Assembly (NCBI GenBank): GCA_945867255.1
Contig: CAMBHV010000001.1
Coordinates: 1 to 34,807, forward strand
Source of the DNA: an uncultured Clostridia bacterium
Lineage (GTDB): Bacteria > Bacillota > Clostridia > Oscillospirales > Ruminococcaceae
DNA length: 34,807 bases
Reading direction: 5' to 3'
Shown here: one piece after another, positions 1 through 34,807 of the stretch
Layout of the letters: every line of letters begins with the position of its first letter
Position numbering within the stretch: position 1 is the first letter of the stretch
Program-made: the position numbers and the translations under genes
Notes under the pieces: generated by a model
What the model was told of the DNA's origin: nothing
Seen by the model: the letters and a program-made list of their open reading frames with translations, nothing else
Databases searched by the model: none

Positions 1-150
1 AACAAGGCAGGCATCCGGGCTCTCTCCCGGCTCAAATTTTCCGCCTACGCCCACCCACTTACCGGCGTTTTCGTCTTGTTCTTTTTTGTTGCGATGCAGC
101 ATAAGATAGCATCCGTCTTGCTCAAGGTAACACAGTGTCGTATTTTTCAT
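1..150 (-). CDS. mutX: Nudix hydrolase, MutX-like 8-oxo-dGTP diphosphatase (5' part only, runs off the window)
   Basis: Not in the ORF track. Manual translation from ATG at 150 gives MKNTTLCYLEQDGCYLMLHRNKKEQDENAGKWVGVGGKFEPGESPDACLV, which includes the start of the Nudix box (GGKFEPGES). GAAAGGGGG RBS at 159-167 on the minus strand. Confidence 0.85.
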   Translation of the reverse strand, partial: MKNTTLCYLEQDGCYLMLHRNKKEQDENAGKWVGVGGKFEPGESPDACLV

Positions 151-252
151 GTGAATGGCCCCCTTTCAAAAATATTTTACACAAACAGGATGGCACAAAT
201 CATCCATCCACGGTATACTATACCACAGCAAGCAAAATGAGAGGTGAGCATC

Positions 253-879
253 ATGCTGGAAGTAACAGCTGCCCAAATGAAACAACTGGAAGACAGGGCA
301 AACACCAATGGCCTTTCCTATGAAGATATGATGGAAAATGCAGGGCAGGCCGCGGCGCGCATCCTGCTGGAGTGCATGCCGGATTTTCGCACGGCTGCCA
401 TCTTGTGTGGAAAAGGGAATAACGGCGGAGATGGCTTCGTTGTAGCACGCAAGCTGTTCGAAGCAGGCCGCCGTGTATGCATCATTCTTACAGATGGAGC
501 TCCGGCCGGGCCTGGAGCGGCATATACCAATTACATGAGAGCTCGCAGGCTGTCCATTCCTCTTTTCTCTCTAGATGAAATACTTGGTCAGGAAGAGCGC
601 CTTATTCAAAACACCAACGTAATTGTGGATGCCGTAACAGGAACAGGGTTTCATGGGGAGCTTCGAAAAAATGCAAAAATGGCCGCGCAAATCGCAAACC
701 GCGCAAATGGATTTGTGATGGCACTGGATGTTCCCAGCGGCGTAGAAGCGGATACCGGCCGTGCAGCTGAGGGCGCCGTGCGCGCAAACCTTACCGTTAC
801 GTTTCATGCCAGAAAGCCTTGCCATCGCCTTTGCAAAGATCTCTGCGGGGATGTTCGCGTGGCACGCATCGGTATTTAG
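253..879 (+). CDS. nnrE: NAD(P)H-hydrate epimerase (stand-alone YjeF_N domain)
   Basis: Motifs MMENAG, CGKGNNGGDG, IVDAVTGTG, ALDVPSG, TVTFH..KP. GAGGTG RBS at 241-246 favours ATG 253. Confidence 0.9.
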   Translation: MLEVTAAQMKQLEDRANTNGLSYEDMMENAGQAAARILLECMPDFRTAAILCGKGNNGGDGFVVARKLFEAGRRVCIILTDGAPAGPGAAYTNYMRARRLSIPLFSLDEILGQEERLIQNTNVIVDAVTGTGFHGELRKNAKMAAQIANRANGFVMALDVPSGVEADTGRAAEGAVRANLTVTFHARKPCHRLCKDLCGDVRVARIGI

Positions 880-887
880 TAACAGGT

Positions 888-918
888 AAAGGCGCTTTCC
901 CAAAAGGAAAGCGCCTTT
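888..918. terminator. Bidirectional intrinsic terminator
   Basis: AAAGGCGCTTTCC-caaaa-GGAAAGCGCCTTT perfect hairpin between convergent genes. Confidence 0.85.
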
Positions 919-920
919 CT

Positions 921-1784
921 TTATGCCAGCTGTGCCAGCAAAATGGCTACAAACATGAAGATGCTACCAATTCCTTCGCGAAGAGAAAGCATTTCGTGCA
1001 AAATGATCCAGCCGAAAATCACGGCAAACACCGACTCCATACACAAAATCAAAGATGCAACCGTGGGGTCTGTATCCTTCTGCGCCACAATTTGCAGTGT
1101 ATAAGCCACACCCATGGTAAACACACCTGTATACAGAATGGGAACCGCTGCCGCACTCAAAGCCGCGACGGAAGGTTGCTCCGTCAGGAACGCCACGATC
1201 AACCCCAGGGAACCGGCGGTAACGAATTGTACAAAAGAAAGGCAAACTCCGTCCACCAAAGGTGAAAAATGGTCAATAACCAAAATGTGGAACGCAAACA
1301 TCACCGCGCCACTCAATACCAATGTATCCCCTGTGGAAAGGCGGAAAGAAGTGTCTGTGAAACACAAAAAGTATAAACCCACACAAGCCAGCGCCACGCT
1401 GATCCATAAAACCGGTTTGGGCCTCTTTTTCAAAAAAATGCCAAGCACCGGCACCAGCACCACGTACAGCGCGGTAAGGAACCCGGCCTTTCCGGCAGTG
1501 GTATATGCCATTCCCACCTGCTGCAAATAAGAACCGGTAAACATCAAAACGCCGCAGCACATCCCGCCGATGACTAATGTACGCCGAGACGTATCCGGCA
1601 CATAGCGACGAATGCGGTATATTGCAAGCGGAGCTAACACAAGCGAACCCAGCAACATACGGGAACCATTAAAAAAAGCCGGACTGATCACGTCCGCCCC
1701 AGCACTTTGTGCTACAAAGGACGAACCCCAGATCATGGCTGTCAGCAGTAGCAGCAGGTTGCCGCGCGCTTTTCTTGCCTTCAC
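921..1784 (-). CDS. DMT/EamA family transporter
   Basis: About 10 hydrophobic segments; IWGSSF, AGFLTALYVVLVP, AYTLQ, ESVFA motifs; GAGGAGG RBS before the GTG start. Confidence 0.9.
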   Translation of the reverse strand: MKARKARGNLLLLLTAMIWGSSFVAQSAGADVISPAFFNGSRMLLGSLVLAPLAIYRIRRYVPDTSRRTLVIGGMCCGVLMFTGSYLQQVGMAYTTAGKAGFLTALYVVLVPVLGIFLKKRPKPVLWISVALACVGLYFLCFTDTSFRLSTGDTLVLSGAVMFAFHILVIDHFSPLVDGVCLSFVQFVTAGSLGLIVAFLTEQPSVAALSAAAVPILYTGVFTMGVAYTLQIVAQKDTDPTVASLILCMESVFAVIFGWIILHEMLSLREGIGSIFMFVAILLAQLA

Positions 1785-2009
1785 AAATCTTCCTCCTCAC
1801 AAGCCGCCCACTTGCACGCAAAGGCGGCTTGCCCGCCATGCGGGCAAAATTAAGCTGCATGAAATAGTGTACCGTATTTCAGGCGAAATGTACACCCCCG
1901 TTTTCCGCAAGAAAATCGCACTGCCTTGCGAAATTCACCCCGGGTGAGTACAATAAAAACAAAAGCAACCGGTTATCACCCGGGCATACAAGAAGAACGC
2001 CATCTGCTT

Positions 2010-2558
2010 TCAGCGCACCCATTCTTTCCTGTGCTCTTTTAAATACTGACGCACATGGGCAAATGTCTTCTCTTCTCCTTCATCCCGCAACATGCGAAGC
2101 CAACTCTCCAAAAGTTCTCTTGTTTCATCATGGATGAGATAGACGTCTCTGGCATGCATATAGTAATCATACGCCGCCGCGTCTGTATAGTCGCTTCGTA
2201 AATAGGTTTTGGAAGCGGCAACGCGGTCACAAAACATTTCTGCCACATAATTCACCGGCATCCGGATTCCGGCATAGCGGTGTGTGCCGTCCGTTACATA
2301 GTCTGTCCAGTATTCCAGATGATGCTTATTGCGCCCTTTATGATGCAGCCATGCGCGGCTGTAACCCAACGCCCGGCGTTCCGCATTATTGGGGCTTTCA
2401 AATCCCTGATAATATTTTACACCAGCCAGAAATTCCACGGGTGCATATTTGGAAAGGTCGTGCAAAAGGCCCTGGCGATAAAGCCCCACTCGAAAACAAT
2501 GCTGCATCACCAGGCGCTTGTGATGGTTTATGGTAGAAAAATGTCCCCAGAAATTCAC
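2010..2558 (-). CDS. DUF5662-like His-rich protein (HD-like metal motifs)
   Basis: GLLHDLSKY, WLHHKGRNKHH.EYW, EMFCDR motifs; family name from memory. Confidence 0.7.
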   Translation of the reverse strand: MNFWGHFSTINHHKRLVMQHCFRVGLYRQGLLHDLSKYAPVEFLAGVKYYQGFESPNNAERRALGYSRAWLHHKGRNKHHLEYWTDYVTDGTHRYAGIRMPVNYVAEMFCDRVAASKTYLRSDYTDAAAYDYYMHARDVYLIHDETRELLESWLRMLRDEGEEKTFAHVRQYLKEHRKEWVR

Positions 2559-2650
2559 GTCTTACATCCCTTCCTTATACGATCGTTTTTATTGTATCAC
2601 GCTTTGCCCGCGAAGAAAAGCGCACGGGCAGAAAGGAGTTTATCATCAAG

Positions 2651-3202
2651 ATGGAAAAAACATGTGTATTTCTCGCTGACGGTTTTGAAGAGGGGGAAGC
2701 ATTGATCCCTGTTGACCTTCTCCGGCGTGCTGGCGCGCACGTAACAATGGCAAGCATTTCTTCTTCTCTGGCCGTACAGGGCTCGCATGGCATCACCGTG
2801 CAGGCAGATGCCTTGGCAAGCAGTCTTTCGCTGGATGAATTTGGCCTGCTTGTTTTGCCCGGTGGAATGCCGGGCACACTGAATTTGTTGAAAAGCGAAT
2901 TGGTAAAACAAACGGTGCTGCAGTTTGCACAGAAAGAAAAATGGGTGGCCGCCATATGTGCCGCCCCCAGCATCTTGGGTGAACTGGGGCTTCTACAAGG
3001 CAGAAAAGCCACATGTTACCCCACTGCAGAAGAAAAGTGTACCGGCGCACTCCTCACACGGGAAGAAGTTTGCACAGATGGCCATTTCATCACTGGCCGT
3101 GGCCTCGGCGCAGCCATCCCGTTTGCTCTGACATTGGTAAATGTTGTCGCCGGCCCGGCTGATCGTCAGCGCATCAAGGACGCTATCGTATATCCATACT
3201 GA
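2651..3202 (+). CDS. DJ-1/YajL/PfpI family glyoxalase-deglycase
   Basis: GFEEGEA, LVLPGG, AAICAAP (catalytic Cys), ATCYP, ITGRG; AAGGAG RBS. Confidence 0.92.
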   Translation: MEKTCVFLADGFEEGEALIPVDLLRRAGAHVTMASISSSLAVQGSHGITVQADALASSLSLDEFGLLVLPGGMPGTLNLLKSELVKQTVLQFAQKEKWVAAICAAPSILGELGLLQGRKATCYPTAEEKCTGALLTREEVCTDGHFITGRGLGAAIPFALTLVNVVAGPADRQRIKDAIVYPY

Positions 3203-3347
3203 AACTTGTCTGTGTCAACCGGTCACCTTATAAGCGACCGCTTATTTCCCATGGACAAGCACCACTTCCGTATGACCATTTCGTGTTGGCGCAATTATTC
3301 TGCACGGGTTTTAATCGTACCCGTAAAAACATTTCATGCTTGGCTGT

Positions 3348-3395
3348 ATAAATAAAAGCGCGTCGCTCTGAACAAAGCGCCGCGCTTTCATTTAT
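3348..3395. terminator. Probable bidirectional intrinsic terminator
   Basis: ATAAATAAAAGCGCGTCGCT...AGCGCCGCGCTTTCATTTAT hairpin between convergent genes. Confidence 0.65.
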
Positions 3396-3447
3396 TTGTA
3401 TCCTGGTACAAACTTGCATGCCATTTTGCACACCGGCACACATTCTT

Positions 3448-4008
3448 CTATTCGGCTTCGTTCAGCTTAACCATATGGATATGGTCTTCCCACACACCAT
3501 TGATTTTCAAGTATCTTCTGGCTAATCCTTCTGATACAAAACCATTTTTCTCAACCACACGCAGCGATGCTTTGTTGCGTGGCATGATGTTGGCCTCTAT
3601 GCGGTGCAACCCCAATTGTTTAAATGCATACTGAACCACAAGATGCACCGCATCTGTCATATATCCGTTGTTTTGACACCTCATATCCATCTTATAACCA
3701 AGAAATGCGTTGTAAAATGCTCCCCGCACTATTTCATTCAGCCCAATGCAACCAATCAATTCCTGCGGGCAACTTTTCCGTTCCAAATAAAATCGACACG
3801 CTTTTTGCTCCTGCGCCGCCTGCTGTTCCTGGCGCAACACTTGCTGCTGGCCTTCCAAAGTGAAAAAAGCTGGTGGGCGTTTTGGCTCAAATGGGCTCAG
3901 GAAGTCCCTGTTTCGAATGTAAAATTCCACACATCGCGGTGCCAATGCCTCTTCCGCAGGTACAAGGCGCAGCCTGTCATCCTCCAACACCGGGCATTGC
4001 CGCAACAT
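3448..4008 (-). CDS. GNAT N-acetyltransferase, RimJ/YjcK-like
   Basis: IVRGAF, LGY, GLHRIEANIMPRN..S.RVVEK.GF..EG, YLKINGVWEDH motifs; AGGAG RBS. Confidence 0.88.
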   Translation of the reverse strand: MLRQCPVLEDDRLRLVPAEEALAPRCVEFYIRNRDFLSPFEPKRPPAFFTLEGQQQVLRQEQQAAQEQKACRFYLERKSCPQELIGCIGLNEIVRGAFYNAFLGYKMDMRCQNNGYMTDAVHLVVQYAFKQLGLHRIEANIMPRNKASLRVVEKNGFVSEGLARRYLKINGVWEDHIHMVKLNEAE

Positions 4009-4939
4009 GCAAGAACCTCTCCTTTTCTTTTTGTGTATGAATCATGTCCATCACCGCATTGATCTGCTCACGTGTGGCAAGCCCGGCAGAAAAGGCTGTA
4101 GCACTGCCTGCGGCAACACCATATTCCAGTGCGCGCGTGTAATTGCCTGTTTCAAGCATCCCGGCCAAAAAACCTGCCACCATGGCATCGCCTGCCCCTA
4201 CAGAGTTTTGAACCGAGCCCTTTGGTGCATTCATAAAGCAATATTCACCATTTTCATCCAATAGCATAGCCCCGTTTTCCGCCATGGAAACCAGCACATT
4301 CCGCGCCCCCTGACACTGCAATTTCTGCGCACAGGCATAAACATCTTGAACAGATTCCAACCGCGTGCCGAACAGTTCACCCAGTTCAATATGATTTGGC
4401 TTTACAAGAAATGGGCGATGCCCCAGGGCTCTGTTCAAAAGCTCCTTCTCTGCATCTACCACCGTAAGCACACCTTGCTTACACACACGTGCCAGCATAT
4501 GTTCATAGATATCGGAAGGTACGGAAGCAGGCACGCTGCCGGCAAGTACAAGAATGTCATTTTGCTTCAGTGCATCCAGTTTCTGAAACAACTGCTCCAG
4601 CGCAGACGATTCTACTACGGGCCCCTGCGCATTGATCTCGGTTTCACATCCGGATTTCAATTTGACATTGATGCGTGTATTCCCCTGTTCCAGATGTACA
4701 AAATCTGTGTGCATTCCCTGTTCTGCAAGGCCGCACTCCAGTGCGTGGCCTGTAAACCCGGCCACAAAACCAAGAGCCGTACTTTCCACCCCGAATTCAC
4801 GCAGCACCCGGGAGACATTAATTCCCTTTCCGCCGAATTGAAGTTCTTCCTGTGTGGTGCGGTTTATGCCCCCCTCCTTCAGGCATGGCAGATGCATCAC
4901 ATAATCCAGTGCCGGGTTCAATGTGACGGTGTAGATCAT
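3977..4939 (-). CDS. fruK: 1-phosphofructokinase (PfkB family)
   Basis: MIYTVTLNPALD, GGKGINVS, KPNHIEL, NSVGAGDAMVAGF; follows a DeoR gene with a 4-nt overlap. Confidence 0.92.
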   Translation of the reverse strand: MIYTVTLNPALDYVMHLPCLKEGGINRTTQEELQFGGKGINVSRVLREFGVESTALGFVAGFTGHALECGLAEQGMHTDFVHLEQGNTRINVKLKSGCETEINAQGPVVESSALEQLFQKLDALKQNDILVLAGSVPASVPSDIYEHMLARVCKQGVLTVVDAEKELLNRALGHRPFLVKPNHIELGELFGTRLESVQDVYACAQKLQCQGARNVLVSMAENGAMLLDENGEYCFMNAPKGSVQNSVGAGDAMVAGFLAGMLETGNYTRALEYGVAAGSATAFSAGLATREQINAVMDMIHTQKEKERFLHVAAMPGVGG

Positions 4940-5685
4940 GCCTGTACCTCCTTGATCACGGTAAACTGGCGATATGCCTCATCGGGGAGATAATCCGTAA
5001 TAATATGTGCCTGTTCCAGTGAGCATACCGTAATCGCAGAAGCTTTTCCGAACTTGGTAGAATCCGCCAATACATAACTGGCAAATGCCCTTTGCACCGC
5101 TTTTTCCTTAATGCATGCTTCTTCTGTATCCGGGGTCGTATAGCCTCGTTCCACAGAAATTCCATTCATACCAAGAAATGCCTTGGTAAAATTGTAGTTG
5201 GCCAGCATCCCCAATGCTACACCCCCTACCACAGCTTGGGTACGTGGCTTGAGCAGCCCGCCTAACACATAAGCACGCAACCCCTGTTCCACCATACGCC
5301 GCGCACATGCTACCCCGTTTGTAACAAAAGTAGCCTTGGAATCCGTCAGGTATTCCACCATGTGAAGCGTTGTAGTGCCTGCATCCAGAAACACCAGATC
5401 ATCATCCTGTATCATTCCCGCGGCATAACGGGCAATGGCGTCCTTCTGTGGCACTTGAAGACGTTCTCTGGTATGAACATCTGCCTCCTGCGCCTCAAAA
5501 AGCGGGCGCACTGCCACCGCACCGCCATGCACCTTGCGCAAGCACCCCTGACGCGCAAGTTCGGTAAGATCTCGACGTATGGTAGGTTCTGACGCACCGG
5601 TCATCACACATAATTCTGCCACACTGGCTGCACGATGTCTTGTAAGATATTCCACAATCCTGTCAAACCGTTGCTGCGCCATCAT
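4936..5685 (-). CDS. fruR: DeoR/GlpR family regulator, FruR-like
   Basis: HTH signature SEPTIRRDL..L, VHGGA, FLDAGTTT, LADSTKFG; upstream of fruK. Confidence 0.88.
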   Translation of the reverse strand: MMAQQRFDRIVEYLTRHRAASVAELCVMTGASEPTIRRDLTELARQGCLRKVHGGAVAVRPLFEAQEADVHTRERLQVPQKDAIARYAAGMIQDDDLVFLDAGTTTLHMVEYLTDSKATFVTNGVACARRMVEQGLRAYVLGGLLKPRTQAVVGGVALGMLANYNFTKAFLGMNGISVERGYTTPDTEEACIKEKAVQRAFASYVLADSTKFGKASAITVCSLEQAHIITDYLPDEAYRQFTVIKEVQA

Positions 5686-5759
5686 ACCGGCATCGCGCTC
5701 CTTTTCGTTTTCCTGCTTTCAGCTTTACATAACTTCCCATCGTACATCGAACACTTTTT

Positions 5760-5802
5760 ATCATAATACAATAAAAATCAAATTCAATCAAACCCGTTCA
5801 AA
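5760..5802 (-). promoter_or_regulatory. fruR promoter with 10-bp-periodic FruR-type direct repeats
   Basis: Minus strand reads TTTGAACGGG TTTGATTGAA TTTGATTTTT ATTGTATTAT GAT: TTTGA repeated every 10 bp over a sigma-A-like promoter, resembling the TGAWWGWTTT repeats described for Firmicute FruR. Confidence 0.65.
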
Positions 5803-5808
5803 AAAAGA

Positions 5809-5840
5809 ATGCCTCCCGCGTACTTTTACGCGAGAGGCAT
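5809..5840 (-). terminator. Intrinsic terminator of the hlyC/corC gene
   Basis: ATGCCTCCCGCGTA-cttt-TACGCGAGAGGCAT with a U-run on the minus strand. Confidence 0.8.
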
Positions 5841-5843
5841 AGC

Positions 5844-7181
5844 TCACTCTTTTTCCACGTTTGTCGAAGGCGCAACGTCCTCTGCAGTTAATCGCTCAAT
5901 CTTCAATCGCTCGATACAGCGCTGATTTGCATCCAAAATTGTGCATACCCATCGATTGGAACATAGCGGAATCTTCTCACCCTTTTCCGGAATGCGCCCC
6001 AATTGATTTGTGATAAACCCATTCAACGTTTCTGAGTCATCATTGGCAAACAGGTCGCTGCCCAAAATGTGTTCTACCTCGTCAATATCTGCCTCGCCAT
6101 CCATTTCCCAACTGTTTTGCGAAAGTTGTACGATGCCGCACTCTCCATCGTGGCCGTCATCAATCGTACCCACGATTGCCTCCAGAAGGTCCTCCATTGT
6201 TACAATGCCTTCTGTCCCACCATATTCGTCCACTACTACCGCCATCCGCTGTTTTTGAGCCTTGAACTCTCGCAGCAATTCGCTGCAATGCATGCTTTGC
6301 GGCACATACAGCACCGGGCGCATCAGGTCCCTGGCCATTTTTTTGCCATCATCTTCACCATTCAGTACCGGAATCAGGTCTTTTACATAGATTGCACCCT
6401 CAATATCATCCAGGTCTTGCCCATATACAGGAAGGCGCGAATAGTGCTGCCGGTTCTGCAGCGCCACCAGCGTGGCAATTGGTGCCGTACTTTTGACAGC
6501 CACGATATCGGTGCGATGTGTCATCACTTCGCTTACCCGCAGATCATCAAACTCAAAAATGTTTTCTATCATGGCGCGCTCATGCGGTTCCAGCGCACCG
6601 GCCTCTTCCCCGGCCTCCACCATCATCAGAATATCTTCCTCGTCCACCGCTTCTTCCGTCTGGCCGGCTCCAATGCCAAACAGTTTCAGCACAAGGTTTG
6701 TGGAGAATGCAAGGAAGCGCACAAACGGCCTGCACACACGGTACATGCCCCACACCACACCCACTGTGTTCAACGCAACCACGTCCGGGTCTTTCATGGC
6801 AACACGCTTGGGCACAAGTTCTCCTAAAATAAGGGTGAAATAGGAAATGATAATGGTGATCACCACCAGCACTACGCTGCGAAGCACTGCCGGTGGCAAC
6901 GGCAAAAAGGAAAGCACCCCCGCCACGGGCCCTGCAAAATTATCTGCCGCCACAGCAGAGTTTAAAAAGCCGGACAGCGTTACACCCACCTGGATGGTTG
7001 CCAGAAAATCAGAGGGTGATTCTGTGATGGCAAGCAGCTTTTTTGCAGATTTATTGCCCTGCTCTGCCAGGCGCTTCATTTTCTGCGTATTGATAGAGAT
7101 AATGGCAATCTCGCTCATAGCAAAAAATGCGTTGATAAAAACCAGGATGCCAATCAGTACAATACTGGGCCATATGTCCAT
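5844..7181 (-). CDS. HlyC/CorC (CNNM + CBS pair) family transporter
   Basis: NAFFAMSEIA, LATIQVGVT, GELVPK, VMTHRTDI, YSRLPVY, VVDEYGGTEGIVTMEDLLE.IVG, CorC C-terminal domain. Confidence 0.92.
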   Translation of the reverse strand: MDIWPSIVLIGILVFINAFFAMSEIAIISINTQKMKRLAEQGNKSAKKLLAITESPSDFLATIQVGVTLSGFLNSAVAADNFAGPVAGVLSFLPLPPAVLRSVVLVVITIIISYFTLILGELVPKRVAMKDPDVVALNTVGVVWGMYRVCRPFVRFLAFSTNLVLKLFGIGAGQTEEAVDEEDILMMVEAGEEAGALEPHERAMIENIFEFDDLRVSEVMTHRTDIVAVKSTAPIATLVALQNRQHYSRLPVYGQDLDDIEGAIYVKDLIPVLNGEDDGKKMARDLMRPVLYVPQSMHCSELLREFKAQKQRMAVVVDEYGGTEGIVTMEDLLEAIVGTIDDGHDGECGIVQLSQNSWEMDGEADIDEVEHILGSDLFANDDSETLNGFITNQLGRIPEKGEKIPLCSNRWVCTILDANQRCIERLKIERLTAEDVAPSTNVEKE

Positions 7182-7293
7182 ATTATAACATTCTACCTCT
7201 TTCTGTTAATATACATCATTCTTTTCGAACGCGCTGTGCACACCCACAGCAAAATATATGGCTGCATCTTCACAATTTCTTACATATGGCGCA

Positions 7294-7322
7294 ATCATAT
7301 CAAAAACACGCAACCTCGTCAA
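7294..7322 (-). promoter_or_regulatory. Sigma-A promoter of hlyC/corC
   Basis: TTGACG-17bp-TATGAT with TGn extension on the minus strand. Confidence 0.6.
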
Positions 7323-7351
7323 GAAAAGTTCTGTGTTCATACCTGTAACAG

Positions 7352-7381
7352 AAAAGGGCTCTGCTGGTGCAGAGCCCTTTT
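7352..7381. terminator. Intrinsic terminator
   Basis: AAAAGGGCTCTGC-tggt-GCAGAGCCCTTTT perfect hairpin just after the GDSL gene stop. Confidence 0.85.
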
Positions 7382-7386
7382 TATAT

Positions 7387-8715
7387 TCATTCTGTCGTCA
7401 AAGGCGTTGATGCCGCATTTGTCTGTGCGGAAGACGGAGGCACCACTGGGTTTGAGGAAGCTGGCGGCACATAATTAGGATTTGGCTCGTCACAGCGGTC
7501 ACACGTGGGGCCATTTCCCGCAAAGCTGTGCCCTAACGGGCCTTCAGCTTGTTCCCATGTGGCACCGCACAAGGGACATTGCCACACCTGCGTAGCTCCT
7601 GTTGTACAAGTAGGCATAATTCCATCTTTATACGTATACGCCGCACCTGTATGCGGGCAAACCGTTGCCTCTGGTGTAGGCGTGGGCGTAGCAGTAGGTG
7701 TTGCCGTAGGCGTTGGAGTTGGCGTGGGTGTAGCCGTAGCCTGTGTCGAAGAAGATTCCGGCGCGGGCGTGGCTTTCGGAACGAAGAACTCTTCCGGTGT
7801 GGCAATGTGCGTGGGAATACTTGTCAACGCCGGGCGTGTATCCTCCGTTTCGTGGGCATGGGTACGAATATACTCAAACAGAACATCCATGCCTTCCCTG
7901 CTCAAATGAATGCCATCTGAACTTTCCATATATTCGGCTTTGGCATATCCGGAAGAGTCTTTCAGCACCTCTGCAGAATTCAGGAATGTGTAGCCTTCTT
8001 CCTGTGCAAGTTCCACCAGTGCCTTGTTGAAGGCGTCTATCGTTTTCATCGTGATGTTAGGATAGCTGCGCTTCTGTGCAACAGGTGGAATGGAGTTGAT
8101 GATAATATCTGCATACGGGTATGCTTCATGGATCTGTTCCAGTGCGGTACGATACCACTCAATAAAAGTTTCTGTACTTTCCGCCGTATTATTCGTGCCA
8201 TAGGTGATAATGATGCGCTGTGGCTGCATCAGTTTTACCGCCTGTACCACCGTTACCGGCGACGAATATCCGCTGAAATACATGCATTTCGTGCCAGTAA
8301 CATGGCCTATGCCCATTCCCACCGCAGAAAGATTGTTCTGCCATGTGGTTTTTCCCATTACTTCCATGCGATAGGTGTTGGAATCGCCGATGAACAAAGT
8401 ATTATCCACATATTCTTCGCCGGCATCTTCCGTTTCCGCCAATATCACACCATCATATTCGGAATCGACGATCTTGTTCGCATCTTTGTCGTAATCCTCT
8501 TCCAAGGCGTCTACCACACCGGATGTAGCGCCGGAAACGCTTTCTTGCTTCTGTTTGCCCAAAACGGAAAAAATCAAGATCGCCAGAAGCATGGCAACCA
8601 AAAGTACCGCTGTAACCAGAATGGCAATATCTACAAGGCTGCCTTTTTTCAGGCGCACCACATAAGCGGTCCATTCCTTTTTCATCAGCGCGAAAAGATG
8701 TTGCAACTGTCTCAA
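7387..8715 (-). CDS. Membrane-anchored SGNH/GDSL hydrolase with Pro/Thr linker and Cys/His-rich C-terminus
   Basis: N-terminal TM; FIGDSN (block I), YGTNN (block III), DGIHLS (block V). Start uncertain: TTG at 8715 has a GGGGG RBS, and the ORF extends to 8772. Confidence 0.8.
   Translation of the reverse strand: MRQLQHLFALMKKEWTAYVVRLKKGSLVDIAILVTAVLLVAMLLAILIFSVLGKQKQESVSGATSGVVDALEEDYDKDANKIVDSEYDGVILAETEDAGEEYVDNTLFIGDSNTYRMEVMGKTTWQNNLSAVGMGIGHVTGTKCMYFSGYSSPVTVVQAVKLMQPQRIIITYGTNNTAESTETFIEWYRTALEQIHEAYPYADIIINSIPPVAQKRSYPNITMKTIDAFNKALVELAQEEGYTFLNSAEVLKDSSGYAKAEYMESSDGIHLSREGMDVLFEYIRTHAHETEDTRPALTSIPTHIATPEEFFVPKATPAPESSSTQATATPTPTPTPTATPTATPTPTPEATVCPHTGAAYTYKDGIMPTCTTGATQVWQCPLCGATWEQAEGPLGHSFAGNGPTCDRCDEPNPNYVPPASSNPVVPPSSAQTNAASTPLTTE
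7672..7740 (-). repeat. Low-complexity (TP/TA)n linker-coding repeat
   Basis: Encodes ATATPTPTPTPTATPTATPTPTP with degenerate codons. Confidence 0.8.
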
Positions 8716-8861
8716 GGCTCTTCCCCCGTGGCGAAAATAGTATCGTATATATTTTACACCATTCTCCCACAAAAGGAAACTGAAAATTCACGCTTTCTGT
8801 AATTCGCCTATTTTTTCCTATGGATACTTTTGCATGTTTTACGGGCTCTTTGCATTTCTTT

Positions 8862-9407
8862 TTACGCTGTAAGAACCCTTGCACGCCGCAAAGCCGGGCG
8901 CAATGCAGCTGCCAGCAGTGTTGCCATCACAAGCGCCACCGCTGCATTCACACATGAGGCGGATAGTTTTGCCACAAGGCGCACCTGCACAGCCCCCAGA
9001 GCCTGGCCTTCAATCCAATACATTTCCACAAAGGATTTTGCCATATACAGGATGATATATGCAACACTGCCCAATAAGGTGCCCAAGATATCTTTCTTTG
9101 TGCTTACTTGCCCCCGATGCGCCACCAGCCCGGCCAAATAACCAATAAAAAACTTTGTTGCAAATGTAATCAGGCAGCCTGAAATATATGCCGGGTTCGT
9201 AAAATCAAACAACATGCTGCCAAACCCGGCTGCAAGCCCACCGGTAAGCGGGCCGAACAAAAGCCCTGCCAAAGCGCAGAACCCGTTTCCCAGGTGGAAT
9301 CGTGCGGGCCCCACCTCTATCTGCATCCAGCTGGACACAAATACCATTGCGCTCAATAAGCCTACGATTGCCAGCTTTTTTGCAGTAAATCTCTCATTTT
9401 TCTGCAT
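8862..9407 (-). CDS. ECF transporter S component (probably vitamin B6-related)
   Basis: About 180-aa hydrophobic protein with KKLAIVGLLSAMVF, RFHLGN, GLLFGP, GSMLFD. RBS GGGGGAG before ATG 9407. Substrate inferred from the divergent MocR gene. Confidence 0.82.
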   Translation of the reverse strand: MQKNERFTAKKLAIVGLLSAMVFVSSWMQIEVGPARFHLGNGFCALAGLLFGPLTGGLAAGFGSMLFDFTNPAYISGCLITFATKFFIGYLAGLVAHRGQVSTKKDILGTLLGSVAYIILYMAKSFVEMYWIEGQALGAVQVRLVAKLSASCVNAAVALVMATLLAAALRPALRRARVLTA

Positions 9408-9466
9408 TTGGTTCTCCCCCTTTTTCGCCTTACGCCTTGACAGCGTCATCATGAAGCGTTAAGGTA

Positions 9467-9529
9467 ATTGTACGCACAAATTGGCTTGCTATAAATACCC
9501 AATTTATAACTTTTTTATAAGGTCAGTTT
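9467..9529. promoter_or_regulatory. Putative MocR/PdxR operator (two direct repeats plus one inverted repeat) and S-component promoter
   Basis: Minus strand AAACTGACC (9529-9521) and AAATTGGGT (9505-9497); plus strand AAATTGGCT (9478-9486); minus-strand -10 TACAAT at 9472-9467. Confidence 0.5.
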
Positions 9530-9545
9530 AAAAGGGAGATCACCC

Positions 9546-10979
9546 ATGGAACATGCAGTGATTCAATTGGATCCAAACCTGAAAAAGCCGTTGTATGAAC
9601 AGCTTTATTCCTATTTTTCCAACGCCATCCGAGCAGGGCACCTGAAAGCAGGGGAAAAGCTTCCTTCTAAACGGCGTCTGGCACAGGATACGGGGCTCAG
9701 TATCAGCACCATAGAAACTGCATACGCCATGCTGACCGCGGAGGGATATCTGGAAGCCAAACCCCGCAGCGGGTTTCGTGTGGCGCACCTTTCGGTTTTG
9801 TCGCATACCTGCACAGTTCTTCCCACGCATACTCCGGCTTTTTGCGTGCCGACGGCCTTTGATTTTTCCACCGGAAGCGTAGACACTGCATTGTTCCCCT
9901 TTGCCGCCTGGCGCAGGCTGCAAAGGCAAGTGCTGGCTGACAACGAAGATGTGTTACAGGCCGGATGCCCACAGGGTGATGAAACGTTACGCCGCGCCAT
10001 TGCAACGCATCTGGCAGAATTTCGTGGCGTACGGGCGGAGGCACAGCAGATTGTTGTGGGCGCAGGCAGCGAATATCTGGCCGGACTTCTGGCACAGATG
10101 TTTCCTCACGCCATATTCGCCGTGGAAGACCCCGGCTACACTCGCACGCCACGCGTGTTGAAAAATTGCGGGGCATGTGTGGCCCATGTCGCCATAGACC
10201 AGCACGGCATGCAACCCGTTAAGCTGGCTGCCAGTGGGGCGCGTCTGGCATATGTCACACCCAGCCATCAATTCCCCACCGGTGCCACCATGCCAATTGG
10301 CCGCCGCACCCAATTGTTGCAATGGGCCGGGCAGCAGGACGGACGCTTTGTGATCGAGGATGATTACGACAGTGAATTTCGCCTGGATGGGCGTCCTCTT
10401 CCGGCCCTGCAAGGGTTAGGCCCGGACAGAGTGATTTATCTTGGTACGTTTTCGCGCAGCATCGCGCCGGCCGTACGCATCGGCTACCTGGTGCTTCCAC
10501 CTGCACTTGTTCCGGAGTTCTTTACCCGGTTTGGGTTTTATTCCTGTACCGTGGGGCGAATCGAGCAACAAACACTATGTCGATTCCTGGAAACCGGGCA
10601 GTATGCGCGCCATTTGTCCCACCTTCGTAATGCCTATCGCCGAAAACGCGATGCCGTGTGTACGGCGCTGTATCAGGCGCTGGCTCCGTTTGACCCCGAT
10701 ATTAAAAACGCGCATACGGGGTTACATTTTATTTTGCGACTTCGCTGCCAATGCGCAGATAAAACGCTGGCGCAAGCCATGCAGCGTCATCATGTAAACG
10801 CGTGCCCGCTTTGTGCCTATCTCCATTCTCCTCAAGAAAGTGCCTCCAACCATGGTCCCACATTGGTGATTGGGTTTGGGGGCCTGGCTCAAGAAAATAT
10901 TCTGCCCGCAGCGCAGGCACTGGCACAAGCTGTGGCAGATGCATGCAGGCAACAAAAGACAGGTGCCGCCAGGAAATAA
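9546..10979 (+). CDS. MocR/GabR family regulator (GntR HTH + aminotransferase-like domain), PdxR-like
   Basis: PLYEQLY, GEKLPSKR.LA, VEDPGY, YVTPSHQFPTG, IEDDYDSEFR, IYLGTFSRS. Confidence 0.92.
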   Translation: MEHAVIQLDPNLKKPLYEQLYSYFSNAIRAGHLKAGEKLPSKRRLAQDTGLSISTIETAYAMLTAEGYLEAKPRSGFRVAHLSVLSHTCTVLPTHTPAFCVPTAFDFSTGSVDTALFPFAAWRRLQRQVLADNEDVLQAGCPQGDETLRRAIATHLAEFRGVRAEAQQIVVGAGSEYLAGLLAQMFPHAIFAVEDPGYTRTPRVLKNCGACVAHVAIDQHGMQPVKLAASGARLAYVTPSHQFPTGATMPIGRRTQLLQWAGQQDGRFVIEDDYDSEFRLDGRPLPALQGLGPDRVIYLGTFSRSIAPAVRIGYLVLPPALVPEFFTRFGFYSCTVGRIEQQTLCRFLETGQYARHLSHLRNAYRRKRDAVCTALYQALAPFDPDIKNAHTGLHFILRLRCQCADKTLAQAMQRHHVNACPLCAYLHSPQESASNHGPTLVIGFGGLAQENILPAAQALAQAVADACRQQKTGAARK

Positions 10980-10995
10980 CGCAGCACCTGTCTTT
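10955..10995. terminator. Bidirectional terminator overlapping the mocR 3' end
   Basis: AAAGACAGGTGCCGC...GCAGCACCTGTCTTT. Confidence 0.75.
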
Positions 10996-11006
10996 ATAAG
11001 CTTTCT

Positions 11007-11228
11007 TTATCTTTCAGAATTACTTGTCTTGTGGGGCAGAAGGATATAACCCAACAAGCCGCCCATCACACTGCCATACAATGCGGAAAACACCGGGCTG
11101 GATGTGATGGGGCACATGCCAAGCGCGCACCCTTTCCACTGATAGTACCCAAGGCCGAATGCAAGGCCCGCTATCACAAATGCAGCCAGGAATAGCGTTG
11201 CTGCATATTTTTTGAAAAATTGCTTCAT
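11007..11228 (-). CDS. Small two-TM protein with GCxxGxCPITSxP motif (DUF6132-like)
   Basis: 73 aa: MKQFFKKY...YYQWKGCALGMCPITSSPVFSALYGSVMGGLLGY. GAAAGG RBS; immediately downstream of trxA. Confidence 0.72.
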   Translation of the reverse strand: MKQFFKKYAATLFLAAFVIAGLAFGLGYYQWKGCALGMCPITSSPVFSALYGSVMGGLLGYILLPHKTSNSER

Positions 11229-11247
11229 GCTGAACCTTTCTGCACTT

Positions 11248-11565
11248 TTAACGTGCACTTTCCAACATATGTTCCAGCTGCTGCTGAGACTGGACCCCCA
11301 CTGCCTGTGCCTGCAATTTTCCATCTTTAAACACCATCACAGTAGGAATGCTCATAATACCAAACTGGCTGGCAAGCTCCGGTTGCTCGTCCACATTCAC
11401 CTTGCCCACTTTCCAGCGCCCCTGAGCCTCATCAGCCACACGTGCCACCACAGGGCCCAGCATGCGGCAAGGCCCGCACCATGGTGCCCAGAAATCCACC
11501 AGCACAGGCTGGGCGGCATGCAATACTTCCTGTTCAAAGTTCTCTTTTGTAAATACGTGTTCCAT
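11248..11565 (-). CDS. trxA: Thioredoxin
   Basis: VLVDFWAPWCGPC, KVNVDE, SIPT; AAGGAG RBS. Confidence 0.96.
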   Translation of the reverse strand: MEHVFTKENFEQEVLHAAQPVLVDFWAPWCGPCRMLGPVVARVADEAQGRWKVGKVNVDEQPELASQFGIMSIPTVMVFKDGKLQAQAVGVQSQQQLEHMLESAR

Positions 11566-11633
11566 TGTTTTCGTCTCCTTGTGTCATCGCTGTGCCGCCA
11601 TATGACCTGGCGGTTTGTTTTGTTTCTGGCTTT

Positions 11634-11690
11634 AGTATACCCCGGAAAGCCGTACCGAACCGTGACGAAGTTACAAAAGCGTGATATAAT
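11634..11690. promoter_or_regulatory. Divergent trxA / crp-fnr promoters with putative Crp/Fnr-type site CGTGAcgaagTTACA (11661-11675)
   Basis: Minus-strand -10 TATACT (11639-11634); plus-strand TGaTATAAT (11682-11690); near-palindromic site between them. Confidence 0.62.
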
Positions 11691-11749
11691 AAACCATCAT
11701 CGTATCTTCCGGCGGCTCTCTCCCGCCCAATTAAAAAGGAGGCCACTCT

Positions 11750-12409
11750 ATGCCCTGTGCGGATGCTCATTTGTTTCCATTCTGGCAACATCTCACGCAA
11801 GCCCAACAAGATACGCTTATCCGCGAGGTACGTGAGGTTCATTATGCCGCCGGCGCCCCCGTGCGCGCAGCTGGAGACAGCTGCCTTGGTATTTTATATG
11901 TAAAAACCGGCAGTCTCCGCCTTTCTCTTCTCAGCGAAGAGGGGCGCCAGGCCTCCATTGCACGCCTTGGTGCCGGGCAGGTATGTGTGCTGAGCGCTTC
12001 CTGTGTGTTGAGCGCTGTAACTTTTGATGCCGAAATCTGCGCAGAAGAAGAAAGTGATGTGCTGGTGCTTCCCTCTCATGTATTTGGGCCATTGATGGCA
12101 CAGAATGTCCATGTGGAATGCTTTGTATACCGCACCGCCACAGAACTGTTTTCCGATGTAATCGGCGCGGTAGAAAGGCTGCTGTTTATGACGCTGGAAC
12201 AGCGTGTGGCGGCTTTTCTTCTGGACGAAGCCGCCCGGCGTGGGACCGACACGCTTGCCATCACTCAGGAAGGCATCGCACTTGGCATCGCCTCCGCCCG
12301 CGAAGCGGTTACACGCGTGCTGCGGCAGATGTCTGCACGCGGCCTGGTGGAAGTTTTCCGAGGCGGCGTAAAACTGTTGGACCGCAAAGCCCTTTACGCA
12401 CTGTGCTGA
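11750..12409 (+). CDS. Crp/Fnr family transcriptional regulator
   Basis: cNMP-like barrel (GSLRL.L.SEEGR, CVLSASC), LEQRVAAFL, C-terminal HTH ITQE.IA..IASAREAVTRVL; AGGAGG RBS. Confidence 0.92.
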   Translation: MPCADAHLFPFWQHLTQAQQDTLIREVREVHYAAGAPVRAAGDSCLGILYVKTGSLRLSLLSEEGRQASIARLGAGQVCVLSASCVLSAVTFDAEICAEEESDVLVLPSHVFGPLMAQNVHVECFVYRTATELFSDVIGAVERLLFMTLEQRVAAFLLDEAARRGTDTLAITQEGIALGIASAREAVTRVLRQMSARGLVEVFRGGVKLLDRKALYALC

Positions 12410-12448
12410 TATAAACTCATCTGTAACCTTTCAAAAAGGGAGGCCCCC

Positions 12449-13795
12449 ATGACGCATATGTGTTTGACACAGGGAAATGTGGCGAAAACATTGGTACGGT
12501 TTGCCGTCCCATTTCTGCTGGCAAATGTTCTGCAGTCTCTTTATGGTGCAGTGGATCTGTTCGTGGTGGGCGCATTCTGTGGGGCGGAAAGTGTTGCCGC
12601 CGTATCCACCGGCACGCAGGTAACACAGATCGTTACAAGCCTTGTCACGGGTCTGACACTGGGCAGCACTGTGATTATCGGGCAGTACATGGGCCGACAG
12701 GAATATGAAAAAGTCTCACACGCCATCGGCACCACATTGACGGTGTTCGCAGGTGTTGCGCTGGCAATCACGGCCGGTATGCTGATTTTTCTGCGTCCAC
12801 TTTTGCGTCTTCTGCAAACTCCGCAGGCCTCATTTGAACTTACGGTACAGTATGTGACAGTGTGCATGCTGGGTAATATTTTTATTTGCGGCTATAATGC
12901 CATCAGTGCCATCCTGCGCGGTTATGGAGATTCTCGCCGGCCCATGTGGTTCGTAGGTATTGCATGTCTGATCAATATTGTGCTGGATGTGTTATTCGTT
13001 CGATTTCTTTCCCTGGATGTGGCAGGCACTGCTCTGGCCACCGTATTGTCACAGGGCATCAGCCTTGGTGCGGCTGTGTTTTACCTGAAACGTCACGATT
13101 TTCTGTTCGATTTCCGGCTGCGCAGCTTTGTGCCGAACCGACAAATAGTGCAAAAACTTGCCGTGGTAGGCATCCCCATTTCGTTTCAGGAACTGATGGT
13201 GCGCATCTCATTTCTATATTTGGCCGCTGTGATGAACCGCTGTGGCGTGTATGCAGCATCTGTGGTAGGTATTAGCAGCAAATATGATGTATTCGCTATG
13301 CTTTCGGCTACTTCCATAGCCAGTGCACTGGCAGCCATTACGGCCCAGAATGTTGGCGCCGGTAAATTGCAACGCGCACGGCACTCGCTGTGGTACGGGC
13401 TTGGGTTTGCGCTGCTCGTGTCGTCTGTCTTCTGGCTGTGGGCGCAGCTTTCTCCGCAAAGCATGATTGGTGTATTCTCCAATGATGAGCAGGTAATTGC
13501 AGCAGGTGTGCCGTTTTTCCGTACGTGTAGCTACGATTATATCCTTGTGAGCGTGGTGTTCTGCCTGAACGGATATCTGAATGGACGGCAAAAAACTTTA
13601 TGGACCATGATCAGTTGCAGTGCCGGTGCATTGTTTCTTCGCATCCCGCTGGTCTCCCTGTTCGCCGCGAATTTTTCCAACGATCTTGGCCGCTTGGGCA
13701 TGATCGCCCCCACCGTGTCTGGCATTATGGCATGCTATACACTGCTATATGTTCTGTGGGAAGGCAGGCATTGCGCCCCTGCCTCCCGCGCTTGA
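12449..13795 (+). CDS. MATE family efflux transporter
   Basis: FAVPFLLANVLQSLYGAVDLFVVG, LRGYGDS..P, NIVLD, AQNVGAG; about 12 TM; GGAGG RBS. Confidence 0.93.
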   Translation: MTHMCLTQGNVAKTLVRFAVPFLLANVLQSLYGAVDLFVVGAFCGAESVAAVSTGTQVTQIVTSLVTGLTLGSTVIIGQYMGRQEYEKVSHAIGTTLTVFAGVALAITAGMLIFLRPLLRLLQTPQASFELTVQYVTVCMLGNIFICGYNAISAILRGYGDSRRPMWFVGIACLINIVLDVLFVRFLSLDVAGTALATVLSQGISLGAAVFYLKRHDFLFDFRLRSFVPNRQIVQKLAVVGIPISFQELMVRISFLYLAAVMNRCGVYAASVVGISSKYDVFAMLSATSIASALAAITAQNVGAGKLQRARHSLWYGLGFALLVSSVFWLWAQLSPQSMIGVFSNDEQVIAAGVPFFRTCSYDYILVSVVFCLNGYLNGRQKTLWTMISCSAGALFLRIPLVSLFAANFSNDLGRLGMIAPTVSGIMACYTLLYVLWEGRHCAPASRA

Positions 13796-13815
13796 AAGCC
13801 TTTTTGGCGCACCAT

Positions 13816-13860
13816 ACAGGCAGCCGATGCACCTGCGTGCAACGGCTGCCTGTTTTGTTT
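13816..13860 (+). terminator. Intrinsic terminator after MATE
   Basis: ACAGGCAGCCGATGCAC...GTGCAACGGCTGCCTGT followed by TTTGTTT. Confidence 0.8.
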
Positions 13861-14274
13861 CTTGGCTTACAAACGGGTTTCCTGCGCGAATTTCAGCCAT
13901 ATCAGGCAAACAAGGCCCATGCACGCCTTGTCAATCGCCAGCCCGTGGCACCCGTATTCCATCACCGAACTACACGTAATTTGTAAAAGTATGCTGCACG
14001 CAGCCCTGCTTTGCCCTGTAAAAAGCCGTTCAAGATGCATCTGATATTAAAGGAACAGATGATAACGTTGAAGGCCACGGTAGCCTGCCCTCGCTGAAGT
14101 TCCTATCTCTCGCACACATGTTTCTGAAACATTTCTTTCGCACTGGACGTGCCCGCAAGAATTTGGATGGCGTACCTGCCGCAAGGTTGCCCCCGGAATC
14201 TTTTTTCAAAATGATTGCAAATGTTGATGCACTTTGCGTTACTATGTGCTATAGGAAGGCATTTTATGAGTGTT

Positions 14275-14316
14275 CGTGATTTTGTCACACACGCTGCGTA
14301 CACAATATGGTACAAT
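14275..14316 (+). promoter_or_regulatory. ccdA promoter with putative Crp/Fnr-type site CGTGAttttgTCACA (14275-14289)
   Basis: Extended -10 TGgTACAAT (14308-14316), no consensus -35; site centred 29 bp upstream of the -10 hexamer. Confidence 0.62.
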
Positions 14317-14378
14317 ACGCATACTGATATTATATCAAACTGACGGTTATCATTTCCGGCCGCCTGTCTGGAGGAGTT

Positions 14379-15050
14379 ATGAGTTATTTTGTCACATTCT
14401 TGGAAGGTGTTATCACATTCATCTCTCCGTGCCTTCTTCCGATGCTTCCGGTTTATCTTTCGTACTTTGCCGCAGGTGAGCAGGGGCAGACGGGCAGCCG
14501 CACTGCAGTGAAAAACGCCCTGGGCTTCGTACTTGGGTTCACCATCACATTTCTTGCGCTGGGCACTCTTGCCGGTAGTTTGGGTATGCTGCTGAACCGT
14601 TGGCAGTTTGCTGTCAACCTTGTGTGTGGTACTGTGGTCGTAGTATTTGGGCTGAATTTTCTCGGTGTTTTGCGCCTGCATTTGTTTTCCGGCAGTGTAA
14701 AATGGAACATGAAGGAAAAGCAGCTTGGCTTCTTTTCCAGCGTATTATTTGGCCTTGTATTCAGTGTGGGCTGGACACCGTGCGTAGGGGCATTTCTTGG
14801 TTCAGCGTTGATGCTGGCCTCGCAACAGGGCTCGGCAGTGCAGGGCACATTGCTTTTGCTGGCCTATTCCATGGGCTTGGGGCTGCCATTTTTTCTGTGC
14901 GCGTTGCTGATTCAAAAACTGAAAGGGGCACTGAACTGGGTAAAGGCACACTATACGGCCATCAACACCGTGTGCGGCGCATTTCTTGTTGTGGTGGGCG
15001 TGTTGATGATGACCGGTCTGATGGGAAAATTTTTATCCGTTCTGGCTTAA
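14379..15050 (+). CDS. ccdA: CcdA family thiol-disulfide membrane electron transporter
   Basis: FISPCLLPMLPVY and GWTPCVG Cys motifs; 6 TM; GGAGG RBS. Confidence 0.93.
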   Translation: MSYFVTFLEGVITFISPCLLPMLPVYLSYFAAGEQGQTGSRTAVKNALGFVLGFTITFLALGTLAGSLGMLLNRWQFAVNLVCGTVVVVFGLNFLGVLRLHLFSGSVKWNMKEKQLGFFSSVLFGLVFSVGWTPCVGAFLGSALMLASQQGSAVQGTLLLLAYSMGLGLPFFLCALLIQKLKGALNWVKAHYTAINTVCGAFLVVVGVLMMTGLMGKFLSVLA

Positions 15051-15068
15051 CGGAAAGGAGCAGATGAG

Positions 15069-15662
15069 ATGGAACAGAAAAAAGCAATTATTCTTGCACT
15101 GGCCCTGGTGGTAGTATTGGTGCTTGCCGGGGCCGGTTATCAATTTCTGGCCCCGCAGGCCGGGCTTTCCGGGGTTTTAGGAACTACCCAAAGTGATTCT
15201 GCCTCCAGCTCGGCACAGCTTGCGCCCGATTTCACCGTATTTGACACGGATGGTGCAGAAATCACGCTGTCTTCCCTTATGGATGCCGGAAAACCGGTGG
15301 TTTTGAACTTCTGGGCCAGCACCTGCCCGCCATGCCGCAATGAGATGCCGGATTTTGAGGCTGCTTTCCAAAAGTACGGCCAGGACATACAGTTTATCAT
15401 GGTGGATGCAGTGGGTTCCATGAATGGCGAGACCCGTCAGGCTGGCAGCGACTATGTAGCCGAGCAGGGTTTCACTTTCCCGGTATATTTTGATGATGAA
15501 CAGCACGCAGTTTCCAGTTTTGGCATCCGCGCCTTCCCGACTACATTCTTTTTAAACGCAGACGGCACGATTGAAGCATATGGTGAGGGCATGTTGGACG
15601 CTGAAACTCTGGAAAAAGGGATTCAAATGCTTTTGCCTGATGCGGCGCAAAGCGCTGCCTGA
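15069..15662 (+). CDS. Membrane-anchored TlpA/ResA-like disulfide reductase
   Basis: N-terminal TM, APDFTV, VVLNFWASTCPPCRNEMP, FPTTFF. Confidence 0.9.
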   Translation: MEQKKAIILALALVVVLVLAGAGYQFLAPQAGLSGVLGTTQSDSASSSAQLAPDFTVFDTDGAEITLSSLMDAGKPVVLNFWASTCPPCRNEMPDFEAAFQKYGQDIQFIMVDAVGSMNGETRQAGSDYVAEQGFTFPVYFDDEQHAVSSFGIRAFPTTFFLNADGTIEAYGEGMLDAETLEKGIQMLLPDAAQSAA

Positions 15663-15669
15663 TTCGCAG

Positions 15670-15709
15670 TAAAAAACGCCGGCCAACAAAAGTTGGCCGG
15701 CGTTTTTTA
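15670..15709. terminator. Bidirectional intrinsic terminator
   Basis: TAAAAAACGCCGGCCAAC-aaaa-GTTGGCCGGCGTTTTTTA perfect hairpin. Confidence 0.9.
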
Positions 15710-15710
15710 T

Positions 15711-17495
15711 TTACTGCTGTGGCAGGTCCAAACGGATGGAAAGTTCCCGCAGTTGTTTTTCTTCTACCGTTTCGGGGCACCCGCTCATGGGTTCGCCCGC
15801 GTTTTGCACCTTTGGGAAGGCGATCACATCGCGAATAGAATCTTTTTTCAACATCAGCATCACAAGCCTGTCAAATCCATAAGCCATTCCGCCATGAGGA
15901 GGCGCACCATACTGATAGGCATCCATCAAAAAGCCGAAGCTCTCACGTGCCTTTTCCTCCGTAAAGCCCAGGGCGCGGAACATACGGTCCTGCAAAGCAG
16001 GATCATTGATGCGGATAGAACCGCCGCCCACTTCGCAGCCGTTCAATACCATATCGTACGCCTTTGCACGACATGCGCCCTGGTCCGTCTCTACCTTATC
16101 CAAATCTTCCTCACGGGGCATGGTAAAGGGATGATGTTTGGCCATGTAACGGCCTTCCTCTTCGGAATACTCAAACAGCGGGAAATCCGTCACCCACAGG
16201 AAGTTGAACTTATCCTTATCGATCAGCCCCAGTTTCTCACCCACCGCAAGGCGAACTGCACCCAGAGCCGTGCATGCTTTTTCCCAATTTGCATCCGCCG
16301 CTACCAGGAATACATCGCCCTGTTGCAGGCCTGCGGCTTGCTCCAAGGCCGCCACTTCGCCCGCAGAAAGGAACTTTTCAAAGCTGGAAGACCTCGCCTC
16401 GGACGTCCAACGCGTATAGGCAAGCCCCTTTGCACCGTATGTTTTTGCCACTTCTACCAGCTTGTCGATCTCTTTACGGGAAAGAGTTACCGCGCCCCCT
16501 TTGACACAGATGGCACGAACTGTACCGTGCGCTGCCACAGCGCTCTGGAACACTACGAACTGGCTGTCTTTCACGGCATCTGTCACATCCACCAGTTCCA
16601 GGCCAAAACGGGTGTCCGGCTTATCAGAACCGTAGCGCCCCATGGCTTCTGCATACGGCAGGCGGCGGAATGGTGTTTCGATCTCCACACCCAGCACCTC
16701 ATGGAACACGCGTTTCATCAGGCCTTCATTCAGCGTCATGATATCATTTTCATCGGCAAACGACATCTCCATGTCAACCTGTGTGAACTCGGGCTGACGA
16801 TCTGCGCGCAGATCCTCATCGCGGAAGCAACGCACAATCTGGAAATACCGGTCAAAGCCAGAAAGCATCAGAATCTGCTTATACAACTGCGGCGACTGCG
16901 GCAGTGCGTAAAAACAGCCCGGCTGCACACGGCTGGGAACAAGATAATCCCGTGCACCCTCCGGTGTGGATTTCATCAGCATCGGCGTCTCGATCTCCAC
17001 AAAATGATTTTCCTCATAATAATCGCGGATGATCTTTGCAATCTTCGAACGAAGCATGATCGGCTGGTGCATGGCCGGGCGGCGCAGATCCAGATAGCGA
17101 TATTTCAACCGAAGATTCTCGTTCACATTGATCTCATCGCGTATCTCAAACGGTGTGGTCTGCGCACCACTCAACACGCACAATTCGGTAACAAACAGCT
17201 CCACCTCACCTGTGGGGATCTTATCCGTTTTAGCCTCCCGCTCGCGCAGGGTACCTTTAGCCATCACTACATATTCACTCTTCAGGCCTGCGGCTTTTTC
17301 AAACACCGCTTTATCAGTGGAATCATCAAAAATCAGCTGCAGAATACCTGTGGTATCCCGCAGATCCACAAAAATCACGCCGCCCTTATCACGGCACTTT
17401 GCCACAGAACCGGCCACTGTCATTTGCGTACCGGCATCCTTGGCGCGCAGCGCGCCCACATAGTGCGTGCGACGCAAATTACCCATGCTATCCAT
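15711..17495 (-). CDS. aspS: Aspartate--tRNA ligase
   Basis: FVDLRD, RLKYRYLDLRR, STPEGARDY, ALPQSPQ, CFRDEDLRADRQPEF, HHPFT, GAPPHGG; start moved to ATG 17495, downstream of the promoter. Confidence 0.97.
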   Translation of the reverse strand: MDSMGNLRRTHYVGALRAKDAGTQMTVAGSVAKCRDKGGVIFVDLRDTTGILQLIFDDSTDKAVFEKAAGLKSEYVVMAKGTLREREAKTDKIPTGEVELFVTELCVLSGAQTTPFEIRDEINVNENLRLKYRYLDLRRPAMHQPIMLRSKIAKIIRDYYEENHFVEIETPMLMKSTPEGARDYLVPSRVQPGCFYALPQSPQLYKQILMLSGFDRYFQIVRCFRDEDLRADRQPEFTQVDMEMSFADENDIMTLNEGLMKRVFHEVLGVEIETPFRRLPYAEAMGRYGSDKPDTRFGLELVDVTDAVKDSQFVVFQSAVAAHGTVRAICVKGGAVTLSRKEIDKLVEVAKTYGAKGLAYTRWTSEARSSSFEKFLSAGEVAALEQAAGLQQGDVFLVAADANWEKACTALGAVRLAVGEKLGLIDKDKFNFLWVTDFPLFEYSEEEGRYMAKHHPFTMPREEDLDKVETDQGACRAKAYDMVLNGCEVGGGSIRINDPALQDRMFRALGFTEEKARESFGFLMDAYQYGAPPHGGMAYGFDRLVMLMLKKDSIRDVIAFPKVQNAGEPMSGCPETVEEKQLRELSIRLDLPQQ

Positions 17496-17579
17496 TCGTT
17501 TTCCCTGCTTTCCTCTTGTTTGCATCTTTCTTGCCGGTATCTGTAAAAAAACAGCCGGCAAACTGTACCAGGTGCGCCT

Positions 17580-17608
17580 ATTATAGCGCATTTTCCCCAT
17601 GTTTACAA
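17580..17608 (-). promoter_or_regulatory. Sigma-A promoter of aspS
   Basis: TTGTAA-17bp-TATAAT on the minus strand. Confidence 0.65.
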
Positions 17609-17635
17609 CGTATGTTTTACCCGGTTGCCACGCTT

Positions 17636-18925
17636 TTACTGCCGAGAGGGCACAATGCGCCTGCACTCCAGATAATATCGCTTTTCTTCCGCTGTTCCCA
17701 TGGAAAATGTCTTCTTCGGCAATACTCCGCCTTCGGCGACACCACGCAGAAGATCCTGTTTTTCAAAGTTAGGCAACAGAACACCCACTGCCCCTTCTTG
17801 CGCCACCAGTGCCTGCAGGGCAGCTTCGCCATGGATATAATCCACCCGTATATCGGGATTCTGTTCGCACAAAACAGCGAGGAATGCCTCCAACGTACCC
17901 ACTGCAAGCGGATGCACAGCATCGCTTGCACAAAGCACGGATATTTGATCCCCGTGTTTGCCCAAAATGCGAAAACGCTGCCTTTCTTCCTTCTGCACAA
18001 GTGCCTGTTTTCCCTTCAAAAAAGCCTCGAACAAGCGGCAAAACTCTTCCGGTTCTATGCCAAACACTGCACGGTGGATAGGCTCCACCAGCAACGCCGG
18101 GCAACGGACGCTGCAAACTTCCGCAAGACAAAAACGCGCCGGATGGTTTTGGCGCTCCTCTTCAGAAAGCGTCTGCTTCAACTCTTCCCAATATGCCTTT
18201 GCCGTGGCAAGCGAATGGTTGCCGTCGCCCACCGCCAGTGCGAAAGGGGCGCCGGACGCACCTGGATATTTTTGCCGAAACACCTCTGGCCTTGACAGTT
18301 CTTCCACCGATTTCTCTACCGCCTCGATGTCTGCCTCATCTGTAATTGCCCAACCTGCTACACGCCCGCCACCCAACATCAGAGGCGTGTCATATAGCGG
18401 TTGAAAATCGGCTTTTCTCAAAGCCAATTCGCCCAGCAGATCCCGTGGAAAATCATCCATCAGCATCATGATATGCGGGCTTTCCAGCACTGCGCCGCGC
18501 CGCACAGCCAAGCGCGGCGGAATGCGTGCAGCCACAGTGGCTTCGCTGGGGCGCACCAGCGGTGTTGCACCGGCCTCGTAGCTGTAAGCCTCCAAATCCA
18601 CCGCCCCCAAAAGGCCGCGGCGGGTCCCGCTTTGTGTGGTGCGTTCCACATAGATAAATCCGTGCACTTTTTGCAGAAGCACCTCATTGTCAACTTTATG
18701 CATGTTCGCATGAATGGCCTCGATACGTGCAGCTGTATCCGCCTTATCCAGATAACATTCCGGCAGTATGATGTCGAGCGCGCTGGGACGGCCTTTTCTA
18801 GCCAGCTGGGCTTTTTCCCAGTATGAAGGCATACTGGTATACTGATCACACGCCAGAACTGCCCAGCCATCCAGCTCCACCCATGGTGCTGGCAGAAGGA
18901 TATCTGCAGCTTGGAACGGTCTCAT
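17636..18925 (-). CDS. DUF1015 family protein
   Basis: WAVLACDQYTS, VDLEAY, E.TV..RIPPR, AVGDGNHSLATAK, LPKKTFSMG....KRYYLE; family recognised from memory. Confidence 0.8.
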   Translation of the reverse strand: MRPFQAADILLPAPWVELDGWAVLACDQYTSMPSYWEKAQLARKGRPSALDIILPECYLDKADTAARIEAIHANMHKVDNEVLLQKVHGFIYVERTTQSGTRRGLLGAVDLEAYSYEAGATPLVRPSEATVAARIPPRLAVRRGAVLESPHIMMLMDDFPRDLLGELALRKADFQPLYDTPLMLGGGRVAGWAITDEADIEAVEKSVEELSRPEVFRQKYPGASGAPFALAVGDGNHSLATAKAYWEELKQTLSEEERQNHPARFCLAEVCSVRCPALLVEPIHRAVFGIEPEEFCRLFEAFLKGKQALVQKEERQRFRILGKHGDQISVLCASDAVHPLAVGTLEAFLAVLCEQNPDIRVDYIHGEAALQALVAQEGAVGVLLPNFEKQDLLRGVAEGGVLPKKTFSMGTAEEKRYYLECRRIVPSRQ

Positions 18926-19072
18926 TGAGGTTCCCCCTTTTTGTACAGATGCATAAAAATATCCGTTTCCATCATAACCTCTGAATGAAAAAAACTCAAG
19001 GAAAAAAGCCGCATGGTCCTTTTTCAGCGCTTCTTAAATTTGCATTATCGTACACATTTTTTATATTTTCGC

Positions 19073-19101
19073 TTGAAATATTGCTCTCTGATGCGTATAA
19101 T
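19073..19101 (+). promoter_or_regulatory. Sigma-A promoter of the LbH-glmM operon
   Basis: TTGAAA-17bp-TATAAT. Confidence 0.7.
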
Positions 19102-19142
19102 GAGGAGAGGATTTTACCAATCGTTCGGAAAGGAGACTCGAT

Positions 19143-19823
19143 ATGGCACATCCATGCAGCACTGCAGCGCTGTTCGACCTTACAAAAACACAAGCTGCGT
19201 CTCTGTTGGCCAATACCACATTTCCGTGGCAGGCGCTGGAGGGGCTGAAAGAATTTATTTTAAACCTGGGCGAAACACTGGATCCGGAAGAGTATGAACG
19301 CCTTGGCGATTATGTTTGGGCAGCCAAAACCGCACATATTGCAAAAAGCGCCTATCTGGGCGGGCCCTGTATCATCGGCCCTGGAACGGAAGTGCGCCAC
19401 GGTGCATTCATTCGTGGCTCAGCACTGGTTGGTGAGGGCTGCGTAGTAGGTAACTCGGTAGAACTGAAGAACTGTGTTCTGTTTGATGGGGCGCAAGTAC
19501 CTCACTTCAATTATGTAGGCGATTCCGTGCTGGGATATAAAGCGCACTTGGGGGCCGGGGCGGTCACATCCAATGTAAAAAGCGATAAAACACTTGTGGT
19601 GATAAAGGCACTGGGTGAGTGCCTGCCGACCGGCCGAAAAAAAGTGGGCGCCATGGTGGGCGACGGCGCAGAAGTGGGTTGCAACAGTGTGTTGTGCCCG
19701 GGCAGTGTCCTCGGAAAAGGTGCACAGGTATATCCTACAAGCTGTGTGCGCGGCTTTGTGCCAGAGAACTATATTTATAAAACAGCAGATAACATCGTGC
19801 CGCGAGATAAAAGGCACGCATAA
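19143..19823 (+). CDS. Left-handed beta-helix acyltransferase resembling the GlmU C-terminal (GlcN-1-P acetyltransferase) domain
   Basis: Hexapeptide repeats; VGNSVELKN, PHFNYVGDS, LGAGAVTSN, VGCNSVL; no nucleotidyltransferase domain; directly upstream of glmM. Confidence 0.78.
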   Translation: MAHPCSTAALFDLTKTQAASLLANTTFPWQALEGLKEFILNLGETLDPEEYERLGDYVWAAKTAHIAKSAYLGGPCIIGPGTEVRHGAFIRGSALVGEGCVVGNSVELKNCVLFDGAQVPHFNYVGDSVLGYKAHLGAGAVTSNVKSDKTLVVIKALGECLPTGRKKVGAMVGDGAEVGCNSVLCPGSVLGKGAQVYPTSCVRGFVPENYIYKTADNIVPRDKRHA

Positions 19824-19844
19824 GCAGGAAAGGAAGCGAAACCA

Positions 19845-21194
19845 ATGGGAAGATTGTTTGGAACGGATGGCGTGCGTGGTGTAGCCGGCGAAGATATGAC
19901 TTGTGAGCTGGCAATGAACATTGGCCGTGCAGCCGCCACCGTATTGACATACGGACGCCGCCGCAGGCCTCTTGTGGTGCTTGGCAAAGACACCCGCCTT
20001 TCTTCCGATATGCTGGGGGCCGCTCTTTCTGCCGGGCTTTGCAGCGTAGGGGCGGACGTGATTGACTTAGGCGTGGTACCCACACCCGCTGTGGCCTATC
20101 TTGTGGGGAAATACAAGGCTGATGCAGGCGTCATGATTTCTGCCTCGCACAACCCGTATCAGTTCAATGGCATCAAAATCTTTGGTGGCGAGGGCTTTAA
20201 GCTGCCGGATGCTCTGGAAGACCAGATTGAGGCCCTTGTGCTGGACGAAGCAGCCATTCCTCTGGTGGGCGGCGACAAACTGGGGCAAATCACGCACTCC
20301 ACTACTGCAGTGCGTGATTATGTAGAGCATTTGAAATCCACAGTGCCCTATTCGCTGGACGGTATGAAGATTGCAGTGGACTGCGCAAACGGTTCTGCCA
20401 GTGCCACAGCGCGCATGTTGTTTGAAGAATTGCGCGCCGATGCCGTCATCCTGAGCGACACGCCGGACGGCGTGAACATTAACACAAACTGCGGTTCCAC
20501 ACATATGGAAGCCCTGCAGGAATATGTACGGCAGCACCCTGATGTTGTGGCTGGCGTCGCATTCGATGGCGATGCAGACCGCTGCCTGTTCGTAGATGAG
20601 ACAGGAGAAGTGGTAGATGGTGATTTCATCATGGCCATCTGTGGGTTGGATCTTGCAAGCCGCGGCAAGCTGCGCCGTGATACCATCGTAGGCACTGTGC
20701 TTACCAACATGGGTTTTGCACGTTTTTGTGAAGAAAACGGCCTGAAATTTGCCGCCACAAAAGTAGGCGACCGTTATGTGTTGGAAGAAATGGAGCTGGA
20801 AGGTTATGTGCTTGGGGGAGAACAATCCGGCCATGTGATCTTCCGCGATTTCGCCACCACCGGTGACGGCCAACTCACCGCCATTCAGCTGCTGTGCCTG
20901 ATGAAACGGGGTGGAAAACCGCTGAGCGAATTGGCACGTGTGATGCGCCGGATGCCGCAAGTAATGGTAAATGTAACGGTATCAAAAGAAGGCAAATTGC
21001 AGTTCTACAACAATGACGCCATCAAAACGGCCTGTGCCGCGGCAAAAGACACCCTTGGCAGCCGCGGGCGCGTGCTGGTACGGGTATCCGGCACAGAACC
21101 GCTGGTACGTGTGATGGTGGAAGGTGAAAATGAGGAAGAGATCGCCGCCATTGCACAAGATTTGGCGCAGCTTGTAAAAAAAGAACTGGCATAA
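19845..21194 (+). CDS. glmM: Phosphoglucosamine mutase
   Basis: LFGTDGVRG, GKDTRLS, ISASHNP, FDGDADR, VGDRYV, GGEQSGH, RVSGTEP. Confidence 0.96.
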   Translation: MGRLFGTDGVRGVAGEDMTCELAMNIGRAAATVLTYGRRRRPLVVLGKDTRLSSDMLGAALSAGLCSVGADVIDLGVVPTPAVAYLVGKYKADAGVMISASHNPYQFNGIKIFGGEGFKLPDALEDQIEALVLDEAAIPLVGGDKLGQITHSTTAVRDYVEHLKSTVPYSLDGMKIAVDCANGSASATARMLFEELRADAVILSDTPDGVNINTNCGSTHMEALQEYVRQHPDVVAGVAFDGDADRCLFVDETGEVVDGDFIMAICGLDLASRGKLRRDTIVGTVLTNMGFARFCEENGLKFAATKVGDRYVLEEMELEGYVLGGEQSGHVIFRDFATTGDGQLTAIQLLCLMKRGGKPLSELARVMRRMPQVMVNVTVSKEGKLQFYNNDAIKTACAAAKDTLGSRGRVLVRVSGTEPLVRVMVEGENEEEIAAIAQDLAQLVKKELA

Positions 21195-21196
21195 AG

Positions 21197-21243
21197 AAAA
21201 CCCTCTGCGAACACGCCGGCAGGCAAGTTCACAGAGGGTTTTT
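21197..21243. terminator. Bidirectional intrinsic terminator
   Basis: AAAACCCTCTGCGAAC...GTTCACAGAGGGTTTT. Confidence 0.8.
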
Positions 21244-21258
21244 CAAAGTTTGAGTTTC

Positions 21259-21843
21259 TTACAGCATCGCCTGCAAGGCACCTTCCATCACAAACTGCAT
21301 TTTCTGTTTTACATCGTATTCCGGATTGCCATGAATAGACCAGTCAAACAATACACCACGCGCGCAAATAAACAAATAATCACACCATTCTTCCGCAGTG
21401 TGCTGCTGGTTGATCTGCCCACTTTTCTGGTAGTGTTCCAAAAGGTTTTCCAGCTTTTTTTCAAATTTTCGGTTCCCATTTAAAAAGGCCCTGCCTTCCG
21501 GGGTCGTCAACATCCTTGCAAATTCCTGCCCGGGGGCAATATTTAGCATCACGTACTTCTGAAAATATGCCTGCAGAACATCATAAGGGTTTCCCTGAAG
21601 CGATTGCTCTTCTTCAAATTCTTCAAAATAGTCTTCTGCGTTGATAAACATCTCGGTATACAGCGCCATCTTGGAAGGATAGTAGTGATAAAATGTACCA
21701 ATCCCCACTCCGGCAGCTTTTGCCAACTGTTCTACAGTTACTGTCTCAAACCCCTGTTCGCGAAATAAATTTACACTGCACCTGTATATTTTTTCTTTTG
21801 TCTGCCTGGCTTGTAAGGTGCGTTTTGTAACCTTTTTCTCCAT
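21259..21843 (-). CDS. TetR/AcrR family transcriptional regulator
   Basis: LF.EQGFE.VTVEQLAKAAGVGIGTFYHYYPSK HTH; GAGGGGG RBS before ATG 21843. Confidence 0.92.
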   Translation of the reverse strand: MEKKVTKRTLQARQTKEKIYRCSVNLFREQGFETVTVEQLAKAAGVGIGTFYHYYPSKMALYTEMFINAEDYFEEFEEEQSLQGNPYDVLQAYFQKYVMLNIAPGQEFARMLTTPEGRAFLNGNRKFEKKLENLLEHYQKSGQINQQHTAEEWCDYLFICARGVLFDWSIHGNPEYDVKQKMQFVMEGALQAML

Positions 21844-21900
21844 GGCTCTAGTCCCCCTCAAGGCTTCCTGCAAACCGATTCAAACATGATAATCCATTAT

Positions 21901-21929
21901 ATTATAACAGGCACGACAGCCTTTCTCAA
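21901..21929 (-). promoter_or_regulatory. Sigma-A promoter of tetR
   Basis: TTGAGA-17bp-TATAAT with TGn extension. Confidence 0.65.
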
Positions 21930-21930
21930 T

Positions 21931-21970
21931 ATAAACACCGGGGCCGCTTAATAGCGGCGCCGGTGTTTAT
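21931..21970 (-). terminator. Terminator after the amidohydrolase gene
   Basis: ATAAACACCGGGGCCGCT-taat-AGCGGCGCCGGTGTTTAT. Confidence 0.78.
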
Positions 21971-21993
21971 TCTTTCATATTTCTGCCTATGGT

Positions 21994-23187
21994 TCAGCTG
22001 TTAGCCCGCAGCCATTCGATTGCTGTGTTGGCAAATACGGCCGCACCCTTATACAGAACAGTTTCATCAAAGCGCACGCGCGGGTTGTGCTGAGGGTACC
22101 CGTATCCTTCTGCTGCCGTGCCGCCAGAGATGATCAGATAACAAGTAGGCACCACCTGAGAGATTTCGCTCAAATCATCCGAACCCGAGAACGGCGCAGG
22201 CATCTCCGGCACATCTTCTCCGAGCAAAGTTTGTGTGTATTCCATAATATCCTTGGTCAGTGCAGGCTCGTTATATACACTGGGGATGCCTTGTGTAAAC
22301 ACAACGTCCACTTTTGCCCCAAAAGCTTTTCCCATTCCTTCACAGATCTCTTTGATCCGTTCCTTAAAACGGGTGCGTGTTGCTTCCACTGTCGTACGCA
22401 TAGTGCCTACAAGACATACCTTCTCGGGCAGCACATTGGCCGCTTCGCCTCCATTGAAACTACCAATGGTAAGGACGCCCTGTTCTTCTGGCGCCAGTTC
22501 GCGCGATGTCAGGTTCTGCAGGGCAGAATAAATATGTACACCCACGTTCAGCGCATCCACACCTGCCTGCGGCATACTGCCATGGGTACCTTTGCCCAGC
22601 ACAGTGATCGTAATGGTATCACACGAAGACATCATCGGGCCGCAACGTGTATAAATAGTGCCGGCTGAATACGGGCTTTGCGACATGATGTGCATGGAAA
22701 CAGCCGCATCTACATGTGGGTTTTCCAACACACCGTCTTTCAACATCGCCTGGCTACCGGAAAAACCAAGCGGATTCGTTCCTTCTTCGTCCGGTTGGAA
22801 CATCAGTTTCACGCAGCCGTTCAGTTCCGCCTCGTGTTCTTTCAGCATTTTGGCCGCACAAAGGAGCATGGCTGTATGTGTATCATGCCCACAGGTATGG
22901 GCTGCATCGCCCTTAGCTGCAAACTCCAGGCCGGATTCCTCCTTCATAGGGAGAGCATCCATGTCGGCACGCAGCAAAATGGTCTTTCCGCCCGGCTTGC
23001 CCACTGTGGCCACAATGCCGGCCTTGCTCATGCGCTGCGGCTCATACCCCATTGCCTTCAACTTTTCTTCTACAAAGGCACATGTCTCTGTCAACTCAAA
23101 GCCCACTTCTGCATGCTGATGCAACCACCGGCGGTTTTCCACCAATTCCGGTTGCAATTCCTTTGCACGCTGTAACAGTTCTTTCAT
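21994..23187 (-). CDS. M20D family amidohydrolase (aminoacylase/hippuricase-like)
   Basis: RR.LH..AE, LRADMDALP, HTCGHD, FQPDEE, G.GTHGSMP, QHNP; GGAGG RBS. Confidence 0.92.
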   Translation of the reverse strand: MKELLQRAKELQPELVENRRWLHQHAEVGFELTETCAFVEEKLKAMGYEPQRMSKAGIVATVGKPGGKTILLRADMDALPMKEESGLEFAAKGDAAHTCGHDTHTAMLLCAAKMLKEHEAELNGCVKLMFQPDEEGTNPLGFSGSQAMLKDGVLENPHVDAAVSMHIMSQSPYSAGTIYTRCGPMMSSCDTITITVLGKGTHGSMPQAGVDALNVGVHIYSALQNLTSRELAPEEQGVLTIGSFNGGEAANVLPEKVCLVGTMRTTVEATRTRFKERIKEICEGMGKAFGAKVDVVFTQGIPSVYNEPALTKDIMEYTQTLLGEDVPEMPAPFSGSDDLSEISQVVPTCYLIISGGTAAEGYGYPQHNPRVRFDETVLYKGAAVFANTAIEWLRANS

Positions 23188-23263
23188 TTCAAATTTGCCT
23201 CCTTGCCAGTTTTATAATGAAAAAATTTGTGCTTTTTGACAAAAACTTTTTTCTGAAAAAGGG

Positions 23264-23349
23264 TTGTTTTTTTCGAAGCCACATGATAGAATTCATTCGT
23301 CGAATGAATTCTATGAATTGATTCTACAAAATATTTTTGCTTCTGTCAA
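23264..23349. promoter_or_regulatory. Face-to-face promoters flanking a perfect 29-bp palindromic operator (23286-23314)
   Basis: ATAGAATTCATTCG-T-CGAATGAATTCTAT. Minus strand TTGACA(23349-23344)-17-TAGAAT(23326-23321). Plus strand TTGTTT(23264-23269)-17-TAGAAT(23287-23292) with TGn. Confidence 0.72.
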
Positions 23350-23481
23350 CTACATTGTTTCATAAAATATAACACGCATTTTTGTTGCATTCCAACATTT
23401 CAACCAAGTATTTCCGGTCTTTCCCAGGCCGAAAAAATAGGATGACAGGGTATCTCGAACGATTGAAAGGAGTTATTTGTT

Positions 23482-24885
23482 GTGGAAAAGCAGAAAAAAC
23501 AATTTCGCATGCCAACCGCATTCACGGTATTGATCCTTCTCACTATCGTGGTTGCAATTATCACCCGATTCATTCCAGCCATCACCCCTGCAACGGTATC
23601 TGATGTGATTATGGCCCCCATCAACGGTTTTTCCAGCGCACTGGGTGTTTCGCTGTTTGTTCTAGTGCTGGGTGGTTTTCTGGGTGTTGTGATGAAAACC
23701 GGCGCGCTGAACGCCGCAATCACTACGGTCGTAAAAAAATTAAATGGCAAAGAGATCTGGATGATTCCCATTTTGATGTTTTTAATCAGCCTGGGCGGCA
23801 CTACTTATGGGATGGCAGAGGAAACAATCGCCTTCTATGCCCTGGTAACGGCTACGATGGTGGCAGCCGGTTTTGACGCCCTTACTGCTGCTTCTACCAT
23901 TCTTCTTGGTTCTACCGCTGGTGTTCTTGGTTCTACGGTAAACCCGTTCGTTGTCTCTGCCAGTGTAGATGCCTTAAAAACATCCGGCATCACCATTAAT
24001 CAGACTGTTATCATTATTGTGGGTGCAATCTCCTGGCTGGCCTGCTATGCGATTGGCGCCGCTTATGTCATGCATTATGCCAAGAAAGTGAAAGCCAATA
24101 AATCGGCCTCTCTTCTTACCGCCGAAGAATGGAAAGCCGTGGAAGAAGAATTCGGCGGAGAAAAAGCACCGGATGCAAACGTAAACTTTACCACGCGCCA
24201 GAAAGTTGTTATGGTGCTGTTTGCGCTTTCCTTCGTTGTAATGATTGTAGGTATGATCCCATGGGGCTCGTTTGGAATTCACCTGTTTGATCACACCAGC
24301 CTTCTCACCGGCAATAACCTTGGAGACTGGTATTTTGGTGATCTGACTGCATGGTTCCTGGTTATGGCAATCGTCATCGGGCTTGTATATGGCCTGAAAG
24401 AACGCGATATCGTGGGCTCCTTTCTGTCCGGCGCTGGCGATCTGATCAGTGTTTCCCTTGTGATTGCGGTCTCCCGCGGTATCTCTTTCATCATGAGCAC
24501 CACCGGGCTGGATATGTACATTCTGGAAAAGGCTTCTCAGGCACTTGCCGGAACATCCTCCGTCCTGTTTACAGGACTTGCATATCTGGTATACCTGCTT
24601 CTGTCCTTCCTGATTCCCTCTTCTTCCGGACTGGCCACTGTGTCCATGCCTATCATGGGGCCTCTGACGGAAGGCCTTGGCCTTGCCCCTGAAGTAATGG
24701 TGTGTGTGTTGAGCGGCGCGTGCGCTTTGATCAACGGCATTACCCCTACCAGTGGTGTTCTGATGGGCGGCATTTCGATTTCCCGCATTGAATTTGCCAC
24801 CTGGGTCAAGTATATCTGGAAAGTATTGCTGGCCATGCTGGTGGTTCACGTCGTTATTCTTTCCATCTCCATGGTAATATTCTAA
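23482..24885 (+). CDS. YfcC/DcuC-like transporter (basic amino acid/peptide antiporter family)
   Basis: F.MP.AFT.L, LGGTTYGMAEET, STVNPF, FLIPSSSGLA..SMPIM.PL, PTSGVLMG; AAGGAG RBS, GTG start. Confidence 0.9.
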   Translation: MEKQKKQFRMPTAFTVLILLTIVVAIITRFIPAITPATVSDVIMAPINGFSSALGVSLFVLVLGGFLGVVMKTGALNAAITTVVKKLNGKEIWMIPILMFLISLGGTTYGMAEETIAFYALVTATMVAAGFDALTAASTILLGSTAGVLGSTVNPFVVSASVDALKTSGITINQTVIIIVGAISWLACYAIGAAYVMHYAKKVKANKSASLLTAEEWKAVEEEFGGEKAPDANVNFTTRQKVVMVLFALSFVVMIVGMIPWGSFGIHLFDHTSLLTGNNLGDWYFGDLTAWFLVMAIVIGLVYGLKERDIVGSFLSGAGDLISVSLVIAVSRGISFIMSTTGLDMYILEKASQALAGTSSVLFTGLAYLVYLLLSFLIPSSSGLATVSMPIMGPLTEGLGLAPEVMVCVLSGACALINGITPTSGVLMGGISISRIEFATWVKYIWKVLLAMLVVHVVILSISMVIF

Positions 24886-24926
24886 CCGTCAGCCATCTTT
24901 CGCCAAGTGCGAAATCTTCCTCATAG

Positions 24927-24972
24927 AAAAACAGGCGCTGTACGCAAAGCCGTGCGTGCAGCGCCTGTTTTT
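24927..24972. terminator. Bidirectional intrinsic terminator
   Basis: AAAAACAGGCGCTGTACGC...GCGTGCAGCGCCTGTTTTT. Confidence 0.85.
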
Positions 24973-24991
24973 ATTTATAGAAATGGTCCCC

Positions 24992-26236
24992 TCAATCAAA
25001 GAATTTCAGTTCCGGATATTTTTCGCTCAAGCACACAGCCGAAAATCCCCGTTGCTCAAGTCTCTCATATTGTTTACCCAGTTTTTTGGCCGCCGCCTGT
25101 ACTGTCACCTCATATTCTCCCTGTTTACGCAGTGCGGCAGCTTTTTGCAGAACATCTGCAAAATTCTCCTGAGGCCCATATAGCAACGCCAAACGTTTGG
25201 CCGCCTGTGGCACAGCATACCCCTGTTCCAACAAAATGGAACAAATGCGTTCAAACCCGATGGAGAACCCTACCGCCGGCACCTTCTGGCCCAAGAATTT
25301 GCCAACCATATCATCATATCGGCCACCGCCAGCCACTGCGCCGGCAAACTGGGCACAGGTCACCTCAAACACCATGCCGGTGTAATATCCCTGCCCACGC
25401 ACCAGAGAGGGATTATACTCCACTGCATACGCCCCATCTGCCACAGTGCGCGCCGTGTTCAACACATATCTCACATTTTCTGAAAGTGTCTTATCTTCGC
25501 ACAACGCTGCCACTTCATCCAGCCCAAATGCACCTTTCGCCAGGAATGCCTCCAGTGCCGCTACCGCCTGTTCGGCAAAACCTTTTTCGCGCAATTCTGC
25601 TGCTACACCAACGGGGCCCACTTTATCCAGCTTGTCGAATGTGATACATACGGAATCCAGTGTTTCCTGCTGGAATCCAAGCCCTTGCAACATGCCTCGC
25701 AGAAGGCGCCTGTCGTTTACATTCACCGTAAAATTGGAAAAGCCAATGGCCATCAACGCACGTGCCGTCACATCGATCAGTTCCACTTCCGCATTCAGGC
25801 TTTCATCGCCAAGGATATCGATGTCACATTGTACAAATTCGCGCATACGGCCCTTCTGAGGACGTTCGGCACGATATACCCGGTCTGTCTGGATCACCTT
25901 AAACGGAACCGGCAGTTTTTCCTTGTTTGCCGCATAATATCGGGAAAGCGGCAACGTCAAATCGTACCGCAAACCCATATCGGAAAGTGCATTTTCCTCT
26001 CCGGAAGCAAGCGCCTTTTCCAGTTTTTCTCCACGTTTTAAAACTTTGAAGATCAGGTTCAGGTTATCGCCACCATCCGATTTATCCAAATTTTCCATAT
26101 CTTCCAAAATCGGTGTGGAAATACGCTCGAATCCACTTGCACGATACACCTGCAAAATTTTTGCCTGCACATAATCACGCACACGCATCTCCTCGGGAAG
26201 AAAATCCCGCATGCCTTTCAAAGGCGCCTTGTTCAT
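24992..26236 (-). CDS. hisS: Histidine--tRNA ligase
   Basis: KGMRDFLP, LRYDLT.PL, YRAERPQKGR.REF.QCD.D, LVRG.GYYTG, GGGRYD, GFSIGFER. Confidence 0.95.
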   Translation of the reverse strand: MNKAPLKGMRDFLPEEMRVRDYVQAKILQVYRASGFERISTPILEDMENLDKSDGGDNLNLIFKVLKRGEKLEKALASGEENALSDMGLRYDLTLPLSRYYAANKEKLPVPFKVIQTDRVYRAERPQKGRMREFVQCDIDILGDESLNAEVELIDVTARALMAIGFSNFTVNVNDRRLLRGMLQGLGFQQETLDSVCITFDKLDKVGPVGVAAELREKGFAEQAVAALEAFLAKGAFGLDEVAALCEDKTLSENVRYVLNTARTVADGAYAVEYNPSLVRGQGYYTGMVFEVTCAQFAGAVAGGGRYDDMVGKFLGQKVPAVGFSIGFERICSILLEQGYAVPQAAKRLALLYGPQENFADVLQKAAALRKQGEYEVTVQAAAKKLGKQYERLEQRGFSAVCLSEKYPELKFFD

Positions 26237-26248
26237 GATCCTCTCTCC

Positions 26249-27076
26249 TCACTTGTGTTGCGGGCCTAATTTGCCAGCCACACGTTTTTTCTTTTCTTCT
26301 TCTACCCACTGACGGATGCGTTCAAACCCTTCCGCATAGCGTGTGCTATGCATGTGCGGGAACGCTTTCATCAGTCGAATCGCTACCCGGCGACGTTTAT
26401 CCATCAGCTCGGCACGGGCAATGTCAAGCCTTGCAGCGGCCGCTGGTTTGGCGTCGGTAACCTTTCTGTCCACCGCCAGTGCGGTATCCCCAATATTCTC
26501 TGCCAACATATCGGAACCCGCGCGCATAGCACGCACGATATCATCAATACGGCCAATATCCTGGTTCATATGAGCAATCCCCAACACCGTGATCACAAGG
26601 TCGCACACAAACAGAATCACAACGGGCACCGCCAATACCACACCCGCTGTATGCGGCACTACCGCTACCAGTGCGGCTATTGCCGGATGTATAAGCTTCA
26701 CTACTAATGTGGCGCCCACACCCCAAATCAGGCTAAAGCGAAGGCAAATATACCCACCCAGGTTAAAGCGCATGTTGGAATAATCCCACCAAGAGGTATG
26801 AAACAGCTTTTTTAGTGCCCAGCCTGTTGCCAGTTCCAGTGTGCTGGTAAGTACTACCGCGCCCACATACAACCCTGCCAGATGATGGCGCAGAGGCCAC
26901 AGGAAAACCAACACCGCCACCATTCCAAAGCCATAAATAGGGCACACAGGCCCATTTAGAAAGCCTCTGTTTACAAAGCCGCCGGTCTTGATGGAGCAAA
27001 AACACACTTCTGTTACCCATCCCAAAAGGGAATAGAGCACGAAATACCAGAAAATCTCATACAGGCTAAATTCCAT
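26249..27076 (-). CDS. Putative ABC-transporter permease-like membrane protein (CmpB/DUF1113-like) with C-terminal coiled region
   Basis: YSLLGW..E, NRGFL.GP.CPIYG.G, WWDYS...FNL.GYICL.FS..WG; GGAG RBS before ATG 27076. Confidence 0.8.
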   Translation of the reverse strand: MEFSLYEIFWYFVLYSLLGWVTEVCFCSIKTGGFVNRGFLNGPVCPIYGFGMVAVLVFLWPLRHHLAGLYVGAVVLTSTLELATGWALKKLFHTSWWDYSNMRFNLGGYICLRFSLIWGVGATLVVKLIHPAIAALVAVVPHTAGVVLAVPVVILFVCDLVITVLGIAHMNQDIGRIDDIVRAMRAGSDMLAENIGDTALAVDRKVTDAKPAAAARLDIARAELMDKRRRVAIRLMKAFPHMHSTRYAEGFERIRQWVEEEKKKRVAGKLGPQHK

Positions 27077-27080
27077 ACAC

Positions 27081-27518
27081 TTACTCCACGCCAGAAAGTT
27101 TTGTGCCGCAGGCAGGGCAGAACGCATCTGCCGCTGCGCAGTGATGCCCACAGCGCGGACAAATCGTTTCTTGCCGTTCTTCCCGCAACTTTTGAGAAAG
27201 CATATCGATGCGCTGCTGCGCCTGTTCTGCTTTCACCAGGAGAGAGTCTATCATCTGTTGGGGCGTTTTTTCGCCCTCTTCCGTAGTGATATGCTCTCCG
27301 GCAGCTCCCATATGCATGGCATACAGCATACGGCCCAGATCCGCATAAATCTCCTCCTGCAGTGCACGGGCCCGGTTTAGCTCACGCAGCGTTTTCACCT
27401 CGTCATACTTTTCCATAGCAGCTTTTCCTGCTGTCTCCATGGCACTGCGTGCCGAATCGGCCGCATTGGCGGCGGTCACAGCAATATCCTGCATTAGTTT
27501 GGTAAGGTTCTTATCCAT
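27081..27518 (-). CDS. Coiled-coil protein with C-terminal zinc ribbon
   Basis: Helical N-terminus; CPRCG...FCPACG at the C-terminus; AAGGAAG RBS before ATG 27518. Confidence 0.78.
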   Translation of the reverse strand: MDKNLTKLMQDIAVTAANAADSARSAMETAGKAAMEKYDEVKTLRELNRARALQEEIYADLGRMLYAMHMGAAGEHITTEEGEKTPQQMIDSLLVKAEQAQQRIDMLSQKLREERQETICPRCGHHCAAADAFCPACGTKLSGVE

Positions 27519-27712
27519 ATTTGGCACTTCCTTTCTGTGCACGAAAAATTCCCAGTGCGCCCTGCCGGCATACTGCGAAACACCTATTGGGCAATAGCCC
27601 GCTGATAAACTCCGAATAGTTTATTTTACCGCACCTGATGCAACTTCGTCAACTGCCGCCGCCCTATTCCCGTTCGCAAACCAACCGCAATATCCGCCCT
27701 TTTGCATACGCC

Positions 27713-27740
27713 TTGCTGTATCAATGTGGTATGGTATAAT
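27713..27740 (+). promoter_or_regulatory. Sigma-A promoter of dinB
   Basis: TTGCTG-16bp-TATAAT with TGn extension. Confidence 0.55.
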
Positions 27741-27762
27741 AAAATAGAAGGGGGCGCTTTGC

Positions 27763-29016
27763 ATGGCACAATCACGCGTAATATTCCATTGTGACTGCAA
27801 CAGCTTTTATGCCTCTGTGGAACTTCTTAGCCATCCGGAATTAAAACCTGTACCGGTTGCTGTGTGCGGGGACCCGCAACATCGGCACGGGATCATTCTG
27901 GCAAAAAATGAAGCCGCGAAAAAATTCGGTATTCAAACAGCCGAAACGGTCACCAGTGCCATGCGCAAGTGCCCTCAGCTGACACTTCTGGCACCACACC
28001 ACGAAAAATATCGTGAATATTCCAAACGTATAAATGCCATTTACGCCCGATATACCGAGTTCGTGGAACCTTTCGGGATTGATGAGAGCTGGCTGGATGT
28101 AACGGACTCATGGCACTTGTTTGGCCCTTCGCCCGTGGCAGTGGCACACCGTATCCGCCGCGAGGTAAAAGCGGAAACAGGGCTTACCATTTCGGTAGGC
28201 GTCAGTTTTACCAAAGCTCTTGCCAAGCTTGGTTCCGATTATAAGAAACCAGATGCGGTAACAGAATTCTCCCCTCAGAACTATCGCCAGCTCGTATGGC
28301 CTTTACCTGTAAGCGCACTGTTGTATGTAGGGCAGTCTGCACAGAGTACACTGTCCAGACTTGGCATCTCTACCATCGGCCAGCTGGCTGCAGCCAGCCC
28401 GCAGGCTCTGCAGGACGCACTGGGAAAACTGGGTACGGAACTGCAGGGCTTCGCTCTGGGACAGACTGGCAGCCCCGTTCGCAGCATGTATGAAGTTCGT
28501 GAAATAAAAAGTGTAGGCAACGGCCTTACCTTTCCGAGAGACCTTACCTGCCTGGCCGATGCCCAAGCGGGGCTTGCAGCTCTTTCTGACGAGGTTGCCA
28601 GCCGCTTGCGCGCGCATGAACTGTATGCAGGCGCAGTGCAGATCACAGTGAAGGACTCAAACTTCCATACGATCACACGGCAGGCACAGCTCTCTTCTCC
28701 CACGCACCTCGCACGGGATATTGCACAGCAGGCTGTGGCCCTGTTGAAACAAAACTGGCGCTTTCCCTGCCCCATTCGCATGCTCACCGTCACTGCGCTC
28801 AATGTTTCTCACTGTGCAGCCACTCAGCTTTCCTTATTTGAGCCGGATGCGCAAAGGCGGGATGGGCGACGGGAAAATTTAGAAAAAAGCCTCGATGTCA
28901 TTCGAAAAAAATATGGAAAAAACGCCATTGCCCCTGGTGTTGTGTTGCGTGAAGACATGGGCCTTGGCCATTTGAAAGTAGAACCGCCGCATAAAACGCA
29001 TAAAAAAGGAGAATGA
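27763..29016 (+). CDS. dinB: DNA polymerase IV (Y family)
   Basis: HCDCNSFYASVE, A.N..AKKFGI, EPFGIDES.LD, AKLGSD.KKPD, little-finger domain, QLSLF clamp-binding motif. Confidence 0.94.
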   Translation: MAQSRVIFHCDCNSFYASVELLSHPELKPVPVAVCGDPQHRHGIILAKNEAAKKFGIQTAETVTSAMRKCPQLTLLAPHHEKYREYSKRINAIYARYTEFVEPFGIDESWLDVTDSWHLFGPSPVAVAHRIRREVKAETGLTISVGVSFTKALAKLGSDYKKPDAVTEFSPQNYRQLVWPLPVSALLYVGQSAQSTLSRLGISTIGQLAAASPQALQDALGKLGTELQGFALGQTGSPVRSMYEVREIKSVGNGLTFPRDLTCLADAQAGLAALSDEVASRLRAHELYAGAVQITVKDSNFHTITRQAQLSSPTHLARDIAQQAVALLKQNWRFPCPIRMLTVTALNVSHCAATQLSLFEPDAQRRDGRRENLEKSLDVIRKKYGKNAIAPGVVLREDMGLGHLKVEPPHKTHKKGE

Positions 29017-29021
29017 ATCAC

Positions 29022-29303
29022 ATGGTAACACATATCGTATTCTGGAATTTAAAAGACAGCACACAGAAGGCCGTACAGGGCAGCGAAATGAAACAACGCT
29101 TGGAATCTTTGGTTGGCGTTGTGCCCGGGCTTATCAGCGCAAAAGTGGGCCTTGGATTTCATGGGTTTGATGTGTGCCTTGTGTGCACGCTGGAAAGCCG
29201 TGAAGCTTTGGAAATTTATCAAAATCATCCTGCACATTTGTCGGTCAAAGAATATGTGCACAGTGTGATTGCTCAGCGTGTGTGTTGCGATTTCGAAAGC
29301 TAA
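29022..29303 (+). CDS. Dabb family (stress-responsive A/B barrel) protein
   Basis: MVTHIVFW, L..L.G.VPG, YQNHPAH, CDF; AAGGAG spacing favours ATG 29022 over 29013. Confidence 0.85.
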   Translation: MVTHIVFWNLKDSTQKAVQGSEMKQRLESLVGVVPGLISAKVGLGFHGFDVCLVCTLESREALEIYQNHPAHLSVKEYVHSVIAQRVCCDFES

Positions 29304-29316
29304 ACTTCTCGGTTAT

Positions 29317-29359
29317 AAAATGTGCCATGCGCCCAGAAACCGGTCGCATGGCACATTTT
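29317..29359. terminator. Bidirectional intrinsic terminator
   Basis: AAAATGTGCCATGCG...CGCATGGCACATTTT. Confidence 0.8.
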
Positions 29360-30072
29360 TATTCTGTCTCCTGCTGTATCTTTTTCTTTTTAGGGGCGGC
29401 GTATTCACCGGGTAATTTTCTGGCGATCAGCGCCTTGATAGGAATGCCCATCTCAGTAAACATGGCCTCATGTTCCGTGCGGATATTCCATTCTGGCTCC
29501 TCTGCATGCAAATCTCGTGTCAGCCAGGTGATTTCAAAGCCCATCTCCTGAAAATAGGCCACAGAATCCTCAAACAGGCCTTCATCATCGCATTTAAACC
29601 ACACTTCACCGCCATCCACAAGAAAGTCCCTGTATTGCTCCAGCTGGCGCGAATGCGTCAAGCGATGCTTTTTGTGGCCTTTCTTCCTGTTCCATGGATT
29701 ACAAAAATTGATGTAGATACGGCTTACGCAATCTTGCGCACTCATCATACCCCGAATGCGCTCAATATCATGGGTCAGAATACGAACATTGTCTACTTCT
29801 CTGCCAGCCGCAGCATAAGCACGATCGATGTTTCTTTTTGTGAGAATCAACACCTTCGGAGTGATGTCGATTCCGATATAATTATTTTCCGGATGCGCCG
29901 CCGCCATCTGGGCCAGAAATTTTCCTTTTCCACAGCCCAACTCCAGCATTAAAGGCTGAGCCGGCCGGGCAAATTGTTCTTTCCATTTCCCGCGGCACAG
30001 CATAGGTTCATCCACACAGAACGGGCAGGCCGCCAGCTCTGGTCCTGCATAGGGCTTAAAACGCATACGCAT
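29359..30072 (-). CDS. trmB: tRNA (guanine-N7)-methyltransferase
   Basis: MRMR.KP, LELGCGKG.F, IYINFCNPW, H.KHRLT, FK.D, TEHE. Confidence 0.93.
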   Translation of the reverse strand: MRMRFKPYAGPELAACPFCVDEPMLCRGKWKEQFARPAQPLMLELGCGKGKFLAQMAAAHPENNYIGIDITPKVLILTKRNIDRAYAAAGREVDNVRILTHDIERIRGMMSAQDCVSRIYINFCNPWNRKKGHKKHRLTHSRQLEQYRDFLVDGGEVWFKCDDEGLFEDSVAYFQEMGFEITWLTRDLHAEEPEWNIRTEHEAMFTEMGIPIKALIARKLPGEYAAPKKKKIQQETE

Positions 30073-30075
30073 AAT

Positions 30076-30693
30076 TCAACCATCCTTTTGTAGGGTATTA
30101 CGGGTTCCCGCCCGCTGCACAAGGCCAATCAGCTGGCCGCTCAAAAGCACTGTCAACAGCGAATAACCCAGTTTGGAAAGTGGGATATATGTGGCCGACA
30201 ATGCCAACACGACAAGATCGCTTGCCAGATATGCCCACTGGATATTCCATTTTGTCAGCTTGCAGATGCTCATGGCCAAAGCATCGTCTCCACCCGGTGC
30301 GCCCCCGGCACGAACTGCCAACCCCACCCCCACGCCTACAAAGCAGGCGCCTGCAAGTGCAGCCAGCAACGGATGCTGCGCAAGGTTGGGCCATAAAGGG
30401 GGAAACTGCTCTGCCAAGGCATAAAACACGGAAAAGCCACCACCCGCCACAATAGAACAGGCAATAAAGCTTTTGCCCAATAGCCGCCAGCCCAGTGCAT
30501 AGCATGCCGCATTCATCACAAAACCAGACACGGCCGGAGAAACGCCAAACCAGTGATACAAAAGCAGCGTCATGCCCAGCACGCCGCCTTCCGTGACACC
30601 ACTAAGGGAATGGACATGATACAGGCCAAATGCCAAAATCCCACTACCTAGCAGCGCCATGGCACACTGTTTCGGCCGGATGAGGGAACGCAA
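30076..30693 (-). CDS. YitT family membrane protein (TM region only)
   Basis: GSGILAFG, EGGVLG, GGAPGGDD; AAGGAG RBS before TTG. Confidence 0.82.
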   Translation of the reverse strand: MRSLIRPKQCAMALLGSGILAFGLYHVHSLSGVTEGGVLGMTLLLYHWFGVSPAVSGFVMNAACYALGWRLLGKSFIACSIVAGGGFSVFYALAEQFPPLWPNLAQHPLLAALAGACFVGVGVGLAVRAGGAPGGDDALAMSICKLTKWNIQWAYLASDLVVLALSATYIPLSKLGYSLLTVLLSGQLIGLVQRAGTRNTLQKDG

Positions 30694-30845
30694 ACTAACA
30701 ACTCCTTATTTTCCCGTTTTCGCCCGAAGGCGGCACAGTACTGGTTATTATATCAAAAAACACATTATATGGGAAGTGCAGCAAGCTCAGGACCACCCTG
30801 TTGAAGTTTATATTGCATCATTGTACACCATTCTCTCCATATAAA

Positions 30846-30881
30846 AACGGGCACAGACGCATTCATGCGGCAGTGCCCGTT
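30846..30881 (-). terminator. Terminator of the nrd operon
   Basis: AACGGGCAC...GTGCCCGTT with a U-run on the minus strand. Confidence 0.7.
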
Positions 30882-30901
30882 GTTTCTCTTAACTTTCCTT
30901 C

Positions 30902-31429
30902 TCAGCGCCTTGGCTCGCCTACCCAGCGGGGAGCTGTACACCACACAGCTTTTCCCTCGGAAAGACTTAACGGTACGTTCAGGATGCGCTGATTCTCTGA
31001 GCCGCGGAACAAAAGGTCCAGATTTCTCTGGGCCAGGATGAATGGGCCATCCACCAATACATCCAGAAGGGCAAGCAATTCTTTCTGCTCCGGCGTACCG
31101 GAAACAAGCTGCTCAAACGTATAGCCGGAATAACTTGCCAGCTCATAACCGGCCGCCTTCAGCTTCTTTGCCAAAGGAACAAGCGCACCTGCCTGGCAAA
31201 AGGGCTCGCCACCTGAGAATGTAACCCCTCGGCACAAGGGATTCGCCTTCACCATGGCAAATAACTGTTCTACCGTCATATCCGTACCCGCGCCGAACGC
31301 CCAACTCTCAGGATTATGACATCCCTCGCAATGATGGCAGCACCCCTGTACAAAGATGGCAACGCGGATGCCAGGGCCGTCTACAATGGAATCAGCCATG
31401 ACACCCGCAATATTCACCATTTGCGCCAT
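30902..31429 (-). CDS. nrdG: Anaerobic ribonucleotide reductase activating enzyme (radical SAM)
   Basis: SIVDGPGIR, QGC.HHCEGCHNPESW (CxxxCxxC), TFSGGEP, DVLVDG.F, FRGSENQR. Confidence 0.96.
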   Translation of the reverse strand: MAQMVNIAGVMADSIVDGPGIRVAIFVQGCCHHCEGCHNPESWAFGAGTDMTVEQLFAMVKANPLCRGVTFSGGEPFCQAGALVPLAKKLKAAGYELASYSGYTFEQLVSGTPEQKELLALLDVLVDGPFILAQRNLDLLFRGSENQRILNVPLSLSEGKAVWCTAPRWVGEPRR

Positions 31430-31430
31430 A

Positions 31431-31586
31431 TCAGTGGGTGAGGCCGTGTTTCACACGGTCATGTTCTTCTGCTTTCTTTGCATCGTTCCATTTATCCATT
31501 GTACCAACCAGATAACCGGTGATACGGCGAATGCGCTCAAACTTTACATCTTTTCCGTATTTTGCTTCTACATTGGTCTGAATCAT
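31431..31586 (-). CDS. Stand-alone NrdD glycyl-radical domain peptide (51 aa)
   Basis: MIQTNVEAKYGKDVKFERIRRITGYLVGTMDKWNDAKKAEEHDRVKHGLTH. RxxGYL glycyl-radical motif plus N..K..E..DRVKH tail typical of NrdD C-termini. AAGGAG RBS 8 nt upstream; stop 1 nt before the nrdG ATG. Confidence 0.9.
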   Translation of the reverse strand: MIQTNVEAKYGKDVKFERIRRITGYLVGTMDKWNDAKKAEEHDRVKHGLTH

Positions 31587-31628
31587 CCTGCATGCTCCTT
31601 CCTGAAATCTGTTATAACGCATCTCTCT

Positions 31629-31663
31629 ATTGATATAATATATCAATTTATATCATATTTCAA
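31629..31663 (-). promoter_or_regulatory. Putative internal promoter and palindromic operator for the glycyl-radical peptide and nrdG
   Basis: TTGAAA(31663-31658)-17-TATTAT(31640-31635). Perfect palindrome ATTGATATA-A-TATATCAAT (31629-31647) covers the -10. The spacer is very AT-rich. Confidence 0.55.
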
Positions 31664-31677
31664 TAGGTTTCAAAATT

Positions 31678-33966
31678 TTATTCACATCCGCAAAACGTAG
31701 TGATTTCCGGATAACGCTTGCGCAACTCGTCAATGCGCTCTTTGGAAAGGGCTTCGCCTTCCCGGCGCCCACAACGAGGGCAAACTTCCCCGATTACACC
31801 CACGTAGCCACACACAGGGTCGCGATCTACCGGGTGGTTAATGGAGCCATAACCCACACCTGCGTCATGCATGCAACGTACTACGGATTCAAAAGCTTCC
31901 ACATTGTTAGCGGTGTCACCATCCAGTTCCACATAACTGATATGCCCCGCATTTGTCAGCGCATGATACGGTGCTTCTTTATAAATTTTGTCATAAGCCG
32001 AAATGGGGAACCACACCGGAATGTGGAACGAGTTTGTATAATATTCGCGGTCGGTCACGCCCGGGATAATGCCGTAACGTTTTTTGTCCATGCGGATGAA
32101 CCGGCCACTCAGGCCCTCTGCCGGCGTTGCCAGCAACGTAAAGTTCATATGCATGGCCTGGCTCTTCGCATCGCAGAACTCGCGCATATGGCGCACGATG
32201 GCAAGCCCTTTCTGCTGCATCTCATCGCTTTCGCCATGATGATGCCCATATAGTGCTGTCAACGTTTCTGCCAAACCAATAAAACCAATAGACAGTGTGC
32301 CGTGCTTCAGCACTTCACGCACTTCATCATTGGGCCCCAATTTATCGGAATCCAGCCAAACGCCCTGCCCCATCAGGAACGGATAATTGTAAACCCGTTT
32401 GGACGCCTGAATCTCAAAGCGATCCAAAAGCTGCTGGGCCACCAGCTCCATCATATCGTCCAGCTTTTTATAGAACAGGGCTTCGTCACCATGGCTCTCA
32501 ATGGCAAGACGTGGCATATTGATGGAAGTAAAAGAAAGGTTTCCGCGGGAATAGGCAATCTGGCGTTCGGGGTCGTACACATTGCCCATCACACGCGTAC
32601 GGCAGCCCATGGTAGCAACCTCCGTCTCCGGATGGCCGGGTTTGTAATACTGCAGGTTAAACGGACTGTCCAGGAACACATAGTTCGGGAACAGACGCTT
32701 TGCCGACACCTTGCAGGAAAGTTCAAACAAATCGTAGTTCGGGTCGCCCGGGTTGTAGTTAACGCCCTCTTTGACTTTGAAGATATGAATGGGGAAAATG
32801 GGAGTTTCACCATGGCCCAGGCCTGCATCTTCCGCCAACAGGATATTGCGGATTGCCATGCGGCCCTCGGGGGAGGTATCTGTGCCATAGTTGATGGAAG
32901 AAAAAGGCGTCTGTGCGCCAGCGCGCGAATGCATGGTGTTCAGGTTGTGCACAAAGCCTTCCATCGCCTGATAGGTCTCACGGTCTGTTTTTGCCGTGGC
33001 CCGACGGCGCGCATGTGCCACAAGATGGGCCGCTTTTTCGGCGCTCAGCCGTCCAGTCGCCGCAATGGCGCCGGCCGCCGCTGCGTCAAATGTGGCGGCA
33101 TGTGTTTCCAGGCGCACATCGTCATCCCCTGCGGCCTCTTTGCCCGCTGCAATGGCCTGTTCTACCAGAGCCGTTTCATCGTCTGTGTCCAAAATATCTT
33201 CCAGTGCCTCGCGCAATTTGGCACGGTACTGTTTACGGAACGTTTTGCCAACGCCCTCCGCCATGGCGTAATCGAAGTTCGGCGCGCTTTGACCACCATG
33301 CTGATCGTTCTGGTTGGACTGGATGGCAATGGCGGCCAATGCCGCATAGCTGGCGATACTCTGCGGCTCACGCAGATAACCGTGCCCGGTGGAAAAACCG
33401 CCATGGAACAGTTTCAGCAAATCGATTTGGCAACAAGTAGTGGTAAGGGCATAAAAATCGAAGTCGTGGATATGGATATCGCCTTCTGCATAGGCCTTGG
33501 CCTGTGCAGGCGTAAGGAGATACGCTGCATTATAGGCTTTTGCACCCGCGGTACCAATCTGCAACATGGAGCCCATGGCCGTGTTGCCGTCGATATTGGC
33601 ATTGTCACGCTTCATATCGCTGAGCCGGGCATCCACATTGGTGATTTCATCGATGGATTTCATCAGGCTTGTTTTGGCTTCGCGGATACGCGTACGCTCG
33701 GCACGGTACAGGATATACTGTTTCGCAGCCTCCTCGCATCCAGCGCGCATCAGTTCTTGCTCCACTGTGTCCTGAATCTGTTCAATCTTCGGCGTCTCTT
33801 CCCCGCAAAGCTCTTCCAAGCGCTTTTCTACATTATTTGCTACCCGAGCGGCTACGGAAGCATCTCCCTCGCGGGCGGCCTCCAGCGCTTTCAAAATGGC
33901 GGATGCGATCTTGCTTTCATCGTACAACACCACGCGCCCGTCCCGCTTCATAATGCTTTTGATCAT
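31678..33966 (-). CDS. nrdD: Anaerobic ribonucleoside-triphosphate reductase, large subunit lacking the glycyl-radical loop
   Basis: ATP cone (KRDGR), IHIHDFD, TTTCCQ, QHGGQ, SRAGAQTPFSSIN, ATMGCRT, TPAEGLSGRF, YYTNSFH, DRDPVCG...CPRCG. Ends at ...ITTFCGCE with no RxxGY motif. Confidence 0.95.
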   Translation of the reverse strand: MIKSIMKRDGRVVLYDESKIASAILKALEAAREGDASVAARVANNVEKRLEELCGEETPKIEQIQDTVEQELMRAGCEEAAKQYILYRAERTRIREAKTSLMKSIDEITNVDARLSDMKRDNANIDGNTAMGSMLQIGTAGAKAYNAAYLLTPAQAKAYAEGDIHIHDFDFYALTTTCCQIDLLKLFHGGFSTGHGYLREPQSIASYAALAAIAIQSNQNDQHGGQSAPNFDYAMAEGVGKTFRKQYRAKLREALEDILDTDDETALVEQAIAAGKEAAGDDDVRLETHAATFDAAAAGAIAATGRLSAEKAAHLVAHARRRATAKTDRETYQAMEGFVHNLNTMHSRAGAQTPFSSINYGTDTSPEGRMAIRNILLAEDAGLGHGETPIFPIHIFKVKEGVNYNPGDPNYDLFELSCKVSAKRLFPNYVFLDSPFNLQYYKPGHPETEVATMGCRTRVMGNVYDPERQIAYSRGNLSFTSINMPRLAIESHGDEALFYKKLDDMMELVAQQLLDRFEIQASKRVYNYPFLMGQGVWLDSDKLGPNDEVREVLKHGTLSIGFIGLAETLTALYGHHHGESDEMQQKGLAIVRHMREFCDAKSQAMHMNFTLLATPAEGLSGRFIRMDKKRYGIIPGVTDREYYTNSFHIPVWFPISAYDKIYKEAPYHALTNAGHISYVELDGDTANNVEAFESVVRCMHDAGVGYGSINHPVDRDPVCGYVGVIGEVCPRCGRREGEALSKERIDELRKRYPEITTFCGCE

Positions 33967-34094
33967 CTGAATTTCTCCTCCAGTTCACACGAAGCCGCTC
34001 ACCGCATAAACGGCATGCTGCCAAGGCCTGACCGCCCGGCACGCACGCCGCAAAGAGTTTCGCCGTTCCTCGCAAAATCTTGAATGCGTATACT

Positions 34095-34123
34095 ATATTA
34101 GCACTAGATATTGTGCCGGTCAA
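34095..34123 (-). promoter_or_regulatory. nrdD promoter with NrdR box in the spacer (34101-34116)
   Basis: TTGACC-17-TAATAT with TGn; GCACAATATCTAGTGC matches the acaCwAtATaTwGtgt NrdR consensus. Confidence 0.8.
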
Positions 34124-34234
34124 GCACAAAGGCGACGGGCTTTTTTTGTTTTTTTTATCAGATTTGCCAAGGCCGAACTATTTGTTTATAATAATGAACT
34201 GAGCTCGTCCCCCATCGAAAGGAGGCATGCCCCC

Positions 34235-34783
34235 TTGCAGCCGCTGCGCAGAGAGCCCGCACCAGGCATCGTCTATTTCCTTACATATAAAAAAGTAAAA
34301 AACATCAACCTCCGTATTGGCCCGGACGGCCATACACATGTCAGTGCGCCACGCAGAGTCACCCTTGCGCAGGTAGATGCCTTTGTACTTTCCCGGGCAT
34401 CTTGGATTGATCGGGCAAAACAGCGGGCAGCCAGGCAGCGGGCAGCAGATGCCCTGCCGTGTACCGTAACGCCCGCGCAGGCTTTGGATTTGTTTGAGGC
34501 GGTCAGCGATCAAATCTTTCCTCTTTTTGCCACCATTCTAGGGGGGCGTCGGCCAATTCTGAAAGTTCGCCTGATGAAAACGCGATGGGGCGTGTGTACG
34601 CCGGCCAAACATCAAATCACGCTAAACCTTCGCTTAGCGGAAAGGCCCATGGCAGCGGTAGAGTATGTGATTGTGCATGAATATGCTCATTTTGTGCACT
34701 GTGATCATTCCCCCGCATTTTGGGCGGTAGTAGCGAATATTCTTCCCGATTATCAGACACGGCGAGCACTTCTTCGCTTGTAG
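34235..34783 (+). CDS. YgjP-like (M48/SprT-type HExxH) metal-dependent hydrolase
   Basis: KKVKNINLRI, MKTRWGVC, EYVIVHEYAH, HSPAFW; AGGAGG RBS before TTG. Confidence 0.88.
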   Translation: MQPLRREPAPGIVYFLTYKKVKNINLRIGPDGHTHVSAPRRVTLAQVDAFVLSRASWIDRAKQRAARQRAADALPCTVTPAQALDLFEAVSDQIFPLFATILGGRRPILKVRLMKTRWGVCTPAKHQITLNLRLAERPMAAVEYVIVHEYAHFVHCDHSPAFWAVVANILPDYQTRRALLRL

Positions 34784-34807
34784 TTACATGCGTCATCCAT
34801 GTGAAAA

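Follow-up and report, generated by a model that had tools for sequence, protein, structure and literature searches.

Introduction

Described class III ribonucleotide reductases (RNRs) pair a single-chain NrdD with the activase NrdG, as in P. copri (8P23), Streptococcus thermophilus (9D3X) and phage T4 (1H78). According to the accessible text of two studies, the Gly loop sits in the barrel beside the finger-loop cysteine, and the radical domain, being mobile, swings out so that NrdG can activate it (PMC11226230, PMC12662201). Oxygen cuts glycyl-radical enzymes at the radical glycine, and the available portion of a 2026 review that states this names the formate lyases as the sole glycyl-radical enzymes with identified spare parts (PMC13450708). 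The spare parts of pyruvate formate-lyase (PFL), GrcA/YfiD of E. coli and Y06I of phage T4, are small free-standing radical-glycine proteins, cellular and viral. After cleavage of PFL, YfiD supplies the glycyl radical in trans, and its binding requires the stub left beside the cleavage site; the 2021 paper in question, as far as its accessible text goes, treats spare parts for other glycyl-radical enzymes as an open possibility (PMC8683613). Catalytic RNR subunits encoded by two genes occur in other classes, in the class II pair NrdJa/NrdJb and in NrdA-a/NrdA-b of phage Aeh1, according to excerpts of two papers (PMC9669993, PMC3653736); the detached piece there carries no stored radical.

Here we analyse a 34,807-nucleotide stretch of DNA from a gut bacterium (the window) with a locus that, judging from comparative genomics, very probably encodes a conserved two-chain class III RNR whose radical glycine resides on a separate peptide acting in trans. 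By analogy, the locus would work as a class III RNR whose radical carrier is detached in the manner of GrcA/YfiD, yet the carrier is no member of the GrcA family. The locus is a conserved, apparently undescribed two-gene form of a known enzyme. The earlier note on this DNA knew of no such characterisation for NrdD, and our search of full-text literature likewise turned up neither a split NrdD nor a spare part for NrdD, with subscription papers, theses and supplements outside its scope. The accessible portions of the following articles contain no mention of split NrdD: PMC9669993, PMC13450708, PMC4390871, PMC3653736, PMC12288474, PMC2795772, PMC11226230, PMC8683613, PMC12662201, PMC4493059, PMC1524935, PMC11528403 and PMC9531940.

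Results

The Gly loop is encoded apart from the NrdD body

On the reverse strand of the window, nrdD (33966-31678) encodes a body of 762 aa and ends with a TAA stop at 31680-31678. An AT-rich spacer of 91 nt (29% GC, compared with 54% in nrdD) separates it from the gene for a 51-aa glycyl-radical peptide, which runs from an ATG at 31586 to a TGA at 31431 on the same strand, in a frame offset by +1 relative to nrdD, and is preceded by a Shine-Dalgarno-like AAGGAG (31600-31595) 8 nt upstream of the ATG. The ATG of nrdG (31429-30902, reverse strand) lies one base past the peptide stop. Its product, a radical-SAM activase of 175 aa, matches TIGR02491 with 146.8 bits (cut-off 126.1); the cognate activase gene adjoins the peptide gene. 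Within the spacer, the nrdD frame meets a TGA at 31662-60 and three further stops upstream of the peptide start, and the peptide frame is closed by a TGA at 31655-53; therefore neither a single slip nor a single readthrough can rejoin the two. These coordinates bear out what the earlier note had read from the sequence: an nrdD without Gly loop, the loop encoded by a distinct 51-aa gene that has an AAGGAG to itself and directly precedes nrdG, and stops in both frames. The junction, for which that note had wanted independent confirmation, is spanned without gaps by a public contig (X1) that covers 31438-31820 with 5 substitutions, at a depth of 3.7 and possibly from the source sample; X6 derives from the same sample as X1. 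Contigs X2 and X5, from two other studies, confirm the nrdD stop, likewise gapless, with the peptide outside their reach, and runs X3, X4, X7 and X8 did not span the junction.

The body scored 1072 bits against PRK07111 (cut-off 764) and 604 bits against Pfam NRDD, and its best matches in a fold search were NrdDs. It shares with the single-chain enzymes the ATP cone, the NxN flap (N122-A-N124), the barrel with C178 and the finger-loop C455 (MGCR), as well as the zinc-site region, the adjacent NrdG and, on the peptide, the Gly-loop sequence. C455 and C178 are invariant among 40 aligned cores, and MGCRT was found in 70/70 full cores. The zinc-site motif, in a region of low model confidence, comprises D716/C719/C729/C732, that is, three cysteines and Asp716 in place of the first cysteine, a replacement also seen in fused relatives. 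The earlier note was thus right that the catalytic motifs are kept and the Gly loop is absent; its metal site is refined by the Asp716.

The cut falls within the glycyl-radical domain, past the zinc site and ahead of the Gly loop, and detaches nothing but the loop with its C-terminal tail, in contrast to the single-chain NrdDs, which carry both in cis. Consistent with this position, the body matches profile positions 1-531 of Pfam NRDD and 1-712 of NCBIfam PRK07111, and the peptide matches 531-562 and 709-744, respectively. In P. copri NrdD (8P23) the peptide aligns to chain residues 707-738, where its Gly24 corresponds to Gly711 (allowing for a four-residue tag); the in-cis radical glycine of canonical NrdD is absent from the window body. 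RITGY occurs in 100/100 split-locus peptides, a set collected by means of that motif. At E<=0.1 in Pfam, the peptide matched NRDD only, with no Gly_radical (PF01228) match. It therefore belongs to a different family from GrcA/YfiD, from which it also differs in its length (51 versus 127 aa) and its target, here NrdD. Databases name it plainly "anaerobic ribonucleoside-triphosphate reductase". A second nrdD was not found by tblastn and Pfam in the window genome (G000, 72% complete), and G000, G015 and G023 contain no second NRDD match able to supply the loop in cis.

Beyond the zinc motif, the body ends in a new C-terminal tail of about 29 residues (31681..31770, reverse strand) with a predicted helix at 742-751. 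Such added tails of 23-30 residues, partly predicted as helix, characterise the split bodies (27-30 aa among 70 cores, 23-29 aa in the genus), in contrast to the fused forms, which have none; extra residues are found on both pieces at the cut site. The tail is a candidate docking site for the peptide. The idea that it is a relic copy of the Gly loop was unsupported (hhalign 0.8% and 3.4%). A glycine lies within the last five residues of the tail in 69/72 named loci, but in just 18/25 genus loci. No cleavage-site stub like that of PFL was recognisable in the window body (hhalign probability <1%).

Around these genes, Pfam identified a YgjP-like metallopeptidase (34235-34783, forward strand), a YitT membrane protein (30076-30693, reverse) and a TrmB-like methyltransferase (29359-30072, reverse). 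The gene at 27763-29016 (forward) presumably encodes a DinB-like polymerase, as recognised from its translation.

The split is conserved and the peptide is under purifying selection

The peptide was present in 24/24 other genus genomes searched, so that with the window the split is found in 25/25, with spacers of 18-450 nt and the three frame offsets distributed 12/7/6. Among 79 named loci of close NrdD relatives, 72 were split, 5 fused and 2 incomplete; with the incomplete ones dropped, 72/77 scorable loci are split. In 72/72 split loci the order is nrdD-peptide-nrdG, with nrdG <=100 nt downstream. The spacers of these loci range from 2 to 669 nt, many being just 12-13 nt, show all three frame offsets and are largely unrelated in sequence; every peptide gene has its own SD-like site and start. 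The nearest named relatives belong to Ruthenibacterium (96% identity), and the same split recurs in the single-contig genome G001 and across families; relatives in culture share it too.

Between the window peptide and its three nearest relatives we counted 22-24 synonymous and 0 non-synonymous changes in 38 conserved codons. The median dN/dS of the peptide, taken across 1180 unsaturated and non-independent pairs, was 0.09. Purifying selection on the peptide is strong. Two of the checks proposed in the earlier note, conservation across relatives and dN/dS, thus came out in its favour, and comparative genomics gives good support to its central claim of a natural two-piece class III RNR.

In the class and phylum, NrdD is mostly a single chain, and anaerobic life can therefore do without the split. 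A quick tree built from 44 of the 79 split cores and 26 fused ones, 70 in total, needed 3 changes; an AU test on 28 rows gave p=0.043, and the starred branches force no change. The shared body tail argues for kinship of the split forms, and the tree appears compatible with one or several origins.

Radical pieces also occur unlinked, duplicated and beside intact NrdD

The radical piece is unlinked from a truncated nrdD in G579 and G539, where it lies beside a radical-SAM gene, and likewise in G249, G390, G419 and G514, an arrangement that makes sense only if the piece acts in trans. Peptide genes in tandem or in additional copies were detected in G479, G369, G349, G003, G020 and G021. Second copies, tandem or neighbouring, stand in the split operons L250 (G479, 2920-3553), L251, L252 and L089; the L089 copy lies in the spacer behind a promoter-like site and an NrdR-like box. 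Lone extra peptides away from nrdD and nrdG were seen at L031-L036 in genomes of the window's genus (G003, G020, G021), two of them apparently degenerate.

Among 300 genomes of the class, 86 matched, mostly with fused genes, and 20 loci with short or doubtful frames, when fetched, included 7 split operons. In 6/86 class genomes (G054, G056, G173, G188, G275, G320) a Gly-loop protein of 85-95 aa accompanies a full-length NrdD, so that the partner has its own glycine, as for GrcA/YfiD; in G054 its gene is placed between fused nrdD and nrdG. Free-standing Gly-loop proteins beside full-length NrdD also occur in G618 and G547. Of 120 phylum genomes, 97 gave a match over the cut-off, and in 7 of these NrdD ends at profile position 531-535. 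Six of these seven were fetched, and in each the NrdD is without the loop, which a gene of its own encodes; two belong to the double-cysteine subclass with the order nrdD-nrdG-peptide, and in two the small gene lies with a radical-SAM gene a long way from nrdD.

The longer type was found in 13 of 200 order genomes, and 10 of the 13 also carry the loop in a long frame. NrdD of G390, G419 and G514, like that of G249, stops near the glycine position with an eroded version of the first residues of the loop, and G433 and G475, of the same genus as the worn-loop genomes, combine a loop in a long frame with a spare. For the longer type, G433 and G475 may represent a snapshot of a path on which the spare part came first and the in-cis loss second.

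The family of 85-100 aa (L196-L202, L240-L249, L264, L266, L269, L270) joins a small beta-alpha-beta-beta N-terminal domain to the NrdD Gly loop; it accompanies NrdD in intact or truncated form and is also found in viral contigs. If NrdD has a true spare part, these proteins are the strongest candidates. A fold search with the N-terminal domain of the 87-aa type was uninformative, with a best Z of 6.3, and the Atlas matches below 0.9 for this type were unnamed NRDD clusters. Bodies with the longer partner (L272-L275, L263, L268, L142, L167, L181, L191, L195) often end in a short basic C-terminal stub that resembles the residues just upstream of the radical glycine, as an oxygen-cleaved enzyme would end; those paired with a peptide of about 50 aa mostly have a helical tail at the C-terminus. 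L262 and L265, with acidic tails, are exceptions to this pattern.

Viral genomes hold further copies. The best 80 of 467 viral matches comprise 59 short frames without nrdD or nrdG within <=6 kb on each side, where a more distant nrdD is possible, 16 short frames with nrdD sequence nearby, at least 2 of them interrupted fused genes, and 5 fused genes. The lone peptide had no PHROGs family at E<=0.01. INPHARED returned 17 records, 5 annotated as nrdD and the others unannotated. In the viral contig L146 the usual order is reversed: the peptide gene lies upstream of a truncated nrdD and overlaps it.

Promoter-like sites and NrdR-like boxes

A putative sigma-70-like promoter site lies in the spacer upstream of peptide and nrdG (31635..31663, reverse strand; 10/12 consensus matches, 17-nt spacing), and a 19-nt inverted repeat with 8-nt arms (31629..31647), a candidate operator, covers its -10 element. 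The promoter-like site is kept in the nearest relatives, and the repeat is similar in the three nearest. Promoter-like sites were found in 11/58 distinct long spacers, compared with 1.4 expected and 1 on the reverse strand, the matches clustering among kin, and were absent from 47/58. Such a site is accompanied by an NrdR-like box in four more distant spacers, one of which follows a tandem peptide copy. In some lineages, peptide and activase may therefore be made apart from the body. The promoter-like site of nrdD itself (34095..34123, reverse strand) has an NrdR-box-like motif (34115-34102) between its two hexamers, judged against the NrdR box consensus; the motif recurs in 49/64 relatives and 0 shuffles. 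The nrdR gene is present in 5/5 congeners and was not found in G000 (72% complete). An intron or structured RNA in the spacer was considered and dropped, as Rfam gave no match over this region at E<=1.

Discussion

The locus encodes a catalytic body and a 51-residue peptide; in the likely arrangement, the peptide docks into the body in trans and can be exchanged. With the covalent link gone, the peptide very probably has to act in trans, and because the partner lacks a glycine of its own, it would be obligatory rather than a repair part as GrcA/YfiD is. NrdG likely turns Gly24 into a glycyl radical; by analogy with single-chain NrdD, the Gly loop would insert into the barrel beside Cys455 and pass the radical on, with the 29-residue body tail and the peptide leader perhaps replacing the lost link. 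Since oxygen cleavage of glycyl-radical enzymes occurs at the glycine, damage would fall on the peptide: oxygen would cleave it alone, at Gly24, and fresh peptide together with NrdG, in this clade possibly from its own promoter, would re-arm the body.

An assembly error or decaying pseudogene in this strain might be suspected with an assembly that is 72% complete and junction contigs of low depth, but it is refuted by conservation: the same split stands in a single-contig genome and across families, with synonymous change saturated and no amino-acid change, and the probability left to it is negligible. Conservation of the split and selection on the peptide together make recoding, like error and decay, very unlikely. 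Phage nrdD genes are often cut by introns, as stated in the accessible part of PMC3653736, and the frames here might be rejoined on the RNA or the ribosome into one ordinary chain by an intron, by bypass, or by frameshift with readthrough. We regard this as most improbable given spacers of 2-669 nt that are largely unrelated and fall in all three offsets, an SD-like site and start for each peptide, extra residues on both pieces at the cut, and the lack of an Rfam match at E<=1. It is equally hard to credit that the body has no activity or obtains its radical from another source, the peptide serving a second NrdD or another glycyl-radical enzyme. Other RNRs are indeed present and lone peptides exist, but the catalytic motifs of the body are invariant, the peptide matches the NrdD C-terminus only and not Pfam Gly_radical, and the order nrdD-peptide-nrdG holds in 72/72 split loci.

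The alternative that carries real weight accepts the same two-chain trans enzyme and takes the peptide for a fixed subunit that binds once, the fission being neutral or tuning activation and the damaged enzyme being degraded. The many 12-13 nt spacers suggest coupled 1:1 synthesis and, with the promoter missing from most spacers, point to plain co-translation; neutral splits are known from NrdJa/b and phage Aeh1 NrdA (accessible text of PMC9669993, PMC3653736). YfiD-PFL binding needs a stub, and the window body, with no recognisable one, counts against replacement. Duplicate, unlinked and virus-borne lone copies, and relatives beside intact NrdD, on the other hand, fit a useful extra peptide better, and together with the promoter-like site they lend indirect support to a disposable peptide. 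On balance we find two-chain action with replacement of the peptide after oxygen damage plausible and slightly favour it; the fixed subunit seems the less probable of the two, with perhaps a one-in-three claim.

Whether class III RNRs own a widespread undescribed family of such pieces, comprising spares beside intact NrdD, obligatory exchangeable subunits as in the window and phage-borne lone copies, seems to us evenly balanced. If they do, this would be the first spare-part system outside the formate lyases and the first glycyl-radical enzyme with its radical always supplied in trans. It would suggest how gut anaerobes and phages sustain DNA synthesis through oxygen exposure, and would account for thousands of short proteins in the databases (6810 clusters of 28-90 aa, of which some are surely fragments). 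The locus makes the spare-part question directly testable with a synthesisable 51-mer, and the peptide would be a natural small substrate with which to see how NrdG engages the buried glycine.

A class I/II-type RNR is also present in G000 and in 4/4 relatives tested, and we therefore rejected an argument from essentiality of the split NrdD. Its large subunit in G000 (C88:4182-6302) has an ATP cone and is cut off where the contig ends; in G001, the family that matches it is class I alpha and comes with a beta subunit. G001 and G058 contain a second NrdD. The second, different NrdD of G001 has an in-frame TGA at the expected zinc-site cysteine (L236:4419-4421), with a Gly loop and a glutaredoxin-like tail in frame past it; this TGA may be selenocysteine, a nonsense change or a sequence error.
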